From Flaccisagitta enflata (taxonomy: Eukaryota), in assembly GCA_965153355.1 (NCBI GenBank), contig OZ231126.1, positions 23,188,001 through 23,252,000 on the forward strand: DNA of 64,000 nucleotides, read 5' to 3'. Below the pieces are notes generated by a model. It was given only the letters and a program-made list of their open reading frames with translations. It did not search any database and was not told the DNA's origin. Position 1 is the first letter of the stretch; each line of letters begins with the position of its first letter. Below, one piece after another: positions 1 to 64,000 of this stretch. The position numbers and the translations under genes were made by a program.

Positions 1-94
1 CATAGGAAGGCGGTTGAAACTTGTGTAATTGATTATGACTCATTTCGCACCTCTCTTTAATCGAACCATTTAAATCATTTCATATATAAGTGGA

Positions 95-190
95 AAGAGA
101 GAGAGATTGAAAGGAGGAAAGGAAGAGACTGAGAAAGAAAGAATGAGAGAACGAAAAAAGACGGGGAAAAAGAACAAATGTAAGAAAAGA

Positions 191-221
<31 letters not shown>

Positions 222-228
222 AAATGAC

Positions 229-293
<65 letters not shown>

Positions 294-351
294 GAAAGAA
301 AGAATGAGAGAACGACAAAAGATGGGAAAAAAGAACAAATGTTAGAAAGGA

Positions 352-408
<57 letters not shown>

Positions 409-420
409 GAGAAAAAATGA

Positions 421-516
<96 letters not shown>

Positions 517-528
517 AAAAAAGAAAAA

Positions 529-596
<68 letters not shown>

Positions 597-680
597 AAAA
601 AAAAACAGAAAGAAAGAAACGAAACAAACAAACAAAAACAAACAAATACAAGAACAAAAAACAAAAGCAAGAAAAAAAAT
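95..680. repeat. (GAAA)n microsatellite with a short internal duplication (140-181 vs 301-342)
   Basis: Read directly. Confidence 0.97.
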
Positions 681-774
681 GACGTCGCTGATCTACCATC
701 TCTATAAGTTGAAGTCATTAACAAGTGATGACGTCAGCATCCTTGCAAAGGGTCAGTCGCAGAATAAGTCGATA

Positions 775-1227
<453 letters not shown>

Positions 1228-1366
1228 GATGCAAGCTCCATGACTGTCTGTTGCGTTGTTGAAACTGGGCGACGGTCGGGCCGGGCGGGACTCTCGTTAC
1301 TGCAACGATTCTTTTTACGACAATAAACGCGGGGCAAAGAGAAAAAGAGGCGGCCCCTTTCCGAGG

Positions 1367-1498
<132 letters not shown>

Positions 1499-1761
1499 GT
1501 AAAAGAGGATCAGAGAAACCAGTAATGATAATAGTAAAATGTCGAGTAATGATAATAATAAAACGATAATAGAAAAAGATGCGAAAGGCCTAAAGGTACG
1601 AGACGGAGGCTTGATTTTAGGCGTGAGCCGGTCGACGTGCATGCATCGCATCATTTTTGTATTCCATGCGTCTTATGGAATCCTCCGTGATGGTTTTGCC
1701 TGAGAAAAGAGGATGAACGAGACAACGCGTAACGCATTGATGGCCAAGACGTGTTCGCCGA

Positions 1762-1792
1762 TAACAACAACAACAACAACAACAACAACAGC

Positions 1793-1833
<41 letters not shown>

Positions 1834-1996
1834 AAACGACAGCAAGGACAACGGACAACAACAACATCGCATCAACAACAGCAAAAACATCGACAACAAC
1901 AGCAACAACAGCAGCAACATGCAACAACAACAGCAACAACAACAGCAACAGCAAACAACAGCAGCGACAACAACAACAACGACGAGGACGACGACG

Positions 1997-2032
<36 letters not shown>

Positions 2033-2179
2033 TCAGCACGGCGGCGACGACGGCGTCGCACGGCGACGCGACGGCAACCAGCGACAGCAGCAACAACAAC
2101 AGCTCAACAACAGCAGCAACAACAGCAACAACACAACAACAACAACATCAACAAAACAACAACCAACAACAAGCAACAA

Positions 2180-2213
<34 letters not shown>

Positions 2214-2218
2214 AACAA

Positions 2219-2256
<38 letters not shown>

Positions 2257-2448
2257 GCAACAACAACAGCAACAACAACAACAACAGCCAACACAACAAA
2301 AACGACGGGCGAGGACAACGGGACAACAACAACATCTAACCACAGCAACAAAAACATCGATAACAAAACAACAACAACAACAACAACAACAGCAACAACA
2401 GCAACAACAAACGACGGCGACGGCGACAACGACGACGACGACAACAAC
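1762..2448. repeat. Compound (AAC)n/(AGC)n/(GAC)n microsatellite
   Basis: Read directly. Confidence 0.95.
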
Positions 2449-2789
2449 GGTAAATGTGAAACTTGAAACAACGAGAGCGTTTGTCACGGGCCACTGCGCT
2501 GAGAGTCACCCCCAATGAAATGTCGAAAGTCAACTTTGCGAGGCCCGAAGAGCAATAAACTAATAAAGTTTGACTGACTGCCAAGCCAAAAGGTAATATC
2601 TGTCCAACTCTTTTCCCTGCCTGTCTCTTCGGGTGGCGAACAAAAGCTAGTTTAGTAATACAACCCACCGGGTAATTTGTGCGATTGGGCAGGGGCAGTG
2701 ATAGAAAAGGTCAGTCGAGCATTTGCGCAGGAGTAGTGAGCTAAAAAAACCTAAAAAACGCCGAATGATTTTAATGGCGATTGACCAAC

Positions 2790-3158
2790 CAAATGACGGA
2801 AGGACGGACGGACGGAAGGAGAAAGCGGGGTGTACAGTCACGTAGCATGCGACTAACCAGTAACGCGGGATTACAATATTGTCGCGAACAAGTGGGCAGG
2901 GGCGTCCAACCAACCCGAACCTCCACACATAGTTTCACCTAGAGTGCTCGTTTTTTTCCCTTTTCGACTCAATCGTTGCGCACCACCGGACGGACGAACA
3001 GACGGACAAAGCCTCTTGTAGAATCGCAAGTTCGCGACCGAAATTTGAGACTTAACCACGGGGTTGCTTGGGGTTGCTCGGGGTTGCTTGGGGTTGCTTG
3101 TGGTCGTCTGAAGATTATTGTTATTGTTTGTCATGATGTTTGTACGTATTGTAGTACT

Positions 3159-3194
<36 letters not shown>

Positions 3195-3500
3195 ACAGCA
3201 CGCCAGAGCAACTCCGAGAAATCCCAGGTAACCCCGAGTAACCAGGAGCACCCCTGAGCCGACTCGAGCACCTCGGGGTTTAATCTCATCGCGATTACCC
3301 AGTGCAACCTTGTAACAAAGACAACCTAAACAAGTGACGTGGAGTCACACTATCGTAGCGGAAGGGTGGGCAGGGGCATCAAACCCCGATCCACACCCTA
3401 ACTCACACCCCACACAAAATCATACTCGTTTTTTCACTTTTCGACTCGATCATTACGGACCGACGGACGGATTAAGCCTCTTGCGTGTCACCAACTAAAA
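2790..3500 (-). mobile_element. Degenerate HINE-like fragments (about 2790-2857, 2860-3044 and 3329-3500)
   Basis: GACG-type microsatellite, gggtgggcagggg motif and ...gcgactaa/caactaaaa ends matching the fuller copy at 52567-52802. Confidence 0.7.
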
Positions 3501-3529
3501 ATCATCCAAGCAAAACCAACAACAACAGC

Positions 3530-3617
<88 letters not shown>

Positions 3618-3982
3618 CTTACCTGATTAATTGAGGTCAAAACAAATGTCATTTGAGGGAAACTCAATACCAATAATTTAGCAAAACCTATAGGCAGATA
3701 TCCTGCCGATAATATATGAAAAGAAATCGTTTGAGGAATCCTATTGTTTCAGTTGCAGGCGAAAATCTTTCATTATTGGGTCCCTAATATTGAAATGAAA
3801 CTTTTGTAAGTTTTGACTGTGGACGAAGCACAAATAGGTCCATCAGACCATCTACGTCGGTCCGTCTCTTGGTTAATTTTTTTCCATAGCTTCTACATAA
3901 GCATTTTCGCATCACCGTTCCTGGCCAATAACAAAAATCTCACGCCTGCCCGTTCATCGGGCTCGCTCAGATGATAAGAGCA

Positions 3983-4555
3983 AACCAGTCGCCCAAGGGC
4001 AATATGTGGTCAGCGATACCCGTTGCCCTGCTTTGTAGGTTTGTGATTGTAGGTGATGGGTAGCAGGGCAGCGGCCCCGAAGGGGACAATGTCCTGTAGA
4101 ACACAGGGGGACTTTCGTTCCTTCATTCGTCCGTCCGTCCGTGTGCAGATTTGAGTCCCGAGGCTGGGATTTGAGCGTTGAGGCTGGGATTTGAGCCTCG
4201 AGGCTGGGATTTGAGCCTCGAAGCTGGGATTTGAGCCTCGAGGCAGGGATTTGAGCCTCGAGGCTGGGATTTGAGCCTCAAGGTTGGGATTTGAGCCTCG
4301 AGGCTGGGATTTGAGTCTCGAGGCTGAGATTTGAGTGTCAAGGCTGGGATTTGAGTGTCGAGGCTGGGATTTGAGCCTTGAGGCTGGGATTTGAGCCTCG
4401 AGGCTGGGATTTGAGCCTCGAGGCTGGCTTTTGAGACTCGAGGCTGGGATTTGAGACTTGAGGTTGGGATTTGAGCCTCGAGACTGGGATTTGAGCCTCA
4501 AGGCTGGGATTTCAGCCTTGAAGCTGAGATTTGAGCCTCAAGGCGGGGGGGGGGA
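3983..4555 (-). mobile_element. HINE-G family element (GGGCAGCGGCCCC terminus family) with internal 20-bp tandem array TTGAGCCTCGAGGCTGGGAT (~4150-4543)
   Basis: Has the ggtcagcgatacccgttgccc end motif, the subterminal repeat gggcagcggccccgaaggggac...gtcctgtagaacacagg, a GTCC microsatellite and about 19 units of the 20-mer. Confidence 0.85.
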
Positions 4556-5384
4556 CGCACGCACGCATTAATTCCGTTCTTTTTTTTTATATCTGAATTC
4601 CGTCTGTCCATCAGTAAGTCCATCAGTACGAAACATTTTCCAATATCCGTTATTATTTGAATTAGCTTTATTTTTGTCTTTTTTATGGGTTTGAGTTGTG
4701 CATCAGTGAGTGTGAGTATTTTTTTGTGTATAAATGCTCCTGCCTAACCGACCGCAACATTTGCCCTATGAAGTGCTTGTTAACGTACACCAAAACATGT
4801 CGACGGACACAGACACCTACTCAATCACATGATCAACCACTCATTAACGAACTCTTTTCTTTTGGTATTTGGCTACGTTTTCGACATATTTTAATTGAGC
4901 ATGGTTACAAATCAATTTACGACATTTTCTCAGGGGTGTATATAATTGAGCGGCTTTTTATTTTATTCCCCCCTGCCCTTGATTTTTTTCCCCCAACGCA
5001 TTGCGTCGCATAACAAAATCTATGATTTTCTTCCTCACAAAGCAATAAAACAGTTTATTCATAGGTTTAAATGATATGAAATTGTGTTGTAGTAATCAAA
5101 TTTTACCTTTTGGTACTACAAAAAGTGTTAAATCTTCAAAAATTGTGTTTTTTCCTTTTTTTCAAGCTTTTGATTTTTTCCCCATCTCCAAACCCTTTGA
5201 TTTTATCCACCCCCATAGAATTCACCTGCTGAATGATTGTGTTAGTACGAAATCTAGTTGGGCAGGATTTAATATTTTTTCAAATTTTATTGAAATTCCT
5301 AGTCTAAAACTTAAAAGTAGAAAACAGCACTCATCTATATAAACACTGCTTTCGTATACCGATACTTACTAACTGTTTTTTCTC

Positions 5385-6962
<1,578 letters not shown>

Positions 6963-7359
6963 TTTGTTTCAAATTCAGCCTCTGCAATTGAATGTTTGAG
7001 ACCTTGACGGCACAGTTATACTTTTGTACACTCATTCAATTTTATTAGAGCGTCGTTTTTTGAGCAAGCTTTCCAGGTTCTTAATGTTTTACTATCTTTA
7101 ACGTTTAAATGTTTATTAAACATTTTTAATCTATATCTTTGGTAAATGTACTTTACAAAGAGCAATATTATTAAAGAAAATTATGTATCAGTTTATCTAT
7201 CAGTATATGTATCAATATATATATATTGAAACTGATAATGTAGTAAATTGATAGATACAGTGAATGAATATCATTGTCGATTAAATATCATAAAACAAAA
7301 ATCAATATATATTTTTTCTAAACCTGCCAATGTTTTTAGTATTTTCTTCAATTTTTAAT

Positions 7360-8088
7360 ATGACCTATGCTTTCACATATATGGGAAATTTTTTTCTCCA
7401 TCTCTTCCTCCTCCTCCCCCTCCTCCTCCTCCTCCTCCTCCTCCTCCTCCTCTTTCTTCTCCTTCTTCTCTGTCCCCCCCTCAAATTTCAGTCTTGAGGC
7501 CCAAATTCCAGTCTTGAGGCCCAAATCCCAATCTCGAAGCCCAAATTCCAGCCTGGGGGCCCAAATCCTAGCCTCAAGGCCCAAATTCTAGCCTGGAGGC
7601 CTAAACCGTAGCCAGGAGGCCCAAATCCCAGCCTTGAGGAATTTATGATCAATATGAATGATCGTTACGAATTTTATCAAACGGATTTGTTACAGATTAC
7701 GTTAGCAACGAGTTTTATTTTATCTCTACGAATTTTTTACTTCTGTATTTTACGTTAATGAATTTTTTACTTAAAGGACCTCATTGGAAACAAGTCTTTG
7801 ACTTTTATGGGCCATCCTTTCGAGGCGGGCTTTTACAATTTTTCCTCAATTGTAATTTGTTCCCCTGTTTCGATAAATGAATTCATTCATTCATTCATTC
7901 AAGGCCCAAATCTCAACCTTGCGGTCCAAATCCCAGGAGGAGAAGGAGGAGAAAATTCCCCATATATGTGAAAGCATGGGTCATCAACCCCTTTAGGACT
8001 GCTGCCCTGCTTCCCTACAACTTCAAGCAAAACCTACTTTCGCAGAGCATGGGTACCGCTGACCATCTCATGCTTTTGAGACAGTTAT
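7360..8088 (+). mobile_element. Degenerate HINE-G element with (TCC)n tract and 20-bp core repeats, interrupted by an insertion at ~7640-7900
   Basis: tgacctatgctttcacatatatggg at ~7361 is inverted at ~7958-7985; 3' motif gggtaccgctgaccatct at ~8051. Confidence 0.7.
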
Positions 8089-8749
8089 AAAATGAAATGA
8101 ATGTATTCCGATCCCATTTGGCCACTCCCAAGTCTCAAGATATGATCGTCATTTATTATCATGAATGAGTGAAATCAAACAAGAGTGCATACACTTTTAT
8201 CTTTTATGTTCTTGTAAACGAGGTTCTTATAAAAGATAAAATGTACGCGACGACAAAATGTACGGTGAACTCTTGGCTCAAATAGGGAAAGCCCGAAAGT
8301 CATATACAGTGCGTACACCTAAATTTTTAATGATCCGTTCTTATATCGATGAACAAGGTTGGAAGATTCTAAAAGGCTGAAACTATGGACACTGAGATTC
8401 TGAGCTGAGAATGGTCAGTGGCTGTAGCAATACAGAGAGCAAAAGTTTTGAGCACCCAAACGAGAGACTTTTGTTTCATCATTGATAAAACTGGCTCTAA
8501 AGGAACGTCTAGCGGCCTCTTAGGCTCCTTGCGTGTTTGTGACTTTACAAATAACAAAAGAACAAAAATCGCTAGTTTCCCATGGTGGCTCCCTCTATAT
8601 CCATCTTAGGTCAAATTTTCGACTGAGGCATTTACAGTTGAACCCCGTGATTATGGATATCATATGATCAATAAATTTTCAGTTGCATGTTACACCACTC
8701 TACACTTCGCTTTGTCCATCTATTGGTCAATTAGTTCCTTACATGTTCC

Positions 8750-9868
8750 TTTTTTAGTCGCGTGCACGTGACTCTATGACCAACTCTGTCCGTCGGTCTG
8801 TCGGTCTGTCGGAGACGCTTAGCTTTTTTTTGCTGTTTTACATCTTTTTTAGTCATTTTAAGTCATTTTAAGTCATTTTAAGTCCTTCTAAGTCATTCTA
8901 AGTCATTGCAAGTCATTCCAAGTCATTCTAAGTCATATTAAGTCATATTTTTGCGGTTGCAGTTTTTGTCATTTTTTGTCATTTTACATCATTTTAAGTC
9001 ATTTTAGATCATTTTAGGTCATTTCAAGTCAGTATTAGTCATTTCAAGTCAGTATTAGTCATTCTGAGTCACTATAAGTCATTCTGAGTCACTATAAGTC
9101 AGTCCAAGTCCATAACACTTAGCTTTTTTCACCGTTTTATGTCATTTTAAATCATTTAAAGTCATTTTTAGTAATTCTAAGTCACTTTGTCATTTTTATT
9201 TTTGAAATAGCAGTTTTTAACTTTTTTTGGCATTTTACATCATTTTAGGTCATTTTAAGTCATTCTTAGTCATTCTGAGTCACTATAGGTCATTCTGAGT
9301 TACTTTAAGTCATTCCAAGTCCGTAACGCTTAGCTGTTTTTCACCATTTTACATCGTAAGTCTGGTGTAGATCTGGTTTAAGTTTGGTTAAGGTCTGGTT
9401 TAAGTCTGGTTCAAGTTTGGTTTAAGTCTGGTTCAAGTCTGGTTCAAGTCTGGTTTAAGTCTGGTTTAAGTCTGGTTTGAGTCTGGTTTGAGTCTGGTTT
9501 AAGTCTGGTTTGAGTCTGGTTTGAGTCTGGTTTGAGTCTGGTTTGAGTCTGGTTTGAGTCTGGTTTGAGTTGGTTTGAGTCTGGTTTGAGTCTGGTTTTG
9601 GTCTGGTTTGAGTCTGGTTTGAGTCTGGTTTGAGTCTGGTTTGAGTCTGGTTTGAGTCTGGTTTGAGTCTGGTCTGAATCTGGTTTGAGTCTGGTTTAAG
9701 TCTGGTTTGAGTCTGGTTTAAGTCTTGTTTAAGTCTGGTTTAAGTCTGGTTTGAGTCTGGTTTAAGTCTGTTTATAGTCTGGATTAAGTTGATAAAGTGA
9801 TACAATAAGGAGTCGGGTCAATTCAGTTATCTTTGTCTCGCAAGCAACTTATAGGTGTTGGCCTTGTT
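8750..9868 (+). mobile_element. HINE-C family element with 10-bp (AAGTCATTYT) and 11-bp (GAGTCTGGTTT) internal arrays, nested in an older HINE-A copy (~8677-10500)
   Basis: 5' tttttagtcgcgtgcacgtgactct hairpin, GTCY microsatellite, 3' gcaagcaacttataggtgttggccttgtt. Confidence 0.85.
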
Positions 9869-9917
9869 GTTTGTTTTTGCAGTCTTTTGCCACACTGCTC
9901 CCACCCAAATATAGATA

Positions 9918-10440
9918 CACTAGAGCATCGCTAGAGCGCACCTGCTAATAAAGCATGCCCGCCTATAAAACATCTTACTTACCATCCCTTGAAAAATTTT
10001 GTAATCATGGGTGTACGGGGAGGGACGTCAGGGACGTCGGCCGACGTCCCTGTTTGTCGGACTTACACCCCTGTCGGACTTAAGCCCATGTAAAAAATGA
10101 AGGCAAAAAATGAAAAATAATGAAAAAAAAAGTAAAACAGGATGTGAATGGCATACTTTGGGGGATAATGAGAGAGAATATGTGTCTCTCTATCAAATTT
10201 AGCTGTCATTTCTTACAAGAGAATGTAATTTCAAATTGGAAAAGACTGAATTTGTTATGAACCTTGTTGGTCTTGAAGCTCTGTTGGACTTAAAACTGTT
10301 TGCCGACGGCCCTCTAAGATTTCGCGCCATACACTTATGTTTGTAATCATTTCTATATTGGCAATAAAGCAGCTTCACTATGAGGCATAATTTGGCCCAA
10401 TCCCTTGGCAGTTGGCATGCGCTCTAGTGAAGCTCAACTG
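9918..10440. mobile_element. Tc1/mariner-type MITE flanked by TA; a second copy lies at 49158-49331 in the opposite orientation
   Basis: TIRs cactagagcatcgctagagcgca / tgcgctctagtgaagctcaactg, with TA on both sides. Confidence 0.75.
10006..10339. mobile_element. hAT-type MITE (334 bp) with 8-bp TSD TTTGTAAT
   Basis: Termini CATGGGTGTA...TACACTTATG; identical TTTGTAAT at 9998-10005 and 10340-10347. Confidence 0.9.
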
Positions 10441-12211
10441 TATTCAGGTGACGTCAAATACAGACCCTGCTCAACCGCCCACTGTGTACCTGGCCTTGTT
10501 TAGTTTACGGACAGATATCTGTCATTGCCAAGATGGAAAATAAAAAAAAGAAAACATGAAAATATCAAAACAGTTGAATCTCTCTCTAACAGTTTTCAGG
10601 GGACAAAAAAGTCTTATCTGTTATAGGTGGAATTACGTTAAAGCCGACAAAGGAAATGGGAGGATTCAAATTGAAGGAACTGTGGTTTTGCATCTATTGC
10701 ACTACTTAGGAAATAAGTATATCTTCACTTAAAAAGAAGCACTCACTTTAAAGTAATCAGCGGAACCCGATGTCCTCTTTATATTGGAGTGATCAAGTGA
10801 AGCAGTGGAGTGAGAGGGCAGCGGCTCCAAAGGAATGATGTCCTGTAGGACACAGGGATGAATTTCCAGTCGTCCAGAAGAGGAATATGTCATGAAGAAG
10901 GATTTGAGGTCTGGAGGGCAAAATGAAAAAAAAAGCCTTAAGAATGATAGATATTTTTTCAAGAATAAACAAATGCAGTTGAAACTAGCAATTTTTTTAC
11001 GGTTATCACTATTTACGCAATTTGGTTTCAATGTAAAGTAAAAGTAAAATTCATTTCAGCAATGACAGTACAAGCGCAGAATCAAGTACCTTAAGGCTAG
11101 CTGGGGATAGCTCAACAAAGTGGTTCGTGGACTACTTATTTCCATTGAGGTCCCATATATACTTGTGTAAACCTAAAAGACATAAACTTGTACAGTTAAA
11201 AACTAAAAAGACATTGAAAACCCATACAGTTAAAAGATTATCGAGAAAGAGCTAATCTTCATCTTCATTCGTTCGAGAATGAGCTAATCTTCATCTTCAT
11301 TCATTCTTGAATTGCCAGGCAGACATAGCAAATTTTGGAGCTTTAATACATACCTGTATGTAAGTTTATGTATGCGTGTGTGTATGTGTCTTTGTATGTT
11401 TTAATGGGTTTGTGTGTCACTGTGTGTGCCTATGTGAGTATGTATTAATAGTTGTGTGTGTCTGTGTTTCTGCGTGTATTAGGTTGAAAACCCATCCACA
11501 ATATTGTTACCTCGCCATACTATCTTTGCAAAACTAATCTTTACTCATGTTTTAACCAATATCTCTGGATATACTAGCCCAATCATAAAAAATATTGACC
11601 AATTGAAAGCCCTTCAAATCTGCGAGCGATCTACTACTCGACGCAATAAAAAAGCCGCACTTTTAAAAGGCAATTTGTCATATTGAATTTTAAAATAACT
11701 TATAAAAATCTTTGACCAAAAGAAAGCTCTTAAGAAGATCTTTTATTTGGCTCCAATATGGCAATTCTAGCTTTATTAGTTTAAAAATGGCGTAAGAATG
11801 AGTAGAAACATTGTCGTTAACAATTTGCAATCCCATTGAAAAATAAGCATTTTTACAAATTAGCTCCCTAACCATTTGAGATACAGATCTGGGGGTCGCT
11901 TAGATTGAAAATAATCTTTAAATGAAAATAATCTTTAAAATCACTTCAACAGAAAAAATATTCAAATGATTTCTTTTTCTTATTCATTAACTCAAAATAG
12001 GGTGGCGCTTTTTTTTTTTTTTTGAGTCGAGTAGTACACAACCCGCATCTCTCTGACTCAATGCGTTCCAAGTTGTCTAACATTGAATGAAACATATCAA
12101 TTTCGCTACCCCAGAATGCCTCGGCCGTGATTCAGTCAAAGGGGCCTCGCACTAAATACTGATATCAATAAATGAACTTGTTTTCAATGAGTAAAGATTT
12201 TATTTGCGAAG

Positions 12212-15200
12212 ATAGTACTTATTTGTTGCGTGCTACAAGACTCTACGCCCCACTTTGTTGGTCCGTTGGTTGGTAAGTCGGTTGGTCCCTGAAGGCACCG
12301 ATGAGCTGTGCTTTCACACGGGGGAGATTTTCCTTGTTTTCCGCCTCCTTCTTCTCCTTTTCCGTACGTGCCCCCCCCCTTTAGGCTTGAATCCCAGTCT
12401 TGGGGCAAAATTCATGACTCCAAGCTCAGATGCAAGCCTTGTGGCTCAAATCCAAGCCTTGAAGCTCAATTCCAGCCTCCAGGCTCAGATCTAAGCCTGC
12501 AGGCTAAGATCCCATTCTAGATGCTCTCCCGCAAGCCTCAATGCTCATATCAAAGCCAAGTATAGGACATCGGCCTCTTTGGGGCCGCTGCCCTCCGCAC
12601 TACCACATCCTAACAAACACTTACTTAAGGGCAACAGTACTGCTGACCATCTGACGCTTTTGCGACTATTTACTTTATGTAATTGCGGTCTTTTGCCTCA
12701 CTGCTCCTGCTCATATGGTCAAGTGACCTCGACTACAGCCCCAGCCCACCCCAAAGCGAAGGGTAGTCGTGTATCCGGCCTTGTTAAATAGATAAGTGCG
12801 CTTGGTTAATGATCATAGCTGAATTCAGAATTCGGCCAACACCAAAAAGTCTGAATAGATTTATTTTCTTTAGTCGCGTGCTACGCAACTCTACACCCTA
12901 CTATGTCGGTCGGTCGGTCAGTCCCTTTTTGGGCAGCGGCCCTGAAGGGGCCGATGACCTATGCTATCACACAAAGGAGAAATTTTTCCTTCTTCTTCTC
13001 CGTCCATCCCCCCCCCTCTCCCAGGCTGAAATCCCAACCTAGAGGCTCAAATCTCAGCCTAGTGACTCAAATCACAGCCTTGAGGCTCAAATCCTAGCCT
13101 TGAGGCACAAAACCCAGTCTCAAGGCTCAAATCTCAGCTTCAAGGCTAAAACTCTAGCCCTGAGGCTCAAATCCCAGCCTAAAGGCTCAAATACCAGGCT
13201 TGAGGCTCAAATCCCAGCCTTTAGGCTCAAATCCCAGACTCAAGGCTAAAATTCCAGCCTCAACGCTTAAATTCCAGCATCGAGCCTCAAAACTTGTTAA
13301 GCATAGGTCATTGGCCCCTTTGGGACCGCTGCCCCTCTCACCATCACACATCCACATACACTCAAGTAGGGGCAACGGGTGACGCTGACCATCTAACGCT
13401 TTGCGACTGTTTACTTTTTTGGCGTTTTTTAGCTTTTTGGGCAGCGGCCCCAAAGGAAATAAAGTCCTGTAGATCACAGGGGAATCCATCCTTCTGTACG
13501 TCCATCCATCCTTCTGTCCTTTCCCCCCACCCCATTCTCAGGGCTTTGTCTCCTTTGGGGCCTATTCTGACCCAAATTCTGCCAAATAGCCCACTTCTTT
13601 TTCCTCTTCTCCTCCTTCTCGGTCCACCCCCTTGACCCTCAAATCTAGCATTTAAGCCAAAAACCCAGCCTCGAGGCTCAAATTCCAGCCTCAAGGCTCA
13701 ATTTCCAACCAGGAGGCTCATATTCCAGCTTCAAGCCTCAAATTCCAGCCTCAAAGCTTAAAATCCAGCCTCAAGGCTCAGAATTGAGCCTCATAGCCCA
13801 GAATCCAGCATTGAAGCTAAATATCCAGCCACATGACCCCAATTTAAGCCTCCAAGCTTGAATTGCAGCCTTTAAGGCCCAATTCTTAACCTCAAGGCCC
13901 AAATTGCAGCCTTGAGACCCAAATCCTAACCTTTAAGCTGAAACCCCATCTTCCAGCCTTAAAGCACAAATCCTGGTCCAAGGTTCATTTCTCAGCTTCC
14001 AGGCCCAAATCCCAACAGCATAGGTCATCGGCCCCTTTGGGGCCACTGCCCCTCTCACTATTACACATCCACACACTTGCAGGGGCAAAGGGTACCACTG
14101 ACCATCTAACGCTTTTGCGACTATTTGACCTATATTATGGCCTCTGTTACCTAAACTCTGACCATATCTGGGCCATTTTGCTTGGACTTGGGCCATTATG
14201 CTTGGATTTGGACCATTTTGCTTAGGTTTGGGCCATATTGCTTAGATTTAGGCTATTTGGCAGAATTTGGGTCAGAAAAGGCCTCAAAGGAGACAAAATC
14301 CTGAGGATGGGGTGGGGGGGACGAACGCACAGACGGACGGACGTACGGATAGATGGACAGACGGACAGATTCCCCTTGTGTTCTACAGGACTTTGTCCCC
14401 TTCGGGGCTGCTCCCCTGCTCCCCCTCAACTTGAATAACATACTCCACAAGCAGGGCACGGGTACCGCTGACCACTTACTGCCTTTGGGCTGCTATTGAA
14501 CCTACTGCTCCTACCCGAATACTCTCGTGACCTTCTCCAGCACTGCTCCTGCCCACCCGCACGCTACTGAGGTAGCCGTGTATCCAGCCTTTTTGGGCAG
14601 CGGTCCCAAAGTCCTGTAGAACACCGGGGACTTTTGTTTGTTTGTCCATTTGTTCATTTGTTCGTTTGTCCCCTCCCCCCAGGCCCTCTCAGGCCTGAAA
14701 TCGGTCCTCTCAGGGTCAAAATCTACCCTCTCAGGCCTGAAATCTGGCCCCAGGCTTTGAATCTGCCTTCTCAGGCCTTGAATCTGCTATCTCTGGCCTA
14801 AAATCTGCCCTCTTAGACCTGAAATCTGCCCTCTCAGGCCTTGAATCTGCCTTTTGGGCAGCGGCCCCGAAGGGGGCAAAGTCCTGTAGAACACAGGGGG
14901 ACTTTCGTTTGTCCGTTCTTTCGTTCGTTCTTTCGTCCGTTCTTCCCCCCCCTCATCAGGCCCCTCAGACCTCAAACTTGGCTTCTGAGACCTCAAATCT
15001 GGCCTCTCAGGCCTCAAATTCAGCCTCTTAGGCCTCCAATCCAGCCTCTCAGGCCTCAGATCAAACCTCTCAGGCCTCAAAACTGGCTCCTCAGGCTGCA
15101 ATTTAGGCTTCTCAGGCCTCAATTCCAAATTCTAGGGCCTCAAACCTGGCCTCTCAGGCCCCAAATTAGACCTCTCAGGCCTCATAACAGCTATCTCAGC

Positions 15201-16452
15201 CTCAATTTATAGCTCTCAGGCTCTCAGGCTCTCAGGCTCTCTCAAGCCTCAAGTCCACCCTCTCAAGCTTCTGATTGGCATTCTCAGGCCTTACATCAGC
15301 CTCCTTAGACCTCAGTTCGGGCTCTTGAAGGCCTTCAGTCAGCCCTCTATAGCATCTCATCCACTTCTTCAGGTAGGACGAACGAAAGTCCCCCTGTGTT
15401 CTACAGGACTTCGTCCCCTTCGGGGCCGCTGCCCTGCTACCTCTCACTCCAATTTACAATCACTCAAAGCAGGGCAACGGGTATCGCTGACCACATATTG
15501 CCCTTGGGCAACCTGTTCAAGCTTTGAATCTGCCCTCTCTGGCCTAAAATCTACCCTCTCAGTCCAGCTCAGGCCTAAAATCTGCCCTCTCAGATTCAAG
15601 GCCTGAGAAGGCAGATTTCAGGCCTGAGAGGGTAGATTTCAGCCCTGAGAGGGCAGATTTTAGACCAGAGAGGGCCTCGGCGGACAGACAGATGGATGGA
15701 TGGATGGACGAATGAACATAAGTCCCCTGTGTTCTATAGGACTTTGTCCCCTTTGGGGCCGCTGCCCTGCTTCCCCTCACTCCAATTTACAATCATGAAT
15801 AGTCGCAAAAGCGTTAGATGGTCAGCGGTACCCGTTGCCCCTATGTGAGTGGCTGTGGGTGTAAGGTGGTTAAAGGGGCAGCGGCCCCAAAGGGGCTGAT
15901 GACCTATGCTGTTTTAATTTGAGCCTCAAGGCTGGAATTAGGGCCTCGAGACTGGGATTTGAGCCAGAGGGCTGGGATTTGAGCCTTGAGGCTAGGAGTT
16001 GGGTCTTGAGGCTGGGATTTGAGTCTCGAGGCTGGGATTTGAGTCTCAAGGCTGGGATTTGAGCCTCGAGGCTGGGATTTGAGCCTCGAGGCTGGGATTT
16101 CAGCCTTGAGGCTGGGATTTGAGCCTGAAGACTGAGATTTGAGCCTGAAGACTGAGATTTGAGCCTTGATTTAAGCTTCAAGGCTTAGGTGTGAGCCTCG
16201 AGGCTGGGACTTGAGCCTTGAGGCTGGAATTTGAGCTTCAAGGCTGGGATTTAGGCTTCAAAGCTGGGATTAGAGTCTCAAGGCTAAGATTTGGGACTCA
16301 AGGGGGGGACGGAGGAGAAGAAGGAGAAGAAGGAGAAGAAAGAGAAATTTCCCCTAAGTGTGAAAGCATAGGTCATCGGCCCCTTTGGGGCCACTGCCCA
16401 AAAACAAGGCAACGGGTATTGCTGACCACATATTGCCCTTGGGCGACCTGTT
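12212..16452. mobile_element. Nest of HINE-A and HINE-G elements (12926-13411; 13434-14497; 14590-16452 containing 14852-15517 [+] and 15798-16404 [-]) with 20- and 21-bp internal arrays
   Basis: Repeated ttttgggcagcggcccc 5' ends, inverted subterminal copies and gggcaacgggtaccgctgacca 3' motifs; host sequences resume after each insert. Confidence 0.85.
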
Positions 16453-17332
16453 CTTGACTAAATCGACTGAAATCATGATATGATAACTCATTTTGTTCAT
16501 CAAAAGTGCTCTGTATGATTGTATTCATTATGATGATCATCATATTCTGCTTTGACTAAATATGATAGAGCTTGGGAAAGGCCTGATGGAGCTACGGGCA
16601 TGGATCAAGAAATTGGTTTAGGAATAGATACATAATGCCGGGGGCATCGTCTTGGCGTGTTTCTTCAGCCTTGTTATGATACAGTTAAACATTGCTAGGG
16701 CACATCCAATAGTAAAGGAAATCCACCCGTGATGGATATCAATTTAGGGTTCCTTTATATTGTTTTATATCTTTTTTCTGTACTGGCAATATTGGTAATC
16801 CGCCTACCTACAATGGAAAAAAAATGTTAATCCATCAGCATCTATTTTAGCGGGATAGACTGTATTTTCCCCGGATGGCAGTTATATTGAATGAATCATA
16901 AGAGTTGTACAAACTATCTGCTTGCCCTGTTATGTATTGTTACAGCGCGAATAAAAAGAAAAGCTGCAACCATTTGTAGGTAAGTAGAAGAGACAGAAAA
17001 TTGTATGAAAATTTTTTGTTCAATTGATTTTGTAGATTTTTGAATTTTCTTTCATTCCAGACCAATCTCAGGTCTGTATCTCAAACCGTTTAGAAGTTAA
17101 AACTTGTCAAAGTGAACCTCCTTTTTAGAAAAAATGCTCATTTTTTGATAGGGTTGCAAAACTGAAAATGGCAATGTTTTGACTCTTTTTTTATGCCATT
17201 TCTAAACGAGTACAGCTAAAAATGCTACCAGATTGGAGCCAGAAGAAAGTTCTTTTTGAGTGCTTTAAAATAGTTTAAGATTTTACTGAATTATTTTGAA
17301 ATTCAATATGATATATTGTCATTTAAAATTGC

Positions 17333-17707
17333 GTTTTTAGTCGCGTGCACGCGACTCTACACCTTGGTCTGTCGGTCGGTCGGTCCGTCCGTCCGTCCCG
17401 TAACGTTTTTAAATTTTCAACGTCTTTTATCATTTTTTGATATTTTTTAGCATTTTTTAACAGTTTTTAACATTTTTTAATATTTTTTAACATTTTCTGA
17501 CATTTTTGGCATTTTAACATTTCTTAACATTTTTTAACATTCTTTAACATCTTTTTACATTTCTTAACATTTTTAAACATTTCTTAATATTTTTTAACAT
17601 TTTTTAACATTTTTTAACATTACTTACCATTTCTTAACATTTCAACATTTCTTAGCATTTTGTTTGTCATTTCCAGACGCACGCGACTGTTGCCCTCTTG
17701 GGCTTGT
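17333..17707 (+). mobile_element. HINE-C-like element with ~11-bp TTTTAACATTT array
   Basis: 5' tttttagtcgcgtgcacgcgactct; 3' gcacgcgactgttgccctcttgggcttgtt. Confidence 0.85.
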
Positions 17708-17920
17708 TTTTTATTGATTCGTGAGTAGAGACAGTAAGTCAAGTTTCTCTTGGGTCCCTGCTTTTTCAGCCTGAACAGGAATTGGCTAAAACCGGCAGCT
17801 TAAATGTTGCTGTTTGTTAAGGATTTGTGTCAAGTAGCTTCCTAGCCACATTGCATAAAAAAGAACAAATCAAAATATCCTCAACTCTACTTCACTGACA
17901 AATATTTTCACTTTGCGTCA

Positions 17921-18935
17921 TTTTTAGATGCGTCCTCACATCTCTATAAGAGGGTGTGTCCCTACCTACCTAGGTCCATCACAAGAAATTTTCAAAACGC
18001 GATTTCTAAGGTTTTCTCTTGATTTCTGTTATATTTCTTATGTCTCTTTTACCTCTTTCGTCTCTTTTGTCTCTTTTGTCTCTTTTGTCTCCTATACGTC
18101 TCTTATGTCTCCTATGTGCCTCTTATGTCTCTTATTTCTCTTATGTATCTTAGGTCTCATATGTCTCATATGTCTGATATGTCTCATATGTCTATTATGT
18201 CTCTTATGTCTCTTATGCCTCTGTCTCTTTTGTCTCTTTTGTCTCCTATATTTCTCCTATGTGTCTCTTATGTCTCCTATGTCTCTTATGTCTCTTATAT
18301 CTCTTATGTCTCTTATATCTCCTAAATCTCATATATATCTTATGTCTCTTCTATCTCTTACATCTCTTAAGTCTCTTATGTCTCTTATGTCTCTTATATC
18401 TCTTATGTCTCCTCATGTTTCCTCATGTCTCTCTAAGTCCCTTCATGTCTCTTTGTGAGGATGAGGCGGGGGAGGGGTGGGGGAAGGGGTGGAGAGGCGT
18501 GGGGGGGGAGGGGTGGGGAGGTGTGGGGGGAGGGGTGGGGAGGCGTGGGGGGAGGGGTGGGGAGGCGTGGGAGGAGGGGTGGGGGAGGGGTGGGGAGGCA
18601 TGGGAGGAGGGGTGGGGAGGCATGGGGGGAGGAATGGGTGGGGAGGCGTGGGGGGAGGGGTGGGGGGAGGGATGGGGAGGCGTGGGAAGAGGAGTAGGGA
18701 GGGGTGGAGAGGCGTGGGGGGAAGGGTGGGGAGGCGTGGGGGGAAGCGGTAGGGAGGCATCAGGTGGGAGGGGTAGGTTGGGGGGAGGGAGAAATCCGTT
18801 TATATTTTTCTCTTTATCTCTTTATCTTTATATTTTCATATCATTGTATCTTAATATCTTTATATCTTAATAATTTGTATGATAATATCTTACATCTAAA
18901 GAGGACGCATCTATTGGACATCTCTTGGCCTTGTT
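17921..18935 (+). mobile_element. HINE-D element with a 9-bp TGTCTCTTA array and a G-rich array (18455-18790)
   Basis: Subterminal inverted pair agatgcgtcctc (~17926) / gaggacgcatct (18901); 3' ggccttgtt. Confidence 0.85.
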
Positions 18936-19325
18936 TAACTCCAACACGAAACATAAACTCAAAAGTTTCACTTCTCCTGGCTGATACTGTTCTTTTGTTT
19001 CTTAGCATTGTGAAAGTAACCAGCCCAAGAGGTCCTCTTGTCTATGGCCCTGGCCCTTTGTTTCAAAAAGATGAAATTGTCCTATCAAAGCTGTATCTTT
19101 GCCAAAGTGCCAATACATACAGAATGAGTTAAAAGATGCAGTTAGGGAGCTTTACTAAAATGTCACATGTATAGGTAGAGGAGCCTAAACAATTTATGTG
19201 CGCCAGTGAGATGAAAAGGAGTGAATGACAAGAGATGTACTACTATTATTTATTTTTTTATGATACAATGATTTCATTTTGTTTATGGGTGTGCGATCAG
19301 TCCGTGACGCAGAACAATTATGGCC

Positions 19326-20405
19326 TTTTTAGTCTCAGACACGCGACTCTACACCTTGCCGTGTCAGTCGGTCGGTCGATCAGTCGGTCAGTCGGTCAGT
19401 CTGTGGGTTCATCCATCGGTCAGTCACATTTCCGAATTGCAAGCCATTTTTGCCCAACTGTCCGCAACGCTGGTGCCGTGTCTCAGGCCTTGTTCAATAA
19501 ACCTTTTGAATTTTTTCTAAATTAAAGATTCTTAAATGGTCAGCGCTAGTTGCTGACTTGTCCCAACAACATGATTTTTAAGGGCGTCCTCGCACTTCTA
19601 CAAGAGGTCATGTCCGTTGGTTGGTTGGTTGGTTGGTCGGTTGGTCGGTCGGTCGGTCACCCAAATGCGCAAAACGGCTGATTCTGACGTATTTCTTCAT
19701 TCCTATCACCTTTCATGCCTTACCAAATTCATTTTCATTCATTCATTTATTCATTCATTAATCAAAAACGTTCATTCACAAATTCGTAATCAAGCGAGGC
19801 CCACTTATTGGCCTTAACTTGGCCTTGTTTTTCTATGCTTTTGGAAAAACTGTAGGTCGAGTGAACTAATGAGTTTGAACGAATTTGTTACCGACAACAT
19901 AACAATATTGGCATCGTAGTAAAGTGTGCAGGAGGATAGTCTGTTAAAGTCCTTAGTCCTTACATTTTTATGAAAATGTGTATCTTCCTGTCTTTCTTTT
20001 TGTGCATTTATATGTCTATAAACTGTTATTGGGTGAAGGAATTTCTTCGCTGTAAATTCATGCCATTTCTGTGTTTGTCTGCTTTGCTTGCTTGTACAAA
20101 ACATGTCTCTCTTTCTTGTATGTGGCTATGCATATGTTTGTCGTAACAGAGAGTGGTTGTTTGAACCACACCAGTATTGCCCAGCGGCGAGGCCCATTCC
20201 CACAGGCTTGGCATTTTTAGTCGTCTGCTACGCGACTCTACACCCCGCTTTGTCCGTATGTCAAACGGTCAGTCTGTCGTTTGGTCAGTCCGTTATCTTT
20301 TCTATTCCTTTTCCTCACTGCTCCTGCTTAATCACTCGAGTGACCAAAAATATAGCCTCTGCCCCACACGCGCTCGACTGGGGTAGCCATGTAACCGACC
20401 TTGTT
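19326..20405 (+). mobile_element. Three short degenerate HINEs (~19326-19494, ~19575-19830, ~20214-20405)
   Basis: Each has a ttttag-hairpin start, GTCY repeats and a ccttgtt end. Confidence 0.75.
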
Positions 20406-20533
20406 ACAAATGTGGTCAGCTGTTTTTTAGTACACGGAGTAACTTGAAGATGGTAGACCCACTTAGTCTTTTGTTTGAGAATGCTTTTAAGTCACCATCT
20501 GGCATGGGTCTATGGGGAGGGACGTCAGGGACG

Positions 20534-21102
20534 GGCAATCGTCTAGAATCCGGGATTGAGACTTTCAGAGGCCTTTTATTACTGTAGAGGACCTGGGCGA
20601 GAACGACGAATATTAACAACGTTCTTTACGCTGATTGACGAAGTTCTTTTGTGTTTACTTTCATTTCATATTTATCTACAACATTCTTGTCATGTTATTT
20701 TTTGATGATTAAAGTTAGGGGTGGGGTTAGGGTTAGGGTTAAGGGTGGGGTAAGGGTTAGGGTTAGGAGTGGGGTTAGGGTTAGGTGGGTTAGGGTTAGG
20801 GGTGGGGTTAGGATTAGGGTTAGGAGTGGGGTTAGGGTTAGGGTTAGGTGGGTTAGGGTTAGGATAAGGGGGGTTAGGGTTAGGGGATGCATTGGAGTTA
20901 GGGGGTTAGGGTTAGGGTAAGGGGTCTAGGGTTAGGGCTAGGGAGTCAGGGAGTTAGGGTTAGGTAGTTTAGGGGTTAGGGGTGGTGTATCCCATCTTAT
21001 CTTTGTTTTGAATCATGATAGACGTCAGTTTCAATGGAGCTTTTCCATTATGCGTCCTTAATACTAACAGTTTTTCTCAATTCCGGATACGAGATGATAG
21101 CC
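20534..21102. mobile_element. MITE (569 bp) with GG...CC termini, 7-bp TSD AGGGACG and an internal degenerate (TTAGGG)n tract (~20714-20981)
   Basis: TIRs ggcaatcgtctagaatccggga / ttccggatacgagatgatagcc; AGGGACG at 20527-20533 and 21103-21109. Confidence 0.88.
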
Positions 21103-21189
21103 AGGGACGTCGGCGGAGGTCCATGTTTGTCGTACTTACACCCCTGTCGGACTTAAGCACCAGTAGAAAAACAAAGCATAAAATGAAAA

Positions 21190-21855
21190 GAACAAGGCCG
21201 GATACACGGGCCAAGAAGGTGCGCCTGGCGTCAATAATTCTTAGACCTATCCCGAGCTCTATTTGACCCATCCCCAGCTCTATCAGACCTATCACCAACC
21301 TATCACTAACCTATCTCTAACCGTGGCTGAATATGATAATGAATGAAATGACGAGTAACATCGATGACGAACAAAATGAGTTTTCAATTGATTCAAAACA
21401 TTTTCAGCGATTTTTAGTCCCGTGCTACGCGACTCTACACCCCGCTTTGTCGGTCTGTCCGTCCGTCGGTCCGTAGGTCCGTCCGTCGGTCCGTCCGTCA
21501 CACTTTACTTTTTCGGCGTTAATGGGGGTTTTGGCCTTACTGCTCCTGCCCAAATGCTCCACTGACCTGAATTATGGCCCCTGCCCACCCGCACGCGACT
21601 GGGGTAGCCATGTATCCGGCCTTGTTCATTCAAGCGTGACGGACCGACCGACGGATGGACGGACGGAGGGACAGAGCCTCTTATAGAGGTGCTATGGCGC
21701 ACCTAAAAATGTAAGAACAAGGCCAAGTAGGTCAATAAGGTGCGACGTGTGGATCGTCGAACGAATGCGTTACCCGACCGACCGACCAACAGACCAACAG
21801 ACCAACCGACCGACGGACACAGCCAGTTATAGAGGTGCTTTGTCGCACCTAAAAA
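21190..21855 (-). mobile_element. Two HINE-D-type elements (21190-21707, 21715-21855); the first hosts an oppositely oriented HINE-A (21412-21626)
   Basis: aacaaggcc...tatagaggtgctatggcgcacctaaaa; homologous to 56429-57010. Confidence 0.85.
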
Positions 21856-22599
21856 GATAACCGGAGGAGAAAAGGATATTCAGGGGAAGAGAGAATGTGT
21901 GTTTTTGTAACAAATTAGGCTGTCATTTTTTGCATGAGAGTGTAATTCAAGATTAAAAAAGAATCAACGAATAAAGCTTGTCTGACTAATTATTACCTGG
22001 GGATATCTAAAGTTTAAATAGACTTCAACTTACTCCATATCACATTTTTGGGAAAAATATGGAAAATGCCACAAGATAAAATAAGAATCAAAAATCTATA
22101 ATTCAAAAACTATTAATTGCACAGAATTAAATAAACTTCAACTTACTCTATATTCAATTTTTTAGAAAAATGAACAAGGCAGGACACTCGCGGACGGTTG
22201 GGTAGTAGCAGTAATGCAAAAACCGCTCGCGATTCAAAAATGTTACGGACCGACGGACCGACCGACGGACCGACACGGCAAGGTCCGCGACTAAAAAAAT
22301 ACAAAAAAAAATAAAAAAGAAAATTCGAAACATCATACACTTGCAATCATTCATGATCATTCCTTTAAAATTAAATTACTAAAATCTCAATCATAACAAA
22401 CCTGAGCAAAGTGATACAGGCTAACCTCGTTGAGTTTCAGAATTCGTGTTTTGTGGAGATGATAGAGGCCAATTAGCACTGACTGAAACACGATTACTTC
22501 AGTCTTCTATTTTCTTTTGAATCTCAGTTTTCTATTTGAAAAAATTTCACTACCTATTCTTTAGACCGTAAAGCCTTGTTCCAATGATGTGAAGCTATT

Positions 22600-22895
22600 T
22601 CAGGTCTGTGAGGACAAATTTTGGGCCTGAGATGGCAGATTTCAGACCTGAGAGGGTAGATTTCAGGCATGAGATGACAGATTTCAGGCATGAGATGGCA
22701 GATTTCAGGCCTGAGAAGGCAGATTTCAGGCCTGAGAGGGAACATTTCAGGCCTGAGAGGAAGGATTTCAGGCCTGAGAGGGCAAATGGGGGGACAAACG
22801 GAATGACTGACGGACGGACAGACGGACGGACGGACAAACGAAAGTCCCCCTGTGTTCTACAGGACTTCGCCCCCTTTGGGGCCGCTGCCCAAAAA
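22600..22895 (-). mobile_element. Partial HINE-G with 21-bp array (AGATTTCAGGCCTGAGAGGGC)
   Basis: Ends in ggggccgctgcccaaaaa; GACG microsatellite next to the terminus. Confidence 0.8.
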
Positions 22896-24143
22896 GGAAA
22901 TTTGGGGAAAATATAACTTTTTACAGTACCAAATCATAAAACTGTTTTAATAAAAGACAATTTAACACTATTTAAACCTTAACTACATAGTTTTATTGCT
23001 ATATGGGGAAGAAAATCATGGATATAAAAATGCAACGCGTCGCGGGGAAGAAAATCAAAGGCGGGGGGGGGGGGGGAAAATCAAAAGTGACTCAAGAATA
23101 TACACCCCTGCAAAAAAGAGAAAAAGAGTACACATTAGCAAGCATGAGCAAGTAGGAGCAAGCATGCTGAAGTCGCTGATTTTAGCGGGTTTAGCCTACA
23201 TTCCTCTTTTGTCTACTCTCCCTCATGGAAAGTTGGTGTCATGAGACTTTGTATGTTTGATATTGAGCCCTGAACAAACCACAAGAATGAATGAGCAGAC
23301 ATGAGCAAGCATGAGCTTGCATGCTAAAGTCGCTGATTTTAACATGGTCAGCTCAAATGTTAGAATTGCTGTATGCAGGGTGTAGGGATGGTGTTCCCAT
23401 CCATATCGTCCTTTGGTGCTTCCAATAAATCTCATTTTCTCTTTCTCACCAATCTAACCAACGCGACATTTTCAAAAACAACAAGGCTGGATACACGGCT
23501 ACCTTAGTCGCGTGCGGGTGGGCAGGGGCATTGACCGACAAGGTCACTAGTGTGATCGATGAAACATTGGCGAGATGAGAATGAGGAGCAAAATCACGAG
23601 TCAGATGATGAAACATTGGAACCTGCAGCACCAATGTCAACCTCAAAGGCTTACAATCGTGTTTTTGACCTTAATTTTACTTCACGAAGCTTAAAATGCG
23701 CAACAGGAGGACTCTCTACATCTTGTCAATCAAAATGTTTTTACTGAATAAATTGTAGTGGCACCACCAATCTATCAACACAAATTATTTCTTTATTTAG
23801 ATGCGTCATTGCATCTCTATGAGAGGGTCTGTCCAACCGTTAGTCGGCCCGTCTGTCCATCCGTCACTCCGTCCGTCCGTTTCGCCTCCTCTTATATCAT
23901 GCAGTCGAGTTGCCCACCCAGGCTTGTTTCTTTCATTCCGTTCAATACTTTACCCCCTATTAAGGTACAGTGTGATCTCTAGCATTGCTTAAGTGTATTT
24001 CCATTATTATGACTGTTATTTTGAAATGCCTTTAGCTATGCTTTATTGCTCGTCATTATTATAAAGTCATGTCATTGCTAATATCACATTGTAAATAAAC
24101 ATAAATCACAAAGTTTAACATTGTTTGGAATCCCACTAAAAAC

Positions 24144-24343
24144 TTTTTAGTCGCGTGCTACGCGACTCTACACCCCACTTTGTTGGTCTGTCGGTCCGTC
24201 GGTCCGTCCGTCCGTCACACTTTACTTTTTTTAGGTTTTTGGGATTTTTGGCTTCACTGCTCCTGCCCAAATGATCTGGTGACTTCAATTACGGCCCCTG
24301 CCCACCCGCACGCGACTGGGGTAGCCGTGTAACCGGCCTTGTT
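24144..24343 (+). mobile_element. Near-intact HINE-A (~200 bp); other copies at 21412-21626, 34928-35117, 39341-39553 (-), 42823-43030, 54186-54513 and 55709-55920
   Basis: 5' TTTTAGTCGCGTGCTACGCGACT hairpin, GTCC microsatellite, 3' subTIR GCACGCGACT, stem-loop GCCGTGTAWCCGGC, CTTGTT end, T-rich flanks without TSD: the Helentron/DINE-1 architecture. Confidence 0.9.
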
Positions 24344-24859
24344 TCTTTTAATCTTGATCATTTTCTTTTTAAGTATATAGGCTCAGTACATCAATGATTG
24401 TTTTTAGTCGCGTGCACGCGACTATATCACCTGCTCTGTCCGTTGGTTGGTCTGTCTGTTGGTCCATCTGTCGGTCACACTTAGCTTTCATTAGCTTTTT
24501 TTGACGTTTTAAGTTTTTTTAGGTCATTTTATGTCATTTAAAGACAATTTACACTTGGTTTTTTGGTCTTTTAAGTTTTTTGGTCTTTTGGTCTTTTGGT
24601 CTTTTGGTCTTTTGGTCTTTTGGTCTTTTGGTCTTTTGATCTTAACAACCGCACGCAACTGTAAGGTGTTGGCCTCGTTAAAAGTTAAGCCAGAAAAAGT
24701 AAATGAAATGGTAGAAAATATAGAATTTGATTTAACAACACTTGGATTTAACATCCAAAATACCCTGGTCCCCTCAAGGACGTTATATTGAGTTCCCACT
24801 GTATTTACTTTTCTATCACCATATTGAATTCAGCATGTTAAGTGCATGTAGAGGAACAG

Positions 24860-25510
24860 AATATGGAATTTTGGTGTAAAACCTGTTAAAATCAGCGACT
24901 TTGGCATGCAAGCTTATGCTTGCTCATGTCTGCTCATTCATTCTTGTGGATATCTAAGGGCTCAATATCCAACATATAAGGTCTCATGACATTGCCTTTC
25001 CATGAGGCCAAGCAGAAAAGGAGAAACGTTCGCTTAACCCGCTAAAACCAGCGACTTTAGCATGCTTGCTCATGCTTGCTCATATTTGCTCATTAATGCA
25101 CACTTACTCTTTTTTGTCACCATATAGATTCCCATGATGTGTGAGGAGCATGTGGAGGACCAAAATAGGGAATTTTGCATGTAAACTCGCTAAAACCAGC
25201 CAATTTAGCATGCTTGCTCATGCTTGCTCATATTTGCTCATGCGTGCTCGCTTACTCTTTTTTGTCACCATATAGAGTCTCATGATGTTAGATAAGCATG
25301 TGGAGGACCAAAATAGGGAATTTTGCATGTAAACCCGCTAAAACCAGCGACTTTAGCATGCTTGCTCATGCTTGCTCATATTTGCTCATGCATGCTCACT
25401 TACTCTTTTTTGTCACTATATAGAGTCTCATGATGTTAGATAAGCATGGGGAGGATCAAAACAGGGAATTTTGCATGTAAACCTGTTAAAATCAGCGGAT
25501 TTAGCATGGT
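24860..25510. repeat. ~148-bp minisatellite (about 4.5 units); an inverted related copy lies at ~23110-23370
   Basis: gctaaaaccagc recurs at 25041, 25189 and 25337; internal GCTTGCTCAT subrepeats. Confidence 0.9.
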
Positions 25511-26056
25511 CATTTAGAAAAGTGACCCCGCCCCCGTTAAAATCAGCGGATTTAACGTAAAAAATTTTTTACCCCAATTTGGGGCCCCTTAGGGGCGGGG
25601 AGTATCCTAGATTAATGTATCACCAATGTCAGCCCCCTAGGGACCCTTAATGGCCAGAAAATGAAGAAAATTGAAAATGACCTATTTTGAGAAAAATGGA
25701 CATTTAGTTTTTTTACTATATAAACTATGAAAAAATCCTGTTAAAACTGCTGGAATCAGCGAGTTTGAGAGTGGCCCCGCCAATTCCAACAGGTTTGACG
25801 CTCTCCAGCTGCCATTCGGCCTCTAGAAATTGTCAACTTTCTCAAACTACTCATGATAAAAAGGGAAATCCAAATTCCTCTGCAGAACAAAAAGCCAAAG
25901 GATCTGCGATTCTTCCACTTTCTTCCAAATGGTCTTTATTGGAGGAAATGTGTTGGTTTTAAGCAATGAATGATATAACCAGCACGCTTTTACAAAGGTC
26001 AATCGTAGACCAGTATTTCGGAATACCTCGTCATTCTTTCATCAGTGTCTTTGCGG

Positions 26057-27945
26057 AACAAGGCCAACACCTATAAGTCGCGTGCAGGACATAGATAACT
26101 TAAGATGACTTTTATTGACTCAAGATGACTTAAAATGACTCAAGACGACTTTGAATAACTTAAAAAGACATAAAAAGACTGAAATGACTACTTTGACCTA
26201 TTTGACTTAAGTGACATAGAATAACTTAGAATGACTTAGAATGACTTAGAATGACTTAAAATGACTTAGAATAACTTAGGATGACTTAGAATGACTTAGA
26301 ATGACTAGAAATAACTTAAAGTATAATAAACAAGGCCAACACCTATAAGTCGCGTGCGAGACTAAAAATGACTTAGAATGACTTAAAATGCCTTAGAATG
26401 ACTTTTAATCAACATGACTGAATAGGGAGAAATATAAGAAATGAATAAAATGACCAGCAGACATAAATTAGCAGACTTAAACCAGCAGACTTAAACCAGC
26501 AGACTTAAACCAGCAGACTTAAACCAGCAGACTTTAACCAGCAGACTTTAACCAGCAGACTTTAACCAGCAGACTTTAACCAGCAGACTTTAACCAGTAG
26601 ACTTAAACCAGCAGACTTAAACCAGCAGACTTAAACCAGCAGACTTAAACCAGCAGACTTAAACCAGCAGACTTAAACCAGCAGACTTAAACCAGCAGAC
26701 TTAAACCAGCAGACTTAAACCAGCAGACTTAAACCAGCAGACTTAAACCAGCCAACTTAAACCAGCCAACTTAAACAAGCCGACTTAAACCAGCCGACTT
26801 AAACCAGCCAACTTAAACCAGCCGACTTAAACCAGCTGACTTAAACCAGCCGACTAAAACCAGCCGATTTAAACCAGCAGACTTAAACCAGCCAACTCAA
26901 ACCAGCCAACTTAAACCAGCCAACTTAATCCAGCAGACTAAAACCAGCAGACTAAAACCAGCAGACTTAAACCAGCAGACTTAAACCAACAGACTTAAAC
27001 CAGCAGACTTAAATCAGCAGACTTAAACCAGCAGACATAAACCAGCAGACCTAAACTAGCACACTTGAAATGACATGAATGACCAAAACATACCAAAAAA
27101 AAAAATAGACCAAACATACCAAAAAACATAAATGACCAAAAAACCAAAAAAACAAAAACCAAAAAAAACAAAAAAACAAAAAAAAACAAAAAAACAAAAA
27201 TAAAAAAAACCAATAACCATAAAACCAAAACCCAAAAACCAAAAAAAAAAACAAGAAAACAAAAACCAAAAACCAAAAACACAAATGACCAAAAACACAA
27301 ATGACCAAAACATACCAAAAAACTATGTTAAATGAACAAAAACCAAAAAACCAAAAACCAAAAAAAAACAAAAAACCAAAAAACCAAAAAACCAAAAGAC
27401 CAAAAAACCAAAAACCAAAAACCAAAAAACTAAAAAACATAAATGACCAAAACATACCAAAAAACCATGTTAAATGACCAAAAATGACCTGGAATGTCCC
27501 TAAATGACCTAAAATGACTTAAAACTACTTTAAATGCCCAAAAACGACACAAATGACTTAAATGAACAAAGTGACGTAAATGATCAAAAATGATAAAAAA
27601 TGACTAAAAGCAACCAAAAATGACCAAAAACAACAAAAATATGACTCAAAATAACCCCAGACGACCCAAAATGACAAGAAACGACACAAAAAAGAAAAGT
27701 GTTACCAACCAATAGACCAATCTATGGGCCAACCGAATGACGTAAATTATCCAAAATGACCAAAAATGACTAAAAGCAACCAAAAATGACCAAAAACAAC
27801 CAAAAAAATGACTCAAAATAACTTCAGATGACCCAAAATGACCAAAAACGACGCAAAAAAGCTAAGTGTTACCGACCGACGGACCGACGGACGGACGGAC
27901 CGACCGACGGAGCGGGTTGTAGAGTCGCGTGCACGCGACTAAAAA
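26057..27945 (-). mobile_element. HINE-C element(s) with 10-bp (AATGACTTAG), 14-bp (AAACCAGCAGACTT, ~26470-27060) and A/C-rich arrays; 3' end duplicated (26057 and 26329)
   Basis: aacaaggccaacacctataagtcgcgtgc occurs twice; agagtcgcgtgcacgcgactaaaaa at ~27921-27945. Confidence 0.85.
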
Positions 27946-28519
27946 GTACAGTGTGACGGACGGACCGACGGATGGACCGATGGATGGACGGACCGACGGA
28001 CGGACCGACGGACGGACCAACAAAGCGGGTTGTAGAGTCTTGTGCTCGCGACTAAAAACTTTCCCTACGTAACTGTGGTCCAGTGAAAATTACTAAGCAT
28101 TTGCATTTATTTTTTTTAGTCACGTGCACGCGACTCTACACCCCGCTTTGTCCGTCTGTCCATTGGTTGGTTGGTCGGTCACACAGCGCAATCTATAGTG
28201 ATACTATTCCCTGGGGGAAAAGCCCCAATGTTAGCCAGGGGGAGTGAAAATTTAAAAATCGGCAAAAAGTTTTGTTTTTGGTCCTAATGTACACCTACAC
28301 ATTTGGGAAGAATATTTAACATGAATTTGGCCTATTGGCTGACCTTAGAGGGTTGCAAACATCTTCAAATTCAGTCCTAGTCCACAAGAATTTTTTTGTC
28401 AGCTGATCTTTTCTATTCAAACGATCCTAACCAAGTGGTTTTTTTATGGATTTAGGAAAAATCGGTGACCAAAATGTAGAGTTTTTCAAGGGGCGTCCAT
28501 CCTTTTTTTGCGCAACTGA

Positions 28520-29049
28520 ACAGTCAGCGGACAAAACACAATAGGTATATATATCACTTTGTTGGTTTTGATTCAACCCACTGATGCTGAACAGAATGCT
28601 GAAATCAACAACTGGTTGTTGAAATTACAGCCGGCTGTTAAGTTACAAAGTTGGCAAAAATCCAACTTTCACCAAATAGAATAAGACCTGCAGATTCATA
28701 GTCCTGATGAAATTCTGGGAAGTTTGATATGTCACAACATATACTTTTATATAAAAATAAAAAGTTTTATCAATGTTTAATTTAATTATAATACAATGTT
28801 AAAAAAATTATTTCTTACAAAAAGTGTTAAGTGTGACATATCAAATTTCTCAGAATTTCATCAGAATTATGAATCTGCAGGTCTCATTCTATTTAGTGAA
28901 AGTTGGATTTTTGCCAACTTTGTAACTTAACAGCCGGCTGTAATTTCAACAACCAGTTGTTTTTTTACAGCATTCTGTTCAACATCAGTGTGTTGGATCA
29001 AAACCAACGGAGTGATATATATACCTATTGTGTTTTGTCCGCTGACTGT
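28520..29049. repeat. Long inverted repeat / palindromic MITE (~215-bp arms, ~95-bp AT-rich spacer)
   Basis: acagtcagcggacaaaacacaataggtatat...tttgatatgtcaca mirrored by tgtgacatatcaaa...tattgtgttttgtccgctgactgt. Confidence 0.9.
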
Positions 29050-29720
29050 GAATCGGTTCAGCCGTTCAAAAGTTATGACCGCTCAAAGATAGGAAAAGGA
29101 GAAAAAGAAAATAAAATTATGAAAAAATCTCATTTTTAGCCATGTCAACATGTCCTTGTTGGTGTTTCTTTTATTTTTCCCCTCCTGATGTTTACCCTGC
29201 CGAGTAGGGTGCTCCCCTGTCAGCTCAATAATCCTAATTTGAGCTAAAAAGCCCTAAAAGTGGCCAAAAATGGGCAAAATCGAGAAATGACCATATCTTA
29301 CAAGCTTTGTGTTTACTTGCTCATATACCCTAATCAAGCCTCAACAAAGGGAAAATTGATGCAAAGAAAATTCAATTTGAGATTTGACTGGTCCATTTAA
29401 GGCCAAAAAGTGGTCAAAATCGGCAAAATTGAGGAAAAAATGAGTAAAAATTGTTTTTTGCAAATTTAGACTCAGTCGTTATGTTGGTCCACGGTGATAT
29501 GAGTTAAAAAGTGCATAAATGAGCGTTAAAGATACTTTTTGCCTATGTTTTGAGTATGGGGGGTGGGGTTTGGATGGGGTTTGGTCTTGGACGCCCCTGC
29601 CTAGCCGTAAAATCCAAAATGTGCATTTAACATTCTGACTCGATCATTACAGACCGACACTCTGACAGACGGGCAAAGCCTCATAGACTTGCGAGTCTGC
29701 GAATAAACAAGACTGGATAC

Positions 29721-30049
29721 TAGCATAACAAGAGTTCATGAAAAGTCATAGGAAAGTTCTCTATCAGAGGGATATGACTCAAAATCATGTACAAAGATAA
29801 ACCACAACAAAAATTTGTTCATGGGACCTCTGAAAATTACCGCCGCCACCCCCCCTCATTTCCCATTGAAAATGTATAGGAAAGATTTTTGCCTGTGTTT
29901 TATCATTGGAAAGGGGGTGGGTGGCGGCGCCAATTTATAGGGGTTCCAGGTGTAAATTTTTTTCATAGAACATCTGTAAACATGATTTTGGGCCATATCC
30001 CTCTGATAGAGAACTTTTCTATGACATCGCATTTTTTGTTGTTAGGCTA
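29721..30049. mobile_element. hAT-type palindromic MITE (329 bp), TAG...CTA termini, 8-bp TSD CTGGATAC, inserted in the 3' end of a HINE
   Basis: tagcataacaa / ttgttaggcta; CTGGATAC at 29713-29720 and 30050-30057; internal inverted arms. Confidence 0.88.
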
Positions 30050-31851
30050 CTGGATACACGGCTACTCCAGTTGCGTGCGGGTGGGCAGGGGCTGTATTTG
30101 AGGTCAGCTAATCATTTGGGCAGGAGCAGTGAGACCAAGGCTCAAAACTTGCATGGCCGCGCATTTTGCTATCAATTCTTTCGAAAAAAAAACAAGACGG
30201 GATACAGGGCTACCCTAGTCGCATGCGGCTGGGCAGGAGCAGTGCTGGAGGTCACTGAGGCATCTGGGCTAGGGCCGTAAGCTCAAGAAGCTCAAAAAAG
30301 CTGCAAAAGTAAAAAGGGGACTGACCGACCGACGGATGGCATAGCGCGCGACTAAAAATTGAGAAAAACAACAAAAATGCGCAGAAACAAATTTTACAGA
30401 TTTTACTTATGTGAGGCTGGCTGGGCCGAGCATTAGTAATTTTATATACACCCTTAGTTTCATTATATTATATGAAAAGTGGAACAATATCCCTCACTAT
30501 ACCCAAATTGAAATAAATGGAAGAGGGCCTTGTCAACCCTCACTGACTACTTAATACGACAAACGTAAAGACAAGTAAAAATGCATCCCATTTATGAATA
30601 TAGCATTGAAATTGCGTAACCGACCCACCAATGTACTAACTGACCGACCAATGGACACAGCAAGTTGTAGAGGTGCTTTGGCACTTTGAAATGTTAACTC
30701 TCCATATACTTTGAGTAGGTGAAAAAAAAAAAGTTAACATAGAGGATCGCGGTTTTTTTTCAAGAAAACTAGACCATTGACCGCATTGGTTGGCAGTCTT
30801 TTTTTGCCTTATTATCGTCACATTACTCCAAAATAAAAATAAATAAGCAAAATCTCAGTTTCTCTGATATGTGGTCGTAGACCTGATCTCACCTCTCAGT
30901 GGGGCACTTAATATTGGCGTTCTTTACCATTTTTGAAAGTAGAAACGCAGATAAACGTAGTGGGCCAATCAGAATTTAAAAAAGTTATCATTTAGTATGT
31001 TTTTTAGCCAATTTAAAAAAAAAATTCTCCTTTTTTCACTCAATTTTGATTTCCCTTTTTTTGAACAACAACTTCCAGAGAGAGAACAGTTTGGTTGGCA
31101 AAGCTGGAAATCTCTCCAAATAAGGTAGAGGATATGGGCTTTCCTATCGTGTATAAACGAAAGAAAAGTATGCTTCGGCATAGTAGTAGTACTATGCCAA
31201 AGTTAAGCTATCGAATTTCTAGTATTGCTCTCTCTTTTTGAGTTCCCCTCATAGTTGACTCTCATTGGTTCGATCTGAACTGTTCCGATCTCGGATTGGC
31301 CGAGCGACTCTCATCATCATGAGACCAAAACCTCGCTTCGAAGCTACCGATAATCAATTCAACTTATTGAGTTCAACTCATGTAACACTATTCTATATCA
31401 AAATGCGTTACGGCTCGCCAGACTCTGGTGTCCTACAAATTATTTGCAGTTTTAGAGAAAGCTCTAGAGAGGAAACAGAAGGCCATGCGTGATTAGAAGG
31501 AAAAACAATGTTTTTTAACTACAATTTTTAAACACTTGCATCACGTCTATCGACTTGCAAAGTGTATGGTATCTTATTTTGGCTATTAGCTTTCATTTAA
31601 AAAAAAATTGTGTGAATACTCGCCTCCATTCAAATTCTAGCAAATGTAGAAGAAAACTAAGACTAACATTACAGAGTGTTTGGAGCACCGAAAAATCCTT
31701 CTAAACACGGTCATAATCCCAGAATGAAAATATCTAAAAAAAAAGAAAGAAAATAGGAATCAATCTTAGTTTTTTGCTCAGAGGTTCTAAAAAAATATAG
31801 ATTAAGAATATGATATTTATTTTGGTCAAATACTGGCCACTTAAGACAAGG

Positions 31852-32809
31852 CACTAAGGGCCACGGATTGCGCTAGATGGCTCCTTGGGTATTTGGGTGA
31901 AAATTTTCATCTCTGCTATATGGCTCAAACTAAGTAGAATGGTCATGGTAGCATTTGAGCATACATTACCGGTCCATATGACAGGTTTTATGGCAATTTA
32001 GAGTGAAAAAAGGCGACCTAAATGGATATTACTACGAAAAATGCTAAATTTCAAGAAAAATAAATGAATTTTTTGGATTACCTGTTGAGATTACAAAAAG
32101 CTCATGATATCTTCAATATTGGATTGGATTCCTTCATTAATGTTTAAATGTCTGGAAAAATTTAAAAAATCATTATTTTTTACATTTTTAGCACTATTAC
32201 ATTAGTCCTCTATTACTACATATTTGACCTAATTTGCATGCTTTTATTACCCTATAAATATAAAAAATCGCACAAGGACGCACAATGAGCCACCCATGCC
32301 AAAATGTAGTTCAAGGGGTCCTGAATCCAGAATGCTATGGCTCAAGCGGGCCTTCGACGTCCAAATTGCGATTTTCTTGGCCTAAAATGGACAACTAATA
32401 ATGTGGATAAAAGTAAAAATCTATATTTGATTGAAAAAAAGATGAGTAAAATGAGCTGAATGAGCAAAAAAATGATTCTTTTTGAGCACCTCATTAAAGA
32501 ATCTTATTGAACAAAGACAAAAATTTAATTGATTTGGTCGAAACATTAGGCAATTTAAATACTAAATGAAAGAGAGTTTAGCAGTGTTTTTCACTTTTTT
32601 TCTCAAATTTCTCTTCTTTTGTACTCCAAGCTCATAAAGCTCTTAATCCAATAGAAATGAGTCAATATTGGATATAAATAGTTTCATAACATCTGAAAAT
32701 ATGAAGAAAAATGTTTTTCACTCTGTATATTTCATAAGGAACAATGTATTGGAAAAGATGTAATGTTAATCCCCAATGAGCCACCTAGCGCACAATGCAG
32801 TCCACAGTG
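31852..32809. mobile_element. Transib-like non-autonomous element (958 bp), CACT...AGTG termini, 5-bp TSD CAAGG
   Basis: 38-bp imperfect TIRs cactaagggccacggattgcgctagatggctccttggg / rc cactgtggactgcattgtgcgctaggtggctcattggg; CAAGG at 31847-31851 and 32810-32814. Confidence 0.82.
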
Positions 32810-33229
32810 CAAGGTGCCGGGGAAGGGGCCAAAATAGGGGTTCAGAAGGACCAAAAATGAAAGTTTTGTATCCAGTCAAAACTTCAGTTGTATATGGTAA
32901 AATGGTGTATTAGGATACCCAAAAAACAAAAATCCATGCAAAATCTGGGTTGCATAAGTGCAAAACGATGATTTCTCAGATTGTATGAGGGACTTGAGGG
33001 TGGTAAATAATCATCATTTTTTCTGCCTTTATTTCTTAGTTTTATTGATGCTAGACCGGTTCTATCATTTAAAAAATGTCACAGAAGTACTTCTTTACTA
33101 CAAGAATAGTCAAGCCTTTGTCTCCAGCTCTGTTCTAATGATTTTGACCGATTTGTTTCATGAAGATTGAGAAAAGATTGAAGGAAAATGAGAAATTTTT
33201 ATTGCTCTTTCCTCATCATCTTTTCATGT

Positions 33230-34701
33230 TTTTTTTTTTTCTTCTTCTTCTTCTTCTTCTTCTTCTTCTTCTTCTTCTTCTTCTTCTTCTTCTTCTTCTT
33301 CTTCTTCTTCTTCTTCTTCTTCTTCTTCATCCTCTTCATCCTCATCTTCTTCATCCTCCTCTTCTTCTTCCTCTTCTTCTTCATCTTCTTCATCTTCTTC
33401 ATCTTCTTCATCTTCTTCATCTCCTTCTTCTTTTTCATATTCTGTTCAACAACTTCTTCTTTTTAGATGCATTTGTCAGGAACGCATCTATAAGAGGGTC
33501 TGTCTGTTGGTCCATCTGTCAGTTTGTTTGTCGGTCTGTCTGTGTGTCCATTACGCTTCCTTAAAAATCGCGGTTTTTGGCACTACTGCGGCGATGTAAC
33601 GTATCAAACCGAACTCTCTTTGGGATGCTCTGAGGTCATATACCTGTCCGTCCGTCCATCTATCTGTCCCCTCATATATCTGACATGTCTAGCGCCTAAG
33701 TCAAGACATGGTCAGGACGAAAATTTGCCCGCTCAGACTTGTTATTCTCATTTGCTTTTTTTGGCCCATCTCATCTGCCTTCACTCCACTCTCTCCCCTT
33801 TCTTCTTTTCCTTCCCTCCACCCCCTCCTCCTCATTTTGTTATTATTATTTTATCATATTCTTCTACTTCTTCTACTTCTTCTACTTCTTCTTCTACTTC
33901 TACTTCTCCTTCTCCTTCCTCTACTTCTTCTTCTTCTTCTGCTTCCCTTTTAATGGGCAGCGGCCCAAAGGGGCTGATGACTAATTATTCACGCAGGGCA
34001 ATTTTTTTTGTTTTCCCTTTTTTGTCATACGACCCCCTCTCTCCGAGGCTCATAAGCTTTAAAATAACCTTCCCAGTGCTCAAATAAACCTCCTTAGACT
34101 TCAAATCAGCCTTTCTGGGCCTCGATCTAGCCTTCCCAGGCCCTAAGCCTGCCACCCCAGGCCTCAAATCAGTCATATAAGCCTGAAGTCAGCCTTTCCA
34201 GGCCTCAAATCAGCCTAATTATGCCTCAAATCAGTCTTCCAAGGTCAGATTGACCCTCTCAACTCTTGAATTGATCCTCCCAGGCCTCAAATCACTATTT
34301 GAGCCTCTAATCACCCTAATAAAGCCTTAAATTACCCTTTCCAGGCCTCATATCACTCTAATCAAGTTGGACGTCCAACCTCCTTAAAGTAGATATCTCA
34401 GTTATGAAATTTGCTATTCCTCAAATCAACCCTGTATAGAATCATAGGTCATTGGATCCTCCAGGGCCGCTGCCTCATTTAGCCAATTGATTAATGATTA
34501 TTTAAAGAATAAATGAGGCATCGGGAACTGCTGACCAGTTGACGCTTTAGCGACCTGTTTCCTTTTCTTCTTTACCTCTGTTCTCTTCCTCTTCCATCTC
34601 TCCTCCTCCTCTTCTTCTTCTCTCTTCTTCCTTCTTCTCTCTTCTTCCTTCTTCTTCTTCTTCTTCTTCTTCTTCTTCTTCTTCTTCTTCTTCTTCTTCT
34701 T
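33230..34701. repeat. (CTT)n microsatellites enclosing a HINE-D fragment (33461-) and a degenerate HINE-G (~33955-34560)
   Basis: CTT runs at 33241-33435 and ~34600-34701; gggcagcggcccaaaggggctgatgac at 33955. Confidence 0.85.
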
Positions 34702-34770
34702 GTTTTGTTTTCTCTCCTATTCATCTTTGTAGTCCCAAATATCCCAATTCACGTCCAATCTGCAATTTAC

Positions 34771-34849
34771 CATCTTCAACATCAATGATGCTGTTGTTGC
34801 CCCAGTTGACACCGTGCAAGATAATGCTCTTGACATTTTCCTGCACATT
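34771..34849 (-). CDS. Candidate isolated exon (79 bp, phase 0 to 1), NVQENVKSIILHGVNWGNNSIIDVED-; product unknown
   Basis: Minus strand: acceptor ttttctggctatag, donor G|gtaaat, open protein-like frame in a unique island between a CTT microsatellite and a HINE. Confidence 0.35.
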
Positions 34850-37024
34850 CTATAGCCAGAAAACATGATTTTAAATGAGTTTAGAGGGTTGCTTTTGTTT
34901 TCCTGTTGAGGGTAGAAAATGATATGATTTTTAGACGCGTGCACGCGACTCTACAACCCGCTTTGTTCGTCGGTCGGTCGGTCGGTCGGTCAAACTTTAC
35001 TTTTTTTATGATTTTATTTCTTTGACCTCACTGCTCCTGCCCGAATGATCTGGTGACCTCAAATATGGCCCCTGCCCACCCGCACGCGACTTCGGTAGCC
35101 GTGTATCCGGACTTGTTTTGCTTCAACAACCTTCACGGGAAGACGCCGTTTTGCATAGAGGATGCAAAATCGAAAAATCTGGAAACATACAGACCTTCCA
35201 AAATTGATTTTTAAGAAACGTATGTTCTCATAAATGCAAAAAATGCTACCTAAATCAAGAACGGCGTCTCCCCGCTCCGGAAATGTTTTATTCGAAAATA
35301 AAAAAATCACACCTAATTTATACAAAATGATGTGAAAACCCCACTTATTGTTGACCGATTATCATAAAATTTGACATGGAGCAACCTCAGGCAATACCTT
35401 ACACTGCCCTAAAATCTCAAGTGGCTGCGGTTACAGGAAGTATGGTTATTTAACAGAAAAAAATAAGTTGTCAAATTTTCAAATACCTAATTGTCAACTG
35501 ACATTTTATGTGGTAATTTTTATTTAGTGGCCTTTGCATGAGATATAAGGGTCAAAAAAACTCATGTCATATCTTGATAGATACTTTGAGGGATTCGACC
35601 AAAAAAATGAGGATATCAATGACAAATGCATCCACACTGACGTTGTGAATTGATACGTTTCCAAAGAATGGTCATGGCCTTATACAATTTTTCTTCGTTT
35701 TAAACGCTTCCTTTTGCAAAATACTTCTTAAAAGTCCTTAAAAAGGGTCAAAACTCAATCATTTTTGGAAGAATATATCTAATGGGCACTGCCATGAAGT
35801 TTCCAGCCAAAAAAAATGCTTCTTTTACCCGATTTCACGGTGCAAAGCAAACTGGCCCTGCAAACCCGCCATTTTACCGGCTCCATGTCTTAAATTAGAT
35901 ACAGGTTTTTTTGCCCAAGACTACTATTTTTGCTCAAGAAATAGTGTTTATATAAAATATTTTAGCTATTTTTTTTGAAAAATTGTTAAGTACAAGGTAA
36001 TATCAATATCAAAGAGAACTAAGAATATCCTGAGATGTGTATTTGAGGCCTAAAGTTAGTGGTAGATAACAAAAAACTAAAGTTATAAGCCAAATCTATA
36101 TAATTTTAAAAAAATCCATTAAAACTGTGTTTTACAGTAAAATATATATCAGGTATGAGTTTTATTGATTTATTAAAAAAGATGCATGATATCCAAAAAA
36201 AGCAAAACCGCAGTATGCAAAAAAGTCCAGGTGTAAATTTTTAAAAATGGCAAAGATTAGAAGAAAACAAAGCAAATGAGGGGGGGGGGTTACAACATTG
36301 TTGCAGAGAAGTGGATGGGGGCATCCAACCCTTATCCCACCCCACACCCCACACCCCATTTCATACACAAACATACTTAAAAAGAATCCAAAATGCTTAG
36401 TTGAACCCTGCTCAAATGGACTCGTCAGCAACAGAATTCCACCTATAGTGGATGCAAATTCATGGTCCCTTCTAGTTTTCCTTTATTTTATATGTTGGCA
36501 ATACCAGAATTCCGCCTACAACACATAAAACTTGTTGGTCCCTTGAAATCCGTAAGAGTGGACTCTCACCTCTATGGATGGACCAACAGACCAATGGACG
36601 GATAGATGGGTAGCCAAAGCTTTTTATAGAGTTGCATGTCTGCAACTGCAAATTGAATCAGCAAAGTTGAAATAAACAAAATACTTAAAAATATTAAAAA
36701 AATATTTTTTCATAGCAAAAAATACATTTTTTTGCAGTAAATATTATTTTTAATTTAATTGGCCAATGTTTGACCAATATAGATATTATATTTTTATTTT
36801 GCACTCTTTTTGAAACCTCTGTGCAAAATATTAATTCTTTTTTTTTTATTAACCTTGTAAATTGAGATATTTCCAGTTGGGGAGTCTGACCAAATAGCGG
36901 ATAATATACTTATACCAGTAAAGGCGGCTCTCGCCGACCGGAAAAAAAACATAAGACTGTTTTTGTTTTTTTTTCAGTTTCTTCTCGCTCCTCATTACAT
37001 TCACCCGCCTGTGTGAGTGTGTGT

Positions 37025-37055
<31 letters not shown>

Positions 37056-37700
37056 GTGTGTAGTGTGTGGTGTGTGTGTGTGGTGTGTGTGTGTGGTGTG
37101 TGTTTGTGGTGTGTGTGTGTGTGGTGTGTGTGTGTGTGTGTGTGTGTGCTTATATAATCGTAATTTTGCGCCGCCACTAAAGTCGCCATCAACAGAAGAA
37201 GACAAAGCCCTATGGATGGGGCGGGAAGGGGAGATGTATGTACGTACATATGTATGGACGTACACATGTATGTACGCACATGCATATGTTCAGATCCTCC
37301 TCTGTTCTACAGGACTTCGTCCTCTCAGGGCCGATGCCCTAAAAGGGGACCAACCAACAGACGGACAGACATGGCGGTGTGCAGTCGCGGAACACCCAAC
37401 AAAAAATTAGATGACATGAGGAACGCTGCATATATTTTTCATATTTTTCCATAATTAGTCGCGGACACGCGACTCTATAAGCCACTTTAGGTCCATCAGT
37501 CCGTCGGTACGTCCGTCCGTCTGCCCACCCGTCCGCGACTTAGGCTGCCGTGTATACGGCCTTGTTTTCAGTTTGGGTGTAGTGTGAGGGATATTGTTTC
37601 ACCTATCATACTAGAACAAACTCGCTCATTTTTGAGCAAACTTGCTCAACTAAGAGCAAACTTGATTCATTTTTATGCAAACTCCATCCGTTTTGAGCTA

Positions 37701-38264
37701 CAGTAGATCTCGTCTAGACTTGAGATAACGGGGGCAAGTATTGTAGGGAAAACAAATGAAGTCAGGGGAGTGATATTTCAAATATAGACTAATAACGGGA
37801 TGCTTTATTGCCCATGATAGCTGGTTGCTATGGAAACACATTCCCATATATTCTCGCTAAAGTATCAATATTTTGAGAGATTTTTTTAGGGAACATTGCT
37901 TAGAATAAAATTTGCTACAACTTTCCCACAGTATGTTCTGTAAGAATGTCGCTCGTTTAGCGGTTGCTAGGGGTTGTCACACATGGATACGCTCCCTAGC
38001 AACGGCCAAACGAGCGACATTCTTACAGAACATACTGTGGGAAAGTTGTAGCAAATTTTATTTTAAGCAATGTTCCCTAAAAAAATCTCTCAAAATATTG
38101 ATACTTTTGCGAGAATACATGGAAATGTGTTTCCATGGCAACCAGCTATCATGGGGAATTAACCATCCTTTGATTAGTCTATAATCCAAATATCGCTCCC
38201 CAGCCTTCATTCGTCTTTCCACAATGCTTGCCCCCATTATCTCAAGTCTAGACGAGATCTACTG
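37701..38264. mobile_element. Fully palindromic Tc1/mariner (pogo/Tigger-like) MITE with TA TSD; half copy at 43132-~43430
   Basis: TA-cagtagatctcgtctagacttgagataa...ttatctcaagtctagacgagatctactg-TA; arms pair to the centre (~37980). Confidence 0.92.
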
Positions 38265-40702
38265 TAACTCCCTCAAAAAAAAGATCTAAATCCACCCGGA
38301 GGTATGCCAGCTCATCTAGAAGAATGCTTGCTCACTTTTGAGCATGCTCGCTCATCTGTCAATATTTTCCGCTGAATTTAGTATAAATCATTGCCTTCCT
38401 TGTGTCACGAGCTTTCCAACGATATGCTGGACTGTACACTTTTATTTGTAATAAGTTACAATTCAAAAATAAACATTTTGCGTCATTTGCTTGGAAATTA
38501 AACGCGCGCACGTTAAAACTCTGCCACCACAAAGGATTTTTGTTCGATTAAATTTTTTTAACTTATGCGAGGCTGGCGGCGCCGATCGGCAAAGCCGATT
38601 TGGATGCGGTCAACGGCGTTAGCTTCCAAAATTTACATAGTTTATCCTATAAAAAAGTATAAATCAAAACGGCATATTAAGAGCCTGTTCTATTATTTCG
38701 TAGTCAATTAAATTACCACAGCTCGGTATTGGTTAAATATATGGTTAAAAAATGGCTGTTTCAAGGTGTATATCAGACTCCACGTGGCCTACACTAATGA
38801 ATAATCCTCTATATCAAATTATTTCTTTATATATGCAATATAGACAAGATATAATACGCCTTATTTATAAATAAAACTTGGAAATAGAGCGATATTTGAC
38901 AAAAAATAAATCAGGCGGCCCTGGCTTCACTCCTCCTAACTACCAATGTCTCTGGTAGAAAATAATTAGAGTCTGGAAATTCCCGGTTCTGTCCCCCTTT
39001 AAGTTTGTGAAAGAAATGATTTGGACTAAACCAGATATGTCCCCCGGGGATATCTCCGCAATTACACCTTGCCGTGTCGGTTGGTAGGTCGGTAGGTCCA
39101 TCAGTCCATCCCTCGGTCCATCCATCTGTCCGTCACATTTTTGAATTCCAGGCGGTTTTCGCATTACTGCTCCTGCCCAACCGTCCGCGACTGGATTGCC
39201 GTGTATCCGGCCATGTTTTCATTCACAAATTTTTCATGTGCAACTAGAATTCAGTTAGTTTCAATAAAGAATCCTCTTGGGGAATCTCCGGGAAAATCCC
39301 GGAAAATTCCTCGCTGAAACTTGATTTTTATTTTTACAAGAACAAGGCCGGATACATGGCTACCCCAGTCACATGCGGGTGGGCAGGGGCTGTAATTGAG
39401 GTCACCAGATCATATGGGCAGGAGCAGTGAGGCCACACACCGCAAAACCCCCAAAAAAGTAAAGTGTGACGGACGGACAGACGGACGGACCGACCGACGG
39501 ACAGACCGACGGACCGACAAAGCGGGTTGTAGAGTCGCGTAGCACGCAACTAATAATTTATAATTGAGCTTAACTCAACAGGGGACATCCATGGGGGACA
39601 TCCCCGGGGGCACCCCCATATATTCCCTAATACATTTTTCTCACAAATTTAAAGGGGGATATAATGATACACGGCAATCCAGTCACAGACGGTTGGGCAG
39701 GAGCAGTAATGCAAAAACCGCTCGGAATTCAAAGATGTGACGGATGGACGGACCGACGGACAGATGGACAGACCTACCAACCTACCGACTGACACGGCAA
39801 GGTGTAGTCACGTGTCCGCGACTAATTTTCATTAACAAATTTTCCATGTGCAACTAGAATTCAGTTAGTTTCAATAAGGAATCCTCTTGGGGAATCTCCG
39901 GGAAAATCCTGGAGAATTCATCATTAAAACTTGATTTTTAATTTTACATGAAAAACTTATAATTGAGCTTAACTCAACAGGGGACATCCATGGGGGACAT
40001 CCCCGGGGGCACCCCCATATATCCCTACAACATTTTTCTCACAAATTTAAAGGGGGATATAACCGAGGATTTCCAGACTTTAACTATTTTATACAGGGGA
40101 TATTGGGGCTTTTCCCTAGGAGAATAATGTCATGGTTTTCTACTAAAGATTGCGCAGTGCGTCAGTCCGTCTGTCTGTTGGTCCGTCACACTTTTACTGT
40201 TTCTATCAATTTTATTTCCTTAAGTCACAGTGCAAACGCAGATGAAAATTGACCAGTCAAAGGGTGATAAAAATTTTTTTTGCTCAATCATAATTTTTTT
40301 TTGCCATCCTGTAAAACAACATAAGGGATGTTAAAAAACAAAAAATCAATGCAAAATCTGTTTTCGTTGCATAGCTACATTCAAAAATGTAAACTAGAGC
40401 AATTATCAAAGTGAGGATAAATTGATTTGAATAAAGACGAGTTTTTAATAGCTATGACTTAAATAATTATGTTTTTATGGTGGAAAAAATTAACATCCAG
40501 CTTTTTAAAAGAAATCCCAAAAAAATTCATTTTTTTAGTATTTTTGAATTATAAATAACTTAAGTTATTGAATTTAGAGATTTTTTTCTGAATTGTAATT
40601 ATAAAACTGCTAAGGGGGAAGAAATTTGTGTTTAGCTAAAAATATACCTGTTGAAATAAAATAGCTTCAATTAAAAAATATTTCATTTGTATATATATAA
40701 AG

Positions 40703-42797
40703 TAGATAGCAGACTCTGCCCCAAATTCAATCTGACAACCCCAGCCCGATGGTTTTTGCATTCCATATAGTCAAATAGAGGGCCCAGGGCCAATGAACGG
40801 GTTTTTGAATGGATTTTGCAACCAGCTCTTTTCAAATTTTTATGCGCATAAAGTGGTGGCTGTAGTACAAATCTTGTTTTTAGGTCATTTAAATCTCAAA
40901 ATTGGGTCACTTGGCCTGAGAAAAAAGACTCAAAATCCATGAGATTATAAAACTAGAGCTCAAGAGCTAACCAGTGGTGCAATCTGCATGTTTCTATCTT
41001 CATTTGTTAAGATTTGAGAGCATTTCAAAGATGAGGCTCATGGAGGTAAATTGCAGCCTCAATTTCAGTGGCAATTTTGACATTTTTCACAGATTTCAAC
41101 ATATTTTGGCTTTGGATAGACCAATTTGCATGAAATTGGTGACTAAATCAAAAAGTTTTTCCTGCTCTAGCTGATGGTAAATGAATTTTTGATCGACATG
41201 ACCCCAAATTCTTTATATTGACTGTAGAAGTAGGTGTAAAAAAGTCAATTTTTTTGGAAAATTTGTCAACTTTGGACACAAAATTCACCCGCCTCCAATT
41301 TGAAAAATGACCTAAAATCTATGAGCAAAATAAAATACTGCTCAAGTGCTAACTAGTGGTGCAATCGGCATGTAGCTAAGCTGTGGCATTTAGATTTTAC
41401 GGAACTTCAAAGATCAAAGGTTGAGTAAAAATGGCGATTTTTGGTTATTTTGGCCATTTTGGCCTCAAAATTGGGCACCTTTGGCTTGGAAATCAAAATA
41501 AAAATCCATGAGATTATAAAACTAGAGCTCAAGAGCAAACCCGTGGCGCAATCCGCATGTTTCTATCTTCATTTGTTAAGATTTGAGAGCATTTCAAAGA
41601 TGAGGCTCATGGAGGTAAAATTGCAGCCTCAATTTCAATGGCAATTTTGACATTTTTCACAGATTTCAACATATTTTGGCTTTGGATAGACCAATTTGCT
41701 TTTTTGGCTTGGAAATCGAAATAAAAATCCATGAGATCATTAAACTAGAGCAAATTTCATCTCAATTGGTGGAAAAGTAATCTTTGAAGTACTGTAGAAT
41801 CTAAATGCCACAGCTTAGCTACATGCGTATTGCACCACTAGTTAGCACTTGAGCAGTAGTTTATTTTGCCACTGAAATTGAGGCTGCAATTTTACCTCCA
41901 TGAGCCTCATCTTTGAAATGCTCTCAAATCTTAACAAATGAAGATAGAAACATGCGGATTGCGCCACTGGTTTGCTCTTGAGCTCTAGTTTTATAATCTC
42001 ATGGATTTCCATTTTGATTTCCAAGCCAAAGGTGCCCGATTTTGAGGCCAAAATGGCCAAAATAACCAAAAATCGCCATTTTGACTCATCCTTTGATCTT
42101 TGAAGTTCCGTAAAATCTAAATGCCACAGATTAGCTACACGCCAATTGCACCATTAGTTAGCACTTGAGCAGTAGTTTATTTTGCTCATGGATTTCCAAA
42201 TTAGAGGCGGGTGAATTTTTTGTCCAAAGTTGATAAATTTTCCAAAAAAATTGACTTTTTACCACCTGCTTCTACAGTCAATAAAAGAAATTTGGGGTCA
42301 TATTGATCAAAAATTCATTTACCATCAGCTAGAGCAGGAAAAACTCTTTATTTTGGTCACCAATTTCATGCAAATTGGTCTATCCAAAACCAAAATATGT
42401 TGAAATCTGTGAAAAATGTCAAAATTGCCACTGAAATTGAGGCTGCAATTTTACCTCCATGAGCCTCATCTTTGAAATGCTTTCAAATCTTAACAAATGA
42501 AGATAGAAACATGCGGATTGCACCACTGGTTAGCTCTTGAGCTCTAGTTTTATAATCTCATGGATTTTGAGTCTTTTTTCTCAGGCCAAGTGACCCAATT
42601 TTGAGATTGAAATGACCTAAAAACAAGATTTGTACTACAGCCACCACTTTATGCGCATCAAAATTTGAAAAGAGCTGGTTGCAAAATCCATTCAAAAACC
42701 CGTTCATTGGCCCTGGGCCCTCTATTTGACTATATGGAATGCAAAAACCATCGGGCTGGGGTTGTCAGATTGAATTTGGGGCAGAGTGTGCTATCTA
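40703..42797. mobile_element. Foldback element (2095 bp) with ~940-bp TIRs, TAG...CTA termini and 8-bp TSD ATATAAAG (hAT-like)
   Basis: 40703-~41644 is a near-perfect inverse of ~41866-42797; ATATAAAG at 40695-40702 and 42798-42805. Confidence 0.92.
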
Positions 42798-43679
42798 ATA
42801 TAAAGCCTAAAATACTCCATTATTAGTCGCGTGCATGCGACTCTACAACCCGCTTTGTCCGTAGGTCGGTCTGTCGGTTGGTCGGTTGGTCGGTTGGTCC
42901 GTCACACTTTACTTTTTTTTATGATTTTATTTCTTTGACCTCACTGCTCCTGCCCAAATGGTCTGGTGACCTCAAATATGGCCGCTGCCCACCTGCACGC
43001 GACTTCGGTAGCCGTGTATCCGGCCTTGTTTTTTTTCAGATTTGTCTATTATTTTTTTCCATATATTATAGATAATTACTCAGATTTTGTCCCAATGAAT
43101 TAGGGATACATTTTTTTTTAGCAATAACGTACAGTAGATGTCGTCTATACTTGGAAATACGGGGGAATTCATTACAGGAAGACAAATTTACATAAAAGAC
43201 TGAATTTTGGAATTTAGACTTATAAAAGCATGCTTTGTTTCATGTTGCCCATGGGTGTTGGTTGCTTGGAAACACATTTTCATGTATTTACGCTAAAGTA
43301 TCAATATTTTGAGAAATTCTTTTAGGGAACATCGTTTTAAATAAAATTTGCCACAACTTTCCTACAGTATGTTCTGTAAGAATATTGCTCGTTTAGCCAT
43401 TACTAGGGAGCATAACTATGCGTGACAGCCCTGTGATCTATAGGTCATCAATGATATGACATGTGACAACATTGCTTTATCAAAAAAAATACAGAAGAAA
43501 ATCATTCTAACGAACACGCTTCTTACGTAATTCCGCCTCTTACGAATATCTTTGAAAGTCCCATCATTCTTTTCTCATATTGTTTGTTTAGAAAAATCGC
43601 CTTTAACAAACTGTTACTAATGAAAAATCGCCTGTAACAAAGTATTTTCCAGTGACATGTTACGAATTTTTTCATGGAG

Positions 43680-44176
<497 letters not shown>

Positions 44177-45863
44177 GATGATGATGATATGCTATTTTGT
44201 ACCGCATTACTATTAAGTTGTCTATCTAAATGAACAAAACTATTCTGATGGTTGTTTAATGTTTATGCTACTATATCACTAGCAATTGTTTTTCTATGGC
44301 TACAGCGAAATTCGCCTGTAACGAAAATATATCAGGTTCCCTTGGGCTTCGTTAGAAAGGTTTTTAACTGTACATAAAAACAAAGGATGATAGTCTTGGG
44401 AACTCTCAATGGCGCTTAATCCGGACCCCTCACAACTGTTCTTTATCAATAAAAACATTACTATAAAAACCAAAACCATGGTAAAAACCATATTAACCAC
44501 ACTTAGTTGTTATCCATACCATGCAGAGGTAGGGGATCGGTGAGGCGCTGGATTAGGAGGCGCTGGATTCCAGGCGCTGGATTCCGAGGCGAAGGATTCG
44601 AGGCGAATTCATCGGTTTACCAGACAAGGGGTAGGGGTGAGTTTAGGAGTAGGGGTGAGTTTAGGGGTAGGGGTGAGTTTAGGTTATGTCAAATACAAAA
44701 TAAAAAAAAAAAACATAAAAGTTTACCCATGTTTTCTCTGTTGCTAAGCAACAATGTTTTTAAGAAACATAGAACAGTGTTTTATCGTTAGACGCATAGT
44801 ACCAAGGCAGCTGGGTTTCCTACGATTCTAAGAATCGTAGGAATCTGGGTTAGGAAGCTAGGTTTCCTAACCAATTTCATAATAGGAAAATGAGTTTTTT
44901 TCAGTTTATCCTTAGAGGCGCTGCTTCATTTTATCTCATTTCTTGGGTGATCACTAACAATGGGACGACATCGTGATACCATAAAAGAATAGCATCGCCA
45001 CTCTGCTGTAAATAGATTAAAAATGTGAATGAAAAAATCCTACCTACATTTCTTACTAGGTTTTCCAGGAAAACGTTGCTTATGTTTCTTAGAATTCTAG
45101 GTTTCCGAGGATTTACAATATTAGCAAGAATGGTAATTTTTTCGTCTTCGTACATTTGTTGCTCTTTTTATTGGTTGACTCGCTTTTTTGTTAAACAAGG
45201 CCATCGCATTACAAGTCGCGTGCGGTTTTGAAGACTAAAAGACTAAAAGACCTTAAGACCAAAAGATAAAACAACAAAAAACAGGAGCAGTAATGCAAAA
45301 AACGCCCAAAAACGCCGAAAAAAGCTAACGGCGACCAACCGACAGACAGACCGACCGACCAACATAGCGGTTCATAGAGTCGCGTAGCACGCGACTAAAA
45401 AGATTTCCATTTTCACTGACATTGTAAAACTTGGAAAACCTAGAATTCTTAGAAACCTACAGTACCTTCCGAGCAAACCCGGCTAAAACTGGAGGATTGA
45501 TTTTTTTTACTTTAATTTCATTTCCCAAACTTCATTTTTTGTATCTGACTTAATTAAAAGATACTTAATTCCTTGAACATATTTGGCTGTCAGAAAAAAT
45601 AACCCATGAAATCAAAGTGCATGAAGACATCAGTCAGCGACTGCTTATTGATCGTGTATCCGGCCTTGTTTGTTTTCAGTTGCGTGTATGACACACTGCG
45701 TCAGTTGGTTGGTTTGTCCGTCTGTTAGTTGATTGGCATAGTTGTTATTTTCATATTTTGGTGAGAAGTTTTAACATTTCTGCCCCAGCTTATGCACTCC
45801 TCACTATGGGTTGACCTGGTGCGGCCTTATCATTATTTCTTTTTCTTTTTCTTTTTTTTTCTT

Positions 45864-46236
<373 letters not shown>

Positions 46237-46706
46237 CTTCCCCACGTCTATACTCTGTTTGTTTCCCAAAAAAGAATCTGCAAAATTCTTTTTGAGTGTT
46301 TTCGCGTGAAAGATAAAAACATGACCCTGTTCTACATTCACTAGAGATCACAGCTTTGTTCTTGGAAATGCAAAATTCGACTCGTAGGGGAAGTCTTAGA
46401 ATTTTACGTCCATGAAAAATATTATCAAAAGCTTTCACTATTGATCTTTTTTCTGCTGTAAGGCCAAAACAAGCGGAATAAAACCTAATGATGCTCAGGG
46501 TTCCAACTGATGAAGATTTAAAGGGGGTTTTGTGTTTGAGTAACTTAAGATGATACAATACATCTAAATTCTCTGATTTCTCGGAACATGCAAATTGGCT
46601 TTGCAACCAGAGGGACGTACATATTTCTAGGCTTTTTTTGCTTTTTGGCTGGGAGTAAATGCTAATGAACGTAAGTAGTCAAACCGTAGGTCTATGGCAA
46701 CTCCTA

Positions 46707-47293
46707 CACGCCACGGGGGAGGCTTTCATAGGTCAAGAAAAATTCTCGGTCATAATAGAGAGTGGTTTGGGCCTCAGGATGGTTTACTTTATCACTTTAT
46801 ACCAAAACAAAAATTTTTTTACTTCAAAAATTTTTTTTAAAATGCCGTAAAATGCCATAAAAAGCCGTAAAAGTGGCATTTTTGACAGTTTTTTTTGTCT
46901 GAAACCGCCGCTAAGGTAAAAAAATAGGCAAACAATGATTATCTGGCACTAAGACACATTCATGCATAAATACAGGCCAACCCGTCATCATTTAGTATCA
47001 TTTTGTGCCATAAAATGCCGTAAAAAAACGTAAAAATGACATTTTTTGATAACGAGTTGGCATGTATTTATGCATGAATATGTTTTAGTGCCAGATAATC
47101 TTGTTTGCCCATTTTTTGACCAAAGTGGCAGTTTTGGACCCAAAAACTGTCAAAAATGCCAATTTTACGGCTTTTTACTGCATTTTATGTTGTTTTGGTA
47201 TGAAGTGATAAAGTAAACCTTCCTAAGGCTAAAACCACTCTCCATAATGACCGAGAATTTTTCTTGACCTATGAAAGCCTCCCCCGTGGCGTG
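46707..47293. mobile_element. Palindromic Transib-like MITE (587 bp), CAC...GTG termini, 5-bp TSD TCCTA
   Basis: cacgccacgggggaggctttcataggtcaagaaaaattctcgg mirrored at the right end; TCCTA at 46702-46706 and 47294-47298. Confidence 0.9.
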
Positions 47294-47859
47294 TCCTATG
47301 ACCGATCATATTGTCTTCGGGTCGATATCATACAAAGAAAATATGATATTACACTCAAGAGGGAGGAAAATGTCGCAACGCTAAATTCTCCCTCCTTTGG
47401 CATTTCCTCAATAGTTTTTTGCTATTTCTTTCTCATTCCTGGACTTGGAATCGGTTCAAGCATGTCAATAGGTACCTAGGCTATTCCCCCACTAGTGAAA
47501 GGGATGAAGGTAACATAACAAAAAAGATTTAAGAGTGTTTTACACCTAAAAACTGGACGAAAATGAAGTTATTTGATCGTCAATACTCCGACATAAGTCA
47601 TTTCAAGCCATTCTAAGTCATTCTAAGTCATTATGTAAGTCTCGCACGCGACTCATAGGTGTCGGCCTTGTTTTTCCTTTTGAAACCGATTCAAATTTTT
47701 CTAAACAATGTAGTTAGGAAAAGTGTACAACTCTTAAGCCTGACCCGCATTATTGTTTTCATATAAGATTATGTAAAAAAGGGTAAAAAACAAATGACTT
47801 GTTTAATATAAAGTTTTTCTTCTGATCAACTAACCCGGGGTTACGTACACGGCCTTGCT

Positions 47860-47952
<93 letters not shown>

Positions 47953-48753
47953 ACAAATGCGTTTTGACATTTTTTCAAACACACACGCACTTACACTCTA
48001 TAACCCACTTTTTAGCTTTTTCAACCAAAGGACTGACCAACGGAGCGACGAACCGATGCATGGCCTGAAGTGCGGACTAAGCCGCCCATAGTTTCGTGTC
48101 CGCAACTGAAAAGAAAAACTCAGTGTTTTGACTGCTTTTAGACGCTGGCTAAGCGACTCTTAAATAGGATGAACGCCTTAATCTGTCAGTCCGTCCATGA
48201 CGTGAAAATTTGGCTGACGCAAAATTGGCGGGAATGGGGATTTCTGAGTATTATTGCCTCTGCCCTCTACTGACCCCCACCCCCCCCCACCTACTCAAAT
48301 ACTGCCCCCTGCCCCGGCAATTCTGCCCCTACTAATCGCCAGCGACTATTTAGCGGCCGTGTATCCAGCCTTGTTCTTCTGTTGTAAGCTTTCTGATACT
48401 GGACAAGACAACTCTTACCATACATGCTTCATGTTTGTAAACACCATTGAGAGCTCCAAAGCCTCACATCCTTAAGCTATGTAGTTTGGGTTTGAGTAGT
48501 TACGTTGTCCAACTTTCATGCTCGTGCTCTTGCTCTCATACAGGTTTTCGAGAGACATGACATTTGTTTTGCAGTTCTTATTTCTTCCATAAGGTGGAGA
48601 CTAAGCTCTGTCTCTGAGTTCTTTTGTTTTCTTACATTTGGAAAATATATTTGGAAAAGAGTACATTTACACGGCCTATTCTACATGCTCATGAAAATAT
48701 CTTCTCATTATCTCTCTCAGAGAAAAAAGAGATATGAAAATCGCACGTATCTA

Positions 48754-48772
48754 ATGTCGCTGAGTGTTGCAG
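48754..48772 (+). CDS. Candidate upstream coding exon of the lectin gene (MSLSVA-, phase-1 donor); true start uncertain
   Basis: GCA G|gtttgt donor at 48773 gives a 66-bp GT-AG intron to 48838 in the required phase. Upstream acceptor tctctctcag ends at 48720. A second ATG at 48734 (MKIARI*) is out of frame. Confidence 0.4.
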
Positions 48773-48838
48773 GTTTGTTATCCAAGTGCCATATACAGAT
48801 TGCAACTCTCTAGCGTTAATTAACTTCTCGCTCTCCAG

Positions 48839-49114
48839 CCAAAGCGCCGCCTCCTCTCGACGTAATCGCTCTGCTTACAAAATTCATCAATGAGACGAGA
48901 GCCAACGACATGAAGCACGCGGCTGACATCGCCAAACTCTCCACGATGACCAAGCTCCAAAACAAGAAGTTTTCAGCAATTCAAGGAACTATTTCAAAGA
49001 ACGCGGGGAAGATTTCGTCAAATGCGGCGAAGATATCATCAAATACGAGGAGTATTTCGTCCGTCAGCGGAAAAGCTAAGAGGAACACAGACGACATCGC
49101 ACAGATAAAAAAAG
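48839..49114 (+). CDS. Internal coding exon (phase 1 to 1): coiled-coil stalk of a putative H-type lectin protein, (A)KAPPPLDVIALLTKFINETRANDMKHAADIAKLSTMTKLQNKKFSAIQGTISKNAGKISSNAAKISSNTRSISSVSGKAKRNTDDIAQIKK
   Basis: Acceptor ttctcgctctccag ends at 48838; donor AAG|gttcat at 49115. Open, non-repetitive frame with I-x-x-N heptads. Splices in frame to 52369. Confidence 0.85.
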
Positions 49115-49376
49115 GTTCATATTATTAATCCATATGAAAACATTTGCGGAGGAAGTATAGTTGAGCTTCACAAGAGCGCATGCCAAGGGACTGGGCAAAT
49201 TTATGCCCTACAGAGAAGTTGCTTTATTGCTAATACACAATTTACTGCAGTATCACTTGTGGAACTGCAAATCATATACATTACAGGCAGGTATGCCTTA
49301 AAAGCGGGTGCGCTCTTGCGGTGCTCCACTGCACTGCATTGTAGCTGAATTTATCAAGTCTCGGAACTTTCTTAAA

Positions 49377-52156
49377 TAGTCCCGTCTCTTAAAGGAATAA
49401 AAGAAAAGAACTCGGCGTTTTTGGGGCAAAGTGTGAAAATTTGCATACAGGGTCAGTTTTTTGTACTGAACAAGACTAGATGGGGTACACGTCTGATTTT
49501 TAAGTGTAACCCATTCAAAAACGCGTTTTTTCTTCAAAAAAACACTTTGAAGAGGCGCTGACGCCAAACGCATCGACAGATGACTATAAAATTTTAGGTG
49601 AAGAAAAATATGCCTTTTTTCTACTTGCATGCAAAATTTCAGCAAAATCGGTTCAGCAGAAGCGAAGATATTGCCGTTTAAAGTCTAGGCCTATTTTAAA
49701 AAAAAGGGCTATGTTTCAATTTTGGGGTAAAATTGTGTTTTTTTGAGCTGGAAGTCTGAAATTGGTTTCACTCATTTATTTTACCCTCATTTACCTTAAA
49801 AACAAAAAAAATTGAAAGAAATCAATGTTTTTTTCATTTTTTGGGCCAAAAAAACAAAAATTCAACCTTCAAAATTTAGGCCTGATTTTCAGAAAGGGCT
49901 AGTGCAAGGAAAATATGAAAATCACTGATGCCCACTGAGGGAATCTATTGTCATAAAGTGTACCAACTTATTCCCAAACTTTCAGAGGGGTACATAAACC
50001 CAAAAGGACAAAATTTAATTTCAAAGAATTTAAAAAAAACGACCCAAAATTTCGCATTTTTAAACCCCCAGGGACATTTGGTAACGCTACGGCCAAGCGC
50101 TTCAACCGATTTGCCTAAAATTTTGCATGCAAGTCCCAATATGTTAGGGGCATATCTGAGCCAAATTTCAGCTTACTAATCAAACATTTAATTTTTCCAT
50201 ATATCAAAAAGGGTAAAAAAATGCTGAATTTTGATATTTTTGCTGTAGACTTTGAAATGATTTTTTGCCTTTTCGGGTTAATGTACCCCTCTGAAAGTTT
50301 GGGAATAAGTTGGTACACTTTATGACAATAGATTCCCCGAGTGGGCGCCAATGATTTTAATATTTTCTTTGCACTAGCCCTTTTTGAAAATCAGGCCAAA
50401 ATTTTGAGACCCAATTTTGTGTTTTTTTTTGCCATAAAATGGAAAAAACATGGGATTTTTTCAAATTGTTTTTGTTTTTAGAGTAAATTAGGGTAATATA
50501 CGCAATTGAAATCAATTTCAGACTTCCAGCTCAAAAAAACACAATTTTACCCCAAAATTGAAACATAACCCTTTTTTTGAAAATAGGCCTAAACTTTAAA
50601 TGACAATATCTTCGCTTCTAGTGAACCGATTTTGCTGAAATTTTGCATGCAAGTAGAAATAGTCGCAAAAGCGTTACATGGTCAGCGGTACCCGATGCCC
50701 CTAAGTTAGTGTATGTGAGAATGAGATTATGAGAGGGGCAGCGGCCCCGGAGGGGCCGATGACCTATGATTCCACATAGGGCAATTTTCTCCGGTTTGAA
50801 AAGCTAGGTTTTGGGGTCTGAAAGGGCTTGATTTGGGGTCTGGGAGGCCTGATTTGGGGTCTAAAAGGCCTGATATGGATCTGAGAGGCCTGATTTGGGT
50901 CTGAGAGGCCCGATTTGGGGTCTCAGCGGTCTGATTTGGGGTCTGAAAGGGCCTGATTTAGGGTCTGAGTTTCTTGATTTGGGGTCTGAAATGCTTAATT
51001 TGGGGTCTGAGAGGCCTGATTTGGGGTCTGAGAGGCCTGATTTAGGATCTGAGAGGCCTGATTTAGGGTCTGGGAGGCCTTATATTGGGCCTGAGAGGTC
51101 TGATTTGGGGTCAGAAAGGTCTGTTTTGGGGTCTGGGAGGCCTTATTTGGGTTCAACTAGTCATCCAAGGATCGCACATGGTCAGCGGTACCCGATGCCC
51201 TGCTAGGAGTGATCAGCTGAAGAAGTATAGTGAGAGCAGGGCAGCGGCCCCAAAGGGCCGATGTCCTGTAGGACACAGGGGTGAATTTCCAGACGTCCTT
51301 AGAAGGCACATTAAGGGGCTGACATGCTTGATTTTGAGCCTGACAAGGCTGATTTAGGGTATTAGAGAGCTAATTTTGGAGCTGAAAGGGCTGATTTTGG
51401 GCCTGAGAGGACTGATTTTGGGCCTGAGAGAGCTGATTTTGGGCTTGAGAGGGCTGATTTTGGGCTTGAGAGGGCTGATTTGGGGCTAATTTGGAGCTAA
51501 TTTTGGAGCTGAAAGAGCTGATTTTGGGCCTGAGAGGGCTGATTTTGAGTCTGAGAGGGCTGATTTTGGGCTTGAGAGGGCTGATTTTGGGCTTGAGAGG
51601 GCTGATTTTGGGCCTGAGAGGGCTGATTTTGGGCTTGAGAGGGCTGATTTTGGGCTTGAGAGGGCTGATTTGGGGTCTGAGAGGGGCCTCGGGGGGGGGG
51701 GACGTACGTACGGACGTACGGACGTACGGACGTACATACGGACGTCTGGAAATTCACCCCTGTGTCCTACAGGACATCGGCCCTTTGGGGCCGCTGCCCA
51801 AAAAGGCTTCATTTGCAGTCTGGGAAGCTTGTTTTGAGGCTTCGGGGGGGGGGACGTACGGAAACCGGAGAAAATTGCCCTATGTGGAATCATAGGTCAT
51901 CGGCCCCTCCGGGGCCGCTGCCCAAAAAGGTATATTTTTCTTCACCTAAAATTTTAGAGTCATCCGCCAATTGGTTTGGCGTCAGCGCCATTTCAAAGTG
52001 TTTTTTGGGCAAAAAAACGCGTTTTTGAAAGGGGTATACCAAAAAATCAGAAGTGTACCCCTTCTAGTCTTGTTCAGCACAAAAAACTGACCCTGTATGC
52101 AAATTTTCACGCTTTGCCCCAAAAACGCTGAGTCCTTTTCCTTAAATCCTAGACTA
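49377..52156. mobile_element. Long-TIR foldback element (TAGTC...GACTA, 4-bp TSD TAAA; consistent with Academ-type) in lectin intron; ~1.5 kb without nested HINEs
   Basis: Left arm 49377-~50030 mirrors 50250-50657 plus 51924-52156; TAAA at 49373-49376 and 52157-52160. Confidence 0.8.
50658..51928 (-). mobile_element. Young HINE-G element with perfect 62-bp subTIRs (50736-50797 / 51862-51923), hosting a second HINE-G (51155-51804; perfect 60-bp subTIRs 51239-51298 / 51740-51799); both carry 21-bp arrays
   Basis: Inverted pairs checked base by base; asymmetric placement (one terminal next to an A-run, one ~80 bp internal). Confidence 0.92.
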
Positions 52157-52194
52157 TAAAGATTTAATGACTAATCTCTCATCATCAACTTTCC

Positions 52195-52365
52195 TTTTTA
52201 GTTGCGGACACGCAACTCTATAAGAGCCTTTGTCCGTCCGTCCGTCCGTCCGTCCGTCCATCGGTTGGTCGGTCCGTTGGTGAGCACGAGTCGAAAAGTG
52301 TGAAAATGCGCATTTCCGCCCCTGCCCACCCGTCCGCAACTGATGGCCGTGTATCCGGCCTTGTT
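52195..52365 (+). mobile_element. HINE-B2 (~170 bp) directly upstream of the splice acceptor; near-identical copy at 57218-57391
   Basis: ttttagttgcggacacgcaactct...gtccgcaactgatggccgtgtatccggccttgtt. Confidence 0.92.
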
Positions 52366-52368
52366 CAG

Positions 52369-52453
52369 ATGCAATAAGCTGCATCTCCTCGTCAAATACG
52401 TTTGATTTTAAGAAAAGTGCTTGGGGAGTCGACCAAACCGTCAACTTTGCAAG
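52369..52453 (+). CDS. Internal coding exon (85 bp, phase 1 to 2): start of H-type lectin-like domain, (D)AISCISSSNTFDFKKSAWGVDQTVNFA(R)
   Basis: Acceptor ccttgttcag ends at 52368; donor AAG|gtacat at 52454. Phases match both neighbouring exons exactly and give the V-x-F-x-x-x-F-x-x-x-P pattern across the junction. Confidence 0.85.
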
Positions 52454-52469
52454 GTACATGTGGCCTAGC

Positions 52470-53322
52470 CTGTCATCAGGGTTTCTCTCGAAAATTTGTC
52501 TACATCATTTGCAATGGTCACTCTGGGTTTTTGAGCATTTTTGCGTTGGTCATGGATATACAAATCAACAAGTGACGCAAGGTCACAATATAGTTGCGGA
52601 CAGGTAGGCAGGGGCAGCCAACCCCCATCCACGCCCAACGCCCTACCCAACCCCCCTTCCAACACAGACATATACACAAAAAACTTCTAAAACACTCGTT
52701 TTCCCACTTTTTGACTCGTGCTCACGGACAGACCAACGGACCAACGGACCAATGGACAGATGGACAATGCCGCTTATAGAGTTGCGTGTCCGCAACTAAA
52801 AACTACCCTTTGGAAAATCATCCCTAGAATATCTTTTGAAAAGAAAAGAGAAATACATAATTTTTAGCTTGATTTTGCGTAATGAATTATCCAGGTTGGA
52901 TTTATCCATTTTTTGACAGCATATTGTTAATCCTGATGCGATTCTCTTTCATTTGATAGGTCGTACCGTATGGTCTTGATAAGAAATAAATTTTTCATAT
53001 TTTAGGCCAATTTTTGTGACAGTGGCATGGAAAATGAAAATGTTATTTACTTTTAATGCCCTATAGCGCGACCTATCAAATGAAAGGGATTTGCATCAGG
53101 ATTAACAACATACACTGTCATACAGTCTCAAAATGAGTAAAACCAACCTGTAAAACACTTGACGAAAAATGAGGCTGAATATTATGAATCTATCACTTTT
53201 GTTTTCAAAAACCGCTCTAGGGATGATTTCCCACTGGATAGTTTTTGATTTTTACACCCATGACCTACACAAAAATGCAAAAACAGTTACATCATTCCTG
53301 TCTTAAATCCTTTGTCTGACAG
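52470..53322. mobile_element. Degenerate palindromic MITE filling the last lectin intron, with a HINE (52567-52802, - strand) in its left arm
   Basis: tgttaatcctgatgc...tttcatttgataggtcg mirrored by cgacctatcaaatgaaa...gcatcaggattaaca; aaatcatccctaga / tctagggatgattt. Confidence 0.8.
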
Positions 53323-53405
53323 CAGTGAATATGCAAAACGGACCTCGAATATTTAAGCATCTACATTACGACTCAAAATTTGCCCATTTATCAATTTGCC
53401 CACAG

Positions 53406-53595
53406 AAATTTCCGCTCCACACCTGCAATGACTTACGGTATTAGGATCGCTTGGAATGATTGCGACAGTGCCCCCGCTTATTGGATCAGTGCCGATTCTC
53501 TCAACACGAAAGGCTTCAAACCGAAATTTTTTATAAAAAGCACATGCTGGGGTGTTCAAATAACGATTAGTTACATGGCGTGTGGTAGAATTTGA
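53406..53595 (+). CDS. Terminal coding exon: C-terminal part of H-type lectin-like domain, NFRSTPAMTYGIRIAWNDCDSAPAYWISADSLNTKGFKPKFFIKSTCWGVQITISYMACGRI*
   Basis: Acceptor tttgcccacag ends at 53405; TGA at 53593-53595. F-x-x-x-P-x-M-x-x-G, N-T-K-G-F and I-S-Y-M-A-C-G resemble H-type lectin motifs (recognised by eye, not by HMM). Confidence 0.82.
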
Positions 53596-53701
53596 TATTT
53601 CTATGAGAGAAAGTGCGAAACTTTTATGATAGGCGATTATCCGTTTATTTTCTGCGCTGACTTTTTCTGGAATATTTTAGTGGGTCTCTAGGTACTAAGA
53701 A

Positions 53702-53707
53702 AATAAA
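53702..53707 (+). promoter_or_regulatory. Probable polyadenylation signal of the lectin gene
   Basis: AATAAA about 107 bp downstream of the stop codon. Confidence 0.45.
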
Positions 53708-54858
53708 ATCGTTTTTCAAGTGTCCTTAAGTATTTTTTGGTCTCAATCCTCAGGTGTACTACTTATTGATCTAAGCAATTTAACTGAAAAAAGAAAAGAA
53801 CCGAAAAAGTCAGCTTTTGATTTACTTTTTTTTAGTAATTTCATACTCATGCTTTAAGAAAGTTCTCATGCTGTCAAAATAAGATTGAATACAATTTCTG
53901 AAGCGAAACCTGTCATCTTGTTCATCTGTTCCAGGAAATAATGAGCAAAATTGTCTAGCCTTTCTGGTCAAATATACTCTTTGTCCAACACCAATGACCG
54001 ACATGCTTAAAAAAAATAAAAAACAACAAAATCTCTACTTATGTTAGTGAGAGAAATGTTCAAGCTATTTGTGCAATGAATCAGTTCATCAAACCGTAAA
54101 TTCTGACTTCAAGAAGTGGGGGGGGGGGGGGGGTCAAAGGGGATGTAGTAGCGTTTCGGAAGACCCCGAGAAAACTTTGTCTTGGTTTTTAGTCCCATGC
54201 TACGCGACTCTACACCCCGTTTTATCCGCCCATCCGTTGGTGTATCTATCTGTCTGTCTGTCGGTCGGTCACATTTTAGATTTTTTACGTTTTTAGTCAC
54301 GGACTCTAGAACTTGCTGTGTCGATCGGTCAGTCGGTCGGTTGGCTAGTAGGGCTGTCAGTAGCCAAAACAAAATGTGAGCATTTCTTTCGCTATTCTGT
54401 CCGCGACTGGTTATTCTTTGACCTCCTTGCTCTTGTCCAACGGGTTTAGTGACCTCAAATATGGCCCCTGCCCACCTGCATGCGACTGGGGTAGCCATGT
54501 ATCTGGCCTCGTTAGTAACGAGTAGACTCCTTTTCCATCATTCCTTCAAGACCTTGCTTTATAACGCCGCACATGCAGCTGCGTCGTGGCGCGATGGTAA
54601 AAACGGCGCCGGCAGTGAGTCGCAACGACGCCGCGGCGTAAATGGCGCCGACTGACTGACGACGCCGACCGAGGACATTGACGCCGACTTTTATTGGCGC
54701 CAAACTACCGTAAATCCAAAGACGCGCGGCCAAATTGTTGCTCAGCCGGCGTCGAGTCCACTTCGACTTGGTGACAGGCAAAAAAGGGGTTTGAGGGTGG
54801 TTGGATGGATGGACAATATCTATTTGGATATATGATTACCCACTCACCATTTCAATAA

Positions 54859-54914
<56 letters not shown>

Positions 54915-55496
54915 ACTTCAAAACGAGAACGACTTATGACGCGGTTCTTTTGAGCGCGAGTTTTTAACTGCCACATGCAATAAAAAATCAACAAAAAACA
55001 ATGATAAAATTAATGATAGTTTTGGGTAATCAAGTGTTTAAGTAATACATTTTTAAAAAAATTAATGCAAAATCTTGTTTCATTTAGCTAATACAGCTAA
55101 AAATACTAAAAATTAGTATTTTTTAATAAAATAGATTTTCTATCATTTTTTTCCCTTTTATTTCTATTAGTAAGTACCTTTTAATGATAAATATGATTTG
55201 TTTAAAATATATTCAATATATTTTCAGAAAAAAATTTGTATTAATAGCTAAATTTAGACAAAATAACCCACAAAATAAAAAAAAAACAAAAACAAAATAC
55301 AAAAATAAGGTATGAAATAATTTTATTTTATCATCAAATGTAATGATTTCTTTTAATTTCTTAATTTGCCATTCATGAAAAATATTTTTTATATAAAAAA
55401 TTTAAAGATTTAAAGTAAATTGTATATGGCAATACAAATTCACTCTCCAAAAGGATTGTGTCCTATAGCCTTATTTCAAAACGGCGTTGCACTTAT

Positions 55497-55688
<192 letters not shown>

Positions 55689-55999
55689 GAAAGGTCGTCG
55701 GGTTGCCCTTTTTTAGTCGCGTGCTACGCGACTCTACACCCCGCTTTGTCGGTCCGTCCGTCGGTCCGTCGGTCCGTCCGTCGGTCCGTCCGTCACACTT
55801 TACTTTTTTTGGTTTTTGCGTTCTTTGGCCTCACTGCTCGCGCCCAAATGATGAAGTGACCTCAAATATGGCCCCTGCCCACCCGCACGCGACTGGGGAA
55901 GCCGAGTATCCAGCCTTGTTTCGCTGTCAGTCTATTTGCTTGTATGCTTTGCTATACATTTGGAGTTTTGGCTCATTTTCTTTTTGTTCACTCATTGAC

Positions 56000-56163
56000 T
56001 TTTTAGTCGCGGACACGCGACTCTACTCCTTGCCGTGTCGGTCGGTAGGTTGGTAAGTCCGTCCGTCGGTCCGTCCATCACATTTTTTGAATTCCGAGCG
56101 GTTTTCGCATTACTGCTCCTGCCCAACCGTCCGCGACTGGATTGCCGTGTATCCAGCCTTGTT
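56000..56163 (+). mobile_element. HINE-B (~165 bp); other copies at 22173-22297 (-), 37455-37566, 39065-39218 and 39666-39825 (-)
   Basis: ttttagtcgcggacacgcgactct...gtccgcgactggattgccgtgtatccagccttgtt. Confidence 0.9.
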
Positions 56164-56428
56164 TACAAATAAACCAGTGGTGACATTTGAATTTTGATTT
56201 GCTATCGATCTTTTACTTTTGAAAGGCATTTTGAAATCAAAAGCAAAAAAAAAAACGATAGGTTGCTATAGCGAGGACAGCTTAAACCACAAATCTACAC
56301 GCTCATGTTTTTTTATCAGTAGCAATGAGAAAAGGTTTCCATTGCATACGCGCATATTTAGTCGTGCTGCCCTCTTACATTTATCTCCCTCTTCAGTTCT
56401 CATACTTCCCCAATTTCTTCTCAATCAT

Positions 56429-57010
56429 TTTTAGGTGCGCCATAGCACCTCTATAACTAGCTCTGTCTGTTGGTTGGTCGGTTGGTCGGTCACGTCTTGC
56501 TCGAGTTGAAAATTTCGAAAAAGAGCAAAAATCACTCAAAATGATTTAGAAATATGCTAGGATGATTCCTAGATGCGCCATAGCACCTCTACAAGAGAAT
56601 CTGTCCGTCTGTCCATCCGTCGGTCACGTTCAAATGAAAAATCGCTGAAAATGTTAAGAATTTATTGAAAACTCATTTTGTTAATCATTGATGATATAAG
56701 TCATTTCATTCACTGAAGTAATCAGCTTCGGTGAGGTCTGATCAAGCTGGGGATAGGTCGGATAGGTCTGGTGATAGGTCGGACATGTCTGATAGAGCTC
56801 AGGATAGGTCTGATAGAGCTTGGGATAGGTCTGATAGAGCTCGGGATAGGGCTGATAGAGCTTGGAATAGGTCTGATAGAGCTAGGGATAGGTCTGATAG
56901 AGCTAGGGATAGGTCTGATAGAGCTAGGGATAGGTCTGATGGAGCTAGGGATAGGTCTAAGAATTAATAACGCCCGGCGCACCGTCTTGGCCCATATATC
57001 CGGCTTTGTT
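56429..57010 (+). mobile_element. HINE-D-type element with 21-bp array GATAGGTCTGATAGAGCTAGG (~56735-56960) and a duplicated 5' hairpin
   Basis: ttttaggtgcgccatagcacctct start, second copy at ~56571; 3' ggcgcacc...ggcccatatatccggctttgtt. Confidence 0.85.
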
Positions 57011-57068
57011 ACTGTCGTTCTCGCTATTTTTTTTCTTTCTTTCTTTCTGTCTTTCTGTCTTTCTCTTT

Positions 57069-57128
<60 letters not shown>

Positions 57129-57176
57129 TCCTACTTTCTTTCTGTCTTTCTTTCTTTCTTTCCTTCTTTCTTTCCT

Positions 57177-57212
<36 letters not shown>

Positions 57213-57434
57213 ACATTCTTTTTAGTTGCGGACACGCAACTCTATAAGAGCCTTTGTCCGTCCATCCGTCCGTCCATCCGTCCATCGGTCTGTCGGTCCG
57301 TTGGTGTGCACGAGTCGAAAAGTGCGAAAACATGCATTTCCGCCCCTGCCCACCCGTCCGCAACTGGTATGGCCGTGTATCCGGCCTTGTTCTTTCTTCC
57401 TTTCTTCCTTTTTGGGCAGTGGCCCCGAAGGGGA

Positions 57435-60400
57435 CGAAGTCCTGTAGAACACAGGGGACTTTCGTTCGTTCGTTTGTCCGTTCGTTTGTCCGTTCGTCCC
57501 CCCCTTACCACCAAGCCTCTGATCAGCCCTCTCAGACGTCAAATTAGCCCTCCCAGGCCTCAAATTAGCCCTCCCAGGCCTCAAATTAGCTCTCAGAAGC
57601 CTTAAAACAGCCCTTTCAGACCACAAAGTAGGCCTCTAAGGCTTCAATTAGACTATAAAGCTTCAAAATAACTTTCTCAGTCCTTAAATCTGCCCTCTCA
57701 GGCAATATGTATGCCCCAAAACTGCTTATTTATGCCTCAGAACCCCTGTGTTCTACAGGACTTTGTCCCCTTCGGGGCCCGCCCAACCTCAAATCAGTCC
57801 AATCATGCCTCATTTAGCCCTCTCTGGCCTCAATCAACCCTCCTGAACTTTGAATCAGCCGTCCCCCCCCTAACCACCAAGCCCTCTCAGGCCTCAAGTT
57901 AGCTCTCTCAGACATCAAATTAGCCCTCCCAGCCCTTAAATCAGCCCTTTCAGACCACAAAATAGGCCTCTAAGGCTTCAGTTAGACTGTAAAGCTTCAA
58001 AATAACTTTCTCAGTCCTTAAATTTGCCCTCTCAGGCATTATGTATCCCCAAAACTGCTTATTTATGCCTCAGAACCCCTGTGTTCTACGGGACTTAGTC
58101 CCTTTCGGGGCCTGCCCAACCTCAAATCAGTCCTCTCAGGCCTCATTTAGCCCTCTCTAGCCTTAATCAACCCTCTTTAACCTTAAATCAGCCCTCCCAG
58201 GCCTCAGATTTGGTCTCTCACATATCAAATCAGCCCTCCCAGGCCTCAAATCCACCCTCTATCGTCTCAAGCCTCAAATTAATCTTATATGACCTTGATA
58301 GGGCTAACAGCATTCTAAAGTCTCAAATCAGTCCTATCAAGGGCATCATATCTGTCCTATCAAGGGCATCATATCAGCCCTCATTAGCCTATATCAGGCA
58401 TTCTATTCGCTTCCAAAACTGCCCATTCATGCCTCTTATGTCTCATTTAGCCCTCTGAAGCCTCAATCAAGCCTCTTAAACTTCAAATCAACCCTCTTAG
58501 GCCTAGAGACCCCAAATCTTCCCTGTCAGACCCCTTATCAGCCCTCTCAGATCCATTATTAGCCCTCTCAGACCCAATATTAGCCCTCTCAGACACCAAG
58601 TCAGCCCTTTCAGAAACCATATTAACCATCAATGACCCCTTCAAAGCTTCAGACCCGCCCTCTCAACCCCAATTCAGCAATTATCTTTCTCAGCTTCTAG
58701 CCCTTTCAGACTCGATGTCAATCCTCTTGAATCCCAAATCAGCCCTCTCACATCCCACATCAACCATTATCATCCCCAAATAATAAATCATGGACCCTAA
58801 ATCAGCCCACACAGACCCTAATCAGCCTTATCAAACCCCATATCAGCCCCTCAAACCCTAAATTACCCAGTTTCAGACCCTAAATTAGCTCTCAAGACGC
58901 TGAATCATCCCTCTCAGACCCCGTATCAGCCCTCTCAGACCCCATGTCAGCCCTCTCAGATCCCATATCAACCATCTATGACCCCTTCAAGGCTTCAAAC
59001 CGGCCCTCTCAATCCCATATCAACATTTAGCTCTCTCAGGCTTCAAGCCCTTTCAGATCACATATTAGCCATAACAGACCCTAAATCAGCCCTCTCAGAT
59101 TCCATATAAACCATCAAACCCCTACAAACCAACCCTCTCAACCCAAATTATCATTTGGCCTCTCAGGTTTCAAGCCCTTTCAGACCATATATTACCCATC
59201 ACAGACCCTCTTAGATTCCATATCAACCTTCCAGATCCTGAATTCCAGCTTCTGAAATGAATCCCCCCATTCAGCCCAGATAATTTTTCAGAATCATCTA
59301 TCAACGTCACCCTATTATCCTGCCCAATCACACCCAAATCAGCCTTATCAGACCCATATCAGCCCTCAGACTTCTATATTGCAGCTTGAGACCGCCTAAC
59401 CTCGAATCAGTCCTCTCAGGCCTCATTTAGCCCTCTCTGGCCTCAATCAACCCTCCTAAACTTCAAATAAGCCCTCCCAGGCCTCAAATCAGGTCTCTCA
59501 GGCATCATATCAGCCCTCCCAGGCCTCAAACCAGTTCTCTATTGTCTCAAGCTTCAAATCAAGCTAGTATGGCCTCATATTAGCACTCACAAGCTCAAAA
59601 TCATTCCTCAAGGGCCTCAATACAGTACTAGGCCTCAAATAACTCCCCTAGGCCTCCCCTAAGGCCTCAACCCTTTCAAGCTTCTAAGGTCTCAAATCAG
59701 TCCTGCTCAAGGGCCTCATATCAGCCCTCATAAGTCTATATTAGGCATTGAATTTGCTTTCAAAATTGCTTATTCATGCCTCAAAACCTTGTGTTCATGG
59801 GACTTTGTCCCCTTTGGGGCCCGCCCAACCTCAAATCAGTCCTCTTAGGCCTCTTTTAGCCCTCTTAGGCCTCAATCAAGCCTCTTAAACATTAAACAAA
59901 CCCTCTTAGACCTCTATTTAGCCCTCTCAGACATCAAATCATCCCTCCTAGGCCTGAAGTCAGCCCTCAATTGCTTTAAGCTTCAAATCAATCCTATATA
60001 GCCTCAGATTACTCCTCACAAGGGCATCATATCAGCCCTCATAGGCCTAAATCAGTCCTATCTCAGCCATTACATTAGCCTACATAGGCCTAAAATCTAC
60101 CCTCTTCAAATTTCATGTCAGCTCAGCCAGCTTCCTCAGACCTTGAATCAGCCCTAATTGAGCCTTCAAAAAACCTTTTCATGTTTCAGAGCCCCTGTAA
60201 TCTACAAGAGTTTAATCTCTTTGGGACCTGCCCAACCTAAAATGAGCCCTCCAAGATTTGAAATTGAGCTTCTCAGGCCTCTTAGGCATGATTCAAGATT
60301 CACCGGGCCAATGAGAAATGTGTCTACATTTTCTGACATCAGTATTTCACTGATTCATTGACAGAAATCTATCCATGGGTTTTAAGTACTTTTTTCTCAG

Positions 60401-63400
60401 TTTATCCGCCAGTTATAAAAATCCCTATATGTAAGTGTAAACTCAGTGTGACAGGGTGTGGACATATTTCTTATAGTTGTCCAGGCGAAGCTTAAATCTT
60501 TCCCTTAGCAGCCTTCCCACAGTAAAATCAAGCTCTCTAGCACGCGTTAATAACATTATTCCTAACACAGCCACAACCTCATAATATCTCTCAATGCCGA
60601 AGTCCTGTAGAACACAGGGGACTTTCGTTCGTTCGTTTGTCCGTTCGTTTGTCCGTTCGTCCCCCCCTTACCACCAAGCCTCTGATCAGCCCTCTCAAGC
60701 CTCAAATTAGCTCTCTCAGACATCAAATTAGCCCTCCCAGGCCTCAAATTAGCTCTCAGAAGCCTTAAATCAGCCCTTTCAGACCACAAAGTAGGCCTCT
60801 AAGGCTTCAGTTAGACTATAAAGCTTCAAAATAACTTTCTCAGTCCTTAAATCTGCCCTCTCAGGCATTATGTATGCCCCAAAACTGCTTATTTATGCCT
60901 CAGAACCCCTGTGTTCTACAGGACTTTGTCCCCTTCGGGGCCCGCCCAACCTCAAAATCAGTCCAATCATGCCTCATTTAGCCCTCTCTGGCCTCAATCA
61001 ACCCTCCTGAACTTTGAATCAGCCGTCCCCCCCCTAAACAAGCCTCTGATCAGCCCTCTCAGGCCTCAAGTTAGCTCTCTCAGACATCAAATTAGCCCTC
61101 CCAGCCCTTAAATCAGCCCTTTCACAAATAGGCCTCTAAGGCTTCAGTTAGACTGTAAACTTCAAAACATCTGTTCTTTACTTCGTCCCTTTCGGGGCTT
61201 GTCAAACCTCAAAATCCTGCTTCATTTATGCCTCAGAACCCCTGTGTTCTACGGGACTTCGTCCCCTTCGGGGCCTGCCCAACCTCAAATCAGTCCTCTC
61301 AGGCCTCATTTAGCCCTCTCTAGCCTTAATCAACCCTCTTTAACCTTAAATCAGCCCTCCCAGGCCTCAGATTTGGTCTCTCATATATCAAATTAGCCCT
61401 CCCAGGCCTCAAATCAGCCCTCTATCATCTCAAGCCTCAAATCAATCTTATATGACCTTGATAAGGCTAACAGCATTCTAAAGTCTCAAATAAGTCCTAT
61501 CAAGGGCATCATATCTGTCCTATCAAGGGCATCATATCAGCCCTCATTAGCCTATATCAGGCATTCTATTCGCTTCCAAAACTGCCCATTCTATTCGCTT
61601 CCAAAACTGCCCTCTGAAGCCTCAATCAAGCCTCTTAAACTTCAAATCAACCCTCTAGAGACCCCAAATCTTCCCTGTCAGACCCCGTATCAGCCCTCTC
61701 AGATCCATTATTAGCCCTCTCAGACCCAATATTAGCCCTCTCAGACACCAAGTCAGCCCTTTCAGAAACCATATTAACCATCAATGACCCCTTCAAAGCT
61801 TCAGACCCGCCCTCTCAACCCCAAATCAGCAATTATCTTTCTCAGCTTCTAGCCCTTTCAGACTCGATGTCAATCCTCTTGAATCCCAAATCAGCCCTCT
61901 CACATCCCACATCAACCATTATCATCCCCAAATAATAAATCATGGACCCTAAATCAGCCCACACAGACCCTAATCAGCCTTATCAAACCCCATATCAGCC
62001 CCTCAAACCCTAAATTACCCAGTTTCAGACCCTAAATTAGCTCTCAAGACGCTGAATCATCCCTCTCAGACCCCGTATCAGCCCTCTCAGACCCCATGTC
62101 AGCCCTCTCAGATCCCATATCAACCATCTATGACCCCTTCAAGGCTTCAAACCGGCCCTCTCAATCCCATATCAACATTTAGCTCTCTCAGGCTTCAAGC
62201 CCTTTCAGATCACATATTAGCCATAACAGACCCTAAATCAGCCCTCTCAGATTCCATATAAACCATCAATGACCCCTACAAACCAACCCTCTCAACCCAA
62301 ATTATCATTTGGCTCTCTCAGGTTTCAAGCCCTTTCAGACCATATATTACCCATCACAGACCCTCTTAGATTCCATATCAACCTTCCAGATCCTGAATTA
62401 GCCAGCTTCAGAACCTGAATCCGCCCCTTCAGACTCCAAATAATTCCTCTCAGATCCCAAATCATCTATCAACGACACCCTATATCCGCCCAATCACACC
62501 CAAATCAGCCTTATCAGACCCATATCAGCCCTTTAGACGCTATATTAGCAGCTTGAGACCGCCTAACCTCGAATCAGTCCTCTCAGGCCTCATTTAGCCC
62601 TCTCTGGCCTCAATCAACCCTCCTAAACTTCAAATAAGCCCTCCCAGGCCTCAAATCAGGTCTCTCAGGCATCATATCAGCCCTCCCAGGCCTCAAACCA
62701 GTTCTCTATTGTCTCAAGCTTCAAATCAAGCTAGTATGGCCTCATATTAGCACTCACAAGCTCAAAATCATTCCTCAAGGGCCTCAATACAGTACTAGGC
62801 CTCAAATAACTCCCCTAAGGCCTCCCCTAAGGCCTCAACCCTTTCAAGCTTCTAAGGTCTCAAATCAGTCCTGTCAAGGGCCTCATATCAGCCCTCATAA
62901 GCCTATATTAGGCATTGAATTTGCTTTCAAAATTGCTTATTCATGCCTCAAAACCCTTGTGTTCTATGGGACTTTGTCCCCTTTGGGGCCCGCCCAACCT
63001 CAAATCAGTCCTCTTAGGCCTCTTTTAGCCCTCTTAGGCCTCAATCAAGCCTCTTAAACATTAAACAAACCCTCTTAGACCTCTATTTAGCCCTCTCAGA
63101 CATCAAATCATCCCTCCTAGGCCTGAAGTCAGCCCTCAATTGCTTTAAGCTTCAAATCAATCCTATATAGCCTCAGATTACTCCTCACAAGGGCATCATA
63201 TCAGCCCTCATAGGCCTATGTCAGTCCTATCTCAGCCATTACATTAGCCTACATAGGCCTAAAATCTACCCTCTTCAAATTTCATGTCAGCTCAGCCAAC
63301 TTCCTCAGGCCTTGAATCAGCCCTAATTGAGCCTTCAAAAAACCTTTTCATGTTTCAGAGCCCCTGTAATCTACAAGAGTTTAATCTCTTTGGGACCTGC

Positions 63401-63766
63401 CCAACCTAAAATGAGCCCTCCAAGATTTGAAATTGAGCTTCTCAGGCTTCTTAGGCATGATTCAAGATTCACCGGGCCAATGAGAAATGTGTCCACACTT
63501 TGTGACATCAGTATTTCACTGATTCATTGACAAAAATCTATCCATGGGTTTTAAGTACTTTTTTTTTCAGTTTATCCGCCAGTTATAAAAATCCCTATAT
63601 GTAAGTGTAAACTCAGTGTGACAGGGTGTGGACATATTTCTTATAGTTGTCCAGGCGAAACTAAAATCTTTCCCTTAGCAGCCTTCCCACAGTAAAATCA
63701 AGCTCTCTAGCACGCGTTAATAACATTATTCCTAACACAGCCACAACCTCATAATATCTCTCAATG
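57435..63766 (+). repeat. Tandem duplication of a ~3.17-kb unit (57435-60596 and 60598-63766), made mostly of degenerate 20-21-bp HINE-G core repeats plus ~300 bp of non-repetitive sequence
   Basis: cgaagtcctgtagaacacagg at 57435 and 60598; ataatatctctcaatg ends at 60596 and 63766. Confidence 0.95.
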
Positions 63767-64000
63767 AAGAAAAATAAGAATCACTGACTACTAACTAGTT
63801 ATTGATAGGAAACTCAATGTTAGACAACAACTCTTTAATCATAGAAAGAAAAGATTTGTTTCATGGCAACAAATTGAAAATCAGAAAAAAAAATTGAGAG
63901 ATATCATTCATCAAAGTAGTCTATAGCGTCCTTTCACCAATGTGTCTTTCTGTGAGTATTTTGTCTTTTCTTCAAGGCTTTTTTGCCAGCCACTGGTCTC

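Follow-up and report, generated by a model that had tools for sequence, protein, structure and literature searches.

The window analysed here, one continuous stretch of 64,000 nt, is rich in repeats and low-complexity ORFs. On its plus strand, the three exons listed in Table 1 join into 551 nt that read in frame, with no internal stop, as 182 codons followed by TGA. The splice sites are canonical GT-AG, and all four of them and the stop codon are intact: the donors read AAAAAG|gttcat (exon 1) and TGCAAG|gtacat (exon 2), the acceptors ...ccttgttcag|AT (exon 2) and ...tttgcccacag|AA (exon 3), and the acceptor context ahead of exon 1 is ...ctcgctctccag|CC. The first two bases of exon 1 close a codon opened upstream, and the two junctions restore G|AT (Asp) and AG|A (Arg). 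The exon 1 donor is the sole GT from 49062 up to the stop of that frame at 49126. Translations and scripted joining confirmed the original prediction of three exons with GT-AG sites and matching phases; the predicted product of ~183 aa stands as an open frame of 182 codons plus stop, but the gene lacks its 5′ end.

Table 1. Features of the stalk-and-head gene and of the repeats around its second exon
Feature	Position	Strand	Description and basis
Internal coding exon 1	48839..49114	+	91 whole codons, helical stalk; phase 1 in and out; translation, RNA contig
Seven Ile-a/Asn-d heptads	48970..49114	+	F44-K91 of the exon 1 peptide; heptad table, periodicity test
21-nt tandem repeat	49003..49061	+	2.8 copies, 73% matches; Tandem Repeats Finder
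Intron 1 (GT..AG)	49115..52368	+	Full of nested inverted repeats and minisatellite arrays
Short interspersed repeat	52195..52365	+	Ends 3 nt before exon 2; blastn, X1 repeat contigs
Coding exon 2	52369..52453	+	85 nt; linker and first strand of the head; translation, X1 contig
Start of H-lectin-like domain	52428..52453	+	Profile positions 20-28; hmmsearch
Intron 2 (GT..AG)	52454..53405	+	952 nt; skipped in X1 RNA contig
Inverted second copy of the short interspersed repeat	52571..52802	-	Downstream of exon 2; left edge, near 52571, read by eye from the sequence; inverted-repeat pairs I1-I5, blastn
Last coding exon 3	53406..53595	+	62 whole codons and TGA; translation, profile, RNA contig
Bulk of H-lectin-like domain	within exon 3, to 53586	+	Profile matches
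3′ untranslated region	53596..53725 (end approximate)	+	AATAAA at 53702-53707; sequence

Transcription is documented by contigs from one marine metatranscriptome (X1). Their identity to the window is ~95%, with 11 of 223 letters differing in one match and 14 of 234 in another, and they stem from another allele, a paralogue or a close species. A 345-nt contig joins 52451 to 53404, which is the predicted junction 52453/53406 with the cut placed two letters away, and skips 952 nt with GT..AG ends; the contig spanning exons 2 and 3 continues collinearly to 53637. On its other side the 345-nt contig covers 52367-52451, and six letters precede the match; this is the picture one would predict if exon 1, which like the intron closes with AG, had supplied them. 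In a 275-nt contig the match to exon 1 begins at exactly 48839 and runs to 49061. Because 51 foreign letters come before it, exon 1 must be internal; at least one exon is missing on the 5′ side and the gene model is 5′-incomplete. No X1 contig bridges 49114/52369, and the support for the exon 1/exon 2 junction is indirect. Of the spliced RNA predicted at both junctions, that at 52453/53406 was found, along with use of the acceptor at 48839, while 49114/52369 is unbridged. A second set of reads, from a poly(A) run (X2, of which about 6% was sampled), put none on any exon, and all 140 of its reads placed on the window fit only partly. The gene is a genuine, expressed, protein-coding gene with spliceosomal introns from a marine eukaryote, and the window holds its last three exons on the plus strand.

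The acceptor of exon 2 takes its pyrimidine tract from the end of a short interspersed repeat. A full copy at 57219-57391, 93.6% identical, ends at the same position, and X1 contigs of the repeat diverge past 52365. It is unlikely that the window carries a silenced or decaying allele or paralogue and that another copy is the source of the transcripts. The ~5% difference between RNA and window would suit such decay, as would the repeat so close to the acceptor with an inverted copy downstream, the lack of X2 reads on the exons and the changes between window and X1 contig in exon 3 (eight codons non-synonymous, three synonymous), which are compatible with relaxed constraint. Against this, 182 of 182 codons are open with splice sites and stop intact, the repeat end supplies not only the pyrimidine tract but also CTGAT, a branch-point-like motif, and the four non-synonymous and four synonymous codons of exon 1 suggest constraint. 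The frame is also kept in the X1 contig and in two genomic ORF fragments (P0004 and P0005), with no insertions, deletions or stops in the RNA or the other variants.

The exon 1 peptide carries the coiled-coil stalk. Its seven predicted heptads (FSAIQGT / ISKNAGK / ISSNAAK / ISSNTRS / ISSVSGK / AKRNTDD / IAQIKKD) are present, with Ile at a in five and Asn at d in four, and belong to a single unbroken register of ~12 heptads from I9 to about A93. Taken in order along the full register, the a residues are I I D I T F I I I I A I A and the d residues L T H L Q I N N N V N I C, so that polar residues occupy 7 of 13 d positions vs 2 of 13 a positions. The 3.5-residue hydrophobicity period across residues 6-92 was reached by 11 of 5000 shuffles. 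With this periodicity and the heptad table, the claim of Ile at a and four Asn at d proved real. The 21-nt tandem repeat unit corresponds to a duplicated heptad unit, and the 182 residues contain no Gly-X-Y collagen repeats. Asn at d (N@d) is reportedly, after Hartmann et al. 2009, a specific mark of trimers. Trimeric autotransporter stalks are described as ~45% polar at d and 5% at a (available part of PMC13580157), and Asn triads in trimeric coiled coils as holding chloride ions (available part of PMC12933892).

A scan of the window for an upstream signal-peptide exon with a phase-1 donor gave six candidates, none of them convincing. One could then suppose a cytosolic protein, not secreted in the manner of collectins, whose start is the Met at residue 24 inside exon 1 and whose upstream exon is untranslated; its ATG is flanked by G at -3 and A at +4, and the discoidins are described as cytosolic H-type lectins (10.64898/2026.06.18.733164, available part). 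We regard this as possible but rather doubtful, given that the frame is open from the acceptor across the 23 codons preceding this Met, that the heptad register is already under way from about residue 9, and that the bacterial look-alikes considered below are membrane-anchored.

The head is a very divergent homologue of the H-type lectins, judging from profile comparisons. Pfam H_lectin (PF09458; 67-position model, 24-bit cut-off) found no match at E up to 10 in exon 2 or exon 3 singly, of which exon 3 spans roughly model positions 11-67. A profile was built from 30 bacterial PF09458 domains, drawn from the 63 genomes passing Pfam's cut-off among 401 searched. Against PDB, it recovers all seven distinct solved H-lectin sequences (E 3e-14 to 3e-11), the next match having E 0.14. 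The joined head matches it with 22.2 bits (P 5.7e-9) over profile positions 20-88, and the hmmsearch alignment runs without gaps through the exon 2/exon 3 junction; with exon 3 alone the score is 12.2 bits. The best of 5000 shuffles of the head stopped at 9.0 bits, and the reversed sequence scored -0.3. Among 757 ORFs of the window searched with the profile, the exon 3 ORF was best (12.8 bits; runner-up 4.9). Two bacterial subgroup profiles each match the head (13.4 and 16.3 bits), hhalign gives exon 3 an E of 7.7e-5 over 60 columns, and in a MAFFT alignment exon 3 falls into this register too. The original prediction of an H-lectin-like head is borne out by this validated profile, and the two findings it had staked itself on beforehand, spliced RNA (at 52453/53406) and a match to an H-lectin profile, were both obtained. 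The suspicion that repeats and low-complexity ORFs filling the window had produced chance open frames and no gene is already refuted and has practically no probability left, in view of the spliced RNA contig, the profile P value, the shuffles and an alignment that crosses a splice junction. Among 1.84 billion representative proteins, no homologue was found except the two genomic ORF fragments.

Built with the H-lectin alignment, an AlphaFold model of exon 3 has four strands (pLDDT 85.7); the fold of Helix pomatia agglutinin and discoidin is a six-stranded beta-sandwich. The model's best three of 48,161 chains are SLL-2, Helix pomatia agglutinin (HPA) and discoidin I, with VIA Z-scores (5.0, 4.6 and 4.5) that fall below the tool's own safe level, at rmsd 2.0-2.9 over 59-62 residues and 14-19% identity; this fold match is not independent evidence, because the alignment behind the model consisted of H-lectins. 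Modelled from its sequence alone, exon 3 reached pLDDT 54.3, and a Foldseek search of the exon 3 model against PDB gave no match at E ≤ 0.001 (best E 1.7).

Gap-free alignments place the pocket aromatics of the solved lectins (discoidin I W235 of ‘TW’ and Y241 of ‘VY’, and their HPA equivalents) at K44 and V50 of the exon 3 peptide. In discoidin, mutating these two residues cuts or abolishes binding (10.64898/2026.06.18.733164, available part). Because two aromatics on which binding depends in discoidins are replaced, ‘lectin’ is here the label of a fold and not a demonstrated activity, and something other than GalNAc or Gal could be the ligand. The same gene and fold could thus carry a head that binds no carbohydrate, a module repurposed for a peptide or protein or serving only as a trimerisation cap. 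We give this a minority share of our belief, though more than any other alternative. CofB offers a precedent, an H-lectin fold without GalNAc binding and with a peptide in its pocket (PMC6048534, available part), and this head has Ala where the bacterial profile conserves Arg. However, a Trp four residues past the expected column could line a shifted pocket, and the pocket Trp is also missing in 12 of the 30 bacterial members, indicating that its loss is common in the family.

On balance we think it probable that the locus encodes a stalk-and-head protein, with an Ile/Asn coiled-coil stalk and a divergent head of the H-type lectin fold, and that this product of a genuine, expressed gene is likely a trimeric recognition or adhesion molecule. 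It would consist of an alpha-helical coiled coil of ~85 residues (~12 heptads), where Ile predominates at a and the d positions carry polar residues, four consecutive-type Asn layers among them; directly after it would come a C-terminal H-lectin-fold domain of ~90 residues. Three chains would zip into a parallel trimer through the stalk, which would group the three heads in the trimeric arrangement used by all solved H-type lectins; ligand grooves would then lie at the subunit interfaces, making the molecule multivalent. For H-type lectins in general, homotrimers with the pocket at the interface are described (available parts of PMC6048534 and 10.64898/2026.06.18.733164). The trimer, the location of the protein and its ligand binding are what we infer.

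The four versions of the head (window, X1 contig, P0004 and P0005) differ at 9 of 62 positions. Five of the substitutions are common to the three non-window versions, and in one genomic fragment 7 of 62 exon codons are changed vs 0 of 78 flanking codons (Fisher P 0.003). These contrasts are hints for a bolder proposal, to which we assign little probability: that this is the first animal-type H-lectin-fold head on an ion-binding, Asn-layered trimeric stalk, in a lineage-restricted, polymorphic recognition receptor whose head, its Gal/GalNAc pocket lost, is diversifying towards another ligand. If so, a layout of anchor, coil and H-lectin common to bacteria and this gene would imply ancient transfer or convergence.

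ORF lists, Pfam and a search of 1.8 billion proteins all miss this gene, yet with its exons joined it finds a place in a known fold family. With it the H-type lectins gain a coiled-coil-stalked form, a familiar design made from an unusual pair of parts. If trimer and ligand were confirmed, the collectin design would have been invented independently once more, and the protein would be a eukaryotic test case for coiled coils with Asn layers that hold ions. The gain is incremental, one more stalk-and-head recognition protein.

The solved H-type lectins are the agglutinins of Helix pomatia and Helix aspersa (2CCV, 2CE6, 2CGY, 4Q56), discoidins I and II (2W94, 2VM9) and the coral lectin SLL-2 (3WMP). 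Like these, the head is matched gap-free and in register by the same profile, and it retains the landmarks F-x-x-x-F-x-x-x-P, G-F and aromatic-x-A-x-G; it is also C-terminal, as is the domain of the discoidins. Unlike them, it is missed by Pfam on single exons, has the pocket W and Y replaced, and has a short segment ahead of the first conserved strand. The partner also differs, being a coiled-coil stalk here, a discoidin domain in the discoidins and absent from the snail and coral lectins. CofB, a minor pilin of enterotoxigenic E. coli, likewise bears an H-lectin fold at its C-terminal tip and is a trimer whose pocket no longer binds GalNAc (PMC6048534, available part), but it lacks a coiled coil, and the bacterial PF09458 profile did not recover it.

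In trimeric autotransporter adhesins too, successive stalk heptads pair Ile at a with Asn at d, and the polar bias lies at d, not at a; our gene, in contrast, is eukaryotic and spliced, has no autotransporter anchor and encodes a putative trimer. Lophotrochozoan coiled-coil C1q, fibrinogen-related and C-type lectins, and vertebrate collectins and ficolins, similarly combine an oligomerising N-terminal stalk with a C-terminal recognition head, of a different fold from that found here. The available part of PMC8878817 describes those invertebrate families as having coiled coils in place of collagen, and invertebrate H-type lectins as a signal peptide with a single domain or as immunoglobulin fusions, not as coiled-coil proteins. 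With collectins and ficolins the likeness is one of design only, as our protein is without a Gly-X-Y stalk and no signal-peptide exon was found in the window.

Closest in layout are proteins from Pseudomonadota (loci L140-L151, 12 of the 30 profile members), whose open frames of 203-355 aa run from an N-terminal hydrophobic anchor through a coiled coil to an H_lectin domain at the C-terminus. None of the four tested had an NCBIfam name, and in eight of eight tested PF09458 was C-terminal and the sole Pfam family above cut-off. Unlike our gene, these are bacterial and intron-less with a visible anchor, and their coils are, by eye, rich in Leu, Val and Ala without Asn-d layers. They share with it their size and the order of parts, a coiled coil followed by a C-terminal H-lectin domain, and it is their subgroup profile that matches the head slightly better (16.3 vs 13.4 bits).

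The gene is real. Its three pieces, claimed in the original prediction to be exons of one spliced gene, translate into peptides identical to those proposed, and the joined exons, checked by script, make 551 nt, or 182 codons closed by a TGA, and are free of internal stops. Each of the four splice sites is canonical, the cag acceptors being preceded by pyrimidine-rich tracts and the donors reading AAG/gt. For exon 1 there is no free choice of donor, since the GT at 49115 is the only one between 49062 and the stop of the exon 1 frame (49126-49128). A tblastn search of the window found no paralogue or second copy of the joined protein, all other matches having E ≥ 1.1.

RNA evidence. Public RNA runs were searched with exon 1, which returned two: a marine metatranscriptome kept as contigs (X1), containing 0.25 of the sampled exon 1 words, and a poly(A) RNA run kept as raw reads (X2). 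The region 46240-53900 was compared with both. Two X1 contigs, of 345 and 275 nt, are informative. The longer aligns to 52367-52451 and then to 53404-53637, and its joint, reported as 'skips 952, GT..AG (cut +2)', is the predicted 52453/53406 junction. Six letters precede the start of its match at 52367; because exon 1 and intron 1 both end in AG, a transcript spliced at 49114/52369 would match from 52367, as seen. The 275-nt contig matches exon 1 over 48839-49061, beginning exactly at 48839 after 51 letters that are absent from 46240-48838. This shows the 48839 acceptor in use and means that one or more additional 5′ exons lie beyond 46240 or outside the window. No X1 contig bridges 49062-49114 to exon 2. 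Of the two junctions for which spliced reads had been proposed as a check, 52453/53406 is borne out by the 345-nt contig and 49114/52369 has indirect support. The contigs differ from the window at 11 of 223 and 14 of 234 letters and come from another allele, a paralogue or a close species. At 53637, in the 3′ UTR, an X1 contig carries extra copies of GATTAT where the window has one. In the roughly 6/100 of X2 that was read, no read fell on any exon; all 140 reads placed were partial fits, and so we regard them as repeat pieces (those over intron 1 lie on conserved repeat pieces only) and draw nothing from that run.

When the upstream sequence was scanned for an exon that could encode a signal peptide and end in a phase-1 donor, six candidates came up, none convincing, and inspection by eye of 47520-47775, where X1 has depth, revealed no exon-like feature. 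With the 5′ exon missing and no convincing signal exon in the scan, any location for the protein would be putative.

Genomic setting. The window is eukaryotic, with ~36-53% G+C, dense in microsatellites and short interspersed repeats, and without long open frames other than low-complexity ones. Most of its long open frames come from very long microsatellites and from tracts of low complexity (CA, GA, AAC/AAT-type and GAAA-type). About 20 partial copies of one interspersed repeat are scattered through the window, and the end of this repeat supplies both the pyrimidine tract and the CTGAT branch-point-like motif of the exon 2 acceptor. Nested inverted repeats and minisatellites fill intron 1; by eye, the repeat arms enclose two ~21-nt minisatellite arrays.

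Positions of the exons and of the repeats around them (window coordinates)
Feature	Position	Strand	Remark
Exon 1	48839-49114	+	stalk
Exon 2	52369-52453	+	head
Exon 3	53406-53595	+	head
Interspersed repeat, ~170 nt	52195-52365	+	internal (GTCC)n run; ends 3 nt before exon 2 acceptor
Interspersed repeat, inverted copy	~52571-52802	-	downstream of exon 2
Interspersed repeat, full copy	57219-57391		ends at same repeat position as the 52195-52365 copy
Intron 1 repeat nest	49393-52150
Intron 1 arm pair	49393-49619/51924-52150
Intron 1 arm pair	49618-50039/50237-50659
Intron 1 arm pair	50736-50797/51862-51923		100% complementary
Intron 1 arm pair	51239-51301/51737-51799
Long microsatellites or low-complexity tracts	1-2500, 5400-7000, 43600-46350, 47860-47950, 55500-55700, 56700-57200

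Stalk. The claim that exon 1 encodes heptads with Asn at position d stands. A single register runs from about I9 to A93, with I I D I T F I I I I A I A at the a positions and L T H L Q I N N N V N I C at d, and the 3.5-residue hydrophobic period was matched by only 11 of 5000 shuffles. A 21-nt tandem repeat gave rise to four of these heptads. Asn at d reportedly favours trimers, a finding attributed to Hartmann et al. in 2009. Polar residues occupy 7 of the 13 d positions but 2 of the 13 a positions, and this imbalance of d over a is shared with the stalks of trimeric autotransporters, for which PMC13580157 gives polar shares of ~45% (d) and ~5% (a). PMC12933892 deals with chloride ions bound by Asn triads inside trimeric coiled coils. 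The protein would be a trimer, and a trimeric stalk placed directly before the head fits, because H-type lectins, as described in PMC6048534 and in a 2026 preprint (10.64898/2026.06.18.733164), assemble as homotrimers whose pockets lie between subunits.

Relatives of exon 1 are scarce: none appeared among 397 genomic stretches, and 546 metagenomic stretches yielded one locus, L001, with a coiled-coil ORF (2398-2964, +). This is identical to the stalk at 20 of 50 residues, and the only gap in the alignment is of exactly 7 residues, one heptad. A 12-residue stretch of L001 is near-identical to the last heptads of the stalk. We did not call L001 a phage fibre, its PHROGs matches being weak and mixed.

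Homology of the head. Direct searches returned little. The only Pfam match of the single exons was HAUS1 (E 0.051; 13.8 bits, where the cut-off is 40), which we took as coiled-coil noise, and neither the exon 1 nor the exon 3 peptide matched NCBIfam. In phmmer, exon 3 had no match to PDB sequences at E ≤ 10. In word-indexed searches ('longer' setting) none of 94 candidates held for exon 1, and for exon 3 one of two did, P0004, a 143-residue read-through genomic ORF from a 613-nt ENA contig; exhaustive phmmer of exon 3 against 1.84 billion representatives found P0004 alone. Its cluster mate, P0005, is likewise a genomic fragment. Among 223 metagenomic stretches examined for exon 3 there were no relatives. 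In both P0004 and P0005, two in-frame intron stops and the stop of the gene are rendered W, as if the gene caller had used a TGA=W code.

A profile was built from bacterial H-type lectins. A search for the family PF09458 (H_lectin) across 401 genomes from a single bacterial phylum, obtained via a 16S primer scan, gave matches in 65 (63 above the Pfam cut-off); the domain sequences from the 30 best loci were aligned. As a positive control, the profile recovers all seven distinct H-type lectin sequences solved in the PDB (three Helix pomatia agglutinin (HPA) entries, Helix aspersa agglutinin (HAA), discoidin I, discoidin II and the coral lectin SLL-2) at E 3e-14 to 3e-11, the next match lying at E 0.14. 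Against it the 91-residue head joined from exons 2 and 3 reaches 22.2 bits (single-sequence P 5.7e-9), in one alignment that has no gap from profile position 20 to 88 and crosses the exon 2/3 boundary without a break. For exon 3 without exon 2 the score is 12.2 bits; the 10 bits gained by joining speak for the junction as well as for the homology. None of 5000 shuffled heads reached the real score (maximum 9.0), and the reversed sequence scores -0.3. Among the 757 window ORFs of at least 40 residues, the exon 3 ORF ranks top with 12.8 bits, ahead of a runner-up at 4.9. Two bacterial subgroup profiles match the head separately (13.4 and 16.3 bits), hhalign aligns the bacterial alignment with exon 3 over 60 columns (E 7.7e-5, probability 61.8%), and MAFFT independently finds the same register for exon 3. 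With a profile validated on solved lectins, the joined score thus upholds the proposed H-type lectin-like head, and the comparison supports its reading as a very divergent H-type lectin domain.

Predicted fold. AlphaFold gave an unusable model for exon 3 alone (pLDDT 54.3); supplied with the bacterial alignment, it gave four strands at pLDDT 85.7. Foldseek found no match to this fragment model at E ≤ 0.001. A structural aligner was then used to compare the model with all 48,161 representative chains, and the first matches were SLL-2 (Z 5.0, rmsd 2.0, 59 residues aligned), HPA (chain 40-99; Z 4.6, rmsd 2.1, 59 residues), discoidin I (Z 4.5, rmsd 2.9, 62 residues) and a pyocin fibre tip (Z 4.5, rmsd 2.9, 58 residues). 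The fold match of the model is consistent with the sequence result and is not independent proof of it, because the alignment given to AlphaFold was made of H-lectins and the Z values are low.

Pocket and ligand. According to the 2026 preprint (10.64898/2026.06.18.733164), discoidins depend for binding on aromatic residues conserved in the H-lectin pocket. In discoidin I they are W235 and Y241, which appear in the printed alignment as the W of 'TW' and the Y of 'VY', both common to HPA. Ligand binding by the head is putative, since the canonical aromatic pocket is not kept: in the gap-free alignment K44 and V50 (exon 3 numbering) occupy the two columns. The head further has Ala where the profile has a conserved Arg, and a Trp four residues after the expected pocket Trp column. 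The H-lectin family can lose sugar binding, as in the case of CofB, which according to PMC6048534 keeps fold and trimer, yet binds a peptide in its pocket. The head is best called an H-type lectin by descent and fold, and not by demonstrated ligand.

Variation. Compared with the window over 53407-53592, the X1 contig, P0004 and P0005 have five exon 3 substitutions in common (A22S, S28N, A29V, K40R and Q51K), and four more are private, making 9 of 62 positions variable. Relative to the window, X1 has eight non-synonymous and three synonymous codons in exon 3 and four of each in exon 1; the non-synonymous fractions, 8/62 and 4/74, give a Fisher P of 0.14. In P0004, 7/62 exon codons differ against 0/78 flanking codons (Fisher P 0.003), and in P0005 6/62 against 3/78 (Fisher P 0.18). 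A head faster than stalk or flanks is thus favoured by P0004, but not by P0005 or by the X1 comparison of exon 3 with exon 1. Since these versions share ancestry and are not independent, we keep a possibly fast-evolving head as a hint, not a result.

Comparison with known systems. In the parts of PMC8878817 consulted, animal coiled coils accompany fibrinogen-related, C-type and C1q lectins, and H-type lectins occur only as one domain with a signal peptide or fused to immunoglobulin domains. This was the only paper, among the matches listed, in which 'H-type lectin' and 'coiled-coil' occur together. We found no description of a coiled-coil H-type lectin in the literature searched, which is weak evidence of absence, as main texts only were searched and subscription journals fall mostly outside the coverage. 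A like layout came from Pseudomonadota. Of the 30 top-ranking PF09458 loci in the 401 genomes, twelve (L140-L151) encode, within open frames of 203-355 residues, proteins in which a hydrophobic helix at the N-terminus is followed by a coiled coil and, at the C-terminus, by an H_lectin domain. PF09458 was the sole Pfam family above cut-off in all eight of these tested, and none of four tested had an NCBIfam name; they look like an uncharacterised family of membrane-anchored stalked lectins. The gene of F. enflata shares its layout of stalk and H-lectin with these bacterial loci, and the stalk-plus-H-lectin design is therefore not new to biology.
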